A DNA stretch of 64,000 bases from the NCBI GenBank assembly GCA_965226555.1, contig CBDDDG010000014.1, forward strand, positions 160,001-224,000. Direction: 5' to 3'. Source of the DNA: Salinispira sp. GTDB lineage: Bacteria; Spirochaetota; Spirochaetia; DSM-27196; Salinispiraceae. Position 1 is the first letter of the stretch. Each line of letters begins with the position of its first letter. Below, piece after piece: positions 1 through 64,000 of the stretch. Below the pieces are notes generated by a model that did not search any database, was not told where the DNA came from, and was given only the letters and a program-made list of their open reading frames with translations. The position numbers were made by a program, and so were the translations under genes.

Positions 1-118
1 TCCCATTCCCACCCTCATACGGGGTCAAACTGCCTGCATAAAGGCATATAGCGCGCCGGAAAAGTACCGTCCATCCTATCGTCCTCCTCTTGAAGAAGAC
101 GGATCTCCAACCGGTATT

Positions 119-1696
119 TTGCAAGGATGCTTCAGCGTTGATGCCGCTGTTCCTGCCGCGCCCGCCGCTCCTACGCTCACAGTTGGAGATACCCAGCTCA
201 CCGCAACATGGACTACGCCGAACAACAACGGCGGTAGCCCCATTACCGGGTATGAGCTGCAATATAAAGTGAGCACTGCAACCTCATGGACGCTTATTAC
301 ATCCGGCATTACCGGTGCAAGCCATACCATTACGGAACTCACAAACGGCACCTCCTACGATGTGCGGGTGCGCGCGGTCAATGGAGCGGGCAACGGGCAA
401 TGGTCGACACCCACAACGGGAATGCCGAGCATTCCCTTTGCGACACAGGTGCCGAAGGGTACGGACGCGACAGTAATCCTTTCGGCTAAAATCAATAACA
501 TTATTACCGCTCAGAATCCAATCGTTTCTTTGACTACCGTGGAACAGGACACTCTCGTGGTTAGTGCATCAGGAGTCATTACGGTAACTGCCGCAACTGC
601 CCCCGCAGGGGTTAGCATTCCGACAGTGAATGCGAATACCGGAGTTGTTACGGTTGCTGCTGCGGATACAACGGCAGGAACGTATGTGGTATACGGCAGT
701 GTAACCGAAACAGGAGAAATACTCTTTGCCGAATATTTTTATGTTACCGTGAGTCCTCAACCTGTAACTGGAACTGCTGGTAGTCTTGATACTGATTGTG
801 ATGGTATGGTTGATGGTGATGATGATTCTACGAAGACTGATGATGGTGGTAGGTGTAAACTGATCACAGATGTAATTGAGGGAATAAATAATTGGGGCGA
901 TACTGCCGATCTCAACTACATTATTACCACGGCAGTAACGGATATGCGCGGGATGTTCCAGTACGCAAGCGCATTCAATGGCGATATCTCTCGCTGGGAT
1001 GTCAGCTCGGTAATGAATATGTCCGATATGTTTGAGCAAGCAAGCGTATTCAATGGCGATATCTCCGGCTGGGATGTCAGCAAGGTAACGAATATGTCCG
1101 ATATGTTCAATTACGCAAGCGCATTCAATGGCGATATCTCGGACTGGGATGTCAGCTCGGTAATGAATATGTCCTATATGTTTGATCAAGCATCCTTATT
1201 CAATGGCGATATCTCTCGCTGGAATGTCAGCAAGGTAACGAATATGATCGCTATGTTCAGGGGAGCAGACACATTCAATGGCGATATCTCGGACTGGATT
1301 GTCAGCAAGGTAACGAATATGTCAGGGATGTTCCGTGGCGCAAGCGCATTCACTGGCGATATCTCGGACTGGATTGTCAGCTCGGTAACGACTATGAGCC
1401 ATATGTTCCAGAGCGCAGACGCATTCAATGGCGATATCTCGGACTGGAATGTCAGCTCGGTAACGGATATGCAAAGTATGTTCCAGAGCGCAGACGCATT
1501 CAATGGCGATATCTCGGGCTGGGATGTCAGCTCGGTAACGAATATGTTGCAGATGTTCTATTTCGCAAACGCATTCAATCGCGATCTTGAGGAGTGGAAT
1601 GAACATTGGACGCTTAATTCCGCTGGCGAATATACCGGAATCAAATCAAATATGTTCAATGGTTCCGGCGTAACAACGCCGCCCTCATGGTATTAG
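119..1696 (+). CDS. FN3 + DUF285 (BspA-like) surface protein, 5'-truncated (no signal peptide)
   Basis: One FN3 domain (WTTP..GGSPITGY..VRAVN), a linker domain, then 8 x 25-aa FNGDISxWxVSxVxxM repeats and a PSWY end. Sequence upstream of about 140 is unrelated. Confidence 0.8.
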   Translation: MQGCFSVDAAVPAAPAAPTLTVGDTQLTATWTTPNNNGGSPITGYELQYKVSTATSWTLITSGITGASHTITELTNGTSYDVRVRAVNGAGNGQWSTPTTGMPSIPFATQVPKGTDATVILSAKINNIITAQNPIVSLTTVEQDTLVVSASGVITVTAATAPAGVSIPTVNANTGVVTVAAADTTAGTYVVYGSVTETGEILFAEYFYVTVSPQPVTGTAGSLDTDCDGMVDGDDDSTKTDDGGRCKLITDVIEGINNWGDTADLNYIITTAVTDMRGMFQYASAFNGDISRWDVSSVMNMSDMFEQASVFNGDISGWDVSKVTNMSDMFNYASAFNGDISDWDVSSVMNMSYMFDQASLFNGDISRWNVSKVTNMIAMFRGADTFNGDISDWIVSKVTNMSGMFRGASAFTGDISDWIVSSVTTMSHMFQSADAFNGDISDWNVSSVTDMQSMFQSADAFNGDISGWDVSSVTNMLQMFYFANAFNRDLEEWNEHWTLNSAGEYTGIKSNMFNGSGVTTPPSWY

Positions 1697-1769
1697 AAAC
1701 TTTATTAATGCAAAACTTTATATATCATCATTCTCAATAAGCTATGGAGGTAACAGGTGAATTTTATGA

Positions 1770-1798
1770 TTGACAAGTTTTTTGATCGCCAATATACT
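1770..1798 (+). promoter_or_regulatory. sigma70-type promoter
   Basis: TTGACA-17 bp-TATACT; identical copy at 4007-4035. Confidence 0.75.
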
Positions 1799-1872
1799 GT
1801 TCATATGCTTATGAAACCGTTGCCATGCAGCGATTTCTCATTGAACCATTACCAGATCAAGGAGTATTACCA

Positions 1873-2220
1873 ATGAATCTTCGGAAAACACGAATTATTA
1901 CTGTTCTTTTTGTTTTTATGCTTATACTTGCGGCCTGCCCCTCAGCCCTTGTCGAAATCCCCGACATTAGGACCAGCGAGCCGACAGCTCCCATGCTCAC
2001 CGCCGGAGATCCCCCCGCTGTGCCGACAGCGCCGGGAACTCCAACATTCGCCGCGGGAGACGGTCAGCTTACTGTTTCATGGACTGCGCCGACCGACAAC
2101 GGCGGCAGTGCCATTACCGGGTATACATTGCGGTACGGAATCTGGAGTGATGGAACAACGATGTGGGTGGCGGATTCCCTATGTTGCAGGTCAAAGGGTT
2201 ATATACCCGAGGATATGTGA
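1873..2220 (+). pseudogene. Truncated FN3 lipoprotein fused to a YGIWSDGTTMWV fragment
   Basis: RBS GGAG, lipobox LAAC, half an FN3 domain. Near-identical to 4110-4382, then switches to the motif found in the 48917-50131 protein. Confidence 0.75.
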
Positions 2221-2477
2221 AAATAAGAGAAAGTTTTGCCTGTGGTAAAATTTTCAGGAGAAAAAGTATCTACTAAATATTTTTTACAAAAGCATAGTGT
2301 TTATATGCAAATCGCAAAAAAATTATTTGCCGTACAACGGTCTCAAAATGTAAATCCATAATCCATTGGAATTTAAACATGTGAAACCCCCGCCTGCCCC
2401 ATCCCGAAAAAAAATAAATTTTTTTCAGAAAACATATTCAGAAATAGCATTTCTCCCGTTTGATATATATAGGAGGA

Positions 2478-3724
2478 ATGTTTATGAAAAAATTCCCACT
2501 TCCACGGCAGCGAAAACAATGGGATGAAACAAAAGTTTTGCCTCCGGCAAAACTTTCTACAAAATGCGAGAATGCTCAGCGCAGAAAAAGCATGCCAAAT
2601 TTGAAACTTTTGCTACTGGAAATTGTGCAAGCACAATTTTCCAATGCAAAAGTTTCAGAACACATAAATTTCTGTTTGCCGATGCGGAGTCCATACATCA
2701 ACTGCTGCAATTTATTAATGATGACTGGATACGGTATGTTCGCCCTGAGAACATTACCCTTATGAGCAACGAGTTCATCGAGAGAGTGCTCGGCAGAGAG
2801 CAGTCGAAGAATTTCAGGCGTAAAATATCGGACATTGTTGCGAAAGTTTCCTTCTGCTGCGGGAAAGAGAAGGAAGAGAAAATGGTGTATATTATTCTGG
2901 AGCATCAGTCATCTGTGGACTATGCCATGAGTGATCGCCTATTCGAATATACTAATATGCTCAAGCGACATATTCGAAATTCGAAAATGCGCCGACATCA
3001 TTGGGTATATCCCATTGTTCTGTACACAGGAGCGGGTAAATGGCCGGAAATAACTACCGAAGATGAGAACATCCCGAGTATATATCGCCAAATTTTCGAA
3101 TATCCTGTTATCGATGTGAGAGCGCTTGAGGAGGATAAAATACTCAATTCCAGCGGTCGCGTGGCTGCCTATTTTTATCTTTCGCGCTACGGAAAAAATT
3201 TGAATGATGATAATCGCGCTGAGTTCAAGAAACATCTTTTGAACATTCTCCAGCATGACGCGGGGAATAAGGCGAAGGAGTCCTTGCTCATTATGAGCGA
3301 TCTACTTTATAATACTCATGTATCAAAAGTCAATGTTAACAATCATACTATGGAGGAGGTAGTTAATATGATTACAAAAGAAGGGATAGAAATAGTACAC
3401 CCATGGCAATTGGACGTGTACAATGATCTTCAAGCCAAAGTCCACGCTGAGGTACAAGCCGAGATCAGGCAGAAACTGCAGGAAGGACTTCAGAAAGGAC
3501 TTCAGAAAGGACTTCAGGAAGGACTTCAGGAAGGTCGTCAGGAAGGACTTCAGGAAGGTCGTCAAGAAGGCGAAATGAAGGGGCATATGGAAGAGCGGAG
3601 AAAAAACGCCCGCAGTATGTTTTCCATAGGACTTTCAGCAGATGACGTTCAGAAGGTTACCGGGCTGAGCGATGAGGAAATGCGGACATTGCAGAATGGA
3701 GCGGGGAAGAACGGATCGCTCTAA
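2478..3724 (+). pseudogene. Rpn family PD-(D/E)XK nuclease, frameshifted by a 131-bp palindromic insertion
   Basis: SDIV..ILEHQS..YPIVLYTG motifs and a GLQE/GRQE tail. Insertion at 2532-2662 relative to the paralogue at 4688. Confidence 0.85.
3368..3724 (+). CDS. Putative intragenic RpnS antitoxin
   Basis: In-frame GGAGGAGG (3352-3359) followed by ATG at 3368. Confidence 0.6.
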   Translation: MITKEGIEIVHPWQLDVYNDLQAKVHAEVQAEIRQKLQEGLQKGLQKGLQEGLQEGRQEGLQEGRQEGEMKGHMEERRKNARSMFSIGLSADDVQKVTGLSDEEMRTLQNGAGKNGSL

Positions 3725-3819
3725 AATAAGAGAATGCTAAGCACATAGAAAGCATTCCTGACGGACGCATGGGCGAGCCGGATGCCCGGGCGAGCAGCGC
3801 GGAAGCGCGACCAGCCCCG

Positions 3820-3922
3820 GCGCTCAGCTCCGACCAGTCGCCTTGATCGAATGCTCCTGGGCATACCGAACCATCCGCAACCGCCAATCATACATCGAAG
3901 CCGCCTGATACTTCCGAGACTT
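3820..3922 (-). mobile_element. Short diverged fragment of the IS481-like element
   Basis: Reverse complement matches about 56590-56690 with several substitutions. Confidence 0.7.
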
Positions 3923-4109
3923 GCGAACTTTTTACAAAAATTTCTCATTTTGTCATACACCATTCATATTTCAACAAGGACCTCGCGCGGAGCATGAATT
4001 TTATGATTGACAAGTTTTTTGATCGCCAATATACTGTTCATATGCTTATGAAACCGTTGCCATGCAGCGATTTCTCATTGAACCATTACCAGATCAAGGA
4101 GTATTACCA

Positions 4110-4625
4110 ATGAATCTTCGGAAAACACGAATTATTACTGTTCTTTTTGTTTTTATGCTTATACTTGCGGCCTGCCCCTCAGCCCTTGTCGAAATCCCCG
4201 ACATTAGGCCCAGCGAGCCGACAGCTCCCATGCTCACCGCCGGAGATCCCCCCGCAGTTCCCGCTGTGCCGACAGCGCCGGGAACTCCAACATTCGCCGC
4301 GGGAGACGGTCAGCTTACTGTTTCATGGACTGCGCCGACCGACAACGGCGGCAGTGCCATTACCGGGTATACATTGCGGTACACTGACAATTCCACGAAT
4401 GCGCACTTTCTTGTTGAGGGAATTACCAGCACAAGCTACACCATTACCGGACTAACAAACGGCAGAACCTACACCGTACTGGTGCGTGCCGTAAATGCGG
4501 AGGGTCAGAGTGAGTGGTCGGCTCCCTCAACAGCAATAGTGCTCGTGTCGGGTTTTGCAACACAGGTTCCCGCGGGAACAGCAGCCTCCATAAGCCCTTC
4601 GGCTGCCCCATCCCGAAAAAAATAA
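4110..4625 (+). pseudogene. FN3 lipoprotein truncated by a deletion into the Rpn leader
   Basis: Lipobox LAAC, one FN3 domain and the start of the FATQVP linker, then joins CTGCCCCATCCCG of the Rpn upstream region. Confidence 0.75.
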
Positions 4626-4687
4626 ATTTTTTTCAGAAAACATATTCAGAAATAGCATTTCTCCCGTTTGATATATATATAGGAGGA

Positions 4688-6781
4688 ATGTTTATGAAAA
4701 AATTCCCACTTCCACGGCAGCGAAAACAATGGGATGAATCCCATAAATTTCTGTTTGGCGATGCGGAGTCCATATATCAACTGCTGCAATTTATTAATGA
4801 TGACTGGATACGGTATGTTCGCCCTGAGAACATTACCCTTATGAGCAACGAGTTCATCGAGAGAGTGCTCGGCAGAGAGCAGTCGAAGAATTTCAGGCGT
4901 AAAATATCGGACATTGTTGCGAAAGTTTCCTTCTGCTGCGGGAAAGAGAAGGAAGAGAAAATGGTGTATATTATTCTGGAGCATCAGTCATCTGTGGACT
5001 ATGCCATGAGTGATCGCCTATTCGAATATACTAATATGCTCAAGCGACATATTCGAAATTCGAAAATGCGCCGACATCATTGGGTATATCCCATTGTTCT
5101 GTACACAGGAGCGGGTAAATGGCCGGAAATAACTACCGAAGATGAGAACATCCCGAGTATATATCGCCAAATTTTCGAATATCCTGTTATCGATGTGAGA
5201 GCGCTTGAGGAGGATAAAATACTCAATTCCAGCGGTCGCGTGGCTGCCTATTTTTATCTTTCGCGCTACGGAAAAAATTTGAATGATGATAATCGCGCTG
5301 AGTTCAAGAAACATCTTTTGAACATTCTCCAGCATGACGCGGGGAATAAGGCGAAGGAGTCCTTGCTCATTATGAGCGATCTACTTTATAATACTCATGT
5401 AAGCCCGTGTGAGGGTTTTAACCGCATAAATGTCTAAATTCTAACCATGAATTGCAATGCTTTTTACACAAATACACTGCCATAGTGTGAGCGAGGAGTT
5501 TTCTCCATAATCGGGATGTGAAATGCCATATATCCCGCGCCCGTATTTTTTGAATATGAAATCGTTCTGATAACTGGCTGATAACCGTTTCAATTATTCT
5601 TCGGGTATTCATCATCCAGCTCATCTGCTCAGGGCTGTGTATCTGTTTCATATTTTTTCTCACGGGTGTTTCAAGTGCGATATTGTGTTCCGCAAAGAAC
5701 GGCGCTTTGCCAATGTATCCCTTATCGCCTAAAAGCATTCCCTGCATACTGTTACAGAAATCTTCCGCCGCTTCTCTCTCATCGACATTCGCGGGGGTAA
5801 GAGTATAGTCGATAATCAGCCCATCGGCGGTTATCAGAATATGTCCCTTAAACCCATAATAATGCATGTTTTTTGCCGCGCAAAATCCATACGATGCCTG
5901 ACTTTTGAATAGTCTGCAACGATTCGCTCTGCGGAAATTACACAGGGGCAGAGGAAATCCGTCAACGCAATAGACCGGAGCACTCTGTGAGATCAATGTT
6001 TGCGTGATGTATTTGTGAAGTTCCTGTTTAATCCGCCAGAGATGCGCTGATTGACGGACATAGGCCGTCCGATGTCCAATATGTGGAAAGAGAGTTCTCC
6101 AATGCTCGACAAAATACCGATGAATACCTTTGTCGGTATCAATACCGAAAAACTCACCAACAATTCCCATGGTTAACACCTCATCATCGCCAAGTTTTGG
6201 TTTCGGCCCGCGTGATCGCAACCGTTCCATACTATTTTTATTCATTTTCATCCAATCACTTATCATACAGAACATTTCTATGATAAAATCCTCTCTGAGC
6301 ACCTTTCCCTCCCGTTTGGTGTAAGGTTTTTTTAATACTTTACGGGAATAGGTGCTCTTTTTTCAAGCCACTACACAAAAAACCCTCACACGGGCTCATG
6401 TATCAAAAGTCAATGTTAACAATCATACTATGGAGGAGGTAGTTAATATGATTACAAAAGAAGGGATAGAAATAGTACACCCATGGCAATTGGACGTGTA
6501 CAATGATCTTCAAGCCAAAGTCCACGCTGAGGTACAAGCCGAGATCAGGCCAGAAACTGCAGGAAGGACTTCAGAAAGGACTTCAGAAAGGACTTCAGGA
6601 AGGACTTCAGGAAGGTCGTCAAGAAGGCGAAATGAAGGGGCATATGGAAGAGCGGAGAAAAAATGCCCGCGGTATGTTTTCCATAGGACTTTCAGCAGAT
6701 GACGTTCAGAAGGTTACCGGGCTGAGCGATGAGGAAATGCGGACATTGCAGAATGGAGCGGGGAAGAACGGATCGCTCTAA
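4688..6781 (+). pseudogene. Rpn family nuclease interrupted by IS982, with a +1 frameshift near 6550
   Basis: Near-identical to 2478-3724. IS at 5402-6396, extra C in GATCAGGCCAG, fewer tail repeats. Confidence 0.9.
5402..6396 (-). mobile_element. IS982-family IS, copy 1 (transposase 5418-6302)
   Basis: TIR AGCCCGTGTGAGGGTTTT, 6-bp TSD CATGTA, DDE motifs VDGFP/GFKGH/GDKGY/RRIIET. Confidence 0.93.
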
Positions 6782-6845
6782 AATAAGAGAATGCTAAGCA
6801 CATAGAAAGCATTCCTGACGGACGCATGGGCGAGCCGGATGCCCG

Positions 6846-7523
6846 TTCAACAAATACCGCCACAGCGCTGCGCTGACCCTTTCCAATTATACAATCGCCT
6901 TCCCAATGTCCTTCCTCGACACGGGCGTCAACCTCCTTTGGGCGCTCACTAATTCCTTTCTTGCCAACGACATCAGGGTTCTTCTTACAATAAGCTCTCC
7001 GGTCGCAGCGTCTCTTCCGTTTCTTTCTCCGGGTCGGCAGCAGAACGCACCACTGACGATTTTTCGGTCGGTAACAATACTGGTAAATGGCTTCATGGCT
7101 TATCGATTGACCGGTAATATCAATACCAATGCGCCTCTGAGATTTGCTCGGGAGACCAGCTGCATTCAAGCTTTTCATGAACATAGTTCAGGACAATATC
7201 ATTTTTCAGATGCGTATACTGACCTTTGTTTTTCCGACGCTCCCGCGCCTTCCGCTGAGCCTGATGAGCTACATACCGCCCGTGATCATTCCGGTTACGG
7301 TTCACTTCGCGGTAAATGGTCGTATGGCAACACCCAATGGCCCGGGCTATCTCCCTGACGGGATATCCTTTTCGCAGATAATAGGCAATATCCTCTCGAT
7401 TATCCGTATCCAACTGATTATACTGTCTGTGCACCACCTTTTTGTCCTCCTCGTAGTGGTTTTTTCTTATACTCACTATATCTCAGAGGGCGGGGAGGTG
7501 GTGCACTTATGGTTGAATTCACC
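6846..7523 (-). mobile_element. IS30-family remnant, frameshifted and 3'-truncated
   Basis: HTH (TIYREVNRN), WSPEQIS, SHEAIYQY and GHWEGDCI motifs split over ORFs 7120-7476 and 6714-7184; end sequence GGTGAATTCAACCATAAGTGCA. Confidence 0.88.
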
Positions 7524-7541
7524 CGGTGGTTTTTTTTGGGG

Positions 7542-7571
7542 TTGACAGGCATTTTCTGAATATGCTAATAT
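7542..7571 (+). promoter_or_regulatory. Putative sigma70 promoter
   Basis: TTGACA-18 bp-TAATAT with a TG extension; the first 23 bp are repeated exactly at 12338-12360. Confidence 0.55.
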
Positions 7572-7618
7572 GCCGCGTTAGCTTATAGATAGGCATGCTG
7601 GCAGTGAGGAGTAACAAC

Positions 7619-10600
7619 ATGAATATCAAATTATGTAAGGGAAGCCTTGTCATATTCTGTACAATTTTCATTGCAGTGCTTGCCGGATGTCCAATACCGG
7701 TAGTAGATGATATCACCCCCCCCCCCGACCGAACCGGGTGAAATAATTGTTCTAACCCTTGAAACGGGGAATGGGCAAATCAGTGCTACATGGGTTGCGC
7801 CGGAAGATAACGGCGGTAGCGAAGTTACCGGGTATCACCTTCGCCATAGCGCGGACGGCGGTACCAACTGGGCAAGATATATTAATGTCGCCGCGCCAAC
7901 CACAAACCACACCATTACAGAACTAACAAACGGCGCCGAGTACATAATACAGGTACGTGCCGTGAACGCGCAGGGCAATGGCGCATGGTCAGGAAGCGCC
8001 GCCGCAACCCCCGTTGCCGTTCCCATGGCGCCGACTGCGTTTATGCTTGAAGCGGAAAATATGCAAATTACCGCGACATGGGCTGCGCCGGACGATGACG
8101 GCGGCAGCGAAATTACCGGGTATAAGTTACAATATCGCGAAGTTACCGACCCGGAAGGAAGCTGGCTGGATGTAACTACCGATTCTCCTATTACTACTAC
8201 AAGCCACACCATCACAGAACTAACAAACGGCACCGAGTACGAAGTACAGGTGCGCGCTGTGAACGCGCAGGGCAACGGTAACCCATCGGAAATTCTCACA
8301 GCAATTCCGGTTACCATACCTTCCGCGCCGGATGCTCCAACACTCACCCACGGAAACACCAAGCTTACCGCGACATGGGCTGCGCCGGACGACGACGGCG
8401 GCAGCGAAATTATTCGGTATGAACTGCAATATCGCGAAGTTACCGACCCGGAAGGAATTTGGCTGAATGTAACTACCGATTCCGAAATTACTACTACAAG
8501 CCACACCATAACTGAACTGACAAACGGCACCGAGTACGAAGTACAGGTGCGCGCTGTGAACGCGCAGGGCAATAGCGAATGGTCTGGGAGCGCCACTGAA
8601 ACCCCCGACATTACTCCCAACGCCCCGGCAGTGCCAACACTCACCGTTGGAAACACCCAACTCACCGCGACATGGAGTGCTCCGACCGACACTGGAGGCA
8701 GCGCCATTACTCGCTATGAGTTGCAGTATCGCAAAGGAAGCAGTGGAGCATGGACGCTTATTAGCTCCGGCATCGGCACACGCACAAACCATACCATTAC
8801 CGGTCTGACAAACGGCGACAGCTACGAAGTGCAGGTACGTGCCGTGAACGCGCAGGGCACTAGCCCGTGGTCGTCCTCTGCCTCCGCAACCCCCGCAACC
8901 GTTCCTGTTGCACCCGCCGATCCTACGCTCACAGAAGGAAACGCTCAGCTCAGCGCGGCATGGAGCGCGCCGAACAACGGCGGCAGCGCCATTACCCGGT
9001 ATGAGTTGCAGTATCGCAAAGGAAGCAGTGGAGCATGGACGCTTATTAGCTCCGGCATCGGCACACGCACAAACCATACCATTACCGGACTGACAAACGG
9101 CGACAGCTACGAAGTACGGGTGCGCGCCGTGAACACTCGAGGCGATGGCGCATGGTCGGGGAGCAGCATCGCAACCCCAGTTGCCGTTCCCAACACTCCG
9201 ACAGCTCTCACGCTTACCGTTGGAAACACCCAGCTTGGCGTAGCATGGAGCGCTCCGACCGACACTGGAGGCAGCCCCATTACTCGCTATAAGTTGCAGT
9301 ATCGCAAAGGAAGCAGTGGAGCATGGACGCCTATTACCTCCGACATCGGCAGCACACGCACAAACCATACCATTGCCGGCCTGACAAACGGCGACAGCTA
9401 CGAAGTGCAGGTACGTGCCGAGAACGCGCAGGGCACTAGCCCGTGGTCGTCCTCTGCCTCCGCAACCCCCGCAACCGTTCCTGTTGCACCCGCCGATCCT
9501 ACGCTTACCGTTGGAAACACCCAGCTCAGCGCGGCATGGAGCGCGCCGAACAACGGCGGCAGCGCCATTACCCGGTATGAGTTGCAGTATCGCAAAGGAA
9601 GCAGTGGAGCATGGACGCTTATTAGCTCCGGCATTGGCACAAGCCACACCATTACCGGACTGACAAACGGCGACAGCTACGAAGTACGGGTGCGCGCCGT
9701 GAACGCGCAGGGCGATGGCGCATGGTCGGGGAGCAGCACCGCAACCCCCGACATTGCTCCCAACGCGCCGACAGCTCCCACGCTCACAGCCGGAAACACC
9801 CATATCACAGCGACATGGAGCGCGCCGACCGACAATGGTGGAAGCGCCATTACTCGGTACGAGTTGCAATATCGTACAGGCGGCGGAGCATGGACGTTTA
9901 TCACCTCCGGCATTGGCACAAATACAAGCCATACCATTACCGGACTGACAAACGGCGACAGCTACGAAGTACGGGTGCGCGCCGTGAACGCGCAGGGCAA
10001 TAGCCCGTGGTCATCCTCTGCCGCCGCAACCCCAGCTACCGTTCCCGATGCGCCAACTGCTCTGGCATTTCAGGATGGGGACGAGTTCATTAATTTGACA
10101 GCGACTGCGCGCGGTTCCAATGGCGGTAGCGTCATTACCGGGTTTGAGTTGCAATATCGAGATACTGATAATGACGAATGGATTCTTGTTACTGATATTT
10201 CAGCCCAAACATCGAGTTCCGGCAATATCTATGGATATTATAGAATTACCGGACTCACGAACGGCAGGAGCTACTCTGTACGGGCGCGCGTCGTGAATGC
10301 GGTGGGCAAGAGCGGATGGTCTCATTCGATCACGGCAAACCCCCTCGGCCCTCCCGGGGCTCCAGAAAATGTAATGCTTGCTGTGGGAGATGGTCAGCTT
10401 GCCGTGTCATGGAGCGCGCCGACCGATACTGGCGGCATCGACATTACCAAATACTATTTGCGATATAAGAAAAATGGCGCTTTGAGTTGGACATATGATA
10501 GTGATGACATCGGCGCAAGCACAAGCCACACCATTACCGGACTGACAAACGGCGACACCTATTCTGTACAGGTGCAGGCTGTGAACTCCAACAGTCCGGT

Positions 10601-12245
10601 TCCGGGTCCATGGTCAGAAATTGCCTCAGCAAGTCCCGCTACCGTCCCAGACGCGCCCACCGATCTAACGCTTACAGAGGGGAACACTCGGTTCAGCGTG
10701 GCATGGAGCGCTCCGACCGACAATGGTGGAAGCGCCATTACTCGGTACGAGTTGCAATATCGTACAGGCGGCGGAGCATGGACGCTTATCACCTCCGGCA
10801 TTGGCACAAATACAAGCCACATTATTATGGGTCTGACAAACGGCAACACCTACGAAGTACAGGTGCGTGCCGTGAACGCGCAGGGCGATGGTGCATGGTC
10901 GGCATCCACAACAGCAATGCTGACAGTGCCGGTTTTTGCGAAACAGGTTCCCGCTGGGACGGCAGTGTCCGCAATTCTTTCGGCTGATATTGATACCCTT
11001 ATTGCCAATCAGAATCCAACCGTTTCTTTGACCACGGTAGAACAGGGCACTCTTGCGGTTAGTGGATCGGACATTACAGTCACCCCCGCAACTACTCCCA
11101 ATGGGATCACCATTCCGACAGTTAATGCGAGTGGAATTATTACGGTTACTGCAAGTACAACGGCTGGAACATATGTGGTATATGGTGAAACAGAAACAAA
11201 CGACATACTGTTTGCCGAATATTTCTCTGTTATCGTGAGTCCTGCTGATGGCGATGGCAGCGCGGGCGTTGCTAATACCGATGGCGGTAACGATGAACTG
11301 AAAACAGCGGTAAATACAGGGATATCAACCTGGGGACAAACTGCTAATCTCAACTACATTATTACCACAGCAGTAACGGATATGTCCGAGGTGTTTAAGG
11401 ATGCAAGCGCATTTAACGGCGATATCTCCGACTGGGATACTAGTGCGGTAACGACTATATATGGAATATTTGAGGATGCAAGATCATTCAATGGCGATAT
11501 CTCCGACTGGAATGTCAGTACTGTAACGTCTATGGACAGTATGTTCGATAACGCAAGATCATTCAATGGTGATATCTCCGCCTGGGATGTCAGTTCAGTT
11601 ACGAGTATGAACTCTATGTTCAATCAAGCACGCAAATTCAATGGCGATATCTCCGACTGGAATGTCAGTTCAGTTACGAGTATGAGCTCTATGTTCGATA
11701 ACGCAAGATTATTTAATGGTGATATCTCCGCCTGGAATGTCAGTTCAGTTACGAGTATGAGCTCTATGTTCAATCAAGCACGCAAATTCAATGGCGATAT
11801 CTCCGCCTGGGATGTCAGTTCGGTAAAGTGGATTGATTATATGTTCAGTTACGCAAGTGTATTCAATGCCGATATCTCCAACTGGGATATCAGTAGTGTA
11901 TTCTGGATGCCCAGTATGTTCAGTTACGCAAGCGCATTCAATGCCGATATTTCCGGTTGGGATGTCAGTTCGGTAACGAGTATGAGCTCTATGTTCAGGA
12001 ACGCAAGTGTATTTAATGCCGATATCTCCGACTGGGATGTCAGCTCGGTAGAACAGATGAGCTCTATGTTCAATAGCGCAACTGCCTTCAGCCGTAATAT
12101 TGAGGAGTGGAAGGATCATTGGACACTCAGCGGTGGCAAATATACCGGAACGACAACCCAGATGTTTGTGGATTCCGGTTTGGATGCGAATCCAGTTCTT
12201 TATGATGATAGTGGGAATCAACCGAATTATCCATCATGGTATTAG
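7619..12245 (+). CDS. Large lipoprotein with 11 FN3 domains and 9 DUF285 repeats; out of frame at a C11 tract
   Basis: RBS GAGGAG, ATG 7619 and signal/lipobox ...LAGC are in a different frame from ORF 7707-12245. C tract at 7716-7726. Confidence 0.85.
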
Positions 12246-12290
12246 TTTTACAGGATTGCAGTGATTAGTGAATCGTTTGTAATTCAACTC

Positions 12291-12320
12291 CGGCAGGCGC
12301 GGAACAATCCGAGCCTGCCG
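12291..12320 (+). terminator. GC hairpin after the DUF285 gene
   Basis: CGGCAGGC..GCCTGCCG; homologues at 27393-27428 and 43486-43519. Confidence 0.6.
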
Positions 12321-12371
12321 ACTATTTCATTTTGGTATTGACAGGCATTTTCTGAATATGTTATGTATATT

Positions 12372-13366
12372 AGCCCGTGTGAGGGTTTTAACCGCATAAA
12401 TGTCTAAATTCTAACCATGAATTGCAATGCTTTTTACACAAATACACTGCCATAGTGTGAGCGAGGAGTTTTCTCCATAATCGGGATGTGAAATGCCATA
12501 TATCCCGCGCCCGTATTTTTTGAATATGAAATCGTTCTGATAACTGGCTGATAACCGTTTCAATTATTCTTCGGGTATTCATCATCCAGCTCATCTGCTC
12601 AGGGCTGTGTATCTGTTTCATATTTTTTCTCACGGGTGTTTCAAGTGCGATATTGTGTTCCGCAAAGAACGGCGCTTTGCCAATGTATCCCTTATCGCCT
12701 AAAAGTATTCCCTGCATACTGTTACAGAAATCTTCCGCCGCTTCTCTCTCATCGACATTCGCAGGGGTAAGAGTATAGTCGATAATCAGCCCATCGGCGG
12801 TTATCAGAATATGTCCCTTAAACCCATAATAATGCATGTTTTTTGCCGCGCAAAATCCATACGATGCCTGACCTTTGAATAGTCTGCAACGATTCGCTCT
12901 GCGGAAATTACACAGGGGCAGAGGAAATCCGTCAACGCAATAGACCGGAGCACTCTGTGAGATCAATGTTTGCGTGATGTATTTGTGAAGTTCCTGTTTA
13001 ATCCCCCAGAGATGCGCTGATTGACGGACATAGGCCGTCCGATGTCCAATATGTGGAAAGAGAGTTCTCCAATGCTCGACAAAATACCGATGAATACCTT
13101 TGTCGGTATCAATACCGAAAAACTCACCAACAATTCCCATGGTTAACACCTCATCATCGCCAAGTTTTGGTTTCGGCCCGCGTGATCGCAACCGTTCCAT
13201 ACTATTTTTATTCATTTTCATCCAATCACTTATCATACAGAATATTTCTATGATAAAATCCTCTCTGAGCACCTTTCCCTCCCGTTTGGTGTAAGGTTTT
13301 TTTAATACTTTACGGGAAGGGGTGCTCTTTTTTCAAGCCACTACACAAAAAACCCTCACACGGGCT
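12372..13366 (-). mobile_element. IS982-family IS, copy 2 (transposase 12388-13272)
   Basis: Same TIRs as copy 1, TSD TATATT. Confidence 0.93.
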
Positions 13367-13435
13367 TATATTGTAAAGAAATTCTGAGCCTGTTGCCGTG
13401 CAGCAATCTCTCATAAAAACATATGGAGGAAATTT

Positions 13436-14929
13436 ATGTGTAAGAAGATATTGATAATATTATTGTTGACTATTCTCATATTAAGTGGGTGTATGAAGCA
13501 GCTTGGTCTTGGTGGTGAATGCACTGTTGATTCTGACTGCGCCAGTAATATTTGTGGATATACTAATGATGGGACGCTGAATCGAGTGTGTTTAAGCGGG
13601 GCTCCGGGTAGCTATTGTTCAAGTGATTCCAGTTGCGCCGATGGAATAGAATGTAGAGGTCAAGTATGCGGAGGGAGATCAGAAGGGAGCGTATGCTCTG
13701 AAAATGATCAATGTACATCAGGATTACATTGTTATAATTCCGCCTGCAGAGCCGATCAACCAACCGGTGGCGTATGTTCTGACAATAGCCAATGCGCTTC
13801 CGGCCTGCATTGTTACAACAATGCCTGTAGAGCCAATCAACCAGCCGGTGGGCTGTGTTCTGATGATTCCAATTGCGCCGATGGAAGAGAATGTATAGCT
13901 GAGGCATGCGGAGGGAGATCAGAAGGGAGCGTATGCTCTGAAAATGATCAATGTACATCAGGATTACATTGTTATAATGCTACCTGCAGAACCGTTCAAC
14001 CAGTCGGTGGTGTGTGTTCCGACAATAACCACTGCGCTTCTGGCCTGCATTGTTACAACAATGCCTGTAGAGCCAATCAACCAGCCGGTGGAGTGTGTTC
14101 TAACGATTCCAATTGCGCCGATGGAAGAGAATGTATAGCTAATGCATGTGGAGGGAGATTAGAAGGGAGCGTATGCTCTGAAAATGATCAATGTACATCA
14201 GGATTACATTGTTATAATGCTGCCTGCAGAACCGCTCAACCAACCGGTGGGGTGTGTTCCGACAATAGCCACTGCGCTTCCGGCCTGCATTGTTACAACA
14301 ATGCCTGTAGAGCCAATCAACCAGCCGGTGGGCTGTGTTCTAACGATTCCAATTGCGCCGATGGAAGAAAATGTATAGCTGATGCATGCGGAGGGAGATT
14401 AGAAGGGAGCGCGTGCTCTGAAAATGATCAATGTACATCAGGATTACATTGTTATAATGCTGCCTGCAGAACCGCTCAACCAACCGGTGGGCTGTGTTCC
14501 GACAATAACCACTGCGCTTCCGGCCTGCATTGTTATAATGCTGCCTGCAGAACCGATCAAGCAGCTGGCGGAGCATGTTCCGACAATAGCCACTGCGCTT
14601 CCGGCCTGCATTGTTACAACAATACCTGCAGAACCGATCAATCAGTCGGTGGGGCGTGTTCTGACAATAACCATTGTGTTGGGGAGCTCCTCTGTTATGA
14701 GGGCGCATGTCGGGATGGATATCCAAATGGACACAGATGCGCAAGTAACAGTGAATGCGAAAGTGATTTCTGCGATAATCATGATTTTAGAGCTCTTGCT
14801 AGTTCGAAAACCAATACTTGTAAGGATCGAAGCGGTTCTGGAGCGTCCTGCTATTCAAACGATATGTGTCAAAACGGCAATTGCTACTGCCCTTTTATTT
14901 GCATTACTGAAGGCTGGAAATGCAATTAA
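13436..14929 (+). CDS. Cys-rich repeat lipoprotein 1
   Basis: RBS GGAGG, lipobox LSGC, 26-27-aa C-x5-C-x5-C-x4-C modules arranged in 80-aa super-repeats. Confidence 0.85.
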   Translation: MCKKILIILLLTILILSGCMKQLGLGGECTVDSDCASNICGYTNDGTLNRVCLSGAPGSYCSSDSSCADGIECRGQVCGGRSEGSVCSENDQCTSGLHCYNSACRADQPTGGVCSDNSQCASGLHCYNNACRANQPAGGLCSDDSNCADGRECIAEACGGRSEGSVCSENDQCTSGLHCYNATCRTVQPVGGVCSDNNHCASGLHCYNNACRANQPAGGVCSNDSNCADGRECIANACGGRLEGSVCSENDQCTSGLHCYNAACRTAQPTGGVCSDNSHCASGLHCYNNACRANQPAGGLCSNDSNCADGRKCIADACGGRLEGSACSENDQCTSGLHCYNAACRTAQPTGGLCSDNNHCASGLHCYNAACRTDQAAGGACSDNSHCASGLHCYNNTCRTDQSVGGACSDNNHCVGELLCYEGACRDGYPNGHRCASNSECESDFCDNHDFRALASSKTNTCKDRSGSGASCYSNDMCQNGNCYCPFICITEGWKCN

Positions 14930-15057
14930 CTGTTTTGAAATTTTACAGAATACAAAAATTTCTATAAAATAAGAAAATGCTAAGTATAAAGAAAGCATTC
15001 CAAATCTGAGACTGTTGCAGCGCAACAATCTCTCATAAAAACGAATGGAGGAAATTC

Positions 15058-16311
15058 ATGTGTAAGAAGGTATTGATAATATTACTGTTGACTATTCTCA
15101 TATTAAGTGGGTGTATGAAGCAGCTTGGTCTTGGTGATGAATGCACTGTTGATTCTGACTGTGCCAGTAATATTTGTGGATATACTAATGATGGGACGCT
15201 GAATCGAGTGTGTTTAAGCGGGGCTCCGGGCAGCTATTGTTCAAGTGATTCCAGTTGCGCCGATGGAATAGAATGTAGAGGTCAAGTATGCGGAGGGAGA
15301 TCAGAAGGGAGCGCATGCTCTGAAAATGATCAATGTACATCAGGATTACATTGTTATAATGCCGCCTGCAGAACCGTTCAACCAGCCGGTGGGCTGTGTT
15401 CCGACAATAGCCAATGCGCTTCCGGCCTGCATTGTTACAACAATGCCTGTAGAGCCAATCAACCAGCCGGTGGGCTGTGTTCTGATGATTCCAATTGCGC
15501 CGATGGAAGAGAATGTAGAGGTCAGGTATGCGGAGGGAGATCAGAAGGGAGCGCGTGCTCTGAAAATGATCAATGTACATCAGGATTACATTGTTATAAT
15601 GCTGCCTGCAGAGCCGCTCAACCAACCGGTGGCGTATGTTCTGACAATAGCCACTGTGCTTCCGGCCTGCATTGTTACAATGCTGCCTGTAGAGCCAATC
15701 AACCAGCCGGTGGGCTGTGTTCTAACGATTCCAATTGCGCCGATGGAAGAGAATGTATAGCTGATGCATGTGGCGGGAGATTAGAAGGAAGCGTATGCTC
15801 TGTAAATGATCAATGTACATCAGGATTACATTGTTATAATGCTGCCTGCAGAACCGATCAACCAACCGGTGGCGTATGTTCTGACAATAGCCACTGCGCT
15901 TCCGGCCTGCATTGTTACAATGCTGCCTGTAGAGTTACTCAAGCAGCTGGCGGAGCATGTTCCGACAATAGCCACTGCGCTTCCGGCCTGCATTGTTACA
16001 ACAATACCTGCAGAACCGATCAATCAGTCGGCGGGGCGTGTTCTGACAATAGCCATTGTCTTGGGGAGCTCGTCTGTTATGAGGGCGCATGTCGGGACGG
16101 ATATCCAAATGGACACAGTTGCACGCGTAACAATGAATGCGAAAGTGATTTCTGCGATAATTCGGATTTTATAGCTTTTGCTAGTCCGTATACCAATAGA
16201 TGTCAGGAGCGAAAAGGTTATAGACAGGCCTGCCATTCAAACGATATGTGTCAAAGCGGCAATTGCGACTGCTTCTCTATTTGCATTACTGAAGGCTGGA
16301 AATGCAATTAA
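15058..16311 (+). CDS. Cys-rich repeat lipoprotein 2 (tandem paralogue)
   Basis: Same architecture, exactly 80 aa shorter; downstream spacer duplicated (14930-15030 vs 16312-16412). Confidence 0.85.
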   Translation: MCKKVLIILLLTILILSGCMKQLGLGDECTVDSDCASNICGYTNDGTLNRVCLSGAPGSYCSSDSSCADGIECRGQVCGGRSEGSACSENDQCTSGLHCYNAACRTVQPAGGLCSDNSQCASGLHCYNNACRANQPAGGLCSDDSNCADGRECRGQVCGGRSEGSACSENDQCTSGLHCYNAACRAAQPTGGVCSDNSHCASGLHCYNAACRANQPAGGLCSNDSNCADGRECIADACGGRLEGSVCSVNDQCTSGLHCYNAACRTDQPTGGVCSDNSHCASGLHCYNAACRVTQAAGGACSDNSHCASGLHCYNNTCRTDQSVGGACSDNSHCLGELVCYEGACRDGYPNGHSCTRNNECESDFCDNSDFIAFASPYTNRCQERKGYRQACHSNDMCQSGNCDCFSICITEGWKCN

Positions 16312-16443
16312 CTGTTTTGAAATTTTACAGAATACAAAAATTTCTATAAAATAAGAAAATGCTAAGCATAAAGAAAGCATTCCAAATCTAAGACTGTTGC
16401 AGCGCAGCAATCTTAGTAATACAATAATGAGAGGATTCTTAAC

Positions 16444-17289
16444 ATGAATACATCAAAAAAAAGCCCCGGGAAAGCAATCCCTGCGGGCATTATTATTCTA
16501 CTTTGTCTGAGTGCTGCAGTACTTGCTATTAATCTGATATTTTCCGTGTCAACGAATGTCAGAGTTAACAGGCTGCATCAATTTTACAATGCCTTTTCGG
16601 CCGATTACCGATCGCTGGGCGGCAGTGGCGGCGGCAGTGGCGGCGGCAGCGGGAATCAGGCGGTTCCGGGAGTCGGAGAACCGACCCCCGACAGTGCGGG
16701 CGGCTCCGAGGCCATTACCTGCGCGAATGGCGATATTGACATTGCCTCCGATCCGTCAGTTGGCAGCCCCGATGCGCCGGTCGTTATTGTGGAGTATTCC
16801 GATTTCGAGTGTCCGTTCTGCGCGCGTTTTGTGACCGGAGTGTATCCGCAGATAAAGAGCGCCTACATCGATTCAGGTCAGGCGCGGCTCATTTTCAAGG
16901 ATTTCCCGCTTGATCGCTCTCACCCTCTTGCCATACCGGCCGCGGTGGCGGCAAACTGTGTTGCGCGGGAGCTGGGAGATGAGGCTTTCTTCGCCTACCA
17001 CGACCGGCTGTTCTTTCAGCAGACTGCGTTGTCGGAACAGAACATTATGGACTGGGCAAAGGAAGCGGGGCTGTCAGACGCGCAGATTAAGGCCTGTACT
17101 GCCGATTCATCTATGGTCGATGAGATTCTTGCCGACCGAAGCGAGGGAAGTAGTCTCGGTATTTCGGGCACGCCCAGCTTTGTCATTAACGGAGAAATTG
17201 TTGTCGGCGCTCAGCCATTTTCTGTTTTTAAGCAGAGCATCGACAGGGCGCTGGAACGGGCGGAAGCCGGTCTCAGTTGCGGGGAGTAA
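16444..17289 (+). CDS. dsbA: DsbA-family thiol-disulfide oxidoreductase, membrane-anchored
   Basis: EYSDFECPFC, KDFPL and GTPSF motifs; N-terminal TM segment and Gly/Ser linker. Confidence 0.88.
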   Translation: MNTSKKSPGKAIPAGIIILLCLSAAVLAINLIFSVSTNVRVNRLHQFYNAFSADYRSLGGSGGGSGGGSGNQAVPGVGEPTPDSAGGSEAITCANGDIDIASDPSVGSPDAPVVIVEYSDFECPFCARFVTGVYPQIKSAYIDSGQARLIFKDFPLDRSHPLAIPAAVAANCVARELGDEAFFAYHDRLFFQQTALSEQNIMDWAKEAGLSDAQIKACTADSSMVDEILADRSEGSSLGISGTPSFVINGEIVVGAQPFSVFKQSIDRALERAEAGLSCGE

Positions 17290-17426
17290 ATTCGCGCGAG
17301 CATGACATGAGAAATTTGCGTTTGTTTGTAAAATTTTTCTAAAAAGTGTTTGACAAAAAAGACGCTATGCTATATTGTTCATAGTACGATATAACATTTG
17401 TAATCTATGTCGTATATTAAAGGAGT

Positions 17427-18464
17427 ATGCAAATGAAAAAGTTTCTGGCTTTTATCTTCATTGCTTTAATCGCAAGCACGTCTGTGTTTGCCGAAGAATC
17501 AAAACTCATTGATTTTAATACAATCAACGGAGCCAACACTGAAATTGATATTTCTTCCGATACGCAAAGCGCTCAGCTTATCGCATCGTTAAATATTGAT
17601 GACTGGCGGATTAAATTGAATTCATCCGCGAACAGCGTGATCAATCAATCGGTTTCGACCGTCAAAACATCTACTGTTGATGGCGGTATGTTCGCAGGTG
17701 CATCGGTTCTTGGCGCCCGTATACATTTTCCGGTTGCGCCCGTCAATTCATGGGGGTTGATAAAGCCTCCATTTGAAATTCCGGCCTACTATGGAGCTGA
17801 CGGTTCACAATTTATGAACAATGGTGTCGTAATGAATGTGGGAACCATTAAGGAAATTCGAACCTATGTCTATGGGCTCAACTATCCGCATAGTATTAGT
17901 GTCATCCTTGAGGATCACACAAACAAGGAAAAGGAGTATTTTCTTGGCAGTCTTGAGTTTGATGGCTGGCGTCAACTCACATGGCAAAATCCTGCCTACA
18001 TTGAAGACGTAAGGAATCGGGAACTTTCGAAAACTCCGCTGTATCCGCATCTCGCCCCCTATGCCAAACTCATAGGGTTCAGGATATACCGCGATGGAAC
18101 CCATGTCGGAGGTGACTTCATTACCTATATTAAGGATGTTGACATTATCTACGATCAGGCACTTCTTGAAATTCAGCGGGATATTGATGACGAAACTATC
18201 TGGGGTATTATTGAAACCCGTGGAGATGTGCGGACTGCTGCCCAAAATTATCGGATCGGAGAGAGGTTACGTCTTGAATCTCAGGAAAGAGAAAAACAAG
18301 ATACTTCTCAACAGGATGCTGCTGTTCAACAGGATGCTGCTGTTCAACAGGATGCTGCTGTTCAACAAGATGCTGCTGTTCAACAAGATGCTGCTCAGCA
18401 GGATGCTCCTGTTCAACAAGATGCTGTTCAGCAGGATGCTGCTCAGCAAGATACTACTCAATAG
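17427..18464 (+). CDS. flaA: Flagellar filament outer layer (sheath) protein FlaA
   Basis: Signal peptide, LIDF, IKPPFEIPAY, NVGTIK, FDGWRQLTWQNPAY; C-terminal QQDAAV repeats. Confidence 0.92.
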   Translation: MQMKKFLAFIFIALIASTSVFAEESKLIDFNTINGANTEIDISSDTQSAQLIASLNIDDWRIKLNSSANSVINQSVSTVKTSTVDGGMFAGASVLGARIHFPVAPVNSWGLIKPPFEIPAYYGADGSQFMNNGVVMNVGTIKEIRTYVYGLNYPHSISVILEDHTNKEKEYFLGSLEFDGWRQLTWQNPAYIEDVRNRELSKTPLYPHLAPYAKLIGFRIYRDGTHVGGDFITYIKDVDIIYDQALLEIQRDIDDETIWGIIETRGDVRTAAQNYRIGERLRLESQEREKQDTSQQDAAVQQDAAVQQDAAVQQDAAVQQDAAQQDAPVQQDAVQQDAAQQDTTQ

Positions 18465-18522
18465 TAGGGTGTACCGATAGGTACAGAGCGTTCATCATTG
18501 TGTTGATAATGAAATGTTGATG

Positions 18523-18553
18523 AAAAAAGCGGCAGGATTTTCTGCCGCTTTTT
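18523..18553 (+). terminator. Bidirectional intrinsic terminator
   Basis: AAAAAAGCGGCAG-loop-CTGCCGCTTTTT. Confidence 0.85.
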
Positions 18554-18605
18554 CTATGTGGCGCTTTTTCGCATATAGGCGCAAGCAAAAGCGCAAAAAA
18601 AAATA

Positions 18606-18679
18606 GGGCGGTTAGCTCAGTTGGTTAGAGCACCAGCTCGACACGCTGGGGGTCGCTGGTTCGAGTCCTGCACCGCCCA
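18606..18679 (+). tRNA. tRNA-Val(GAC)
   Basis: Acceptor stem GGGCGGT/ACCGCCC, D-arm AGCTCAGTTGG, anticodon arm CCAGC-TCGACAC-GCTGG, TTCGAG T-loop; CCA not encoded. Confidence 0.93.
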
Positions 18680-18687
18680 AGGAAATT

Positions 18688-18714
18688 AAGGCCTGCATAA
18701 TACATGCAGGCCTT
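18688..18714. terminator. Hairpin between the tRNA and ilvN
   Basis: AAGGCCTGCAT..ATGCAGGCCTT. Confidence 0.6.
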
Positions 18715-19228
18715 AATTATATTCTTTAAGTCCGCGTGCCATCAGCACCTTACCTGTTCTCATGAGTTCGACAATATCGAATTCCTTGAAAACTTCGCAG
18801 GCGCTGTCAATCCGTTCGCTGTTGCCCTCTATTTCAATAATTACTGAATCGGGCATAACGTCAATAATAGTACACTTCATCGCATCAGCAAGCTGAAAAA
18901 CCTCAAGACGGGCATGTCCGGAACAGGCAAGTTTAAACAATGCCAATTCTTTCTGAATAATGTCTTCATTGGTTCTGTCATGCGCAGAAACAACATCCAC
19001 AAGTTTATTAAGCTGCTTAATAATCTGATCAAGAACTTTTTGATCCCCTCTGGCAGTAATGTTCATTCTCGAAAAATGCGGATCATTCGATGCCGATACC
19101 ACCAGACTGTCAATGTTGTATCCCCTGCGGGCAAAGACCAATGCAACCCGTATAAGCACTCCCGGCTTGTTAGACACAAAGAGGCTGATTGTATGACGTT
19201 TCATCGTATCGTTCATGTTTTTCTCCAT
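18713..19228 (-). CDS. ilvN: Acetolactate synthase small subunit
   Basis: NKPGVL.RV..VFARRGYNIDSL ACT domain. Confidence 0.95.
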   Translation of the reverse strand: MEKNMNDTMKRHTISLFVSNKPGVLIRVALVFARRGYNIDSLVVSASNDPHFSRMNITARGDQKVLDQIIKQLNKLVDVVSAHDRTNEDIIQKELALFKLACSGHARLEVFQLADAMKCTIIDVMPDSVIIEIEGNSERIDSACEVFKEFDIVELMRTGKVLMARGLKEYN

Positions 19229-19282
19229 TATCTGTACCCCGATCGGTTTTTATCAGGTCGATGTATATTAGGTCGATGTATA

Positions 19283-21001
19283 TTAGGTCGATCCAACGGG
19301 TTTCTCCAGTTCAATCTTTGGTTCCTCAAGTATCATATCCGCAAGCGCTGCGCCGGCAGGAATCATGGGGAATACATTGCTCTCTTTTTCAACGATGGCA
19401 TCAATCACAACCGGCCCCTCATTCCATGCAAGAGCAGATGCGATAATCCGTTTAACATCGGCGCTGCGCTTCAGTTTGTATCCCTTGGCGCCATAGCTTT
19501 CCGCAAGTTTGACAAAGTCCGGATTTCCTTCCATATCAACACCCGAAAGACGGTTTTCATAAAAAAGACTTTGCCATTGCCGAACCATGCCAAGGTATGC
19601 GTTATTTATAATAAGAATTTTTATGGGCAGTTTATTAACCACGGCGGTCGCCAGTTCACAGAGGGTCATTTGAAAGCCGCCGTCACCAACTACTGAAATA
19701 ACAGTCTTATCGGGCTGCGCAAATTGGGCGCCGATTGCTGCGGGAAAGCCGAATCCCATTGTTCCGGCTCCTCCGGAGCTTATCCAGTGGAAGCGGTCAT
19801 TTGTTCGGCAATACTGAGCTGCCCACATCTGATGCTGTCCAACATCGGTTGTAACAATTGCCTTACCCTTACTTTGAATATGCATTTCATCAATAACATG
19901 CTGAGCCGATAATTTTCCCGTACGGCGGTAATGAAGAGGAAAATCCCGTTTCCAACGCCGTATCTGCCTGATCCAATCCAGTGTCTGACCGGGGCGGCAA
20001 TGTTTAAGAAGTTCCCCAACAATTTTCCGCGCATCCCCATGAAGGGTAACATCCATGCTGAGAACCTTTTCAAATTCAGACGGATCAATGTCAATGTGAA
20101 TTTTCTTTGCATCTGTGCAGAAGGCATCTGTTTTACCAACAATACGGTCATCCCAACGTGAGCCAATGGACATGATCAGATCGCAACTGGTAACAGCCTT
20201 GTTGGCGTAGGCAGTCCCGTGCATGCCGAGCATCCCGAGGCTCAGTTCATGATCCTCCGGAAAGCATCCCTTCCCAAGGAGGGTATTGGTTACCGGAATG
20301 TTCATTGTTTCCGCCAGTTCAATGACCTCCTTTTCTGCGCCCGAGATAACCGCGCCATGACCAACAAGGAGAATGGGACGCTGAGCCTTTCTCAGAAGAT
20401 TTACTGTTTCAGCAATTTCTTCTGCTGTCGTATTGTTCAATGAAGGCATATAGCCGGGAATGTGAAATTCTTCATCGTAACGGGGAACGATCATTGCTGA
20501 AGAAATATCTTTTGGAACATCAATAAGTACCGGCCCGGGCCTTCCGCTCTGGGCAATATAAAATGCTTCCCTCATTATTCGGGGGATATTTTCAGGGTCC
20601 TTTATAAGATAGGAATGTTTTACAACCGGAAAGGAAATACCGGAAACATCGGCTTCCTGAAAGGCATCAAGACCCAGATTCCATGTGGTATTCTGACCGG
20701 TAATAATGACCATGGGAACTGAATCCATTTGAGCGGTAAGAATGCCGGTAATAGTATTAGTAGCGCCGGGACCCGATGTTACAAGCACAACTGCGGGTTT
20801 TCCTGAAGCCCGGGCATAGCCGTCTGCCATATGGGCTGCACCCTGTTCGTGGCGGGTGAGAATGAGTTTGACCGGAGAACCAACAATGGCGTCAAATATC
20901 GGAATTGCCGCGCCGCCCGGTAATCCGAAAATATATTTCACTCCCTGCTTATGAATCATCTCAATAATAACTTCAGCGCCGCTCATCGTTGTGCTTTTCA
21001 T
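19283..21001 (-). CDS. ilvB: Acetolactate synthase large subunit
   Basis: [29 protein letters not shown]. Confidence 0.96.
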
Positions 21002-21267
21002 AGGTACCCTCCTTGTAAAGGCATAGAGTTATATAATATATATTACAAAAAAAATGATAAAGTCAAGAAAAATATGAAAAATATGAAAAAAATATACAAT
21101 AAAAATATAAAGTTTCCCATTTATATAAAAAAATGCACCAGAAATTTACAAAAAAACCATGTAATTTCACGAAATGTCAATTTTTAGTAGAAGACCTGTG
21201 TGGTATATAATCGGAATAGATGATATATTTGCCTGAAATACAGGAGACCGAAATCAGGAGAATAGGC

Positions 21268-22761
21268 ATGAAAACGGTGTTGGTAATTGGAGGCGGTTTT
21301 ACGGGAATGGCTGTTGCCGCGCTTCTCCAGAATAAGGGAATGGATGTAAGTATTGCAGAGAAGAACAGCCAACTTGGCGGAAGGGCGCGGACCTGGTCCA
21401 GTAAGGGCTATACCTTCGATATGGGTCCCTCATGGTATCTCATGCCGGAGGTATTTGAAAAATTCTTCACGGGTTTGGGTAAAAAACGGGAAGATTATTA
21501 CACGCTGCGGAAACTTGATCCGCTTTACCGGGTGTTTTTTGAAGGAGAAAACACCGTCGACATTCATTCCGACATTGAGCAGACAGCAAAGCTTTTTGAG
21601 AGTTTTGAACGGGGAGGGCAGGAGCGCCTCAATGCCTATCTTGAAAATTGCAGGTATACATATCAGCTTGCATTAAACCGCTTTCTCTACTCCGAATACC
21701 GCAATATCTTTCAATTCTTTAATCCATCCACCGTTTTTCATGGTCTGCGTCTCGGAATTTTCAGGAGTCTGCATAAACATGTACAGAAATATTTTTCCGA
21801 TCACCGCGCGCAGAAAATCTTGGAATATGCCATGGTCTTTCTCGGTACCAGCCCAAATGCTGCTCCGTCATTTTACTCAATTATGAGTCATGTTGATCTT
21901 GTGCAGGGAGTCTATTTTCCTCAGGGTGGAATGGGCGCCATGGTCGCCGGTATGGAAAAACTTCTTTCGGAATTGAATGTTACTGTGAGAACTAATTGCG
22001 AGGTGCAGCATATACATGCGAATGGGAATAAGGTAGAGAGCGTTCAAACAAGCCAGGGCATTATGAAGCCCGATTATGTCATCGGTACGGGCGATTATCA
22101 TCATCTTGAGCAGGATTTACTTGAAAAACCCTATCGGAATTTATCGAAAAAATACTGGCAGAAAGCTGTTCTTGCCCCATCCATGTTCATTCTCTATCTG
22201 GGTGTCAGGAGGAAAATTCCGCAATTAGCGCATCATAATCTCTTCTTTGCTTCCGATTGGAACCGGCATTTTAATCAAATTTTTGAAAAACCACAGTGGC
22301 CGGACAATCCATCATATTATGTGAGCGCGGTAAGCCGTGATGATAGTACCATGGCTCCTCCGGGCAGGGAAAATATTTTCATTCTTGTTCCCATTGCTCC
22401 CGGGCTCGAATGCGCTGAAGAGCATAAACAGCGCTATGCCGAAAAAATGATTATTCATCTTGAGGCATTGACCGGCAAATCAATTCGAGATGAAATTGAG
22501 GTTCAGCGCATATATACTGCGCAGGATTTTCAGGATGATTATCATGCCTTCAGGGGTACAGCCCTTGGCCTCGCGCACACACTCGGCCAAACTGCCGTAT
22601 TTCGTCCGCCCATGCGGAACAGAAAGCTGGAAAATCTTTTCTATGCAGGGCAGTATACTCATCCCGGGGTCGGTGTTCCAATGACCTTCATCGCTGCGGA
22701 TATAGTCGCAGACATTCTGGCAAAAACTGCCGGAACTGCCGGAACTCCCGGAACTGCCTGA
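21268..22761 (+). CDS. crtI: Phytoene desaturase family protein
   Basis: GxGxxG, GGRA, FDMGPSWY, THPGVGVP; AGGAG before ATG 21268. Confidence 0.88.
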   Translation: MKTVLVIGGGFTGMAVAALLQNKGMDVSIAEKNSQLGGRARTWSSKGYTFDMGPSWYLMPEVFEKFFTGLGKKREDYYTLRKLDPLYRVFFEGENTVDIHSDIEQTAKLFESFERGGQERLNAYLENCRYTYQLALNRFLYSEYRNIFQFFNPSTVFHGLRLGIFRSLHKHVQKYFSDHRAQKILEYAMVFLGTSPNAAPSFYSIMSHVDLVQGVYFPQGGMGAMVAGMEKLLSELNVTVRTNCEVQHIHANGNKVESVQTSQGIMKPDYVIGTGDYHHLEQDLLEKPYRNLSKKYWQKAVLAPSMFILYLGVRRKIPQLAHHNLFFASDWNRHFNQIFEKPQWPDNPSYYVSAVSRDDSTMAPPGRENIFILVPIAPGLECAEEHKQRYAEKMIIHLEALTGKSIRDEIEVQRIYTAQDFQDDYHAFRGTALGLAHTLGQTAVFRPPMRNRKLENLFYAGQYTHPGVGVPMTFIAADIVADILAKTAGTAGTPGTA

Positions 22762-22776
22762 ATATAGTACTGCGGA

Positions 22777-23859
22777 GTGTATATGAAATCGGAACATGCA
22801 GACGACTTATTCATTGAATTTCACCAACCCGTTAAGGAAGCAATTTCCGACTGTCTCACCATACTGCAGAATCAGAACCATCCCTTCGGAACGTTTAGCT
22901 CAGACACATTCAAAAATCTGAAAGAGTACACGCTCCGGGGAAAACTCATTCGCGGGAGTCTCGTTCCCTTCACCTATTTTAAACTGCCCGGGCGGCAGGT
23001 GCCGGAGAGCGATGTCTATGCCCTGAGCGCTGTTATGGAGATTTTTCAGAGTATGCTGCTGATACATGATGACATTATGGATCAGGATGCGCTCCGCAGA
23101 GGCAAACCGGCCATCCACCGGCTGTACGCCCGGGAGGCGGAGAAGGAGGGTATGAGAAATTTCAACCATTATGGGGAATGTATGGGTATCTGCATTGGCG
23201 ATATCGCAGTCTTTGCGGCCTTCGGCATTGTTTCCCGCCTGAATTGCGAGCCCGGAATTATCAGGGACATTCTGGAACTGTTTTCCCGTGAACTTATGCT
23301 TGTCGGAATGGCTCAAATGCAGGATCTGCGAAGTAGCGAAATTGCTCTCCGGCGCCTGAAATGGGATGATATTATAGATACCTACCGCTTCAAGACCGGC
23401 CGTTACACTTTCAGTCTTCCCATGAGCCTCGGCGCCATGCTTCGCGATACCGACAATACTATCAGACATAATCTTGAAACCCTTGGTGAATATCTTGGTA
23501 TCATATTCCAGATAAAAGATGATGAGATCGGTATGTTTGGTAATCCTGATGAGACAGGAAAACCGAATGACTCCGATCTTGCCGAGGGAAAAAAGACACT
23601 GTTCATGCATCTTCTCATGTCATCCCTGGAGGAATCTGGAAAGGTTGAGCTTAATAGGATACTCGAAAATTACCGCGGCGCAGATGATCTCGCGTGGGTG
23701 CGCGATAACATGGAACGCTGTTCAATACGCGAACACATTACTGAAACGCTTCGGGAGTATGCGGAAAAATGCGCCGACATTATTGATGCCCTCCCTCAAA
23801 CACCCTTCAGCGACCAGCTTCGGGTATTTCTGGCGTATAATCTCGACAGAGGTCATTAA
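22777..23859 (+). CDS. crtE: Polyprenyl (GGPP) synthase
   Basis: GKLIR, LIHDDIMD..RRG, KTGRY, FQIKDD, EGKKT. Confidence 0.8.
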   Translation: MYMKSEHADDLFIEFHQPVKEAISDCLTILQNQNHPFGTFSSDTFKNLKEYTLRGKLIRGSLVPFTYFKLPGRQVPESDVYALSAVMEIFQSMLLIHDDIMDQDALRRGKPAIHRLYAREAEKEGMRNFNHYGECMGICIGDIAVFAAFGIVSRLNCEPGIIRDILELFSRELMLVGMAQMQDLRSSEIALRRLKWDDIIDTYRFKTGRYTFSLPMSLGAMLRDTDNTIRHNLETLGEYLGIIFQIKDDEIGMFGNPDETGKPNDSDLAEGKKTLFMHLLMSSLEESGKVELNRILENYRGADDLAWVRDNMERCSIREHITETLREYAEKCADIIDALPQTPFSDQLRVFLAYNLDRGH

Positions 23860-24457
23860 TAAAGAACTCATGTATGCGGGTATCGGAAGTGAGTTCCGGG
23901 TGAAAGCCGCATGCGAGAATGTTGTTCTGCTGAATCATGACCGGGGAGTTTTCAAATTCCGATAGTATTCGGACATCGTCCGAACAATAGGTAATTCGCG
24001 GCGCCCGTATGAAAATTGCGGTGAAGGAATAGGGCGGTACTCTGCCGGTGTCGATGATCAGACTGCTTTCAAAACTTTCAATCTGGCTTCCGTAGGCATT
24101 ACGCTCAACTTCAATATCCAAAACTTCAAAGGTACATTCACAGCGCCCCGTCACCGTTTTTGCAAGAAGAATCATGCCTGCGCAGGTGCCGAAAACAGGC
24201 AGCCCGCCCCGTATTTTCTGAGCAATTGCCCGATCAAGCCCCCGCCGCCGCAGAAGCATTCCGATTGTTGTGCTCTCACCGCCCGGGAGAATGAGTCCAT
24301 GGCAGTCGTTCAGGTCTTCAGCGCGGCGGACTTCCACCCCCCGATGCCCAAGCGCAGTAACTTTTTGCATGTGTTGTGAAAAATCTCCCTGGAGGCTCAG
24401 CACAGCGATGGATTTCTGCGCGGGGCGGCGCGGTGCGGGGTGCGCGGGGTGGTGCAC
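23807..24457 (-). CDS. pdxT: PLP synthase glutaminase subunit
   Basis: LQGDF, PGGEST, GTCAG, FIRAP, FHPEL. Confidence 0.95.
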   Translation of the reverse strand: MHHPAHPAPRRPAQKSIAVLSLQGDFSQHMQKVTALGHRGVEVRRAEDLNDCHGLILPGGESTTIGMLLRRRGLDRAIAQKIRGGLPVFGTCAGMILLAKTVTGRCECTFEVLDIEVERNAYGSQIESFESSLIIDTGRVPPYSFTAIFIRAPRITYCSDDVRILSEFENSPVMIQQNNILACGFHPELTSDTRIHEFFINDLCRDYTPEIPEAGR

Positions 24458-24465
24458 GGTTTGCT

Positions 24466-25371
24466 TTACCAGCCCCGTTCTGCTAGGCGCTCGGTCGGCG
24501 GAATGCCGGCCGCGCTCATACCCCGCATGGGTTCTCCGAGGTTCCGGGATATTTCCAGCAGTTTGTCGGGTTCCCGGTAAAAGCTCACCGCATCGACGAT
24601 AGATCGTGCGCGTTTACTCGGATCCTCACTCTTGAAAATGCCTGAACCGACAAACACAGCCTCGGCTCCGAGCTGCATCATAAGAGCAGCATCAGCCGGT
24701 GTTGCTACACCGCCCGCAGAGAAATTAGGCACCGGCAGTTTCCCCGTTTGAGCTATTTCACTCACCATCTCAAAGGGGGCGCCAAGGTTTTTCGCTTCCG
24801 TCATACGTTGTTCTTTACTGAGACCCCGCAGAATTTGAATGCTGCCGTGAACAGTACGGAGATGCCGAACGGCCTCAACAATATCACCGGTACCTGCTTC
24901 ACCCTTGGTGCGGATCATTGCCGCTCCCTCGCCTATACGGCGCAATGCTTCACCGAGGTTACGGCAGCCGCATACAAAGGGCACCCGAAATTCATGCTTC
25001 CAGATATGATATTCCTCATCTGCCGGCGTCAGAACCTCACTCTCATCAATAAAATCAACACCAATGGACTCAAGTATCTGAGCTTCCACAAAATGTCCAA
25101 TTCGCGCCTTTGCCATAACAGGAATGGAAACAGCAGCCCGTATTTCTTCAATAAGCGCGGGGTCACTCATTCTGGCAACTCCGCCTTCTTTGCGGATATC
25201 CGCGGGAACACGTTCCAGCGCCATGACCGCCTGCGCGCCGGCATCCTCGGATATTTTCGCCTGCTCGGCATCAACAACATCCATAATAACGCCGCCTTTG
25301 AGCATCTCCGCAAGCCCAATTTTTGTGCGCCAAGTAGATTCCTGCCGTTCTGACCAGAATGTGGAATTCAT
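24466..25371 (-). CDS. pdxS: PLP synthase lyase subunit
   Basis: [29 protein letters not shown]; start placed at ATG 25371 after GAGGGG. Confidence 0.96.
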
Positions 25372-25778
25372 ATGCTGCCCCTCAGTAAAATTGTTTCCAT
25401 ACCTTGAGAGAATCAAGATAACAAAGCTTTGCTACTGGAAATTGTGCTTGCGCAATTTTCCAATTCAAAACTTTCTCACAGAAAGTATAGTGAAAAATTT
25501 TGCAAAATGCAAAAGTTTTTAGTAAGACAATATGCGATGTGTAAAGACCGATGTGAAATGCGATCGGGATATGCCGGGATATTTGATATTTGTGATCTAA
25601 TGTTATATACTCATTAAAAGTTTTGCTACTGGAAATTGTGCTCTACAAAATTTTCCAATGCAAAAATTGTTGTGCATAGGGTTTCTAAAACTGATATTAT
25701 GCCGCAACCGCAAAAATAATGGCGGAAACCGTCAGATTTTTTCTGGAGAAAAAACAATCATATTACTTGGAGGTATAT

Positions 25779-27346
25779 ATGAGACTTACGACATACAGTG
25801 GGGGGGGGGTAACCCTCTTCGCATTATGCTCAATTTTTATTGTATTGATTTCTGGATGCCCAATGCCGGAACCAAGCCCTGAACCCGAGCTAACCGTGCC
25901 GGGCACAATGGCTGCGCCAACCCTTGAAGTGGGGAATAAGGCACTCATTGCTGCATGGGCTGCGCCGGAAGATGATGGCGGCAGCCCCATTACCGGGTAT
26001 GAGCTGCAATATCGCACAGGCGGCGGAGAATGGACAGATATTTCCGGCATTACCGGCGCCAAGTACACTATTACGGGCTTGGCAAAAGCGACCGAGTACC
26101 ACGTACAGGCGCGCGCCGTCAATGCAATCGGCGCTGGCGGCTGGTCGGAATCTGCCGCTGCAACTCCTCCTGCCACTGTTCCTGACGCGTCGGCTGCCCC
26201 AACCCTTTATGCGGGAACTGGGCGGCTCGTTACGCGTCGGCTGCCCCAACCCTTTATGCGGGAACTGGGCGGCTCGTTGCGAGATGGGTTGCGCCGGAAG
26301 ATGATGGCGGCAGCGACATTATCGGGTATGAGCTGCAGTATCGCGCAGGCGATGGAGCATGGATGGAAATTACTGAAGGTATCACTGGCACAGACCACAG
26401 CATTACCGGACTGACAAACGACGCTCTCTACCAAGTACAGATGCGCGCTGTCAATGCGGTCGGCGCTGGACCATGGTCTGCACCCGCGCTGGGATCGCCG
26501 CTATTTTCTCCGACAGAGATTCCTTCGGGTGAGGAAGGGTCTATAAGCCCTTTGGCTGCCAATAATGCATTTATTACTGCCAGTATTGCCAATGAAAACC
26601 TGAACATCAGCGTTTTGTTGACCACGGTGGAATTGGGCTCTACTCTCACGGTTGAAGAAGGAGACCTTAAAGTAACCCCCGCAACTGCGCCCGCAGGAGT
26701 CACCATTCCGACAGTTGATACGAATACTGGAATTGTTACGGTTACCGCAAGTACAACGGCAGGAACATATGTAGTATATGGTGAAACAGAAAGCGGAGAC
26801 ATACTGTTTGCCGAATATTTCTATGTTACTGAGAGTCCTCAAGATAAAACCGAACTGCAAACAGCGGTAAATGCGGGGATATCAAAATGGGGCCAAACTG
26901 CCGATTTCAACTACATTATTACCACCGCAGTAAGGGATATGAGCACTATATTTGGTAACAAGAACTTATTCAATGGCGATATCTCACTCTGGAATACTGA
27001 ATCGGTAACGAATATGTTTTCTATGTTCAATCAAGCAACTGTATTCAATGGCGATATCTCACTCTGGAATACTGGATCGGTAACGAGTATGTTCAACATG
27101 TTCGTTGCCGCAAGAAAATTCAATAGCGATATCTCCGGTTGGGATGTCAGCAAAGTAACAAATACGACAGGTATGTTCAATAATGCAGTCGCATTCAATC
27201 AAGATCTTGAGGAGTGGAAGGAACATTGGACGCCCGAAACCGGCAACAAGCTTACTACCGCTGATACTCCCAAATATACCGGAGACTATGCAGGTATGTT
27301 TGCGAATTCCGGCGTGACAGGTGATCTGATTCCGTCATGGTATTAG
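25779..27346 (+). pseudogene. FN3 x2 + DUF285 lipoprotein, frameshifted by a 47-bp tandem duplication
   Basis: GGAGG + ATG 25779, G10 tract, lipobox ISGC; exact duplication 26185-26231/26232-26278. Confidence 0.85.
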
Positions 27347-27867
27347 GAGTTTCATAGCCCGCAGTGGCTATTGAAACGCTGCAACTCAACTCAGGCAGGC
27401 GCGGAAAAGAATCCGTGCCTGCCTTTTTCGATAGCTCTGCCCATGCGACTGTTGCTGAGACGATGGGCTCAGGTCAATATCTCAAAATAATAGAAACTTT
27501 TTGAAAAAATTTCTCATGTTATCATTCACTGTTCATATGTAACCCGTCTATAGTATGAGCAAAAAATATATCGGTATGGTGCCACTCTGACCCACGCTCA
27601 CTCAATTTTCGGGATATCTTACGCAGTCAGTCGGATATCGCCATAGACGCGCTATCCTGAGCGCACCCCTTCCCGTCCACTACCCGCATTCCCCCATCCC
27701 CTGAAAAAAATTCACACATTTTGCAAAATTCTTTCAAAAAAGATAGTTAAAAATGACCGTTTACCCGTCACAGATATAGAGGGGAGAATTCACCATGGGA
27801 CCATGTCGCCATGGGATCTCCCCTATTCAGAAAAAAACGTTCATAAGAAACATTCAGGAGGAATTAT

Positions 27868-28989
27868 ATGATCGATTTCAAAGAAAAACCCGCCCCCGTT
27901 CCCTACGACCAAGGCTACCGCTCTCTGCTGTTCCAACCCGCAATAATGCTCCAATTTCTGCAACGCTTTGTCGGAGGCGCATGGACGAAAAAACTCCGAA
28001 TAGAAGACATAACCATTGAAAACGGTACCTTTTTCATTGACCATGCGAAAACACGAATGGCCGACATTGTCTGCAAAATCAGGAGTCGGGATCACACGGG
28101 AGATGTTGCTATCTATGTGCTCCTTGAGCATCAGTCCGGCGTGGACAAAGACATGCCCTTCCGCATGTTGGAGTACACAAACCTTCTCTGCCGGAACATT
28201 CGCAGCTCCGGCACAATTCCCGATGACTGCGAGTTGGTATTTCTGCCCATTGTGTTTTATAATGGCACGAGAAAATGGAAGGTGCCGGGGAATGTCAGAA
28301 AGCAACGGAAGCGGGAATTCCCGCAGTATCTTGCTCCCTTTCCTTACGAGCTGATAAGCGAGAACGATTATTCTGCGGAGCAGCTGCAGCAGCGGGGAAG
28401 AATGTTTGCGGCTGTTATGTACCTTGATCTGTACTCGAAAAATCTGCTGAATACGGATTGGGACATTCGGAAGGTGGAGAAAGCGATAGCAGAAATGCTG
28501 AATGAAGAATCGCTGGAGCTGATAAAGGAATTTATCGGCGTGGTAGATTCGATGTTCGGAATTGTTATAGACTTTGACACGCTAATGAACCAGTTAGAAA
28601 GAACAAAAGAACCGAGAGGTAAGGAGGTAGCAAAAATGTTCAGAATGAATGCGGAAACATTCAAAGCGCGCATTGCGGAAATGGGTCGGCAGGAAGGACT
28701 GCGAACAGGTCGTGAAGAAGGACTTCAGACAGGATTGCAGACAGGTCGGCAGGAAGGACTGCAGACAGGTCGTGAAGAAGGACTTCAGACAGGATTGCAA
28801 ACAGGTCGTGAAGAAGGACTTCAGAAGGGGCTACAGACAGGCCGCGCGGAGGGGCATATTGAGGAGCGGAGAAAAAACGCCCGTAGTATGTTTTCCAAAG
28901 GATTTTCAGCCCATGACATTCAGGATGTTACCGGGCTGAGCGATGAGGAAATGCGGACATTTCAGAAAAACAAAAACGGTAAAGCGTAG
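27868..28989 (+). CDS. Rpn family nuclease (intact), internal start at 28636
   Basis: YDQGYR, ADIV, LLEHQS, PFRMLEY, PIVFYNG; GLQT/GRQE tail; AAGGAGG at 28621-28627. Confidence 0.9.
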   Translation: MIDFKEKPAPVPYDQGYRSLLFQPAIMLQFLQRFVGGAWTKKLRIEDITIENGTFFIDHAKTRMADIVCKIRSRDHTGDVAIYVLLEHQSGVDKDMPFRMLEYTNLLCRNIRSSGTIPDDCELVFLPIVFYNGTRKWKVPGNVRKQRKREFPQYLAPFPYELISENDYSAEQLQQRGRMFAAVMYLDLYSKNLLNTDWDIRKVEKAIAEMLNEESLELIKEFIGVVDSMFGIVIDFDTLMNQLERTKEPRGKEVAKMFRMNAETFKARIAEMGRQEGLRTGREEGLQTGLQTGRQEGLQTGREEGLQTGLQTGREEGLQKGLQTGRAEGHIEERRKNARSMFSKGFSAHDIQDVTGLSDEEMRTFQKNKNGKA

Positions 28990-29000
28990 CCGCGCCTCAT

Positions 29001-29123
29001 GGGCTGGTCGGAGGCTTGCGCCTCCTGCTCGCCATGCGTCCGGGCTGGTCGGAGGCTTGCGCCTCCTGCTCGCCATGCGTCCGGGCTGGTCGGAGGCTTG
29101 CGCCTCCTGCTCGCCATGCGTCC
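29001..29123 (+). repeat. 3 x 41-bp identical tandem repeat with internal hairpin
   Basis: GGGCTGGTCGGAGGCTTGCGCCTCCTGCTCGCCATGCGTCC three times, no spacers. Confidence 0.95.
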
Positions 29124-29349
29124 GGGGCGATTATTGAGTGAACGCTGAAACTTCAATATGTCTCCCGCGTCAATCATGTTGAATTCACAAAACTTTTAAT
29201 TAGTACTTGACATACAGGATATACTCAGATTACTATGGAAAAATGAATATGCGTTTTCGTCCGAAACATAGTTTTCTATCTCCTTCTCCATCCAGAATTG
29301 GGCGGATTGTGTGTGTTCACGTGGACTGAACTGAAAAGATATCAGCCAC

Positions 29350-29376
29350 AGCCCGCCAACCGGCGGGCTTTTTTTT
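29350..29376 (+). terminator. Leader terminator (attenuator) upstream of leuA
   Basis: AGCCCGCC-AACC-GGCGGGCT plus a T run, 44 bp before the ATG. Confidence 0.75.
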
Positions 29377-29420
29377 GCCTGCCGAAACGTTGCATTAAGG
29401 AGCCATTAAAGGAGGACGAT

Positions 29421-31148
29421 ATGGTAAAACAGGCAAAATATGAGGCCTTCACGCCGGTGAAATTGAAAGACAGGAAGTGGCCGGATGAACAAATCCGCGA
29501 AGCGCCCCTGTGGTGTTCGGTCGATCTGCGGGATGGGAATCAGGCCTTGCCGACTCCCATGAACATTGGAGAAAAGGAGCGGATGTTTGCGCTGCTTCTG
29601 AGTATCGGATTCAGGGAGATTGAGGTTGGCTTTCCCAGCGCCAGTCAGATTGAGTACGATTTTCTGCGGAGTCTGATTGATAATTCACTCATTCCCGATG
29701 ATGTCTGGGTGCAGGTTCTGACGCAGAGCAGAAAGCATCTTATTGAGCGCACAGTCGAGAGTCTTGAGGGCTGTAACAAGGCCATTATCCATCTTTATAA
29801 TTCAACTTCAGAACAGCAACGGCGCATTACCTTCCGTAAGAGTCGGGAGGAGATAAAGGATATTGCCGTTGCGGGTACCCAACAGGTTATTGATCTGCTT
29901 CCGCGTCTGGATGGAACGGAGGTTCGCTTTGAGTACAGCCCGGAGAGTTTTACCGGAACCGAGCTCGATTTTGCTGTGGAAGTGTGCGATGCGGTCATTG
30001 ACCTCTGGGAGCCCGAAAAACGGGGGCCCATGATCATCAACCTGCCGGCAACCGTGGAGCTCAGTACCCCGAACATCTACGCAGACCAAATTGAGTGGGT
30101 CTGCCGACATCTCAGGCGCCGCAGCGAGGTTCTCATTTCCCTTCACACCCACAACGACCGCGGAACAGGGGCCGCCGCAACCGAGTTGGGCCTGCTTGCC
30201 GGCGGCGAACGGGTGGAGGGCACCCTCTTCGGCAACGGCGAGCGCACCGGCAATGTCGACATTATCACTCTGGCCCTGAACCTTTTCAGCCAAGGGGTGG
30301 AACCCGGGCTCAACCTGCATGACATTCCCCGCATCCGCAGAATATATGAGGAAACTACCCGAATGAGCGTGCACGACCGCCACCCCTACGGCGGCGATCT
30401 GGTGTTCACTGCCTTCAGCGGCAGCCATCAGGATGCCATAAGCAAGGGCATGGCGCTGCAAAGCGGCGCCCCCGGCACGCCCAGCGGCGCTGCCGGGAAA
30501 AAACGCGGCACCCCCAGCGGCACGAAATGGGATGTACCTTATCTGCCCATTGACCCGCAGGACATCGGGCGCACATACAAGGCCATTATCAGAATTAATA
30601 GTCAGAGCGGGAAGGGCGGAGTTTCCTATGTTCTTGAAACCGACTATGGACTGCGTGTGCCCCGCAGTATGCAGCCGGAGCTTGGCACCTTCATTACTGT
30701 TATTTCCGACCGTCTGGTGCGGGAACTTTCGAGCGGGGAGATTTTCGATGCCTTCAGCACGGAGTATGTGAACCGGCAGGACAATCTTGTGCTGACCGAA
30801 TATAACCTGAGCCACCCGCATAACAGCAATGAGGTGTTTTTCAGGGGGATGCTTGATGCGCAGGGACAGGAACACGCGCTGACCGGCAGGGGAAACGGCC
30901 CCATGGACGCGTTTATGTCTGGTCTTAATGAGTTCTTCGGCGTTGAGCTGAGCATTGCGGAATATGAAGAGCAGGCCATCGGCATAGGCAGCGCCACCGA
31001 GGCTGCTGCCTACATTCGGGTTGTGGACGGCAGCGGTTCAGGCAGCTGGGGCGTTGGTCGCGACACCGACAGCTCCGCCGCCCACTTCACGGCAATTCTC
31101 TGCGCCATCAACCGCCGACAGGAACTCATTCCCGCTCATCTCCCCTGA
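29421..31148 (+). CDS. leuA: 2-isopropylmalate synthase
   Basis: WCSVDLRDGNQAL, HTHNDRG, GNGERTGN, RINSQSGKGG; GGAGG before ATG 29421. Confidence 0.96.
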   Translation: MVKQAKYEAFTPVKLKDRKWPDEQIREAPLWCSVDLRDGNQALPTPMNIGEKERMFALLLSIGFREIEVGFPSASQIEYDFLRSLIDNSLIPDDVWVQVLTQSRKHLIERTVESLEGCNKAIIHLYNSTSEQQRRITFRKSREEIKDIAVAGTQQVIDLLPRLDGTEVRFEYSPESFTGTELDFAVEVCDAVIDLWEPEKRGPMIINLPATVELSTPNIYADQIEWVCRHLRRRSEVLISLHTHNDRGTGAAATELGLLAGGERVEGTLFGNGERTGNVDIITLALNLFSQGVEPGLNLHDIPRIRRIYEETTRMSVHDRHPYGGDLVFTAFSGSHQDAISKGMALQSGAPGTPSGAAGKKRGTPSGTKWDVPYLPIDPQDIGRTYKAIIRINSQSGKGGVSYVLETDYGLRVPRSMQPELGTFITVISDRLVRELSSGEIFDAFSTEYVNRQDNLVLTEYNLSHPHNSNEVFFRGMLDAQGQEHALTGRGNGPMDAFMSGLNEFFGVELSIAEYEEQAIGIGSATEAAAYIRVVDGSGSGSWGVGRDTDSSAAHFTAILCAINRRQELIPAHLP

Positions 31149-31268
31149 GGCCTCCCCACATCCGGCCGCATCTGTCGAATCCCGCCGCCCCCAGCGATCC
31201 GGCCGCCCCGCCGGAGCGTGATGGGTAAATTGCGGTGAAATTGTGAACAACATGGGTCTCCCATGTTT

Positions 31269-31481
31269 CTAGCTATGCAAATTTTGAATCAATGATTCAC
31301 TTTTTTCTCTATGGGAAATAATAGATTTTGTTTGATTCTTTTTTCTCATTATTTCTTGTTTATCTCGTGATATAGGCAAAAGTAGTTCTTTCCATCTGTC
31401 TCCTATATTCGGTAAGGTGGTATCAATAAAAATCCTTGAATGCATCTGCGCTAATGCAAAAGTTTCGCTAAGTAATAACAA
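31269..31481 (-). pseudogene. AT-rich orphan 3' gene fragment, possibly from an R-M methylase/specificity protein
   Basis: IDTTLPNIGDRWKELLLPI resembles TRD-end motifs; no 5' part; composition differs from neighbours. Confidence 0.35.
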
Positions 31482-31606
31482 GGTGAATTCGCCTAATCTT
31501 CTCTCAGTCGCTTTACTTTAAATATCATGCGTGAAATACTGAAGTTCTTATATATATTTCTGGGGGTATCACCCTCCGAAACATTCTTCAGACCGAGGAG
31601 GATACT

Positions 31607-32419
31607 ATGAAGAATACGAAAATAATCCAGAATACCGGATTGTTGATTTTACTTGCCTATGCTTTTCTTATTATTGCATGTGCTGCTGATCCAGACGGGG
31701 ACTCAGTTAGTTCTGAAGGTTCATCGCTTGATCGCATACTCGCAGATGGAGTTATTCGTGTGGGAACCACGGGCGATTATTACATGAGCTTTATCGATTC
31801 AGAAAGTGGCGAACGCTCTGGCCATGACATTGATGTGGTCAGCAAGCTCGCTGCCGATATGGGCGTAGAGGTTGAATGGGTTCCTACCGATTGGGCAAAC
31901 CTGCTCAGCGGTATAGTTGCCGGCAAGTATGACATTACCACCGGCGCAAGTTTCAACATGGGACGGGCCAAAACAGCAGGATATACGCTTCCCATTATCG
32001 GTGTTGGTACTGTTCCTCTGGTTCTCGCAGAGAATGTTGCCCGCTATTCCGACTGGGATGATGTTAATGATCCTTCGGTAATTGTCGCAGCTCGTCTTGG
32101 GACAGTTTTTGAAGATCAGGCTCGCGCGCTTGTTCCGTCAGCCGATCTGCGGCTTATTTCATCACCTGCCACCGAATATCAAGAGATACTCGCGGGCAAG
32201 GCAGATGTTGCCGTTACCAGTTTATTCGATGCCACAAACCTGGTCGGGCAGTATCCCGAACTGGCCATCGCGCCTGTTACACCGGCAGCGCAGAATGTCA
32301 TTGGCATGTTAACACCGAGGGATGATCAGGAACTCATCAACTACATCAATGTATGGATCACTATGCAGGAAAGAAATGGGTTTCTTGAGGAAACTCGGAG
32401 AAAATGGAACCTGCAGTAG
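31607..32419 (+). CDS. Polar amino-acid ABC transporter substrate-binding lipoprotein
   Basis: Lipobox IIAC, RVGTTGDY, GKYDI. Confidence 0.88.
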   Translation: MKNTKIIQNTGLLILLAYAFLIIACAADPDGDSVSSEGSSLDRILADGVIRVGTTGDYYMSFIDSESGERSGHDIDVVSKLAADMGVEVEWVPTDWANLLSGIVAGKYDITTGASFNMGRAKTAGYTLPIIGVGTVPLVLAENVARYSDWDDVNDPSVIVAARLGTVFEDQARALVPSADLRLISSPATEYQEILAGKADVAVTSLFDATNLVGQYPELAIAPVTPAAQNVIGMLTPRDDQELINYINVWITMQERNGFLEETRRKWNLQ

Positions 32420-33222
32420 GTAATAAACCACGTTCACGTGAGAATATTGTCTGGACAATTGTCGGATTCGCTGTTGTTACAATGGCCATCGTTCTTATTT
32501 CCGCTGTTATTGCCCGAAACAGCAGTAACAGCGGGTATAAGTGGGGATGGTACACCGTTACCCCTTGGACTTCCCAGGGTCTGAAAAACAGCCAATTTCT
32601 GATTCAGGGGTTTTTATCGACCATTGCCGCCGCATTCATTGCCTTTATGCTTTCATCGAGCATTGGGCTGCTCATCGCCCTCATTGGCTTTATTCCGTCA
32701 GTGCCCGCGAAATTGTTTAACCGGGTCTGGGTTGAGTCCTTTCGCGCTGTTCCTGTTCTGGTCATGCTCTTATGGGTATATTACGGACTGGCAATTTCCA
32801 TTGGACTGAATCTCAATTTGTTTACAGCGACCATATTGGCGATGGCCCTCTGCGATTCCGCCTTTGAAGCTGAAATATTCAGAGGAGGCATTCAGAGTAT
32901 AGGAAAGGATCAGCATGAAAGCGCCCGAGCCATTGGTCTTAAGCCCTCGCAGACCATGAGGATTGTCGTACTGCCTCAGGCAATACGGCGTATTCTGCCG
33001 CCGCTGGGGAATCAGTTTGTTTACATGCTTAAAGTGAGTAGCTTAGCCTCCGTTATTGGTTTCGGAGAACTTACCCGTAAGGCAAATGAACTCATTACCA
33101 CGGAATATCGTCCGCTTGAAATATATACCTTTCTGATTCTGGAATATCTCGTTCTCATACTTGTTGCCAGTTGGCTTGTTCGTATTCTCGAGAGAAAACT
33201 CCGGAAAAGCTATTCGGAATAG
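32404..33222 (+). CDS. Amino-acid ABC transporter permease
   Basis: FRAVP, AEIFRGG..Q.E.A.A.G, LPQA.RRILP. Confidence 0.9.
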   Translation: MEPAVGNKPRSRENIVWTIVGFAVVTMAIVLISAVIARNSSNSGYKWGWYTVTPWTSQGLKNSQFLIQGFLSTIAAAFIAFMLSSSIGLLIALIGFIPSVPAKLFNRVWVESFRAVPVLVMLLWVYYGLAISIGLNLNLFTATILAMALCDSAFEAEIFRGGIQSIGKDQHESARAIGLKPSQTMRIVVLPQAIRRILPPLGNQFVYMLKVSSLASVIGFGELTRKANELITTEYRPLEIYTFLILEYLVLILVASWLVRILERKLRKSYSE

Positions 33223-33226
33223 GTGC

Positions 33227-34531
33227 GTGGCGGCCAGCCGTGCAGCAGGCAGCCGTGCAGCAGGCAGCCGCGCAGCAGGCAGCCGCGCAGGCGCTGCAGC
33301 GCCCCGCAGGAAAATCCGTTTTCTCATTGTCGGGCAGGGAATAGCCGGCACCATGCTTGCCTGGTCGCTTATGCGCAGGGGCTGCGCCCGAAATTTCCTG
33401 CTTGTTGATGCCGGGCTTGAGTATTCCTCAAGCTTGGTTTCCACAGCTGTTCTCAATCCTGTGGTTTTTAAGCGGATGACATTGAGTTGGGGCAGTAATC
33501 TCGTTGTGCCTGCTTGGAATATCTATGAAGAACTGGAAACATTTCTTCGCACATATGGCGGATATGAGGGAAGGAACAGCTTCCGCTTTTTACACCGGGA
33601 AAATCTTTTTCATATATTCGATGATCCTGCGGAAGAAAACCGCTGGATGGCGGCAGTTCATCGTCTCCGCCCATGGCTCAGAGAGGGACATGTACTCAAA
33701 GCGCCCCTTCCGGCAGGCGGAGGCAGCGGAGAGCGTCGGGGCGGAATAATCTACGGCAGCGGCTGGATTAATGCCGATGTTCTGCTTCGAAGTTTCAGAA
33801 CCTATCTTTCCGAATGCGGACAGCTCATCGAAGAGCATCTTCATTCAGAGCAGCTTGATATTTCTTCGGGAATCTGGAGATGCAGGCAGGGCGATGTGCT
33901 TTTCGATAGCTTGATTCTCTGTACGGGTATTCAGTACCGCTACACCTTCGGCTATTCTCTCCCGGATAGTACCCTTCCCTTTTATCCGATGAAGGGTGAT
34001 GTTCTTACCGTAGATTTGCCTGAACTGGGGTATCTGAGCGGTCTTACCGGCGGCAAGGTGATCCTCCAGCCGGTTTTTGATACCGGATCTCTGGTAAAAG
34101 GCCGCTTTCATGCGGGATCAAGCTATGTTCGGGATTTCAGCGATCCCGCGCCCTCAGAGGAGGGGAGGAAATGGATACTTTCCCAACTGAGTGAACAGGG
34201 TTTTGGAACCCCGGAGAGGCTTGCTGCTACGGTTCGCGGACATCGCGCGGGCATACGCCCCGCAAGCCGTGACCGGCTGGCCTACCTCGGTACTGTTGCC
34301 GCTGCATCTGCCGCTGATTCTGCCGCTGCATCTGCTCCTTGCGGGCGGGATCCTTTCGGGCGGGCTGCTTTTGAGCGCGCCGCTGGCGGGCGGGTCTGTG
34401 TTTTTAACGGGCTTGGTACGCGGGGCTTTATGCTTGCCCCCGCTCTGGCTGAAACATGTGCCGATTTTCTCATTAGATCACAGCCCCTGCCTGAAGAACT
34501 TTCTCCTAACAGAGTTAAGAATGTGCTATAA
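33227..34531 (+). CDS. FAD-dependent oxidoreductase (DAO family); start uncertain
   Basis: IVGQGIAG, KGDVL, GIRPA, NGLGTRG. Confidence 0.8.
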   Translation: MAASRAAGSRAAGSRAAGSRAGAAAPRRKIRFLIVGQGIAGTMLAWSLMRRGCARNFLLVDAGLEYSSSLVSTAVLNPVVFKRMTLSWGSNLVVPAWNIYEELETFLRTYGGYEGRNSFRFLHRENLFHIFDDPAEENRWMAAVHRLRPWLREGHVLKAPLPAGGGSGERRGGIIYGSGWINADVLLRSFRTYLSECGQLIEEHLHSEQLDISSGIWRCRQGDVLFDSLILCTGIQYRYTFGYSLPDSTLPFYPMKGDVLTVDLPELGYLSGLTGGKVILQPVFDTGSLVKGRFHAGSSYVRDFSDPAPSEEGRKWILSQLSEQGFGTPERLAATVRGHRAGIRPASRDRLAYLGTVAAASAADSAAASAPCGRDPFGRAAFERAAGGRVCVFNGLGTRGFMLAPALAETCADFLIRSQPLPEELSPNRVKNVL

Positions 34532-34616
34532 TCTTATTATCTTACATCAGCAAAGGATCGATCAGGATTGATCGGAAGATTCGGATTGATCGGAAGATGA
34601 GTATGAGGAGAGAACG

Positions 34617-36470
34617 ATGCAAAAGCGTCTAAAGACCCTTCATGTATTTAGTATTACTGCCGGAGCAATGATTTCATCGGGACTCTTTGTTTTACCCGCT
34701 ATTGTATATCTCAGAGCAGGGAATGGTATTATTGCGGCATATGTTCTTGCGGCAGTACTCATGATTCCAGCGCTTATCTCAAAACTGGAATTGGCCACCG
34801 CCATGCCCCGTTCGGGAGGCGCCTATTTTTTCATTCACCGGAGTATGGGGCCGCTCTTCGGCACCTTCAGCGGTCTGGCATCCTGGTTTTCATTGGCTTT
34901 GAAATCTGCCTTTGCCCTCTATGGTTTGGCATTGCTTATATCTGACATCATTACGCCATTCGTTGGCCCCCTCCCTCAGTTTGCCATTGGTCTTATCGCA
35001 TCGGCGGCTGCCCTCATTTTCGGCATTATGAATGCGCTCAGTTCAACAAAGAGCAGTAACTTTCAGGTATACATGGTTATCGGACTTCTGGGAATTATCA
35101 TTATGTTCATTCTTTTTTCCATTCCCCGCGTTAATATCCCTGAGGTACTTATGGAATCTTCCATCCGAAATTTCAATGACATATGGGTTGCAACTGGTTT
35201 GATCTTTGTGTCCTTTGGAGGGCTTACAAAAATTGTCAGTATTGCCGAAGAAGTTGAGGATCCGGGCAGAAAACTCAAATATGGTATGTTCGGAGCCTTC
35301 GGTCTCGTGTCGCTGCTGTATGTTCTTGCGGTTCTGGTTGTTGTGGGAATTTTAAGTCCTGAAGTGCTTACCGGCAGTAATCAGCCGCTTGCCGATGCGG
35401 CATCGCAGAGTATGGGGGCATGGGCGGAGTATGCGCTTCGCTTTGCTGCCGTGTTGGCCTTCCTCACAACGGGAAACGCGGGCCTCATGACGGCCAGCCG
35501 CACGCCTCTGGCGATGAGCCGCGATCGGCTCCTCCCGGTCGGTTTTGCTCATATCAATATTAAAACCCACACACCGCTTCGCGCCATTGTGCTTACAACG
35601 GTGTTCATGATTCTTGTTCTCATGACCCTCAACATAGAGCAGCTGGTGAAGGCAGCCTCTGCCATGATGCTCTTACTTTTTAGTTTTAACATTGTTTCGC
35701 TCATTATTATGCGTGAAAGTAAAATTGTCGGTTATCGTCCGCTGTACCGCAGTAAATTTTATCCTTTTATCCATATCATCGGAATTGTGGTGTATGTTCT
35801 GCTTTTCATCAACATGGGAACAATTCCATTCATCATTAGCGCCGTATTTGCCGCTATTGCCTTATTCTGGTACGTGTTTTTTGCGCGCACATTGCCTCAG
35901 CAGGATTCAGCCATTGCCCAGTTGGTGAAGCGGATAAGCCATAAAAAAATTGTTCCGCAGAAGCTTGCCCATGAACTTCGGGATATTCTTTTTGAACGGG
36001 AGCAGATTGTCGAAGACCGCTTTGATGAGCTGGTTAAGAATGCTCCTGTCATTGATATTCGTGAAGATATGGATAAGGATGATTTTTTCATCCTCGCCGG
36101 GAAGCTGCTCGCGGAGCGGCTTGATCTTTCTGCCGGGCAGATTACTCAGTTGCTGCAGGAACGGGAGGCAGACAGTACAACAGCCATTTCACCAGGCCTT
36201 GCCATTCCTCATCTGATAATACCGGGAGAAAAGCATTTTGATATGCTGATATGCCGCTGTAGAGATGGAATTCGATTTAACGGAGAGAATGACCCGATAC
36301 ACACCTGTTTTGTGCTGGCCGGTACGGCCGATGAACGGACATTTCATCTTAAAACGCTGGTTGCAATTGCTCAGATTGTTCAGAATAAAGATTTTCAGAA
36401 AGATTGGAAGAAGGTTCGCAGGGAAGATGAGTTACGCGAACTCGTTCTTCTTGCCGAGCGAAGCCGCTGA
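34617..36470 (+). CDS. APC amino-acid permease fused to a PTS EIIA(Ntr/Fru) domain
   Basis: GAMISSGLF, ELATAMPRSGG, many TM segments; C-terminal ERE..STT...GLAIPH. Confidence 0.88.
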   Translation: MQKRLKTLHVFSITAGAMISSGLFVLPAIVYLRAGNGIIAAYVLAAVLMIPALISKLELATAMPRSGGAYFFIHRSMGPLFGTFSGLASWFSLALKSAFALYGLALLISDIITPFVGPLPQFAIGLIASAAALIFGIMNALSSTKSSNFQVYMVIGLLGIIIMFILFSIPRVNIPEVLMESSIRNFNDIWVATGLIFVSFGGLTKIVSIAEEVEDPGRKLKYGMFGAFGLVSLLYVLAVLVVVGILSPEVLTGSNQPLADAASQSMGAWAEYALRFAAVLAFLTTGNAGLMTASRTPLAMSRDRLLPVGFAHINIKTHTPLRAIVLTTVFMILVLMTLNIEQLVKAASAMMLLLFSFNIVSLIIMRESKIVGYRPLYRSKFYPFIHIIGIVVYVLLFINMGTIPFIISAVFAAIALFWYVFFARTLPQQDSAIAQLVKRISHKKIVPQKLAHELRDILFEREQIVEDRFDELVKNAPVIDIREDMDKDDFFILAGKLLAERLDLSAGQITQLLQEREADSTTAISPGLAIPHLIIPGEKHFDMLICRCRDGIRFNGENDPIHTCFVLAGTADERTFHLKTLVAIAQIVQNKDFQKDWKKVRREDELRELVLLAERSR

Positions 36471-36489
36471 AGCGGCTACCGGATGACGG

Positions 36490-38256
36490 TTACTGGCGCT
36501 GCCCCGTCCAGCCGCTCTTTTCGATGAGCGCCTGTATAATATATGCGATGGCGCTGCTGTCGATATCGCAATAGCTGACAACTTCTCTGAAAAATTTTTC
36601 AGGGTCCTTCCTCACACGCTCCGCATGCGTATCCCAAGGAATAGGAATGTCCGGGTGCATGAGATAGTAGTAACCGACAAAGGCCTCAACGCCGCTTGCT
36701 ATTTGATCCTGAGGGTACTCCTGTTTGCTGAGAAGGCTGAAAAGTGTTTTGAGGCCGATTTTCCCATTTTGCCGGGGATGATAATATGCAAAGTCGGCAA
36801 AGAGGGTTTGCAGATCAACGAGCCGCTGTGTGAGCGCGCGTAATTCTCCGCTGAGTTCTGGAACCGCGAGGGCAAGGTGCGCAAGGGCTCTGCGCTCAAG
36901 GGTAATGCCATAGACCAGCACCGAGCCCCGAGCCGGCAGGGCGCCTGTCAGGCAGGCGGCGAGTTCCCGGCGTCTGTCAGTATTGTCTGCGATGAGATAA
37001 TGCCCCACTTTCCGCACCTGCATATCTGCGCGCATTGTATGAAGAGAGTAGAGAAATGGTATGTGCTCCCAAACCCCAGCCGATTTCCATGCGGGCAGGG
37101 CTTCCAGAAAGCATTCGAAGTCGAGAAAGAAAAGCGGCCATTCCAAGGAATCGAGAAATTTTCTTATGTACGCGCTGTTTATCTGTTCCCGTCCTTCAAC
37201 GACGGCGCGGTATTGAATCCAATGCTGAGGCTTAATCTTCTGTTTCAGGGGCAGTGAAATTTCCGTGAGTTTCGATATGCGTTCAACACCCTGCTGCCTG
37301 ATGAGGGAATGCAAACCCGCCGAACGGTAGAGAGAGCGGACATCATCGAGCGAAGGAACAACTTCCGTTGCGCAGAAGGTACAGCTGTTATGTCCGCAAT
37401 GCGGCAGCGAAAATTGCGAATTCGGCAGCGAAAATTGCGCAAGCGATTTTTCCATTTCTTCAAATAGGTTTTCAACCGGGCGGCGCATGAATTTATGACG
37501 TCGGCTGACCCGATGTTCTATGAAGAGACTGTTGTCTGCGCTATTCGTGCTCTGCGCATTGTCCGTGCCCTGCGCCCCCTCTGCGATTCCCGCGTTGTCT
37601 GCGATTCCCGCGCCCTGCGCGGTTCCCGCGTTGCGGTATTTTTTATTCAGCAGACGGAGAAAGGATTCTCTTATTTCATATCCGGCGCTAAGCAGTCCCT
37701 GAACTGCCCATGCAACATCTATATAGTAATTGGTTTTTATTTTTGCGTCATTTTTGAGGAGGGTAAGGCGAAGTCCGCCGTTTACATATTCAATAAGGTC
37801 AAAAAAAACAATGCGGCCCTTAATAATCAACAGCCCGTTAAGCACGGCCCCTTCCTTCTTTGTAAGCAGAGAATTGAGAACCATTCTGCTTTGGCGGTTA
37901 ATCTCTCCTACCGTTGCGGAATGTGACTCCACAAGGGAGCGTATTCGGCCGGGGTAGGGCTGCGGCGGCTGAGGCTGAGGTATCGGCGCGGCGCCCACGG
38001 GCTGCCCCTCATCCGCGGAGTGCGTGTTCGCCCACGCGGCCGTAATGTCATTCTGCTGCGCCAGCGTAACACGGTATGCCTCAAGGAAGCGGTGTGTGTG
38101 AACAGAGCCTTCCGGAAGATCGGAACATGCGTTCACCGGAACATCGTCAAGCGCCCTGCCCCCAATTTTTTTCTCCCGGTTGCGCAGCCGCGCATTGAGC
38201 TGACGCAGGCAATATCTCCCCAGATAAAGGTCATTAAGAAGTATGAGCCGATTCAT
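36490..38256 (-). CDS. DUF2779-domain protein
   Basis: FLDFE, IPFLYSLH, RLVDL..F..YYHP, YC..D. Confidence 0.7.
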   Translation of the reverse strand: MNRLILLNDLYLGRYCLRQLNARLRNREKKIGGRALDDVPVNACSDLPEGSVHTHRFLEAYRVTLAQQNDITAAWANTHSADEGQPVGAAPIPQPQPPQPYPGRIRSLVESHSATVGEINRQSRMVLNSLLTKKEGAVLNGLLIIKGRIVFFDLIEYVNGGLRLTLLKNDAKIKTNYYIDVAWAVQGLLSAGYEIRESFLRLLNKKYRNAGTAQGAGIADNAGIAEGAQGTDNAQSTNSADNSLFIEHRVSRRHKFMRRPVENLFEEMEKSLAQFSLPNSQFSLPHCGHNSCTFCATEVVPSLDDVRSLYRSAGLHSLIRQQGVERISKLTEISLPLKQKIKPQHWIQYRAVVEGREQINSAYIRKFLDSLEWPLFFLDFECFLEALPAWKSAGVWEHIPFLYSLHTMRADMQVRKVGHYLIADNTDRRRELAACLTGALPARGSVLVYGITLERRALAHLALAVPELSGELRALTQRLVDLQTLFADFAYYHPRQNGKIGLKTLFSLLSKQEYPQDQIASGVEAFVGYYYLMHPDIPIPWDTHAERVRKDPEKFFREVVSYCDIDSSAIAYIIQALIEKSGWTGQRQ

Positions 38257-39446
38257 GCGGAAATAAGCTGGTGAGTGTCAATGGCGATTTGCAGTTCCTC
38301 GTTTGTGGGTACCACAAGAATGGTAAGCGGAGAAAAATCGGTTGAAATTATTCCCAGCTGTGAGCCGTTCCCCCGATTTTTTTCCCTGTCGATAATAATG
38401 CCGAGGTTTTCTAATCGGTTACAGATGCGTTCCCGCATGGCACTATCATTTTCGCCGATGCCCCCGGTAAATATGAGAATGTCGACCTTCACCAACTCGG
38501 CCATGTATGCGCCGATATAATGCCGAACCCGATGAGCATAGACATCCAGCGCCTCATCGACAAGGGTATTTCCCGCAGCCAGCGCTGCTTCCAGATCTCT
38601 GAAATCGCTGGAAATTCCCGAGAGACCGTACATTCCGCTTTTTTTATTCAGAATAGTATTCAGCGCCTCCGCAGTGTAGCCCTGCTCAAGAAGGAAAAAA
38701 ATGATTGCCGGATCAATGTCGCCGCAGCGGGTTCCCATGACCAGCCCCTCCAGAGGAGTGAAGCCCATGGAGGTATCGACCGACTGCCCGCCAGCGATTG
38801 CGGTTATGGATGCTCCGTTCCCTAAATGGCAGCTTATCGTATGGGTGTTTTCCACTGCCCGCTTCATATACTGCACAGCCGCAATGTTCACAAAACGATG
38901 GCTTGTTCCGTGAAAGCCGTAACGGCGGATCTTGTATGTTTCATAAAATTCACGGGGAAGGCCGTAGAGGTAGGCGGCGGGAGAAATTGTTTGATGAAAG
39001 GCCGTATCGAAAACGGCAATCTGCTTCAAATGAGGAAAGAGAGCGGAGGCCTCGCGGATGCCGGTGAGATTTGCCGGATTATGAAGGGGGGCAAGCGGAA
39101 TGTTTTCCTGTATGGCGGCGAGTACCTTGTGATCAATGACCATCGATGTACTATACTGCTCACCTCCGTGCACGACCCGATGCCCCACGCCCTGTATATC
39201 ATCCATAGTGTCAATAAGCTGATCAAGAGCCTCGAAGACCAGACGCATTGCCGCGCAATGATCGCCGACCTCCAGCTCCCGCCGGTACAGCTCGCCGTCC
39301 GGCGATTTCTGGGTAATGCTGCCCATTTCAAGACCAATGCGCTCAACCATGCCCCTTCCCCGGCTCATACCTTCAGGCATGTCATACAGTTCATATTTCA
39401 GAGATGAACTTCCGCAGTTAATGACGAGAATCACATCGTCCTCCAC
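38253..39446 (-). CDS. ackA: Acetate kinase
   Basis: INCGSSSLK, GHRVVHGG, HLGNGAS, FTGGIGEN, TNEEL. Confidence 0.97.
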   Translation of the reverse strand: MEDDVILVINCGSSSLKYELYDMPEGMSRGRGMVERIGLEMGSITQKSPDGELYRRELEVGDHCAAMRLVFEALDQLIDTMDDIQGVGHRVVHGGEQYSTSMVIDHKVLAAIQENIPLAPLHNPANLTGIREASALFPHLKQIAVFDTAFHQTISPAAYLYGLPREFYETYKIRRYGFHGTSHRFVNIAAVQYMKRAVENTHTISCHLGNGASITAIAGGQSVDTSMGFTPLEGLVMGTRCGDIDPAIIFFLLEQGYTAEALNTILNKKSGMYGLSGISSDFRDLEAALAAGNTLVDEALDVYAHRVRHYIGAYMAELVKVDILIFTGGIGENDSAMRERICNRLENLGIIIDREKNRGNGSQLGIISTDFSPLTILVVPTNEELQIAIDTHQLISA

Positions 39447-39607
39447 TATTCGGTAATGAGCGCCGGTTTATGCCGCGTAGTGCACATAACACAGGAGATC
39501 ATTAGGATTTTCCTGCCGGCTGCATGGCGAGCAGCGCGACCAGCAAATAGTTTCTTTGTTTCATCCATGGTTATCTTACCATCAAATCTTTTGAGTATCC
39601 AGCCACA

Positions 39608-39800
39608 GAAAATTGTGCTCTGCACAATTTTCAAATGAGGATTCTCTCATCCATATTCTTGATTCTCTCAAGGTATAGAAAGTTTTGCCACAGGCAAAAC
39701 TTTGTTATACTCTTGATTCTCTCAAGGTATAGAAAGTTTTGCTACTGGAAATTGTGCTTGCACAATTTTCCAAGGCAAAACTTTGTTGTGGCAAAACTTT
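39608..39800. repeat. Cluster of AAA(G/C)TTT-bounded palindromic modules (type example of a dispersed family)
   Basis: Related clusters near 1697, 2230, 2532, 25389, 25617, 41312, 42379, 43269, 50170, 51895, 55317, 55775, 58419, 58660 and 62460. Confidence 0.9.
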
Positions 39801-40030
39801 GATGTGGTTTTGTAAATGATATCGGAGACTGAACGTTTGGGGTCATCTTTGGGGATGTGCTCTGAGTCGATGCGCTCTATGCTCCCGGGAACAATGCTCA
39901 GCGCGAGGTCCTTGTTGAAGTATGAATATATGAAGTCCCGGAATATCTGAGGATTTTCTGAAGGAACTGGTATGTGAGGTTGATCTGAATGTTGATATTA
40001 TCGATCTGCGCGCAGGCCGAGCGGCGATAA

Positions 40031-41080
40031 TTAATGCGATCCGTTCCGCAATGTCCGAATTTCCTCATCGCTCAGCCCCGTAATTCTCTGAACAGCCTCG
40101 GTCGACAACCCTTCCGAAAACATACTGCGAGCGTTTTTTCTCCGCTCCTCAATATGCCCCTCAGCGCGACCTGTTCGCAGTCCTTCCTGCCTGCCCTTTG
40201 TGATACCCTGCTCAAGACCTTCAATCCGACCTTTCAGAATACCTTTTTCCATTCCCTGTTCAAGACCCTCAATCCGGCCTTTCGCAATGCCTTCTCTGAC
40301 GAAGGCGTTGGTAATATTATATGTCCGCATACTGTTTTCTCCTTCAGGATATACTTCCCTGTTAATTTTCTCAAACTGTTCATACAGTCCCAGATCTTTC
40401 AGATAGCCTAGCACACTCTCTGCCAGATCAGTAAAGTCTTGTGATGACAAACCGTTCAGGAGCTGCGCAATTTCTTTCAGCCCCTCAGCATCCATTTCAT
40501 TATCTCGCATTATATACCACAACGCAGTCGATGTATATCGTTTTCCATCGAAACGCCATGCCAACTGATTCTTTGTCATTCGCCGCAGATCGCGCACAAT
40601 GTACGATACTCTCGCCCTGACATCTACCGTGCCTTCAGTCATGGATTCTGAAGCAGCATTTCCATGCGAACTGTAAAATGTGAGTGGGAGGTTCCATTCA
40701 TTTTTTCCATGGTAGAGCAGCAGTATATAGATAGCATCATTTTCATTGTACACATTGCTGTTTCTGAGGGCATATTGGTAGTCATCAATCTGTGTGAGAG
40801 CATGTTTATTCAGGTAGCTTTTGTGTTCAATAATAAATAGGGCCTTCCGGTCGGGGTCTGACAGGAAGGGGGCGCTGACAACGAGATCGCAGTGAAGGTT
40901 CTTTTTTCCCGCAATGTAGCTGGGGTTTTCAATGCGGATTTTGTCCATGTCCAGCTTGGTAAGAGTCGTATCCTCACAGAACAGCCGCAGCAGGTCGGGA
41001 ATCATACGGGGGGTTCTGTAGTAGGCGATCTTAAAGGCTATGTCGTGGATGTGGCCTGTGCTCTGGGATGATTTTTTCAT
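40031..41080 (-). CDS. Rpn family nuclease (intact), internal start at 40330
   Basis: HDIAFK, CDLV, IIEHKS, LLYHG; GAAGGAGA before MRTYN. Confidence 0.9.
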   Translation of the reverse strand: MKKSSQSTGHIHDIAFKIAYYRTPRMIPDLLRLFCEDTTLTKLDMDKIRIENPSYIAGKKNLHCDLVVSAPFLSDPDRKALFIIEHKSYLNKHALTQIDDYQYALRNSNVYNENDAIYILLLYHGKNEWNLPLTFYSSHGNAASESMTEGTVDVRARVSYIVRDLRRMTKNQLAWRFDGKRYTSTALWYIMRDNEMDAEGLKEIAQLLNGLSSQDFTDLAESVLGYLKDLGLYEQFEKINREVYPEGENSMRTYNITNAFVREGIAKGRIEGLEQGMEKGILKGRIEGLEQGITKGRQEGLRTGRAEGHIEERRKNARSMFSEGLSTEAVQRITGLSDEEIRTLRNGSH

Positions 41081-41754
41081 ACATTTTCCTCCTATATCTA
41101 TGACGGGTAAAATGTCATTCTTGACTATGTATTTTGAAAGAATTTGAAAAGAAATTGAAAGAATGTTGTGAATTTTTTTCGGGGAGTCGGGAATGGCGGG
41201 CTGATATGCTCTGTGTCGATATATTTTCCGCTCATACTATATAGACGGGTAAAATATGAATGGTGAATATGAGAAATTTTTTGAAAAAGTTTTATTATTT
41301 TGAGATATTACAAAGTTTTGCTACTGAAAATTGTGCTCTGCACAATTTTCAAATGAGGATTCTCTCATCCATATTCTTGATTCTCTCAAGGTATAGAAAG
41401 TTTTGCCACAGGCAAAACTTTGTTATATTCTTGATTCTCTCAAGATATAGAAAGTTTTGCTACTGGAAATTGTGCTTGCACAATTTTCCAAGGCAAAACT
41501 TTGGTGTGGCAAAACTTTGATGTGGTTTTGTAAATGATATCGGAGACTGAACGTTTGGGGTCATCTTTGGGGATGTGCTCTGAGTCGATGCGCTCTATGC
41601 TCCCGGGAACAATGCTCAGCGCGAGGTCCTTGTTGAAGTATGAATATATGAAGTCCCGGAATATCTGAGGATTCTCTGAAGGAACTGGTATGTGAGGTTG
41701 ATCTGAATGTTGATATTATCCGATCTGCGCGCAGGCCGAGCGGCGATAATTAAT

Positions 41755-41874
41755 GGGAACCTCTGGAAACTCGAAATTTTCATGATTCATTGCGTAAAAC
41801 AACGTTGTTTTAAGCTCAATCATGCGGTCACTGGTTAATTTTTTCTGCCAGATATTAGGTTTCCAGATGTTCCC
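41755..41874. mobile_element. 120-bp MITE
   Basis: 16-bp TIR GGGAACCTCTGGAAAC/GTTTCCAGATGTTCCC (1 mismatch), TSD TAAT; absent from the paralogous site at 40030. Confidence 0.9.
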
Positions 41875-43041
41875 TAATGCGATCCGTTCCGCAATGTCCG
41901 AATTTCCTCATCGCTCAGCCCCGTAATTCTCTGAACAGCCTCTGTCGACAAGCCTTCCGAAAACATACTGCGAGCGTTTTTTCTCCGCTCCTCAATATGC
42001 CCCTCCGCGCGACCTTTCAGAATACCTTTCTCAATGCCCTCAGCCCTGCCCTTTGTGATACCCTGATCAAGACCTTCAATCCGGCCCTTCAGAACGCCTT
42101 TCTCCATGCCCTCAGCCCTGCCCTTTGTGATACCCTGCTCAAGACCCTCAATCCGGCCCTTCGCAATGCCTTCTCTGACGAAGGCGTTGGTAATATTATA
42201 TGTCCGCATACTGTTTTCTCCTTCAGAATATAGTTCCCTGTCAATTTTCTCAAACTGTCCATACAGTCCCAAGTCCTTCAGGTACCCTAGCACACTCTCT
42301 GCCAGATCAGTAAAGTCTTGTGATGACAGACCGTTCAGGAGCTGCGCAATCTCTTTCAGCCCCTCAGCATCCATTTCACTGAAAATTGTGCTCTGCACAA
42401 TTTTCAAATGAGGATTCTCTCATCTATACTCTTGATTCTCTCACGGTATAGAAAGTTTTTCCTAAAGGAAAAACTTTGTTATTATCTCGCATTATATACC
42501 ACAACGCAGTCGATGTATATCGTTTTTCATCGGAACGCCATGCCAACTGCTCCTTTTTCATTCGCCTCAGATCGCGCACAATGTACGACACTCTCGCCCT
42601 GACATCCACCATGGATTCGGAGGTTGTCTTTTCATGAGAACTGTAAAATGTGAGTGGGAGGTTCCATTCCTTTTTTCCGTGGTAGAGCAGAAGTATATAG
42701 ATAGCATCCCTTTCATTGTACACATTGCTGTTTCTGAGGGCATGCTGATAATTATCGATTTGAGTGAGAACGTGTTTGTGCTGGTAGCTTTTGTGTTCAA
42801 TAATAAACAGAGATTTCCGCTCGGGGTCTGACAGGAAGGGGGCGCTGACAACGAGATCGCAGAGAAGGTTCTTTTTTCCTGCAATGTAGCTGGGGGTTTC
42901 AATGCGGATTTTGTCCAGATCCAGCTTGGCAAGCGTTGTATCCTCACAGAACAGCCGCAGCAGGTCGGGAACCATACGGGGGGTTCTGTAGTAGGCGATC
43001 TTAAAAGCAATATCATGGATATTGTATCCGGCATTACTCAT
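41874..43041 (-). pseudogene. Rpn family nuclease broken by a 103-bp palindromic insertion; RpnS part (41874-42209) intact
   Basis: ORFs 42424-43041 and 41874-42407 join once 42379-42481 is removed. Confidence 0.9.
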
Positions 43042-43560
43042 ACATACCTCCTGTTATATCTATAACGGGTAAAAAGTCATTTTTAACTATGTTTTTTGAA
43101 AGAATTTTGCAAAATTTGTGAATTTTTTTCGGGGAGTCGGGAATGGCGGGCTGATATGCTCTGTGTCGATATATTTTCCGCTCATACTATATAGACGGGT
43201 AAAATATGAACGGTGAATGATAAAATGAGAAAGTTTTTCAAAAAGTTTCTATTATTTTGAGATATTACAAATTTTTGCATTGGAAAATTGTGCTTGCACA
43301 ATTTCCAGTAGCAAAACTTCTATAAAATAGGAGAATGCTAAGCACAAAGACAGCATTCCAAATGAGATATTAGCCTGATCCAGACTCATGGGCGAGCCGG
43401 ATGCTTGGGCGAGCAGCGCTGAAGCGCCGACCAGCCTAGGAGACGCGGCCTCCCCAACCAGCAACAGTCGCATGGTGAGCAATCGAAAAAAGGCAGGAGC
43501 GGGTTCTCCGCTCCTGCCTGAGTTGAATTGCAACATTTCAATAGCCGCTGGGCTATGAAA

Positions 43561-43810
43561 CTAAAACCATGTCGGCGGCGTTGTTACGCCAGAACCATTA
43601 AACATATTTGTTTTGTTTCCGGTATATTTGCCATTAGCATCAAGCGTCCAATGTTCCTTCCACTCCTCAAGATTCTGATTGAATGCGCTTGCGTTCAGGA
43701 ACATAGCGTCCATAGTCGTTACCGAACTGACATCCCAGCCGGAAATGTCGCGATTGAATGCGCTTGTAAAATAGAATATATTGTTCATATTCGTTACCGA
43801 ACTGACATCC
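43561..43810 (-). pseudogene. 3' fragment of a DUF285 surface-protein gene
   Basis: FNRDISGWDVS..FNQNLEEWKEHW..PPTWF plus the conserved 3' UTR. Confidence 0.85.
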
Positions 43811-43828
43811 TAGGCCGAGCGGCTCCAA

Positions 43829-44461
43829 TTAATGCGATCCGTTCCGCACTGTCCGCATTTCCTCATCGCTCAGCCCGGTAATCCTCTGAACAGCCTCAGT
43901 TGACAAGCCTTCCGAAAACATACTGCGGGCCGTTTCTCGAATGCCTTCTTCACGGCCTGTCCGCAGTCCTTCCTGCCGACCTTTCAGAATGCCTTTCTCC
44001 ATGCCTTGGTTGACAAACCAATCGCTCATCTGAACTTTTTTCATCATACGTCTTTCTCCTTCGGGATTTATTTCCCTGTTGATTTTTTCAAAGCGTGTAT
44101 CCAGTTTCAAGGCCTTCATATAGAGCAGAAGGTTCGGGATCATCTCTCGGGAATTCTCTGCGGGAAGTTCCTTCAGATACTTCGCAACCTTCCGCAAGTC
44201 TTCATCGCCTGTCTTACTGACTTTCCGCATAATATAGCACAGAGCTCCCCCTGTCAACACAACTCCGTCTGACCCACGGGTAAACTCCTCCTCGCTCATC
44301 CTATTCAAATCGACCATAATAGGCCTATTGAGAACCTTTGGCCTCGCAAGGTATTTTTCCATCATTGTGTACAATTTTTCCGGTATGTGTGTATGTATAT
44401 CTTGGGAACTGTGAAAACTGAGATTTCCTTCCCATAGTGCTTCGCCATGGTACCATAACAC
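43829..44461 (-). pseudogene. Rpn lacking its N-terminal nuclease motifs; internal start at 44047
   Basis: Begins at LWYHG; GAAGGAGA before MMKK; conserved TGLSDEE tail. Confidence 0.8.
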
Positions 44462-44517
44462 TCTCCTCTCCCTATAGTATCGTGCTTAGAAGAGTGTCCG
44501 TTAAATCGAAGCAAGAT

Positions 44518-44584
44518 CATTCAGGATGTTACCGGGCTGAGCGATGAGGAAATGCGGACAGTGCGGAACGGGTCGCATTAATTG
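44518..44584 (+). repeat. Orphan Rpn 3' end
   Basis: Matches 28917-28959 and, inverted, 43825-43881. Confidence 0.85.
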
Positions 44585-44653
44585 GGGACAGTCCAAAAGT
44601 TTCTTGTAATGGCATGACGAGTAAAATGGAGATGCTTCATAACCAGAGTATAC

Positions 44654-46837
44654 CTATCTGGATCGTCCTCCCGATCGTCTGCGAGATCGTCCTCCCGAGT
44701 GCCCTCCGGCTCTGGATCGCGTTTCAGAATGCTTTCCCGATCGCGTTTCGGATCGCCCACCGGAATGTTTTCCTGATCGTTTTCGGGAGGATGTATGTTT
44801 ATTTCCCTTTTTCTGTGTTCGCAATAGGGAGAGAATTTCGGGAGAAATACGGGAAAACCAGTCTCTGTTCAGCGGGCTGACACTGCGGGCAAAAGTACGG
44901 GTTGTCTTGACAATCTCACCGGCCACCAGAAAATCCGGAGCATCACGGAACATGGCTGATCCGGGATGAATTTCAATGCGTTCCGCCGTAAGGCTGTGGT
45001 AGGAGGTTCTGCCGGTGCGTATGCAGATAAATTGAATCAGGCCCTTTGCAATTGAGCACATAAATGCTGCCAATAATTCTCCGCGCAGCCAACCTGCTCC
45101 GGCGCGCCCGGCGGAACCAGCACTGTCGGAGCCGACACGCGCGCCCATTTCCTCGACAATTTCACTGAGCTGCTGTTTTACATTGACAATTTCGGACATG
45201 ACCTGAAAGTCAAGATATGCTGTATCGCAGAACGCTTCACGTTTTTTTGCCGTCCTGAATTTCTGGAAGATATGGAGATAACTGACGAAATCGCCTGCGG
45301 GGTCATGGAAACGCCGGTGAGCCTCGCGGGCTGCGTTTTCTTCTCCATGAGGAAGACGGAGGGGGCTGTTGGTCGAAAGAAAGCAGACCGCAATAATTAC
45401 CTCATTGAGAACCTCAGGATAATTCCGCATTGCTTCAACAATAATACGCGAATGACGGGGGATGAGGGGAAATATGGACATCTGCGCCCCGATACTGCTG
45501 AGCGATTTGTCGCTGTTCAAGGCATCCAAATGGATGAGGGTTCTCGTGGCGCTTTCTATGGCAGCCTTTCCGGGTGAGGAAATAAAATCAAAATTTTCAA
45601 AATTCCGAATTCTAAGACCGGCCATCCGCAGGACAACCTCCGACAAATCGGTACGGTAAATTTCTTCCTGCGTGAACGGTTCCTTAAGCGCGCCATGCCG
45701 ATAGAGCCGGTAGCAATCGCCCGGCCCGGTTCGTCCTGCCCGTCCGCGCCGCTGGTCTGCCGATGCCTGCGAAATGTTTTTTTCAATGAGGCTGGAGGTA
45801 TATGTTTGGGAATTATAATAGTTGATCTTTGCCAGGCCGGAATCGATAACGGTATGTATGCCATCGATGGTAATGCTTGTTTCGGCTATGTTGGTTGCGA
45901 TAACGACCTTTATTTTGCCGGGCGGCGGAGGAAGAAAAACCCTATCTTGCTCCTCCTTACTCAGGCGGGCGTAGAGGGGAATAATGTAAAGGCGCCGATG
46001 AAAGGGCTCCGAGGAGAGGGCATGAACACAGTCCTTTATGAGTTTTTCTCCAGAAAGAAAAACGAGTATGTCTTTTCCGGCATGTTCATCGTTTTGATCT
46101 TCGGCGCTGCCGTTGGAGCCGCCATCGTAGTCGCTTATTTTTCCGGCAACAATACCAACGATACGCTCAATGAGCGATTCAGGATCCCCCGGGTTGCGGG
46201 GAGGAGCATATGTCATGTTAATGGGAAAGGTTTGGGTCTTAATGCGTACTATGGGGGCATTGTTGAAATAGCGTGAAAAAATTTCGGTTTTGATGGTGGC
46301 TGAGGAGATGATGATTTTCAGTTTTGGTCGATTTTCCAGAATCTGCTTCAGAAGTCCGAGAATAAAATCGATGTTCAGGCTGCGCTCATGAGCCTCATCA
46401 ATCATGAGTACCGAATAATTACGCAGAATGGGGTCGGCTTTAATTTCCTGAAGGAGAATGCCATCGGTCATAATTTTTATGCGCGTGCGGGGGCTGGTAG
46501 TATCCGCGAAGCGAATTTTATACGCAGCCACATCAGCGGAACTCTGCGAAAATCCGCCGCCATCACCATCATCATCAGCGCCGCCGCCATCAGCGCTGGA
46601 AAATTGACGCTGAATATAGTCTGAAATTCCCACTGCCGCAATGCGCCGGGGTTGAGTAATGCCGATAATCCCATTCCGGTCATATCCCGCTTCATGAAGA
46701 ATGATCGGCAGTTGGGTGGTTTTTCCGCTGCCGGTTGGGCTTTCAACAATAATTACCTGATGGGTTTTGAGAGTATGTAAGATATATTCCCGTTGCTGGT
46801 AAACCGGAAGTTGCTGTGATTTTATATACCCACGCAC
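44654..46837 (-). CDS. hrpA: HrpA-like DEAH-box RNA helicase
   Basis: GSGKTTQ, TQPRR, DEAHER, SAT, TNIAETS, QRRGRAGR. Confidence 0.9.
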   Translation of the reverse strand: MRGYIKSQQLPVYQQREYILHTLKTHQVIIVESPTGSGKTTQLPIILHEAGYDRNGIIGITQPRRIAAVGISDYIQRQFSSADGGGADDDGDGGGFSQSSADVAAYKIRFADTTSPRTRIKIMTDGILLQEIKADPILRNYSVLMIDEAHERSLNIDFILGLLKQILENRPKLKIIISSATIKTEIFSRYFNNAPIVRIKTQTFPINMTYAPPRNPGDPESLIERIVGIVAGKISDYDGGSNGSAEDQNDEHAGKDILVFLSGEKLIKDCVHALSSEPFHRRLYIIPLYARLSKEEQDRVFLPPPPGKIKVVIATNIAETSITIDGIHTVIDSGLAKINYYNSQTYTSSLIEKNISQASADQRRGRAGRTGPGDCYRLYRHGALKEPFTQEEIYRTDLSEVVLRMAGLRIRNFENFDFISSPGKAAIESATRTLIHLDALNSDKSLSSIGAQMSIFPLIPRHSRIIVEAMRNYPEVLNEVIIAVCFLSTNSPLRLPHGEENAAREAHRRFHDPAGDFVSYLHIFQKFRTAKKREAFCDTAYLDFQVMSEIVNVKQQLSEIVEEMGARVGSDSAGSAGRAGAGWLRGELLAAFMCSIAKGLIQFICIRTGRTSYHSLTAERIEIHPGSAMFRDAPDFLVAGEIVKTTRTFARSVSPLNRDWFSRISPEILSLLRTQKKGNKHTSSRKRSGKHSGGRSETRSGKHSETRSRAGGHSGGRSRRRSGGRSR

Positions 46838-47641
46838 TTAAATGAGTGTCCGATAATCTGTGTGATCAGCTTCAACACTTTTGAAATACCTGAATGTTGC
46901 GACTGTGAGTTCGGAAGCAGCTTCTTCATCGCAAATAACGATGGCATGCCGATGAAGTTGGAGGCAGCTGGCAGTCTGGAGATGATTAACTCCATGTTCC
47001 ACAATCTGCGCAAGAGCGCGGGCCTTGCTGTGTCCATTCACGAGCAGTACAACCTCCCGGGCATCCATAATTGTACCGACTCCTACGGTCAGCGCCATTG
47101 TGGGAACAGCATCAATAGTGTTGTCAAAGAAGCGGGAATTCGCGACTCGGGTATCGTGGGTAATTGTTTTTACACGGGTGCGGGAGCTGAGGCTGCTTCC
47201 CGGCTCATTGAATGCGATATGCCCATCGCTCCCAATACCTCCGAGAAAAAGGTCTATTCCTCCGGCTTGCTGAATGGCTTTCTCATAGTTTTCACATTCC
47301 GCTTCTAAATCATCTGCCGTACCGTCGGGAATATGAGTATTTTCCATTTTTATGTCAATATGAGAAAAAAAATGTTCCCTCATGAATCTATGATAACTCT
47401 GCGGGTGTTCATGGCTGAGACCAACATACTCATCCATATTGAAGGTGCTGACATTCTGAAAACTTATAAGTCCCTTATTATGGAAATTGATGAGAGCCGT
47501 ATAGGTTCCGAGAGGAGAAGAGCCTGTGGGCAATCCGAGTACAAAGGGGCGGTCAGCAGTATGCTGCCGTATTTTTCTCATAATATATGCGGCCGCCCAG
47601 AGCCCCATATTTTCATAGCTGTCCTGTATTATTATTCGCAT
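46838..47641 (-). CDS. nagB: Glucosamine-6-phosphate deaminase
   Basis: LGLPTGSSP, FNMDEYVG, DGHIAFNEPG. Confidence 0.96.
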   Translation of the reverse strand: MRIIIQDSYENMGLWAAAYIMRKIRQHTADRPFVLGLPTGSSPLGTYTALINFHNKGLISFQNVSTFNMDEYVGLSHEHPQSYHRFMREHFFSHIDIKMENTHIPDGTADDLEAECENYEKAIQQAGGIDLFLGGIGSDGHIAFNEPGSSLSSRTRVKTITHDTRVANSRFFDNTIDAVPTMALTVGVGTIMDAREVVLLVNGHSKARALAQIVEHGVNHLQTASCLQLHRHAIVICDEEAASELTVATFRYFKSVEADHTDYRTLI

Positions 47642-48858
47642 TATATGCTCCTTCTCCCTGCTATCGGTTTTCCCGTTGCGGTTCGTTTTCGTTGTAGTTC
47701 GTTTTTTTTGAATTCGCCGTCAATTATAGTTGCAATGCATTCAAAATTCTCGTTGAACACTGCTATATCTGCTCTTCGGCCAGGGAACAGATCGCCCAGT
47801 ATGTGGTCGCGGTTCAGAATAGCTGCGGGGGTATGGGTTGCCATGAGTAAGGCATTAGTTACGGATATTCCGCATTCTACTATTTTGGCAACACCCTTAT
47901 TGAGGGTGAGGGAGGATCCGGCCATTACATTGTCGCGTGTGCGGAAAAAGACATTGTTCTCATGGAGATACACTTCTTCATTGTTTGCAAGCAGGCAGCC
48001 TTCTGTCTGTCCGGCAGGACGGATGGAATCGGTAACAAGGCATATTTTGTCTGCTGCCTTTTCCCTGAGCAGCAGTTTGATAATTGCCGGGTGCACGTGT
48101 TCCCCATCGGCAATGAGTTCGCAGGTCATTTCCGGGTGAACAAGAATGGCGCCGACCATGCCCGGATCCCTGTGCAGCATTTCACGCATGGCGTTAAAAA
48201 AGTGAGTTGAATGAGTAATACCGGCTTCCATACCTTCACGCATTTGTTCATATGTGGCGTCTGAATGCCCTGCCTGCAGTACGATGTTTTTTTTCGTGCA
48301 GTACAGCGCAAGCTCGCGCATATTCTTCAGCTCCGGCGCCACTGTCATGTTCGTGATATTGTCTCCTGCAGCCTCTACATAACGGTCCATGAGATCAATA
48401 TCAACCTTTTTCATGTATTCAGCGAGCTGCGCCCCCCGCTTTTTGGGGTTAATAAAGGGTCCTTCTAAATGCATCCCGAGAATATGCGCACCCTTCTCCT
48501 TTCCCATCGCTTCTCTCACAGCATGAATGGAGGCAAAAAAATCTTCGTCCTTTTGAGGATAGATAGTAGGGCAAAATGCGGTTACTCCGTAGTCGACAAG
48601 GGCATCGCTCATACATGTAATTGCTTCCACGCTATGATCGCTTGTTCCATGTCCATGAAGGCCATGGATATGAGTATCAATAAGTCCGGGGCTCAGGTAT
48701 GCGCCGCCAAGATCGTATAATTCAGTTCCATGAGGAAATTGTTTCTGCTCAAAGCGCTTTTTTGAGAAAACATCGGAGATGTATCCATCTTCTATACGTA
48801 TTGCACTCTGATCCAACCGGGTTATTCCGGTAAATATTGTCGCGTTATATAAAACCAT
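47641..48858 (-). CDS. nagA: N-acetylglucosamine-6-phosphate deacetylase
   Basis: PG.ID.HIHG, HLEGPF, APE, THFFNAM, IADGEH. Confidence 0.95.
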   Translation of the reverse strand: MVLYNATIFTGITRLDQSAIRIEDGYISDVFSKKRFEQKQFPHGTELYDLGGAYLSPGLIDTHIHGLHGHGTSDHSVEAITCMSDALVDYGVTAFCPTIYPQKDEDFFASIHAVREAMGKEKGAHILGMHLEGPFINPKKRGAQLAEYMKKVDIDLMDRYVEAAGDNITNMTVAPELKNMRELALYCTKKNIVLQAGHSDATYEQMREGMEAGITHSTHFFNAMREMLHRDPGMVGAILVHPEMTCELIADGEHVHPAIIKLLLREKAADKICLVTDSIRPAGQTEGCLLANNEEVYLHENNVFFRTRDNVMAGSSLTLNKGVAKIVECGISVTNALLMATHTPAAILNRDHILGDLFPGRRADIAVFNENFECIATIIDGEFKKNELQRKRTATGKPIAGRRSI

Positions 48859-48916
48859 ATGATATTGATAAAACTTTCTTTATGTATGTTGACTCTATAA
48901 TTTCTGCGGAGTTTTG

Positions 48917-50131
48917 TCAATTCATATGGTGCGGTTTTTTTCGGGGACGCTCTCGGGTTGCCATATCGTAGGCATAAATTCTGTTACTTTTATCATCCGC
49001 CACCCACATGGTTGTTCCATTCGACCAGATGCCGACTGGATTATCGGGAAGACTGGCGAAATCAATTTTTGATGTATCCCGTTCTCCGCTATTCAACGTA
49101 TAGGCTGCAATTACTTCACGGTCAATATCCATCACCCACATTGTTACTCCATCCGACCAGATGCGCCAAGGATTATGCTCCGCGGTAAAACTTCCATCGG
49201 TGGCTGTCCCGTCATTTATATCATAGGCCTCAATGGGTAGTGTAGAAGTAACTTGTCCTACCCACATCGTTGTGCCATTCGACCAGATCGCCGTGAGAGC
49301 TAGGAATGTGCCGGATGCGGGGATGATTTTTGTAGCATCGTTTTCTTTGGTAATCATGTTATAGGCATAGATTATTCTATCGCCGGAATCTATTACCCAC
49401 ATTGTTGTTCCATTTGACCAGATGTCTCCGGGGTTACTATTCCCATCATCAGTAGCATCCATAGGATCTCCGGTATAAAGCGTGTTAAAATCTTTGGCCT
49501 CGTCGCGTTCCTTCGTAATCATGTTGTAGGCATAGATTTTTTTATCTACACTATCCGATACCCACATTGTTGTTCCATCCGACCAGATACCATAAGGTTC
49601 AGTATTCACGGCGGCAAGTATGAAATCGTCTCGGTGATCCCCTGCGGCAGTATATCCGTCTTTCGCATAACCATATCGGTCGTAGATCATGCCGGTTGCC
49701 CTGTTAATGCCCTCAGCATTAAAGCCGTTTTTGTCGTAGCCGTTTATGTCGTAACCAGCCGGGTTATATATCTCGCCCGTTTCGCGGTGCCGGGCTTCAG
49801 TGTCAAAGCCAGCCGCGTTAAAACCGTCTTTGTCATAGCCATTCGAGTCGTAGCCGTCTTTGTCATAGCCGTCTTCGTCATAACCGTTTCCTGCATAACC
49901 GTCTTTATCATAACCGTCTTTGTCGTAGCCGTTTCCTGCGTAGCCGTCTTTGTCGTAGCCATTCGAGTTGTAGCCGTCTTTGTCATAACCATTCGGGTCG
50001 TAGCGCGTGCCGGTCTCCTGATGAATGCCTGCGTCATTAAAGCCGTTTGCATCATACATTTCGCAGGCAACGAGAAGTACCCCCGCGATAAAAAGCCCTA
50101 TCCCTATGAGCGCATAGTGTCCTGATTTCAT
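48917..50131 (-). CDS. Lipoprotein with GYD-repeat stalk and IWS(D/N)GTTMWV propeller-like repeats
   Basis: Lipobox LVAC, (NG/DG)YDKDG repeats, five WS(D/N)G(T/V)TMWV repeats. Confidence 0.75.
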   Translation of the reverse strand: MKSGHYALIGIGLFIAGVLLVACEMYDANGFNDAGIHQETGTRYDPNGYDKDGYNSNGYDKDGYAGNGYDKDGYDKDGYAGNGYDEDGYDKDGYDSNGYDKDGFNAAGFDTEARHRETGEIYNPAGYDINGYDKNGFNAEGINRATGMIYDRYGYAKDGYTAAGDHRDDFILAAVNTEPYGIWSDGTTMWVSDSVDKKIYAYNMITKERDEAKDFNTLYTGDPMDATDDGNSNPGDIWSNGTTMWVIDSGDRIIYAYNMITKENDATKIIPASGTFLALTAIWSNGTTMWVGQVTSTLPIEAYDINDGTATDGSFTAEHNPWRIWSDGVTMWVMDIDREVIAAYTLNSGERDTSKIDFASLPDNPVGIWSNGTTMWVADDKSNRIYAYDMATRERPRKKPHHMN

Positions 50132-50222
50132 ACAATCACCTCCATAAAATCTTACTCATAGTATAACAGAAAGTTTTGCATTCTGCAAAACTTTATCAAT
50201 GCAAAAGTTTCTATATAGTATA

Positions 50223-51779
50223 TTAACGAGTAAAACGATTGTCAATATATTGTCTGCAGAGGTCAATTGCCGTTTCAATACTAATGTGTTCCCTGCTTTC
50301 TCTGTTTATGAGATCCCGGTAGTTAAGCAGATTTTCGGCAATTTCTGTTTCACCTGCAATAATTCCGAGGGGAATGTGTTTTTTTTCCGCATAGGCGAAT
50401 TGCTGCGCCAACTTACGCTGAACCGGATATATCTCTGTGTTGAGGCCTGCTTTTCGAAATTGGCGGGCAAGGGCAGTGTACCAAGCGAGGTGCTGTTCGC
50501 CCAACATACATATGAGCACATCCGCTGAACGGGCGCCAAAAAATGCCTGAGCCGCAATCCCACTTCCGGCATCGGACTTTGCGGACAGTTCGCCCATCGC
50601 TGCGATGAGCCGGTCAAGACCGATAGAGCTCCCCACACCGGGAAGAGGAGTTTTTGTGTATAATGATGCCAGATCATTGTAACGTCCGCCTGAACAGACC
50701 GAACCGATCTCCGGCAGATCCGTAAGAAATGTTTCATACACAATGCCGGTATAATAGTCCAGCCCGCGGGTAATTGATGGGTCAATGAGAATGTGCTGTG
50801 CGAGCGCGCCGTTGCCGCCCGCGTCCGCGCTTTCTTTGGCGCCGCCGCCCGCGTCCGCTCCGCCCGCGCTTTCAGCGTCTTCTTTGGCAAGTTTCAGAAT
50901 GCTGCGCATTCGCAGGCTGTCATCCGATTCACCGCCCGATAATTCTTCCATGCGGGCAAGAGTCCGTTCATTCCCGTCCGCGCCAGCAGCGCCCTGCCCA
51001 GTCGCTCCCGCGTCCGCGCCGCCCGAGTCCGCGCCGCCCGAGTCCGCGCCGCCCGAGTCCGCGCCGCCCCCACCAGCAACAGCGCCCCCGGCAGCAACAG
51101 CGCCCCCTGCAGCGCCTGCATCAGCCTGAATAAACTCAAGAATTTCAGCGGCAGCCTTTGTGTTTGTAATTGCGCTTAACAGTTCCCGTGTCTTATCCGC
51201 TCCAATTTTTGCCAGCTTATCCACTGCCCTGAGCACCCCGGCATGATCATCCGCATCAATTTTTTTCAGGAAACGGTTAAACATTCCCCGGTGGCTTATG
51301 CGGAAATGCGCCCTCCGCAGCCCCAATGCGCGAAACGATTCATACATGAGCTGAAGAATCTCAAAATCGGCTGCCGCGCTGTCGGCACCGACAATATCAA
51401 AATCGCACTGAATAAATTCACGATACCTGCCCCGCTGAGGATTCTCGCCCCGAAAAACCTTGGCAAAATGATACCGGCGAAAGGGCAGGTAAAGCTCATT
51501 CAGGTGCAGCGCCATATAACGGGCAAGCGGAACGGTAAGATCAAAACGCATGGCAATGTCGCGCCTGCCGCGGTCTTCAAAGCGGTATATTTGCTTGTCG
51601 GTTTCGCCTCCGCCCTTACCGAGGAGAACCTCGCTGTACTCAAGAATTGGCGTGTCGATGGGCACAAAGCCAAATCTCCGGCAGGTATCTTCGAGCGCGC
51701 GCAAAATCTGATGCCTGAAAAGCTCCTGATCAGGCAGCATATCTCTGAAACCCTTCAGGATTTGGGGGGTAATTATCAT
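50223..51779 (-). CDS. hisS: Histidyl-tRNA synthetase with Gly/Ala-rich insertions
   Basis: GFRD, RFDLTVP, GRYREF.QCD, RGLDYYTG, GGRY. Confidence 0.96.
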   Translation of the reverse strand: MIITPQILKGFRDMLPDQELFRHQILRALEDTCRRFGFVPIDTPILEYSEVLLGKGGGETDKQIYRFEDRGRRDIAMRFDLTVPLARYMALHLNELYLPFRRYHFAKVFRGENPQRGRYREFIQCDFDIVGADSAAADFEILQLMYESFRALGLRRAHFRISHRGMFNRFLKKIDADDHAGVLRAVDKLAKIGADKTRELLSAITNTKAAAEILEFIQADAGAAGGAVAAGGAVAGGGGADSGGADSGGADSGGADAGATGQGAAGADGNERTLARMEELSGGESDDSLRMRSILKLAKEDAESAGGADAGGGAKESADAGGNGALAQHILIDPSITRGLDYYTGIVYETFLTDLPEIGSVCSGGRYNDLASLYTKTPLPGVGSSIGLDRLIAAMGELSAKSDAGSGIAAQAFFGARSADVLICMLGEQHLAWYTALARQFRKAGLNTEIYPVQRKLAQQFAYAEKKHIPLGIIAGETEIAENLLNYRDLINRESREHISIETAIDLCRQYIDNRFTR

Positions 51780-52001
51780 GAATTGGAGTCTACCGGAAGC
51801 CCGACTATTTGTACAGATGAGAAATTTTTGATTTTTGCAAAAAATTTCTCATTTTATCATTCAGCATTCATATTTATCCCGTTATATAGGTAGGAACTTT
51901 TGTATAAAGCACAATTTTCCAATAATATGATAGAAACTTTTGCATTGATAAAGTTTGGATCATGAAATGGTTTATGAAAAACACATAAGGGGGAGAGGCA
52001 G

Positions 52002-52922
52002 ATGAACAATGAGTGTATTCTATTGAATGAAGATACGTATGAAGCGCTCAAAAAGATAGAAGATAAGAGGTTTGATTTAGTTATAACATCACCTCCGTAT
52101 AATGTCGGTAAAGAATATGAAACAAAAAAATCCATTGAGGAATATTTAAAGTCTCACAAAAGAGTTATACGTGAACTTGTTCGTGTTGTCAGTGATAAAG
52201 GACATATTTGCTGGCAAGTAGGAAACTATGTAGAAAAGGGTGAAGTTTTTCCGCTGGATATATTCTATTATCAGATTTTCAAAGAATTTAATGTGAAATT
52301 GAGAAATAGAATTATCTGGACATTCGGACATGGACTTCACGCATCAAAGAGATTTTCAGGAAGATACGAAACAATTTTATGGTTTTCTAAAAATGATAAT
52401 TATATATTCAATTTAGATTCTGTGAGAGTTCCATCAAAATATCCTGGCAAGAGACACTATAAAGGTGAGAAAAAAGGGCAGTTGTCAGGAAATCCCTTAG
52501 GAAAAAATCCTTCTGATATGTGGCATATTATAGAAAAGGATTGGACGAATGAAATATGGAACATTCCTAATGTAAAATTTAATCATCCGGAAAAAACGGA
52601 ACATCCCTGTCAGTACCCTGTTGAATTAGTAGAACGCTGTATTCTCGCTTTGACACATAAGGACAGTTGGATTTTAGACCCCTATTCCGGTGTCGGTTCT
52701 ACTGTTATAGCAGGTCTGAAAAATGGAAGAAATGTCATAGGAATTGATAAGGAAAAGAAATATACTGAAATAACGAATGAAAGAATTACCCGTTTAGAAC
52801 AAGGTACACTAAAATTGCGTCCAATAACCAAGAACGTGTATCAACCAACAGGAGCTGAAAAAATTTCCCGGTATCCGGAAGAGTGGAGACAAGATATAAA
52901 AGATGAAAATAAGCCCGTGTGA
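52002..52922 (+). CDS. N4/N6 DNA methyltransferase (beta class); last codons supplied by IS982
   Basis: TSPPY, HPCQYP, LDPYSGVG. Confidence 0.92.
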   Translation: MNNECILLNEDTYEALKKIEDKRFDLVITSPPYNVGKEYETKKSIEEYLKSHKRVIRELVRVVSDKGHICWQVGNYVEKGEVFPLDIFYYQIFKEFNVKLRNRIIWTFGHGLHASKRFSGRYETILWFSKNDNYIFNLDSVRVPSKYPGKRHYKGEKKGQLSGNPLGKNPSDMWHIIEKDWTNEIWNIPNVKFNHPEKTEHPCQYPVELVERCILALTHKDSWILDPYSGVGSTVIAGLKNGRNVIGIDKEKKYTEITNERITRLEQGTLKLRPITKNVYQPTGAEKISRYPEEWRQDIKDENKPV

Positions 52923-54515
52923 GGGTTTTTTGTGTAGTGGCTTGAAAAAAGAGCACCCCTTCCCGTAAAGTATTAAAAAAACCTTACACCAAACGGGAGG
53001 GAAAGGTGCTCAGAGAGGATTTTATCATAGAAATATTCTGTATGATAAGTGATTGGATGAAAATGAATAAAAATAGTATGGAACGGTTGCGATCACGCGG
53101 GCCGAAACCAAAACTTGGCGATGATGAGGTGTTAACCATGGGAATTGTTGGTGAGTTTTTCGGTATTGATACCGACAAAGGTATTCATCGGTATTTTGTC
53201 GAGCATTGGAGAACTCTCTTTCCACATATTGGACATCGGACGGCCTATGTCCGTCAATCAGCGCATCTCTGGGGGATTAAACAGGAACTTCACAAATACA
53301 TCACGCAAACATTGATCTCACAGAGTGCTCCGGTCTATTGCGTTGACGGATTTCCTCTGCCCCTGTGTAATTTCCGCAGAGCGAATCGTTGCAGACTATT
53401 CAAAGGTCAGGCATCGTATGGATTTTGCGCGGCAAAAAACATGCATTATTATGGGTTTAAGGGACATATTCTGATAACCGCCGATGGGCTGATTATCGAC
53501 TATACTCTTACCCCTGCGAATGTCGATGAGAGAGAAGCGGCGGAAGATTTCTGTAACAGTATGCAGGGAATACTTTTAGGCGATAAGGGATACATTGGCA
53601 AAGCGCCGTTCTTTGCGGAACACAATATCGCACTTGAAACACCCGTGAGAAAAAATATGAAACAGATACACAGCCCTGAGCAGATGAGCTGGATGATGAA
53701 TACCCGAAGAATAATTGAAACGGTTATCAGCCAGTTATCAGAACGATTTCATATTCAAAAAATACGGGCGCGGGATATATGGCATTTCACATCCCGATTA
53801 TGGAGAAAACTCCTCGCTCACACTATGGCAGTGTATTTGTGTAAAAAGCATTGCAATTCATGGTTAGAATTTAGACATTTATGCGGTTAAAACCCTCACA
53901 CGGGCTAAAATAGAGAAAACATACTCACACCTAAACGGTGAATAATTTCTGTTAGTTCATAAAAAGAAACTGTATGATGAACTTATGGAAGTTATTTCCT
54001 TAGTTAGTGCAAAAAAATGTAGAACAAAAACCAGTAAGGAAATAAAGAGAAGGGGTCAAAAATTATATAGCCCCATCAGTTTGAATAAAGAGTTTAACCG
54101 ATTGTTTCGTGAAAGAAAATGGTACGAAGACAGATACAACTATCAGATAACTCTTAATCGGGAATTGATTGAGCAATCAATTCTCATGTCTTCAAAGGAA
54201 CAAAAGGAATTTCTTGAAAGTAAGGGTGAGACGCCAATCTATTCCTATAATCAAACAGATTTTGTAAAAGATAAATTAGCAGTAGAGGTTCAGTTCGGAA
54301 AGTATGCCTTTGTCGCATTTGATTTATTTGTAAAACATATGCTGTTCTATTCCGGTAATAAAATTGATGTAGGAATAGAAATACTTCCCACAAAAGAGAT
54401 GACGAAGAAAATGTCATCCGGCATAGGATATTTTGAAGGTGAAGTATATAACCTCATGCGGCAAGGGAGAACAAGTCCGCCTGTTCCCCTGTTCATAATC
54501 GGTATTGAACCCTGA
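52903..54515 (+). pseudogene. BglII/BstYI-family restriction endonuclease, interrupted by IS982 and a nonsense codon
   Basis: MKI|IS|EKTYSHLNGE*FL (TAA 53943-53945); TDFVK..AVEVQFGKY, GIEILP. Confidence 0.85.
52912..53906 (+). mobile_element. IS982-family IS, copy 3 (transposase 53006-53890)
   Basis: Same TIRs, TSD AAAATA; protein identical to copy 2. Confidence 0.93.
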
Positions 54516-54587
54516 AATTATTCATATTTCAAGAAAAACCTCACACGGAGCATTGTTCCGGGGAGCATTGAGGATGATGCAAAGAAA

Positions 54588-55328
54588 TTATGTGCTGAGC
54601 ATTCTCATAGTATCTGCAGGGAATTCACCGAGTTGCCCCGGCGGATTCAGGGCGTTGATAAATCCAATGAGCCAGCCGGGCTTTATATCGCGCCAGTGTA
54701 ATGTCCGGGGATGGAGCAGCCCGTCCTGAATGAGCCGTTCCCGGCGGCAGCCTGCGAGGAGATAAGTATTTGGCGTGAGCAGGATATTGTCCGGGCTTCG
54801 CAGATACACATTCGTAAAGGTGCCATCGCTGAGAAAACCGTTTTTCGTTATGATGATCTCATCGCAGCGGGGAAAGCGCTTTCTCAGGTCATCAAAGACC
54901 CTCCGGTCGGCATATTTCAGCGGGTAGCATGCGGTGGGAATGTCGATTATGCCGATTGTTTTCAGTGTGCGGGGAGTAAATGGCTCGGCTGTTATGGATG
55001 ATATTTTCCCGTTCCCCTCGTAGATCATACGGCACCGCCATGTATGTTGCTCCGGCGGAATCGTCATGCCTGCCTGAGCGGCGGCCTGAGCCCGAGGCAT
55101 GGCAGTATCCACGGATGCTATCAGCAGCTGAGCAAAGTCCTGAATTGTACGCGGCGATTTTTCTGCGCGGCGATTGGAAGGCGGGGTTGCGCTGCGATGA
55201 TGGCGGTTAGCACCGCGATCTGGCGATTCTGCGCGATTCACGGTTGAGAGATAGCGCGCATAGTGTTCCTCCAACAAGGGAATGTGCTCATTTCCCTGAA
55301 CAAGAATGGTTTCAATAAACTTTTGCAT
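54588..55328 (-). CDS. pabC: Aminotransferase class IV (aminodeoxychorismate lyase-like)
   Basis: FIETI, H..R, KYADR, D..FTNV, LLAGCRR, INAL; start placed at MQKFIET. Confidence 0.7.
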   Translation of the reverse strand: MQKFIETILVQGNEHIPLLEEHYARYLSTVNRAESPDRGANRHHRSATPPSNRRAEKSPRTIQDFAQLLIASVDTAMPRAQAAAQAGMTIPPEQHTWRCRMIYEGNGKISSITAEPFTPRTLKTIGIIDIPTACYPLKYADRRVFDDLRKRFPRCDEIIITKNGFLSDGTFTNVYLRSPDNILLTPNTYLLAGCRRERLIQDGLLHPRTLHWRDIKPGWLIGFINALNPPGQLGEFPADTMRMLST

Positions 55329-55570
55329 TGATAAGGTTTTTCCGGTAACATCCTTCCCGGGCGAATCCGGTATCATAGGGTTGTCCTTTCGGGTGTTAGT
55401 ATAAGCCATTTTAGCTTAACATTATGCGTCAAACGGTTTCTGCAATATTCATGAAAACTTTTTCTTTCTGATGTGTTTGTATTGATTTTTATAACCGCAT
55501 ATATGTATATTTAAGCAAGTTATCATAACTCATCCCTTTTCCAATTTTAGAAAAAAAAGGAGAAGTAGTT

Positions 55571-55633
55571 ATGAATGACGTTACTTTAACGTTATTGCTA
55601 CTAATTATACTAGTAGTGGTAATGAAAATATGA
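55571..55633 (+). CDS. 20-aa hydrophobic peptide MNDVTLTLLLLIILVVVMKI
   Basis: AAGGAG RBS 8 nt upstream of the ATG; too short for the ORF track. Confidence 0.5.
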   Translation: MNDVTLTLLLLIILVVVMKI

Positions 55634-55882
55634 ATCTATGCCTTGAGCATGATAATTGATTGAAAGCATGCTCCAATGCATGCAGAAACTTAGAAAACTT
55701 TTGCTCCATGCAAAGGTAACACCACAGATAATATAAAGATAATTTTTTCCAATACTACAAATGAAATGAAGAGAAGGTTTTGCATTTTACAAACCTTTCT
55801 ACAAAATGAGAGAATGCAAAGCAATGAGCATTCGTGAATATTGATTTAATAAGTTTTGCCTATTGTTGGCAAACAAGATGAC

Positions 55883-55915
55883 AAATCCGCCTTCCTTCAA
55901 GATGGCGGATTTTTT
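55883..55915 (+). terminator. Intrinsic-terminator-like hairpin
   Basis: AAATCCGCC..GGCGGATTTTTT. Confidence 0.6.
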
Positions 55916-56080
55916 AATCCTCAGCCTTTAGTCCGTGGAGTGATTCATGCCCTACAAAGTGTGGAGTACTGGTATTGCTCCCAGTACATAAAAATGCCCT
56001 CGGAATGTCTCAGGAGGTTTTCACTTCGGTTTGTTTTCCGTTCAGTCCTCTATTTCTGATTGTACTGTGCCATATTCGTT

Positions 56081-56299
56081 TTAACATTCTACAGAAACAC
56101 CTTCTGTAACAATCTGGGTGTAATGCATTTGTAACCGATACTTTCGCCCATCCTCCTTCTCATGCCATACTACTGATACCATGTCGCCACTTATATTTTC
56201 TATCTTACATGGCCTAAATCCGATTGTTGGAATACATAAATTTATACAATCACCCAGTTCTTCTTTTGCCTTAAGATACACAATAAACGCTTTTTTCAT
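56081..56299 (-). CDS. Small hypothetical protein
   Basis: AGGAG RBS, 72 aa, upstream TTGACA. Confidence 0.55.
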   Translation of the reverse strand: MKKAFIVYLKAKEELGDCINLCIPTIGFRPCKIENISGDMVSVVWHEKEDGRKYRLQMHYTQIVTEGVSVEC

Positions 56300-56458
56300 A
56301 ATTTTCTCCTATAAAAGGTCAATTATTATACATAAAGGGAAGCTCTGGAAACACGGGTATTTCACACTGCATAGCGGAAATAGCGTTTTTTTAAGCTCCA
56401 CTGTGCTATAGTATCGTCAAAAAATTCGTTTGTGTCAAGCACTTTTTCTCTTTTGTGT

Positions 56459-57709
56459 GGGATATAAACCTTTGAGCTGACCCCTCCTCCCCAGTGTAAA
56501 ACGAAGGTTATTCGTATACACTGGGGGTTGTATAAAACATAAAAGGAGGGAAACAGTGAACAGCAGTATCACATATTCTCAGTATCATCTCAAGTCTCGG
56601 AAGTATCAGGCGGCTTCGATGTATGATTGGCGGTTGCGGATGGTTCGGTATGCCCAAGAGCATTCGATCAAGGCGGCGGTTAGAGAGTTCGAGGTGTCGC
56701 GCAACACGGTGCGGAGGTGGGTTCGGCGCTTTGAAATCCGGCGAGGGTCTTGAAGACAAGAAGCGGGGCACGACCAATCATCCGATGAAGATGAAATTCG
56801 GGCACCGGTGTCATCTGGAGAGTCTTGTCCAGACCAAGGTGCAGAATCACAACAAAATCATTGGAACTCAGGTGCAAAAGCAGTTGCAGACGGAAGTTGG
56901 CGGGAAGTACAGCCTGCCGACGATTATCAAGACGCTAAAGCAGATAGGGGCGCGGAAAACAAAGAAGCCGAAGGCGCTACCCAAGAGAGATTTGCGGGAG
57001 GTAACCGACAGGATGAAGTTTGGCGAGTGCATTCAGATTGATATCAAGTATCTGACGGACATTCCCGCTATGCGGTTTTCTCAGAAGTGTTTAGACGTTC
57101 CGAAGTACCAGATAACTGCCCGGGATCGGGCGACAGGGGCTCTGTGGTACGCCTTTGCCAATGAGAAGAGCAGTATGGTAACAACCTTGTTCGCCGAGTA
57201 CCTGCTGGAGCACCTGCGGAATCATGACGGAGACCTTGCCAAGGACATAACGGTTCAGACCGATAACGGGGCAGAGTTCACCGTTCGACATCTGAGCAAA
57301 ACCCGAACATCGGGGTTTGAGCAGGCGCTCATACAGGCGGGTGTCGAGTATCGGCGTATTCCGCCCGGGCATTGCACATGGAACAGTTCTGTCGAGTCCT
57401 CGCACCGGCTCATTGAGGATGAGTTCTACAGTCAGGTGATGAATCCAAAGCTCAATGAGTTTCTTAAGGAAGCCGAGGAGTATCAGATAGATTTCAATTA
57501 CCGGCGGTTCAACACCTACCGCAAAGGGACTCCGCTGGATCTTTTGAGGCAGCGGAATACCGATGTGGATAGTGATATTCTCCGGCTCAAGCCGATCATA
57601 ATGGAGCAACGGCTCACACGACCGACGCTTGAGCGATGGAGGGCTTGGCACTCGGAAGAAATGATCGCATAATAGGTCAAAGTGGGGTCTGTTCAAACCT
57701 TAATATCCC
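56459..57709 (+). mobile_element. IS481-like element; transposase 56556-57672 frameshifted near 56735
   Basis: HTH (SRNTVRRWVRRF), QIDIK, QTDNGAEF, VESSHR; imperfect IRs GGATAT..TTTGA.C.GACCCC. Confidence 0.8.
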
Positions 57710-57871
57710 AAGATAATAAATTTACTATCCTTCTTTTTGTTTTCATTCTTTCTGTATAAATGATAGTGGCGGGTTCTGTCAAACGGTCAATGTGGCGCGC
57801 TTATGGTTTATTTTCCACTGTGGCGTCAAAAAGGACTTGAAATTATTCAATTATAGTATGATATTATAAGC

Positions 57872-58432
57872 ATGGAAACTCTTAGCATTATCCAGCTCAT
57901 GTTCGCATTTGGAGTTTTTACACTGCTGAACATAGTAATTGCTCTTATTATACGGCCGTCTCAAAAGCAGTTTGATGAAACCCGGGCGGAAAACAGGGAA
58001 TCCATACAGGAATTGAAAACAGAAAACCGAGAATTCAGGGAAACAATACAGGAATCTCTGAAGCTGTCTCAAAAGCAGTTTGATGAAACCCGGGCGGAAA
58101 ACAGGGAATCCATACAGGAATTGAAAACAGAAAACCGAGAATTCAGGGAAACAATACAGGAATCTCTGAAGCTGTCTCAAAAGCAGTTTGACGATTTCAA
58201 AACAGAAACCAGAGAATCCATACAGGAATTTAAAACAGACACCAGAGAATCCATACAGGAATTTAAAACAGAAACCAAAGAATCCATACAGGAATCTCAA
58301 AAGCAGTTTGATGATTTCAAAACAGAAACCAGAGAATCCATACAGGAAATAAAAGGGGAAATGCGCGATCTAAAGGCCGACAACCGAGACATTAAACGTG
58401 GTCTGGATCATCTTATAGAAACTTTTGCATAG
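57872..58432 (+). CDS. Coiled-coil repeat membrane protein (Bdr/DUF1640-like)
   Basis: N-terminal TM segment, 11-aa KTETRESIQEF repeats, exact 108-bp duplication. Confidence 0.65.
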   Translation: METLSIIQLMFAFGVFTLLNIVIALIIRPSQKQFDETRAENRESIQELKTENREFRETIQESLKLSQKQFDETRAENRESIQELKTENREFRETIQESLKLSQKQFDDFKTETRESIQEFKTDTRESIQEFKTETKESIQESQKQFDDFKTETRESIQEIKGEMRDLKADNRDIKRGLDHLIETFA

Positions 58433-58732
58433 GAAAATTGCGCTTGCGCAATTTCCAGTAGCAAAAGTTTCCAATGAGGATTCTCTCATTCATATTCTTG
58501 ATTCTCCCAAGGTATGGAGAGTTTTGCCTCCGGCAAAACTTTGTCATGTTTTCATTAATTGCCCGTACTGACCATGAGCTTCAACTTTCGGGAGAAATTC
58601 ACCATCCGCCGAAGAAAAAATCAGAAAGGGTATCCGGGTAAATAAAACAACAATTATAGAAACTTTTGCATTGGAAAATTGTGCTTGCACAATTTCCAGT
58701 AGCCAAAATTTCTCCCTGAATGAGACGAAACA

Positions 58733-60019
58733 TTAACCGCCGCCCCGTATGTGTGGGAATACTGGCAGGGAAATTTTGTTCTTGAGTTCTTCATACTCCT
58801 CTTTCTCATTGCTGTACACTGTTATGCCGCCGCCGCTTCGGAAAAAATAACGCAGGGGCTGCCGCGCCCCGAGCTGTTGCCGCGCATCTGCTTGTGCTAC
58901 CCCGGGCTGCCGCGCATCTGCTTGTGCTGCCCCGAGCTGTTGCCGCGCATCTGCTTGTGCTGCCCCGGGCTGTTGCCGCGCATCTGCTTGCACTGCCTCG
59001 GGCTGCAGCCCCCCAAGCTGCTGCCGCGCCTCAATAAAACGGATAAGGACAGTCGATTCCAGTTCTTTTCCATCAAATATACCGGCAACACCGCAGTAGT
59101 AGTTTCGGGGAGCAAGCAGGGAATCGGTGGTTATTTTTGCTTCGGCATCTCTGATAATACGGCAGGTTTCACGTTTCGGCGCGCCGCTTACTGAGCCGGC
59201 AGGGAGAAGTTCCGCAAATATATCACCGATATGATCTTTCCAGTTAGGGGGAAGGTCGGCACGTATGCGGCTCGATACCTGCAGAAGTTTTTTTCCGTAC
59301 AATTGAATAAGGCTCACTGCGCGGAATTCTTCAACCGCTATGTTGCTGCCGACCCTGCCGAGATCATTACGAAGAAGATCGACAACGGTAATGTGTTCGG
59401 CATGCTCTTTTTCATTATTCAGAAGCGCACGTTTTGCATCATCTACAGTACCGCCCCCGGTAAACACGGCGCTCCCCTTTATCGGGAAGGTATAGATTTT
59501 ATTTCGGAAAGTACGCACAAATGTCTCAGGGCTGAAAACCAGTATCTCCGTGGGCAGCCGAATGTCTTTTGGAGCTTCGGAAGATTTTGTGAGCAGATGG
59601 GGCTTCATCCACAGCACATATGGGGCATTGAGAAAGGGCAGATACTGCCGCAACGGCGATGCCCGATCAGCCGAGCCCGCGCCATCCGTTGCGCCCGCAT
59701 CCAGATAATTGAGGGAGAGCTCGGTGGGGCAGGTCAAATTTGCAAGAACAGAGTTTCCCCTTCGTTGCTCATCCTGCACATGGGCAAATCCCTTCGAATA
59801 ATTCAGGCTTGATACAAATGAAGGATTTAGGGTAATGTTTCTGTTCAGACTGTGTGAACAGAAATTGCCATGATCCCTGAAGCGGAAACAGATTGAATTG
59901 CTGTCAATTTCACTCAGGGGCTGCACGACAGGATGCTGCATTTCAAAATCGATGACAAAGAAAAAGGATTTTCTCTGTCTGCCGAGATGGTTCATTTCTG
60001 CGATCCATGTATCATTCAT
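58733..60019 (-). CDS. pabB: Aminodeoxychorismate synthase component I (start uncertain)
   Basis: SPETF, PIKG, KE.AEH..VDLLRNDL, PAGSVSGAPK, SGGGIT. Confidence 0.88.
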   Translation of the reverse strand: MNDTWIAEMNHLGRQRKSFFFVIDFEMQHPVVQPLSEIDSNSICFRFRDHGNFCSHSLNRNITLNPSFVSSLNYSKGFAHVQDEQRRGNSVLANLTCPTELSLNYLDAGATDGAGSADRASPLRQYLPFLNAPYVLWMKPHLLTKSSEAPKDIRLPTEILVFSPETFVRTFRNKIYTFPIKGSAVFTGGGTVDDAKRALLNNEKEHAEHITVVDLLRNDLGRVGSNIAVEEFRAVSLIQLYGKKLLQVSSRIRADLPPNWKDHIGDIFAELLPAGSVSGAPKRETCRIIRDAEAKITTDSLLAPRNYYCGVAGIFDGKELESTVLIRFIEARQQLGGLQPEAVQADARQQPGAAQADARQQLGAAQADARQPGVAQADARQQLGARQPLRYFFRSGGGITVYSNEKEEYEELKNKISLPVFPHIRGGG

Positions 60020-60100
60020 AGCATCAGATATGTCCGGGATCATGAAGTCTGAAAAATAACACAAACTTTTCCCTTGCTGCAAGGGGTTCGCGGAGCATAT

Positions 60101-61195
60101 GTGCTGACACGCTATACGACTTCAAAGAATGGACGGCCGGTGAAACAGGCGGAAATATATACTCAAAAAGAGCACGGCATAGGCTCGTCTCAGCTCGATG
60201 CCGATGCGGTCAAGGTCATTCTCCGCCTGCAGAATGCCGGCTACGAAGCCTATATTGTCGGCGGAGCTGTACGGGATATGCTGCTGCAGAAAATTCCGAA
60301 AGATTTTGATATTGCCACGAACGCCAGACCTTCCCGCATACGAAAGATCTTTCGAAATTCACGCATCATCGGTAAGCGTTTCCGGCTCGCCCATATTTTG
60401 TTCCATGGCGGTAAAATTATTGAGGTAAGTACCTTCCGCAGCGATCAAAACAATGCTTTCGGGAGTATTGAGGATGATGTTCACCGGCGCGATTTTTCCG
60501 TAAACGCGCTCTATTACGATCCTGTCCGCCGCCAGCTTCTGGACTTTGTTCATGGCCTGAAAGATTTACGGAAGGGACGCCTCCGCGCAGTTATTCCGCT
60601 GAATACAATTTTTGTTGAAGATTCAGTAAGAATTATTCGGGCTGTTAAGTACATGGTAAAGGCCAATTTGAAGGCCGATTTTCTGCTCAGCCAGCGTATT
60701 AAGCGCCAGAGCTGCCTATTGGAACAGGCCTCCAGTTCCCGAATTACTGAGGAAATATACAAAATTCTTGAAAGCGGCTATGCAATGTCGACTTTTGCCC
60801 TATTGTTCAGCTTCACAAGCATGAACTACATTCTCCCCGGGCTTTATAAGCCGCTCAAGCGAAATGAAAAGGGGGAAGGTCAGTTTCTGGATGATCTTGC
60901 CCGTCTGGACTCAATTTCGGAAAAAATCTCCGACCGCTCCGACCTCCTCTACTATCTCATCCGAAATTTTTTCATGAACCTTGCGCCATGGTCTCAAAAT
61001 GATCGGCTCCATTTTCCCGATGTCGTTTTTGACCTCAAGAAAACATTACAACCAATGGTTCCGGCAAATAAAGATATTGAAACTGCGGTAGCGGTACTCC
61101 TTCAGGAGCGGGGGCAGGGACCTGTCCATCGGAGGAGCCGTAGTAGCCACAGAAGGAGAAAACGGCGCAAAAAACATGCGCCGCAGTCTCGCTGA
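60101..61195 (+). CDS. pcnB: Poly(A) polymerase
   Basis: VGGAVRD, KDFDIAT, IIGKRFRLAH, RRDF; basic tail; GTG start after GGAG. Confidence 0.9.
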   Translation: MLTRYTTSKNGRPVKQAEIYTQKEHGIGSSQLDADAVKVILRLQNAGYEAYIVGGAVRDMLLQKIPKDFDIATNARPSRIRKIFRNSRIIGKRFRLAHILFHGGKIIEVSTFRSDQNNAFGSIEDDVHRRDFSVNALYYDPVRRQLLDFVHGLKDLRKGRLRAVIPLNTIFVEDSVRIIRAVKYMVKANLKADFLLSQRIKRQSCLLEQASSSRITEEIYKILESGYAMSTFALLFSFTSMNYILPGLYKPLKRNEKGEGQFLDDLARLDSISEKISDRSDLLYYLIRNFFMNLAPWSQNDRLHFPDVVFDLKKTLQPMVPANKDIETAVAVLLQERGQGPVHRRSRSSHRRRKRRKKHAPQSR

Positions 61196-61227
61196 ATGTA
61201 ATCAATCATGCTGAACGTAATCAGATA

Positions 61228-62427
61228 TCAAATATCCGCTATCTGATTACGAACAGCCTCAATTTTTTCCATAAAATTCCCGGCATCAAGCTGAAGAGAT
61301 ACATCGAAGTGTTCATTGGCCTGATCATAGTTTTCACTGGCAAAGGCGTTCAGACCGAGGGCATAGTACACAAGCGCATCGTTCTGACCCTTCTGAATGG
61401 CCGTGGTATAATTCTCATCGGCCAATTCATAATTGCCCAGATCATAATTGATGAGGCCAAAATAATAATAGGGAATGTAGCTTTCATCGTTACGCTCAAT
61501 GGCCTGGAGCAGAAAATTGGCGGCCTCATCCAACTGCCCGCTTTCATAGCGTTCTATGCCGGCTTCAATGAGTTCCGCATAGGTTCTGAGGGAACCAAGA
61601 TAGGCATACATATCGCTGAGAAATTCTTCGGTATTAATCCATTGGAAGGTTTTTTTGTATGCTCTCCATGAGTTTGTCTGGAGATCAGCTTCGGTATCCA
61701 AGCTGTTGAGCGCCTCCCAGATCATCCGGTTGTGATCTCTGTTGTCGGTGTTCAGGAGATAATGCACAATTCCCCAACTCTGCGGATAAAAGGTATTGAT
61801 ATTTTCCCGGGCATATTCAACATCGCTGGAAAGGAAGTCGGGTATGTTGAGGGGATTCATGCGCAGATCGCTGGGGAACAGGGTTCTGAAGGTTTCAAGC
61901 CATGTCAGGTTTTCATGAAAGGTGAGTTCACCGTTTTGAAACTGTAATTTTTCGAAATATGCCGCGAAGCCTTCACGCAGCCACAGTGGAGGGTTTTGTA
62001 TGAAGGCGCGGAAGAACTGCACAAAGACTTGCTGGGTAAAATTCTGATCAATGTTATTGCTGCGTATCATTGATCCCACTATTTCCGAGCGCTGCGCAGA
62101 ACTGCTGTGAAGATACACAGCATCATCCCGATGTTCATCAATAATTTCGGCAAGATATTCGTTAAAACCTCTGTCATTATCGAATATTCGAACTCTCAGG
62201 GGCTGTTCAAGCGCATGAGGAGAAAAACGGAAGAAATTAGCGAAGAATTCCATGTATGTATCGAGTATTGTGCCTATCTCCTGAGCATTTTTCAGGCTGA
62301 TGTATGATCGGACACGGTAATAATTACTCTCATAGTCGAAAAAATCCGGCTGTTCTGCACCATGAGCACATACCATTGTACCGATAATTAAAAAAACAAC
62401 AACAAAAAACAGTAGTAATGATCGCAT
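61228..62427 (-). CDS. Exported TPR-containing protein
   Basis: Signal peptide, PLWLREGFA.YFE, C-terminal TPR repeats. Confidence 0.75.
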   Translation of the reverse strand: MRSLLLFFVVVFLIIGTMVCAHGAEQPDFFDYESNYYRVRSYISLKNAQEIGTILDTYMEFFANFFRFSPHALEQPLRVRIFDNDRGFNEYLAEIIDEHRDDAVYLHSSSAQRSEIVGSMIRSNNIDQNFTQQVFVQFFRAFIQNPPLWLREGFAAYFEKLQFQNGELTFHENLTWLETFRTLFPSDLRMNPLNIPDFLSSDVEYARENINTFYPQSWGIVHYLLNTDNRDHNRMIWEALNSLDTEADLQTNSWRAYKKTFQWINTEEFLSDMYAYLGSLRTYAELIEAGIERYESGQLDEAANFLLQAIERNDESYIPYYYFGLINYDLGNYELADENYTTAIQKGQNDALVYYALGLNAFASENYDQANEHFDVSLQLDAGNFMEKIEAVRNQIADI

Positions 62428-62606
62428 AATTACGTTCTCCTAAGTACTATTATCGGCAGATTTTGCATTAATAAAGTTTTTCCTTTAGGAAAAACTTTCC
62501 ATACCTTGAAAGAACCCTCATTGGAAAATTGTGCAGAGCACAATTTTCAGTAGCAAAAGTTTCCAAGACAAAAATTATAGCATACGCGGATAAAGGTCAA
62601 GGTTCT

Positions 62607-63998
62607 TTAATAATGCTCCCGTATGTAATTGAAAGCCTTCTCAAAGAGTTTCTCGTCTTTATGGAGCCGGCACTTGTGAAGCGCTTGCCGGAGCACCTTC
62701 TGAATTTCCCTTTGTCCGACATGCGTGTTCTGCCAGCCATCGAAGCGGGTGACCTGAACTATATTGTCTATATTTTCAACCACAGTGGCGATGATCTGCG
62801 GGGTGGTGTCGGTTCTGAACTCAAGGAATATTTCGGTCAGGGCATGTTTGTCATCTGAAACAACTTCTTTGTGGGTCTCGTTCTCAAGGCGAACAATAGT
62901 GCGGGCAGCGTCAAGAAGTCTCTTTAGCCAATCGATACCGCTCAATACGCCCGCTTCATATTCATTCTTAAGACGTTCAAGGCGCCTCCCCAACTCTTCA
63001 AAGCGCGGATCATTCACTGAACGAATTTTTGCCATAATGGACAAATTCAGTTTTTTTGCCCTTCTTTTTTGCTCATTCTCGGTCAGTTCAAGTGAGGCCT
63101 GCGCATCTATAATGAGCCCATCAATATCATTTCGAATTCGATCAATTTCAGTGTTCTCATTGATCAGTTTGATGGTTTCCGGCCCAAGCGATGCCCAAAG
63201 CAGGGCGCCCAATCCGCCGACAGGCCGTACTGACTCATAGACCTGCGCCAGCCAACGATAGTCCTTTCGGAAGGGAGCCAAATAGGAATCGGGAGAAATG
63301 GCTTCCCAAAAGTGTTTCGCGACATTGAACTGCGCCGCAAAGGCATCCTTTTTTTCATTGCCGACCAAACAATCCTGCGCCGCAATGAGCCCTTCATAGC
63401 CTTCAATGCTCCGATCCACTCCCGGGAAATACTCCAGACACTTTTCAATGGCTTCGGGGAACAGCGTTTTAAATGTCTCAATACTCTCCACCACACCTTC
63501 AATTTCTTTCGGATCGTAGTTCAGCGCCTGAGCGATATTTTCAAACACTCCAAGGTAATCGATAATGAGGCCCCGGTTCTTGCTCGCATTGTATGGACGA
63601 TTTGTTCGGCATATTGCCTGAAGCAGAACATGATCGCGAAGGGGTTTGTCCAAATACATGCAGGAGCAGATCGGCGCGTCAAAACCGGTAAGGAGTTTTG
63701 CCGTAACAACAAGTATCTTCAAAGGATCGGAGGCATCGCGATAAGAATTGAGGACGCGCTCCTGAACTTCAGGGCTGGCGTCAATTCTCTGCCAGCGTTT
63801 GAAATCTTCTTTTTCGACAGGGAGTCCGAGGTCCTGCCATGTACGCCAGTCGGGCGCCATTTTTTTCGGTTTGCCGTTTTCATCGGTTTCTTTCTCAATG
63901 GCGCCCCCCGATATGCTCATGACCGCTTCAACAGCATGTTTGCCAAGGCGCTCGCGGAGAAGATAATACATCTGTACCACCGCATCTCGGTCATACAC
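62607..63998 (-). CDS. hsdR: Type I restriction endonuclease subunit R (partial, runs off the window)
   Basis: LLTGFDAP, MYLDKPL, LLQAICRTNR, GLIIDY. Confidence 0.92.
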   Translation of the reverse strand: MYDRDAVVQMYYLLRERLGKHAVEAVMSISGGAIEKETDENGKPKKMAPDWRTWQDLGLPVEKEDFKRWQRIDASPEVQERVLNSYRDASDPLKILVVTAKLLTGFDAPICSCMYLDKPLRDHVLLQAICRTNRPYNASKNRGLIIDYLGVFENIAQALNYDPKEIEGVVESIETFKTLFPEAIEKCLEYFPGVDRSIEGYEGLIAAQDCLVGNEKKDAFAAQFNVAKHFWEAISPDSYLAPFRKDYRWLAQVYESVRPVGGLGALLWASLGPETIKLINENTEIDRIRNDIDGLIIDAQASLELTENEQKRRAKKLNLSIMAKIRSVNDPRFEELGRRLERLKNEYEAGVLSGIDWLKRLLDAARTIVRLENETHKEVVSDDKHALTEIFLEFRTDTTPQIIATVVENIDNIVQVTRFDGWQNTHVGQREIQKVLRQALHKCRLHKDEKLFEKAFNYIREHY

Positions 63999-64000
63999 GA

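Follow-up and report, generated by a model that had tools for sequence, protein, structure and literature searches.

Variable surface proteins are familiar from spirochaetes, in which VlsE, Vmp and TprK are examples of cassette-based antigenic variation. Small disulfide-locked domains are used by animals as venom peptides and Wnt inhibitors, and those of colipase, Dickkopf, Draxin, prokineticin and the knottins bind proteins. Proteins with Cys-rich repeats of the families DUF7107 (PF23416), EB (PF01683) and Dickkopf_N (PF04706) are common in Myxococcota, and DUF7107 is not named in the literature searched. Polymorphic tips on repeat stalks are already known. The available excerpts on the Myxococcus xanthus protein TraA describe a polymorphic distal domain on a stalk of Cys-rich repeats (PMC3820747, PMC6372800); its variation resides in a PA14-like domain at the N-terminus, it is anchored through a C-terminal MYXO-CTERM, and its partner is TraB. 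According to the available part of its description, TvpA of Treponema denticola is a spirochaete lipoprotein, present in more than one copy, with variation restricted to the 3′ end (PMC4891356), and proteins of this type are targets of diversity-generating retroelements (DGRs).

The tandem genes described here, A and B, lie in a 64,000-nucleotide stretch of the genome of the spirochaete Salinispira sp. (the window, that is, the whole stretch of DNA that was analysed) and resemble each of these systems in part. As described for TraA, a variable distal domain is displayed by a Cys-rich repeat stalk, but the predicted lipid anchor of A and B is N-terminal, and here a pair of Cys modules is what varies. 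They share with TvpA the features named above, but lack the reverse transcriptase (RT), template, Avd, adenine bias and C-type lectin (FGE-sulfatase) domain of TvpA-type DGR targets. With VlsE, Vmp and TprK they have in common a variable surface protein, a conserved framework and signs of gene conversion at the locus; unlike these, they are two full genes, with no silent tip donor cassettes and no within-sample variation seen. The features of the locus are the following.

12388..13272, − strand: DDE transposase of an insertion sequence that occurs three times in the window; lies just upstream, given for context
13436..14929, + strand: gene A, predicted 497-aa Cys-rich bead-chain lipoprotein with 72 Cys and 17 modules (ORF, Pfam)
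13436..13492, + strand: predicted lipoprotein signal peptide of gene A, read from the sequence; equivalent in gene B at 15058-15114
13511..13606, + strand: N-terminal module A1, with a long hairpin loop; B1 at 15133-15228, 2 nt differences
13607..14566, + strand: stalk array of A, four 240-nt super-repeats, each of three 4-Cys modules
14567..14728, + strand: two sub-terminal modules of A; their counterparts in B (15949-16110) differ at 0 and 5 of 81 nt
14729..14926, + strand: tip A, 66 aa, 10 Cys, carrying all 22 variable residues
14927..15031, + strand: spacer after A, 97% identical to 16309-16413; holds a diverged copy of a repeat that has about 140 hits across the genome
15058..16311, + strand: gene B, 417-aa paralogue of A with 60 Cys and 14 modules (ORF, Pfam)
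15229..15948, + strand: stalk array of B, three 240-nt super-repeats, module order shuffled relative to A
16111..16308, + strand: tip B, scaffold as in tip A, differing from it by 31 nt and 22 aa
16309..16413, + strand: spacer after B, the same genome-wide repeat, ending in a piece of roughly 30 nt
16444..17289, + strand: DsbA-like thioredoxin with a CPFC motif and an N-terminal hydrophobic anchor (Pfam Thioredoxin_4/DSBA), directly downstream of B

A GGAGG ribosome site precedes both genes (13425-13429 for A, 15047-15051 for B), and promoter-like sites occur at chance level (8 vs 7.1). By inspection, the signal peptide of A has a basic N-region, a hydrophobic core and a lipobox ending at Cys19, and that of B likewise; Cys19 is presumably the lipidation residue in both, and A and B are predicted, from their sequences, to be surface lipoproteins that are lipid-anchored at the N-terminus. 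The modules are of the four-Cys type, 17 in A and 14 in B, and match DUF7107, EB and Dickkopf_N with 124.6, 65.1 and 62.6 bits in A and 101.1, 58.8 and 51.0 bits in B (cut-offs 24.3-25), a membership that rests on the stalk modules, which match all three families. The tips alone matched no Pfam family in the profile scan, and the NCBIfam scan of these proteins gave no match above cut-off. Compared with DUF7107, EB and Dickkopf_N proteins, the tip has longer loops and an additional Cys pair, and A and B, which have no close relative, come from a spirochaete. The module chain would serve as a stalk, with the last two modules likely forming a binding domain.

The two stalks differ by one 80-aa super-repeat, as originally predicted: in the assembly, across whose arrays no contig of any run extends, A has four and B three copies of the 240-nt unit (26+27+27 aa). 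The near-identity that had been noticed in the N-terminal halves and spacers holds for codons 1-101 (6 nt differences) and for the 105 nt after the stop codon (3 nt), but not for the stalk array, which is a mosaic of about 93% identity. Upstream of A and B, similarity is limited to 55 nt (87%). The roughly 30-nt piece at the end of 16309-16413 recurs at about 13380-13410 and 15002-15031, so that a short direct repeat stands before, between and after the units of the tandem pair; these repeats are likely the junctions of a tandem duplication, which may have arisen through unequal crossing-over. Slippage and gene conversion would then have reset the sequence and length of the stalks, as the shuffled modules and the difference of one 240-nt unit suggest.

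Divergence amounts to 31 nt over the 198 nt of the tip and to 0-5 nt per 78-96 nt in the other single-copy modules. Between 14720-14929 and 16102-16311, 22 of 69 sense codons differ, and the claim that none is synonymous-only was reproduced: all 22 change the amino acid, with 10 of 10 Cys and the remaining 47 codons identical between the tips. The 31 differences are distributed over codon positions 1, 2 and 3 as 13, 10 and 8, and seven codons are multiply changed. Fixed residues make up 44 of the 66 in the tip, including all Cys (spacing 5-4-15-9-5-4-1-3-6) and the last 10 residues. Variable ones occupy 6 of the 15 positions of the hairpin loop and 7 of the 9 in the inter-module linker; their clustering along the chain is weak (p 0.04-0.28), and the substitutions are radical (mean BLOSUM62 −0.73).

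In six neutral simulations, the probability of finding no synonymous-only codon, given 31 changes, was 0.0006-0.011. The bounds of the compared interval are almost those of the last two modules, and it was thus not freely chosen. Among 2607 paralogue pairs of the genome with a comparable interval, the tip pair is the most extreme, and six have an interval without silent codons. Omega is estimated at about 2.5-3.5 for the tip and at 0.3-0.45 for the rest of the gene, and the LRT (omega 3.4-3.5 vs 0.36-0.44) gives p 0.0008 against the stalk and p 0.012 against the non-array parts. Under a shared synonymous clock, which gene conversion may bias either way, the estimate for the tip depends on the chosen control, with an omega of 3.6 (p 0.0016 vs 1) or 1.9 (p 0.03). 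For the tip alone, the single-step codon model gives an omega of 2.5-3.0 with a borderline p of 0.08-0.14 vs 1, and allowing multi-nucleotide steps gives p of about 0.03, all codon statistics being based on two sequences, the A and B tips.

In two of three runs (X1 and X2, from one sample), the contig of each tip runs unbroken over 306 nt at single-copy depth with no other letters, which argues that the tips are not an assembly artefact. Other letters are likewise missing from the contig of tip A in X3; the tip contigs of the three runs have depths of 4-8, and such contigs drop rare variants. Run X3 has no long covering piece for tip B, and one depth-2 record in it carries a third state at codon 16060-16062. 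The word “hypervariable”, which the original prediction had used, is too strong for two sequences and for sampled runs whose contigs are without population variation.

At E ≤ 0.001, 729 proteins match, the best 150 of which show 25-45% identity. A whole-protein homologue search kept 2 of 914 candidates (26-30% identity), and a search with the tip region gave none. Protein B had no match in 40 related genomes and DUF7107 none in seven genomes of the same family; the exact A and B sequences are absent from the protein collection searched, and none of 58 pattern hits in metagenome contigs was confirmed. By FlaA, the genome falls among Spirochaetales (best identities 43-48%), with no close named relative. 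The best ESM Atlas scores, 0.90 for the tip and 0.75 for the whole protein, are leads only.

Modelled with AlphaFold2, the last five modules have a mean pLDDT of 88.7; the tip leans on aligned distant repeats of the stalk type, without which its pLDDT is below 50. The predicted tip has a two-module disulfide fold, and its best structural matches are colipase (Z 5.8, rmsd 3.3, 61 aligned), Dkk1 (Z 4.8, rmsd 2.6, 57 aligned), Dkk4 (Z 4.7, rmsd 2.7, 58 aligned) and Draxin (Z 3.6), these four by VIA on model residues 79-149, together with prokineticin (Bv8/MIT1) and squash-inhibitor knottins, which single modules of the model overlay at 0.6-1.2 Å over 21-28 residues. These matches are weak, every Z being below 8 and the best Foldseek E being 0.0066, with none ≤ 0.001. 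A C-type lectin entry is absent from the fold match lists, which excludes nothing. Compared with the colipase/Dickkopf group (Z 3.6-5.8, 20-24% identity), the fifth disulfide appears, from the Cys spacing, to be placed differently, and the tip is bacterial, predicted to be lipid-anchored and located atop a stalk of 12-15 modules. As a 10-Cys two-module unit, it is weakly predicted to resemble colipase/Dickkopf domains. The proposal that a surface diversifies on a constant Cys scaffold is supported by the omega contrast, the radical changes and their placement in loops and linker of a predicted disulfide domain; the binding role of this surface is putative.

DGR mutagenesis had been raised as a source of the variation, the tips being then a DGR variable region with template and RT located elsewhere or lost. 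The C-terminal location and lipoprotein type do match the T. denticola DGR targets, as the available part of their description presents them (PMC4891356), four variable codons fit an AAY template and the genome is only 93.5% complete; we nevertheless consider this origin very improbable. Seven AAY codons are invariant, and 55 adenines are unchanged (11 occupying free third positions), against 2.8 expected under DGR action; A is not favoured among the bases present at the 31 variable sites (A 16, C 16, G 13, T 17); and in X1 and X2 each tip contig is single-copy and without breaks. Within the 93.5% complete genome, there were no matches to the RT family RVT_1 (PF00078), for which the control matched in 3 of 14 genomes, or to the Avd model NF033474, Avd not being carried by every DGR. 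For a third or template copy, blastn with word size 7 over the coding tip returned only the two genes, plus chance matches of 16 nt and 49 nt (E 0.7). When the genome was searched with both tips by blastn and tblastn, no further copy, and thus no silent donor cassette, was found, and no short A-biased repeat pair was present among the 25 top-ranked of the 103 biased windows that 309,066 genome self-alignments yielded. The variable domain, of 66 aa and 10 Cys, matches no Pfam family of C-type lectin or Ig fold at E ≤ 0.1. With RT, Avd, template copy and adenine bias all lacking, the DGR suggestion was not borne out, and a DGR target is refuted for the present assembly. Even less credit is given to selection on the overlapping +1 frame, in which many tip changes would be silent: 11 of 24 changed codons are synonymous there and the frame is open in copy A over 182 aa (ORF 14424-14972), but a stop within the tip of copy B contradicts this reading, 18 of the 31 changes are at non-third positions, and the signal peptide, ribosome site and Pfam matches belong to the main frame only. 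Overlapping frames were rejected after all six had been checked, only the main frame being open and conserved in both copies.

A tandem duplication, followed by ordinary diversifying selection on a putative distal binding domain held by a shuffled stalk, is the explanation that we consider probable. The changes, all amino-acid-altering, lie between fixed Cys, on what is predicted to be a colipase/Dickkopf-like two-module disulfide fold; the external protein that each tip may recognise would be a different one for each copy or a changing one, most likely on an animal host, and point mutations that alter specificity would have been fixed singly, as in venom knottins. It is unlikely, if worth serious weight, that relaxed selection and chance suffice, the tip drifting near-neutrally except at its Cys while conversion keeps the rest alike and the absence of silent changes being a tail event. 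The borderline test of the tip alone and the small number of synonymous sites in it (about 41) would agree with drift, as would the FN3 stalks of the genome, whose omega of 0.7-1.5, near 1, indicates weakly constrained surface genes, and five other pairs, among 338 of the FN3-rich family, whose interval also lacks silent codons. The low neutral probabilities given above argue against it, as do the fixed residues, because the free sites must then exceed the mean omega, and a tip whose divergence is at least about threefold that of every other single-copy module. Import of one tip by recombination, as a diverged allele of another strain on which selection had acted earlier, among alleles, would explain why divergence sets in abruptly at the tip, with 31 nt, where the two preceding modules differ by 0 and 5, and the third state in X3 is a weak hint of another allele; this origin is improbable, as silent differences would be expected in an imported tract but were found in 0 of 44 same-residue codons, and no donor was found in the genome, 40 relatives or metagenome contigs. 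Marginally more doubtful still are TraA-like receptors for self-recognition on sister cells, in which divergence would make new recognition types and would not concern host ligands. The architecture parallels that in the available TraA excerpts (PMC3820747, PMC6372800) and the nearest Atlas clusters are Myxococcota proteins (scores at most 0.90, a lead only), but, of the marks of such a receptor (PA14-like variable domain, MYXO-CTERM anchor, Myxo_Cys_RPT repeats, adjacent traB), there is no PA14-like domain in the Pfam scan and no TIGR04201 match at E ≤ 0.01, both proteins end in a Cys module, the genes are flanked by a transposase gene and a DsbA-like one with none like TraB, and two specificities within one cell would suit kin recognition poorly.

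The DsbA-like protein is a candidate disulfide catalyst for A and B, and might aid the formation of their 29-35 disulfides; a paralogue elsewhere in the genome has no Cys-rich neighbour, and neither DsbB nor VKOR was matched in the genome. The same excess of amino-acid changes is found in the GH18 domains of FN3-stalk lipoproteins of this genome, with an omega of 2.05-2.97 (p 0.0006-0.028) in five of six pairs. The FN3/DUF285/GH18/FG-GAP group has 132 members, a number sufficient for site models. DUF285 has 206 matches in the genome, against 0-2 in seven family relatives, an abundance that would fit a host-associated cell.

With two sequences and borderline statistics, the finding is modest at present. 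A far bolder picture, to which we give little probability, is that of a host-associated spirochaete showing a Dickkopf/colipase-fold miniprotein on a stalk of knottin beads, which would bind a Wnt co-receptor or a similar signalling receptor of an animal and whose loops would evolve at the speed of venom peptides in a host arms race. If true, A and B and the rapidly evolving GH18 lipoproteins would belong to one repertoire of stalked binders across the genome, whose diversification involved no retroelement, and the tip would be a natural bacterial disulfide scaffold that tolerates change at a third of its positions. The variable part here is a tiny disulfide-locked domain, and no description of such a variable tip in a bacterium was found in the literature searched. 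The two 66-residue tip domains are easily made and ready for ligand tests. For the unstudied DUF7107 family, they would give a first functional clue, with the beads as the stalk and the long-loop terminal beads as the working end.

Genes A and B are tandem paralogues that encode predicted Cys-rich, bead-chain lipoproteins, each with a GGAGG motif 6 nt 5' of its ATG, and they lie in the following setting:

13436-14929, + strand: gene A, 497 aa, 17 modules
15058-16311, + strand: gene B, 417 aa, 14 modules
16444-17289: DsbA-like gene, 3' of B
5' of A: insertion sequence

Read from the sequence, both N-termini are basic, hydrophobic leaders up to a lipobox-like Cys19, which we take to follow the lipobox rule. 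The modules are arranged as follows:

N-terminal module, in A and B: 11-residue loop
Super-repeats of three modules: four in A, three in B; Cys spaced 5-4/5-4
Two further modules: between the super-repeats and the tip
Tip, the last two modules: 66 aa; Cys spaced 5-4-15-9-5-4-1-3-6

The stalk, composed of the four-Cys modules before the tip, scores above the Pfam cut-off for DUF7107, EB, and Dickkopf_N, and by this stalk A and B are DUF7107-type repeat proteins; by themselves, the tips have no match to a Pfam family. The stalk array is shuffled, because the closest match of a module often sits at another position or in the other gene (A12 and B6 differ by 1 nt, A10 and B4 by 2 nt). Single-copy modules differ between A and B at 2/96, 1/78, 0/81, and 5/81 nt, and the tips at 31/198. 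The 105 nt 3' of each stop are 97% identical and contain diverged copies (14934-15018 and 16316-16400) of a hairpin repeat that has about 140 genomic hits. A piece of about 30 nt is present 5' of A, between A and B, and 3' of B, which fits a duplication by unequal crossing-over. The DsbA-like gene has a paralogue elsewhere in the genome (C10:392979-393785), 77% identical to it, and both are 24-31% identical to relatives; the assembly contains one CcdA-like ORF (C22:28387-29307) and no match to DsbB or VKOR.

As originally predicted, 22 of the 69 sense codons differ between the two tips (14720-14929 and 16102-16311), all nonsynonymously (31 nt changes), and the scaffold is constant, with 10/10 Cys shared. 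In neutral simulations that scattered 31 changes at random, with the transition bias set to 1, 2, or 4 and Cys either protected or free to change, tips carried on average 4.2-6.7 synonymous-only codons and had none with a probability of 0.0006-0.011. Both tips are genuine DNA. In the sequencing runs X1 and X2, which, like X3, come from one sample that is possibly the source of the assembly and thus confirm the sequence rather than provide independent biology, each tip forms a single 306-nt contig with zero alternative letters, at depths (4.9/5.1 and 7.9/8.1) similar to the single-copy flank (5.2 and 8.7). Tip A is also covered, and unchanged, in X3. In this run, codon 16060-16062 shows a third state in a depth-2 record (16060-16083), and the dsbA contig (16558-17231) has 5 differences in 674 nt; the depth is low and both may be errors, and together they hint at a second strain with an unchanged tip A.

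By counting, the tip has a dN of 0.189 and a dS of 0.085, the latter entirely from path averaging at multi-hit codons; four other compared stretches of A and B give dN 0.013-0.052 and dS 0.045-0.146. In a pairwise codon model, tip omega is 2.5-3.0, which falls short of a significant excess over 1 (p 0.08-0.14), and it reaches 7-10 (p ~0.03) when double and triple changes are permitted, while the remaining gene parts have omegas of 0.30-0.46. A shared synonymous clock yields 3.6 (p 0.0016) or 1.9 (p 0.03), by choice of control. A tip omega above 1 is therefore likely, albeit borderline. The tip differs robustly from the stalk (p 0.0008), and its difference from 110 non-array codons has a p of 0.012. 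Tip replacements are radical on average (mean BLOSUM62 -0.73, against -0.19 in the stalk) and affect the long loop (6/15 residues), the linker (7/9), the first inter-Cys stretch (3/5), and the surroundings of the extra Cys pair, with weak clustering along the chain (p 0.04-0.28, three window sizes).

Modelled from window sequences only, the tip has a pLDDT below 50. With the addition of 71 distant homologues from the 150 listed, a mean of 88.7 was obtained for B's last five modules, with a minimum of 61 in the long loop, although this alignment consists of stalk-type repeats and the model is partly imposed. The tip model superposes on colipase (Z 5.8, rmsd 3.3, 61 residues), Dkk1 (Z 4.8, rmsd 2.6, 57 residues), Dkk4 (Z 4.7, rmsd 2.7, 58 residues), and Draxin (Z 3.6, rmsd 3.6, 51 residues), where Z below 8 may mean merely a common arrangement. 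Single modules superpose on squash-inhibitor knottins at ~1 A, and Foldseek gave no match at E 0.001. In open-access main text, no paper names DUF7107, and none was found that describes diversifying selection on a Dickkopf- or knottin-fold domain in bacteria.

Among paralogue pairs from 2560 crude ORFs (at least 60% identity, a gap-free 69-codon window of 24-38 differences), 6/2607 have such a window without a silent codon, and 2/2913 tiled windows lack one; A/B ranks first, which is not a p-value because pairs are non-independent and 2153 come from one Rpn-like family. The other five silent-free pairs all fall in a 132-member FN3-rich group, and four of them involve the lipoproteins in the first line below:

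FN3-stalk lipoproteins carrying GH18 and PA14: C1:304050-308090; C15:333-4373; C10:269900-273898; C10:264706-268287
FN3-stalk FG-GAP proteins: C22:196034-198289; C26:5987-8248; C10:49279-51537; C22:278841-281093

The GH18 domains of the lipoproteins in the first line have omegas of 2.05-2.97 (p 0.0006-0.028) in 5/6 pairs, which amount to three distinct comparisons as the sixth pair is identical in this domain; their FN3 stalks range from 0.72 to 1.52, none differing from 1. This result favours the view that distal domains in general carry an excess of amino-acid changes. The GH18 changes are grouped in short loops, and the domain is identical over 314 codons in two copies on separate contigs, suggesting domain-level gene conversion. 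The FG-GAP proteins show runs of amino-acid changes in propeller loops, their best windows having 26 and 19 nonsynonymous against 0 silent codons, gaps not excluded.

The surface-protein repertoire is very large, with the FN3-linked group and 206 DUF285 matches (window examples 119-1696 and 7707-12245). The Rpn/YhgA-like (Transposase_31) group comprises ~222 ORFs or fragments that carry 12-nt tandem repeats close to the C-terminal end (in the window, 2564-3724), and a 15-nt tandem repeat at 49700-50020, minus strand, encodes a pentapeptide repeat of a 37-member family. The ORF at 21220-22761 presumably resembles phytoene desaturase. Carotenoid pigments are reported from Salinispira relatives (PMC12478362).

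Judged by its FlaA (at 17427) and the matches of this protein, the genome falls within Spirochaetales. DUF285, with 0-2 matches in seven family relatives, and the abundant insertion sequences suggest life on an animal host; sponge and coral symbionts related to Salinispira exist, with no tie to this genome (PMC12478362). No further gene like A and B occurs in the 2.98-Mb assembly, and close relatives were found in 0/40 genomes and in no metagenome contigs; the best 150 of 729 matches are 25-45% identical.

Diversity-generating retroelements, raised in the original prediction, depend on a reverse transcriptase together with a template region whose adenines are mutated, and target C-type lectin folds (PMC4891356). 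The assembly, 93.5% complete so that a reverse transcriptase could be missing from it, gave 0 matches to RVT_1 and 0 to the accessory protein Avd, and a genome search found no template copy of the tip. In a genome self-scan (309,066 alignments), 103 windows showed an A or T bias; the 25 ranked highest were inspected, and all fall within long repeated genes. The substitution spectrum alone rejects the model: an adenine template fitted to the 31 sites predicts 2.8 invariant A, against 55 observed (11 at free third positions); C, G, and T take part in the changes as often as A; and seven AAY codons are invariant, with four variable codons compatible with AAY. Such an element is thus very improbable, and only an overlapping reading frame is rated lower still.

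The reading we consider fairly probable is a lipid-anchored bead chain with a distal, disulfide-locked binding domain, whose tips diverged by selection after duplication. Drift plus gene conversion is unlikely, and it stays alive because surface genes of this genome are weakly constrained overall, as judged from the GH18-lipoprotein stalks. Import of the tip from a diverged allele is improbable, and TraA-like self-recognition slightly more so. Under divergence by selection, A and B would function in the manner of polymorphic receptors that sit on repeat stalks, TraA among them (PMC3820747, PMC6372800), yet they are neither TraA nor a retroelement target nor a cassette system. The lipid-anchored chain would keep a small, putatively binding domain off the cell; tandem duplication would have been followed by slippage and conversion that keep the stalks similar, and point changes in the tip loops would have been fixed through selection for new or changing ligands. 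The tip divergence is real and is accounted for by ordinary evolution; the new part is the scaffold.
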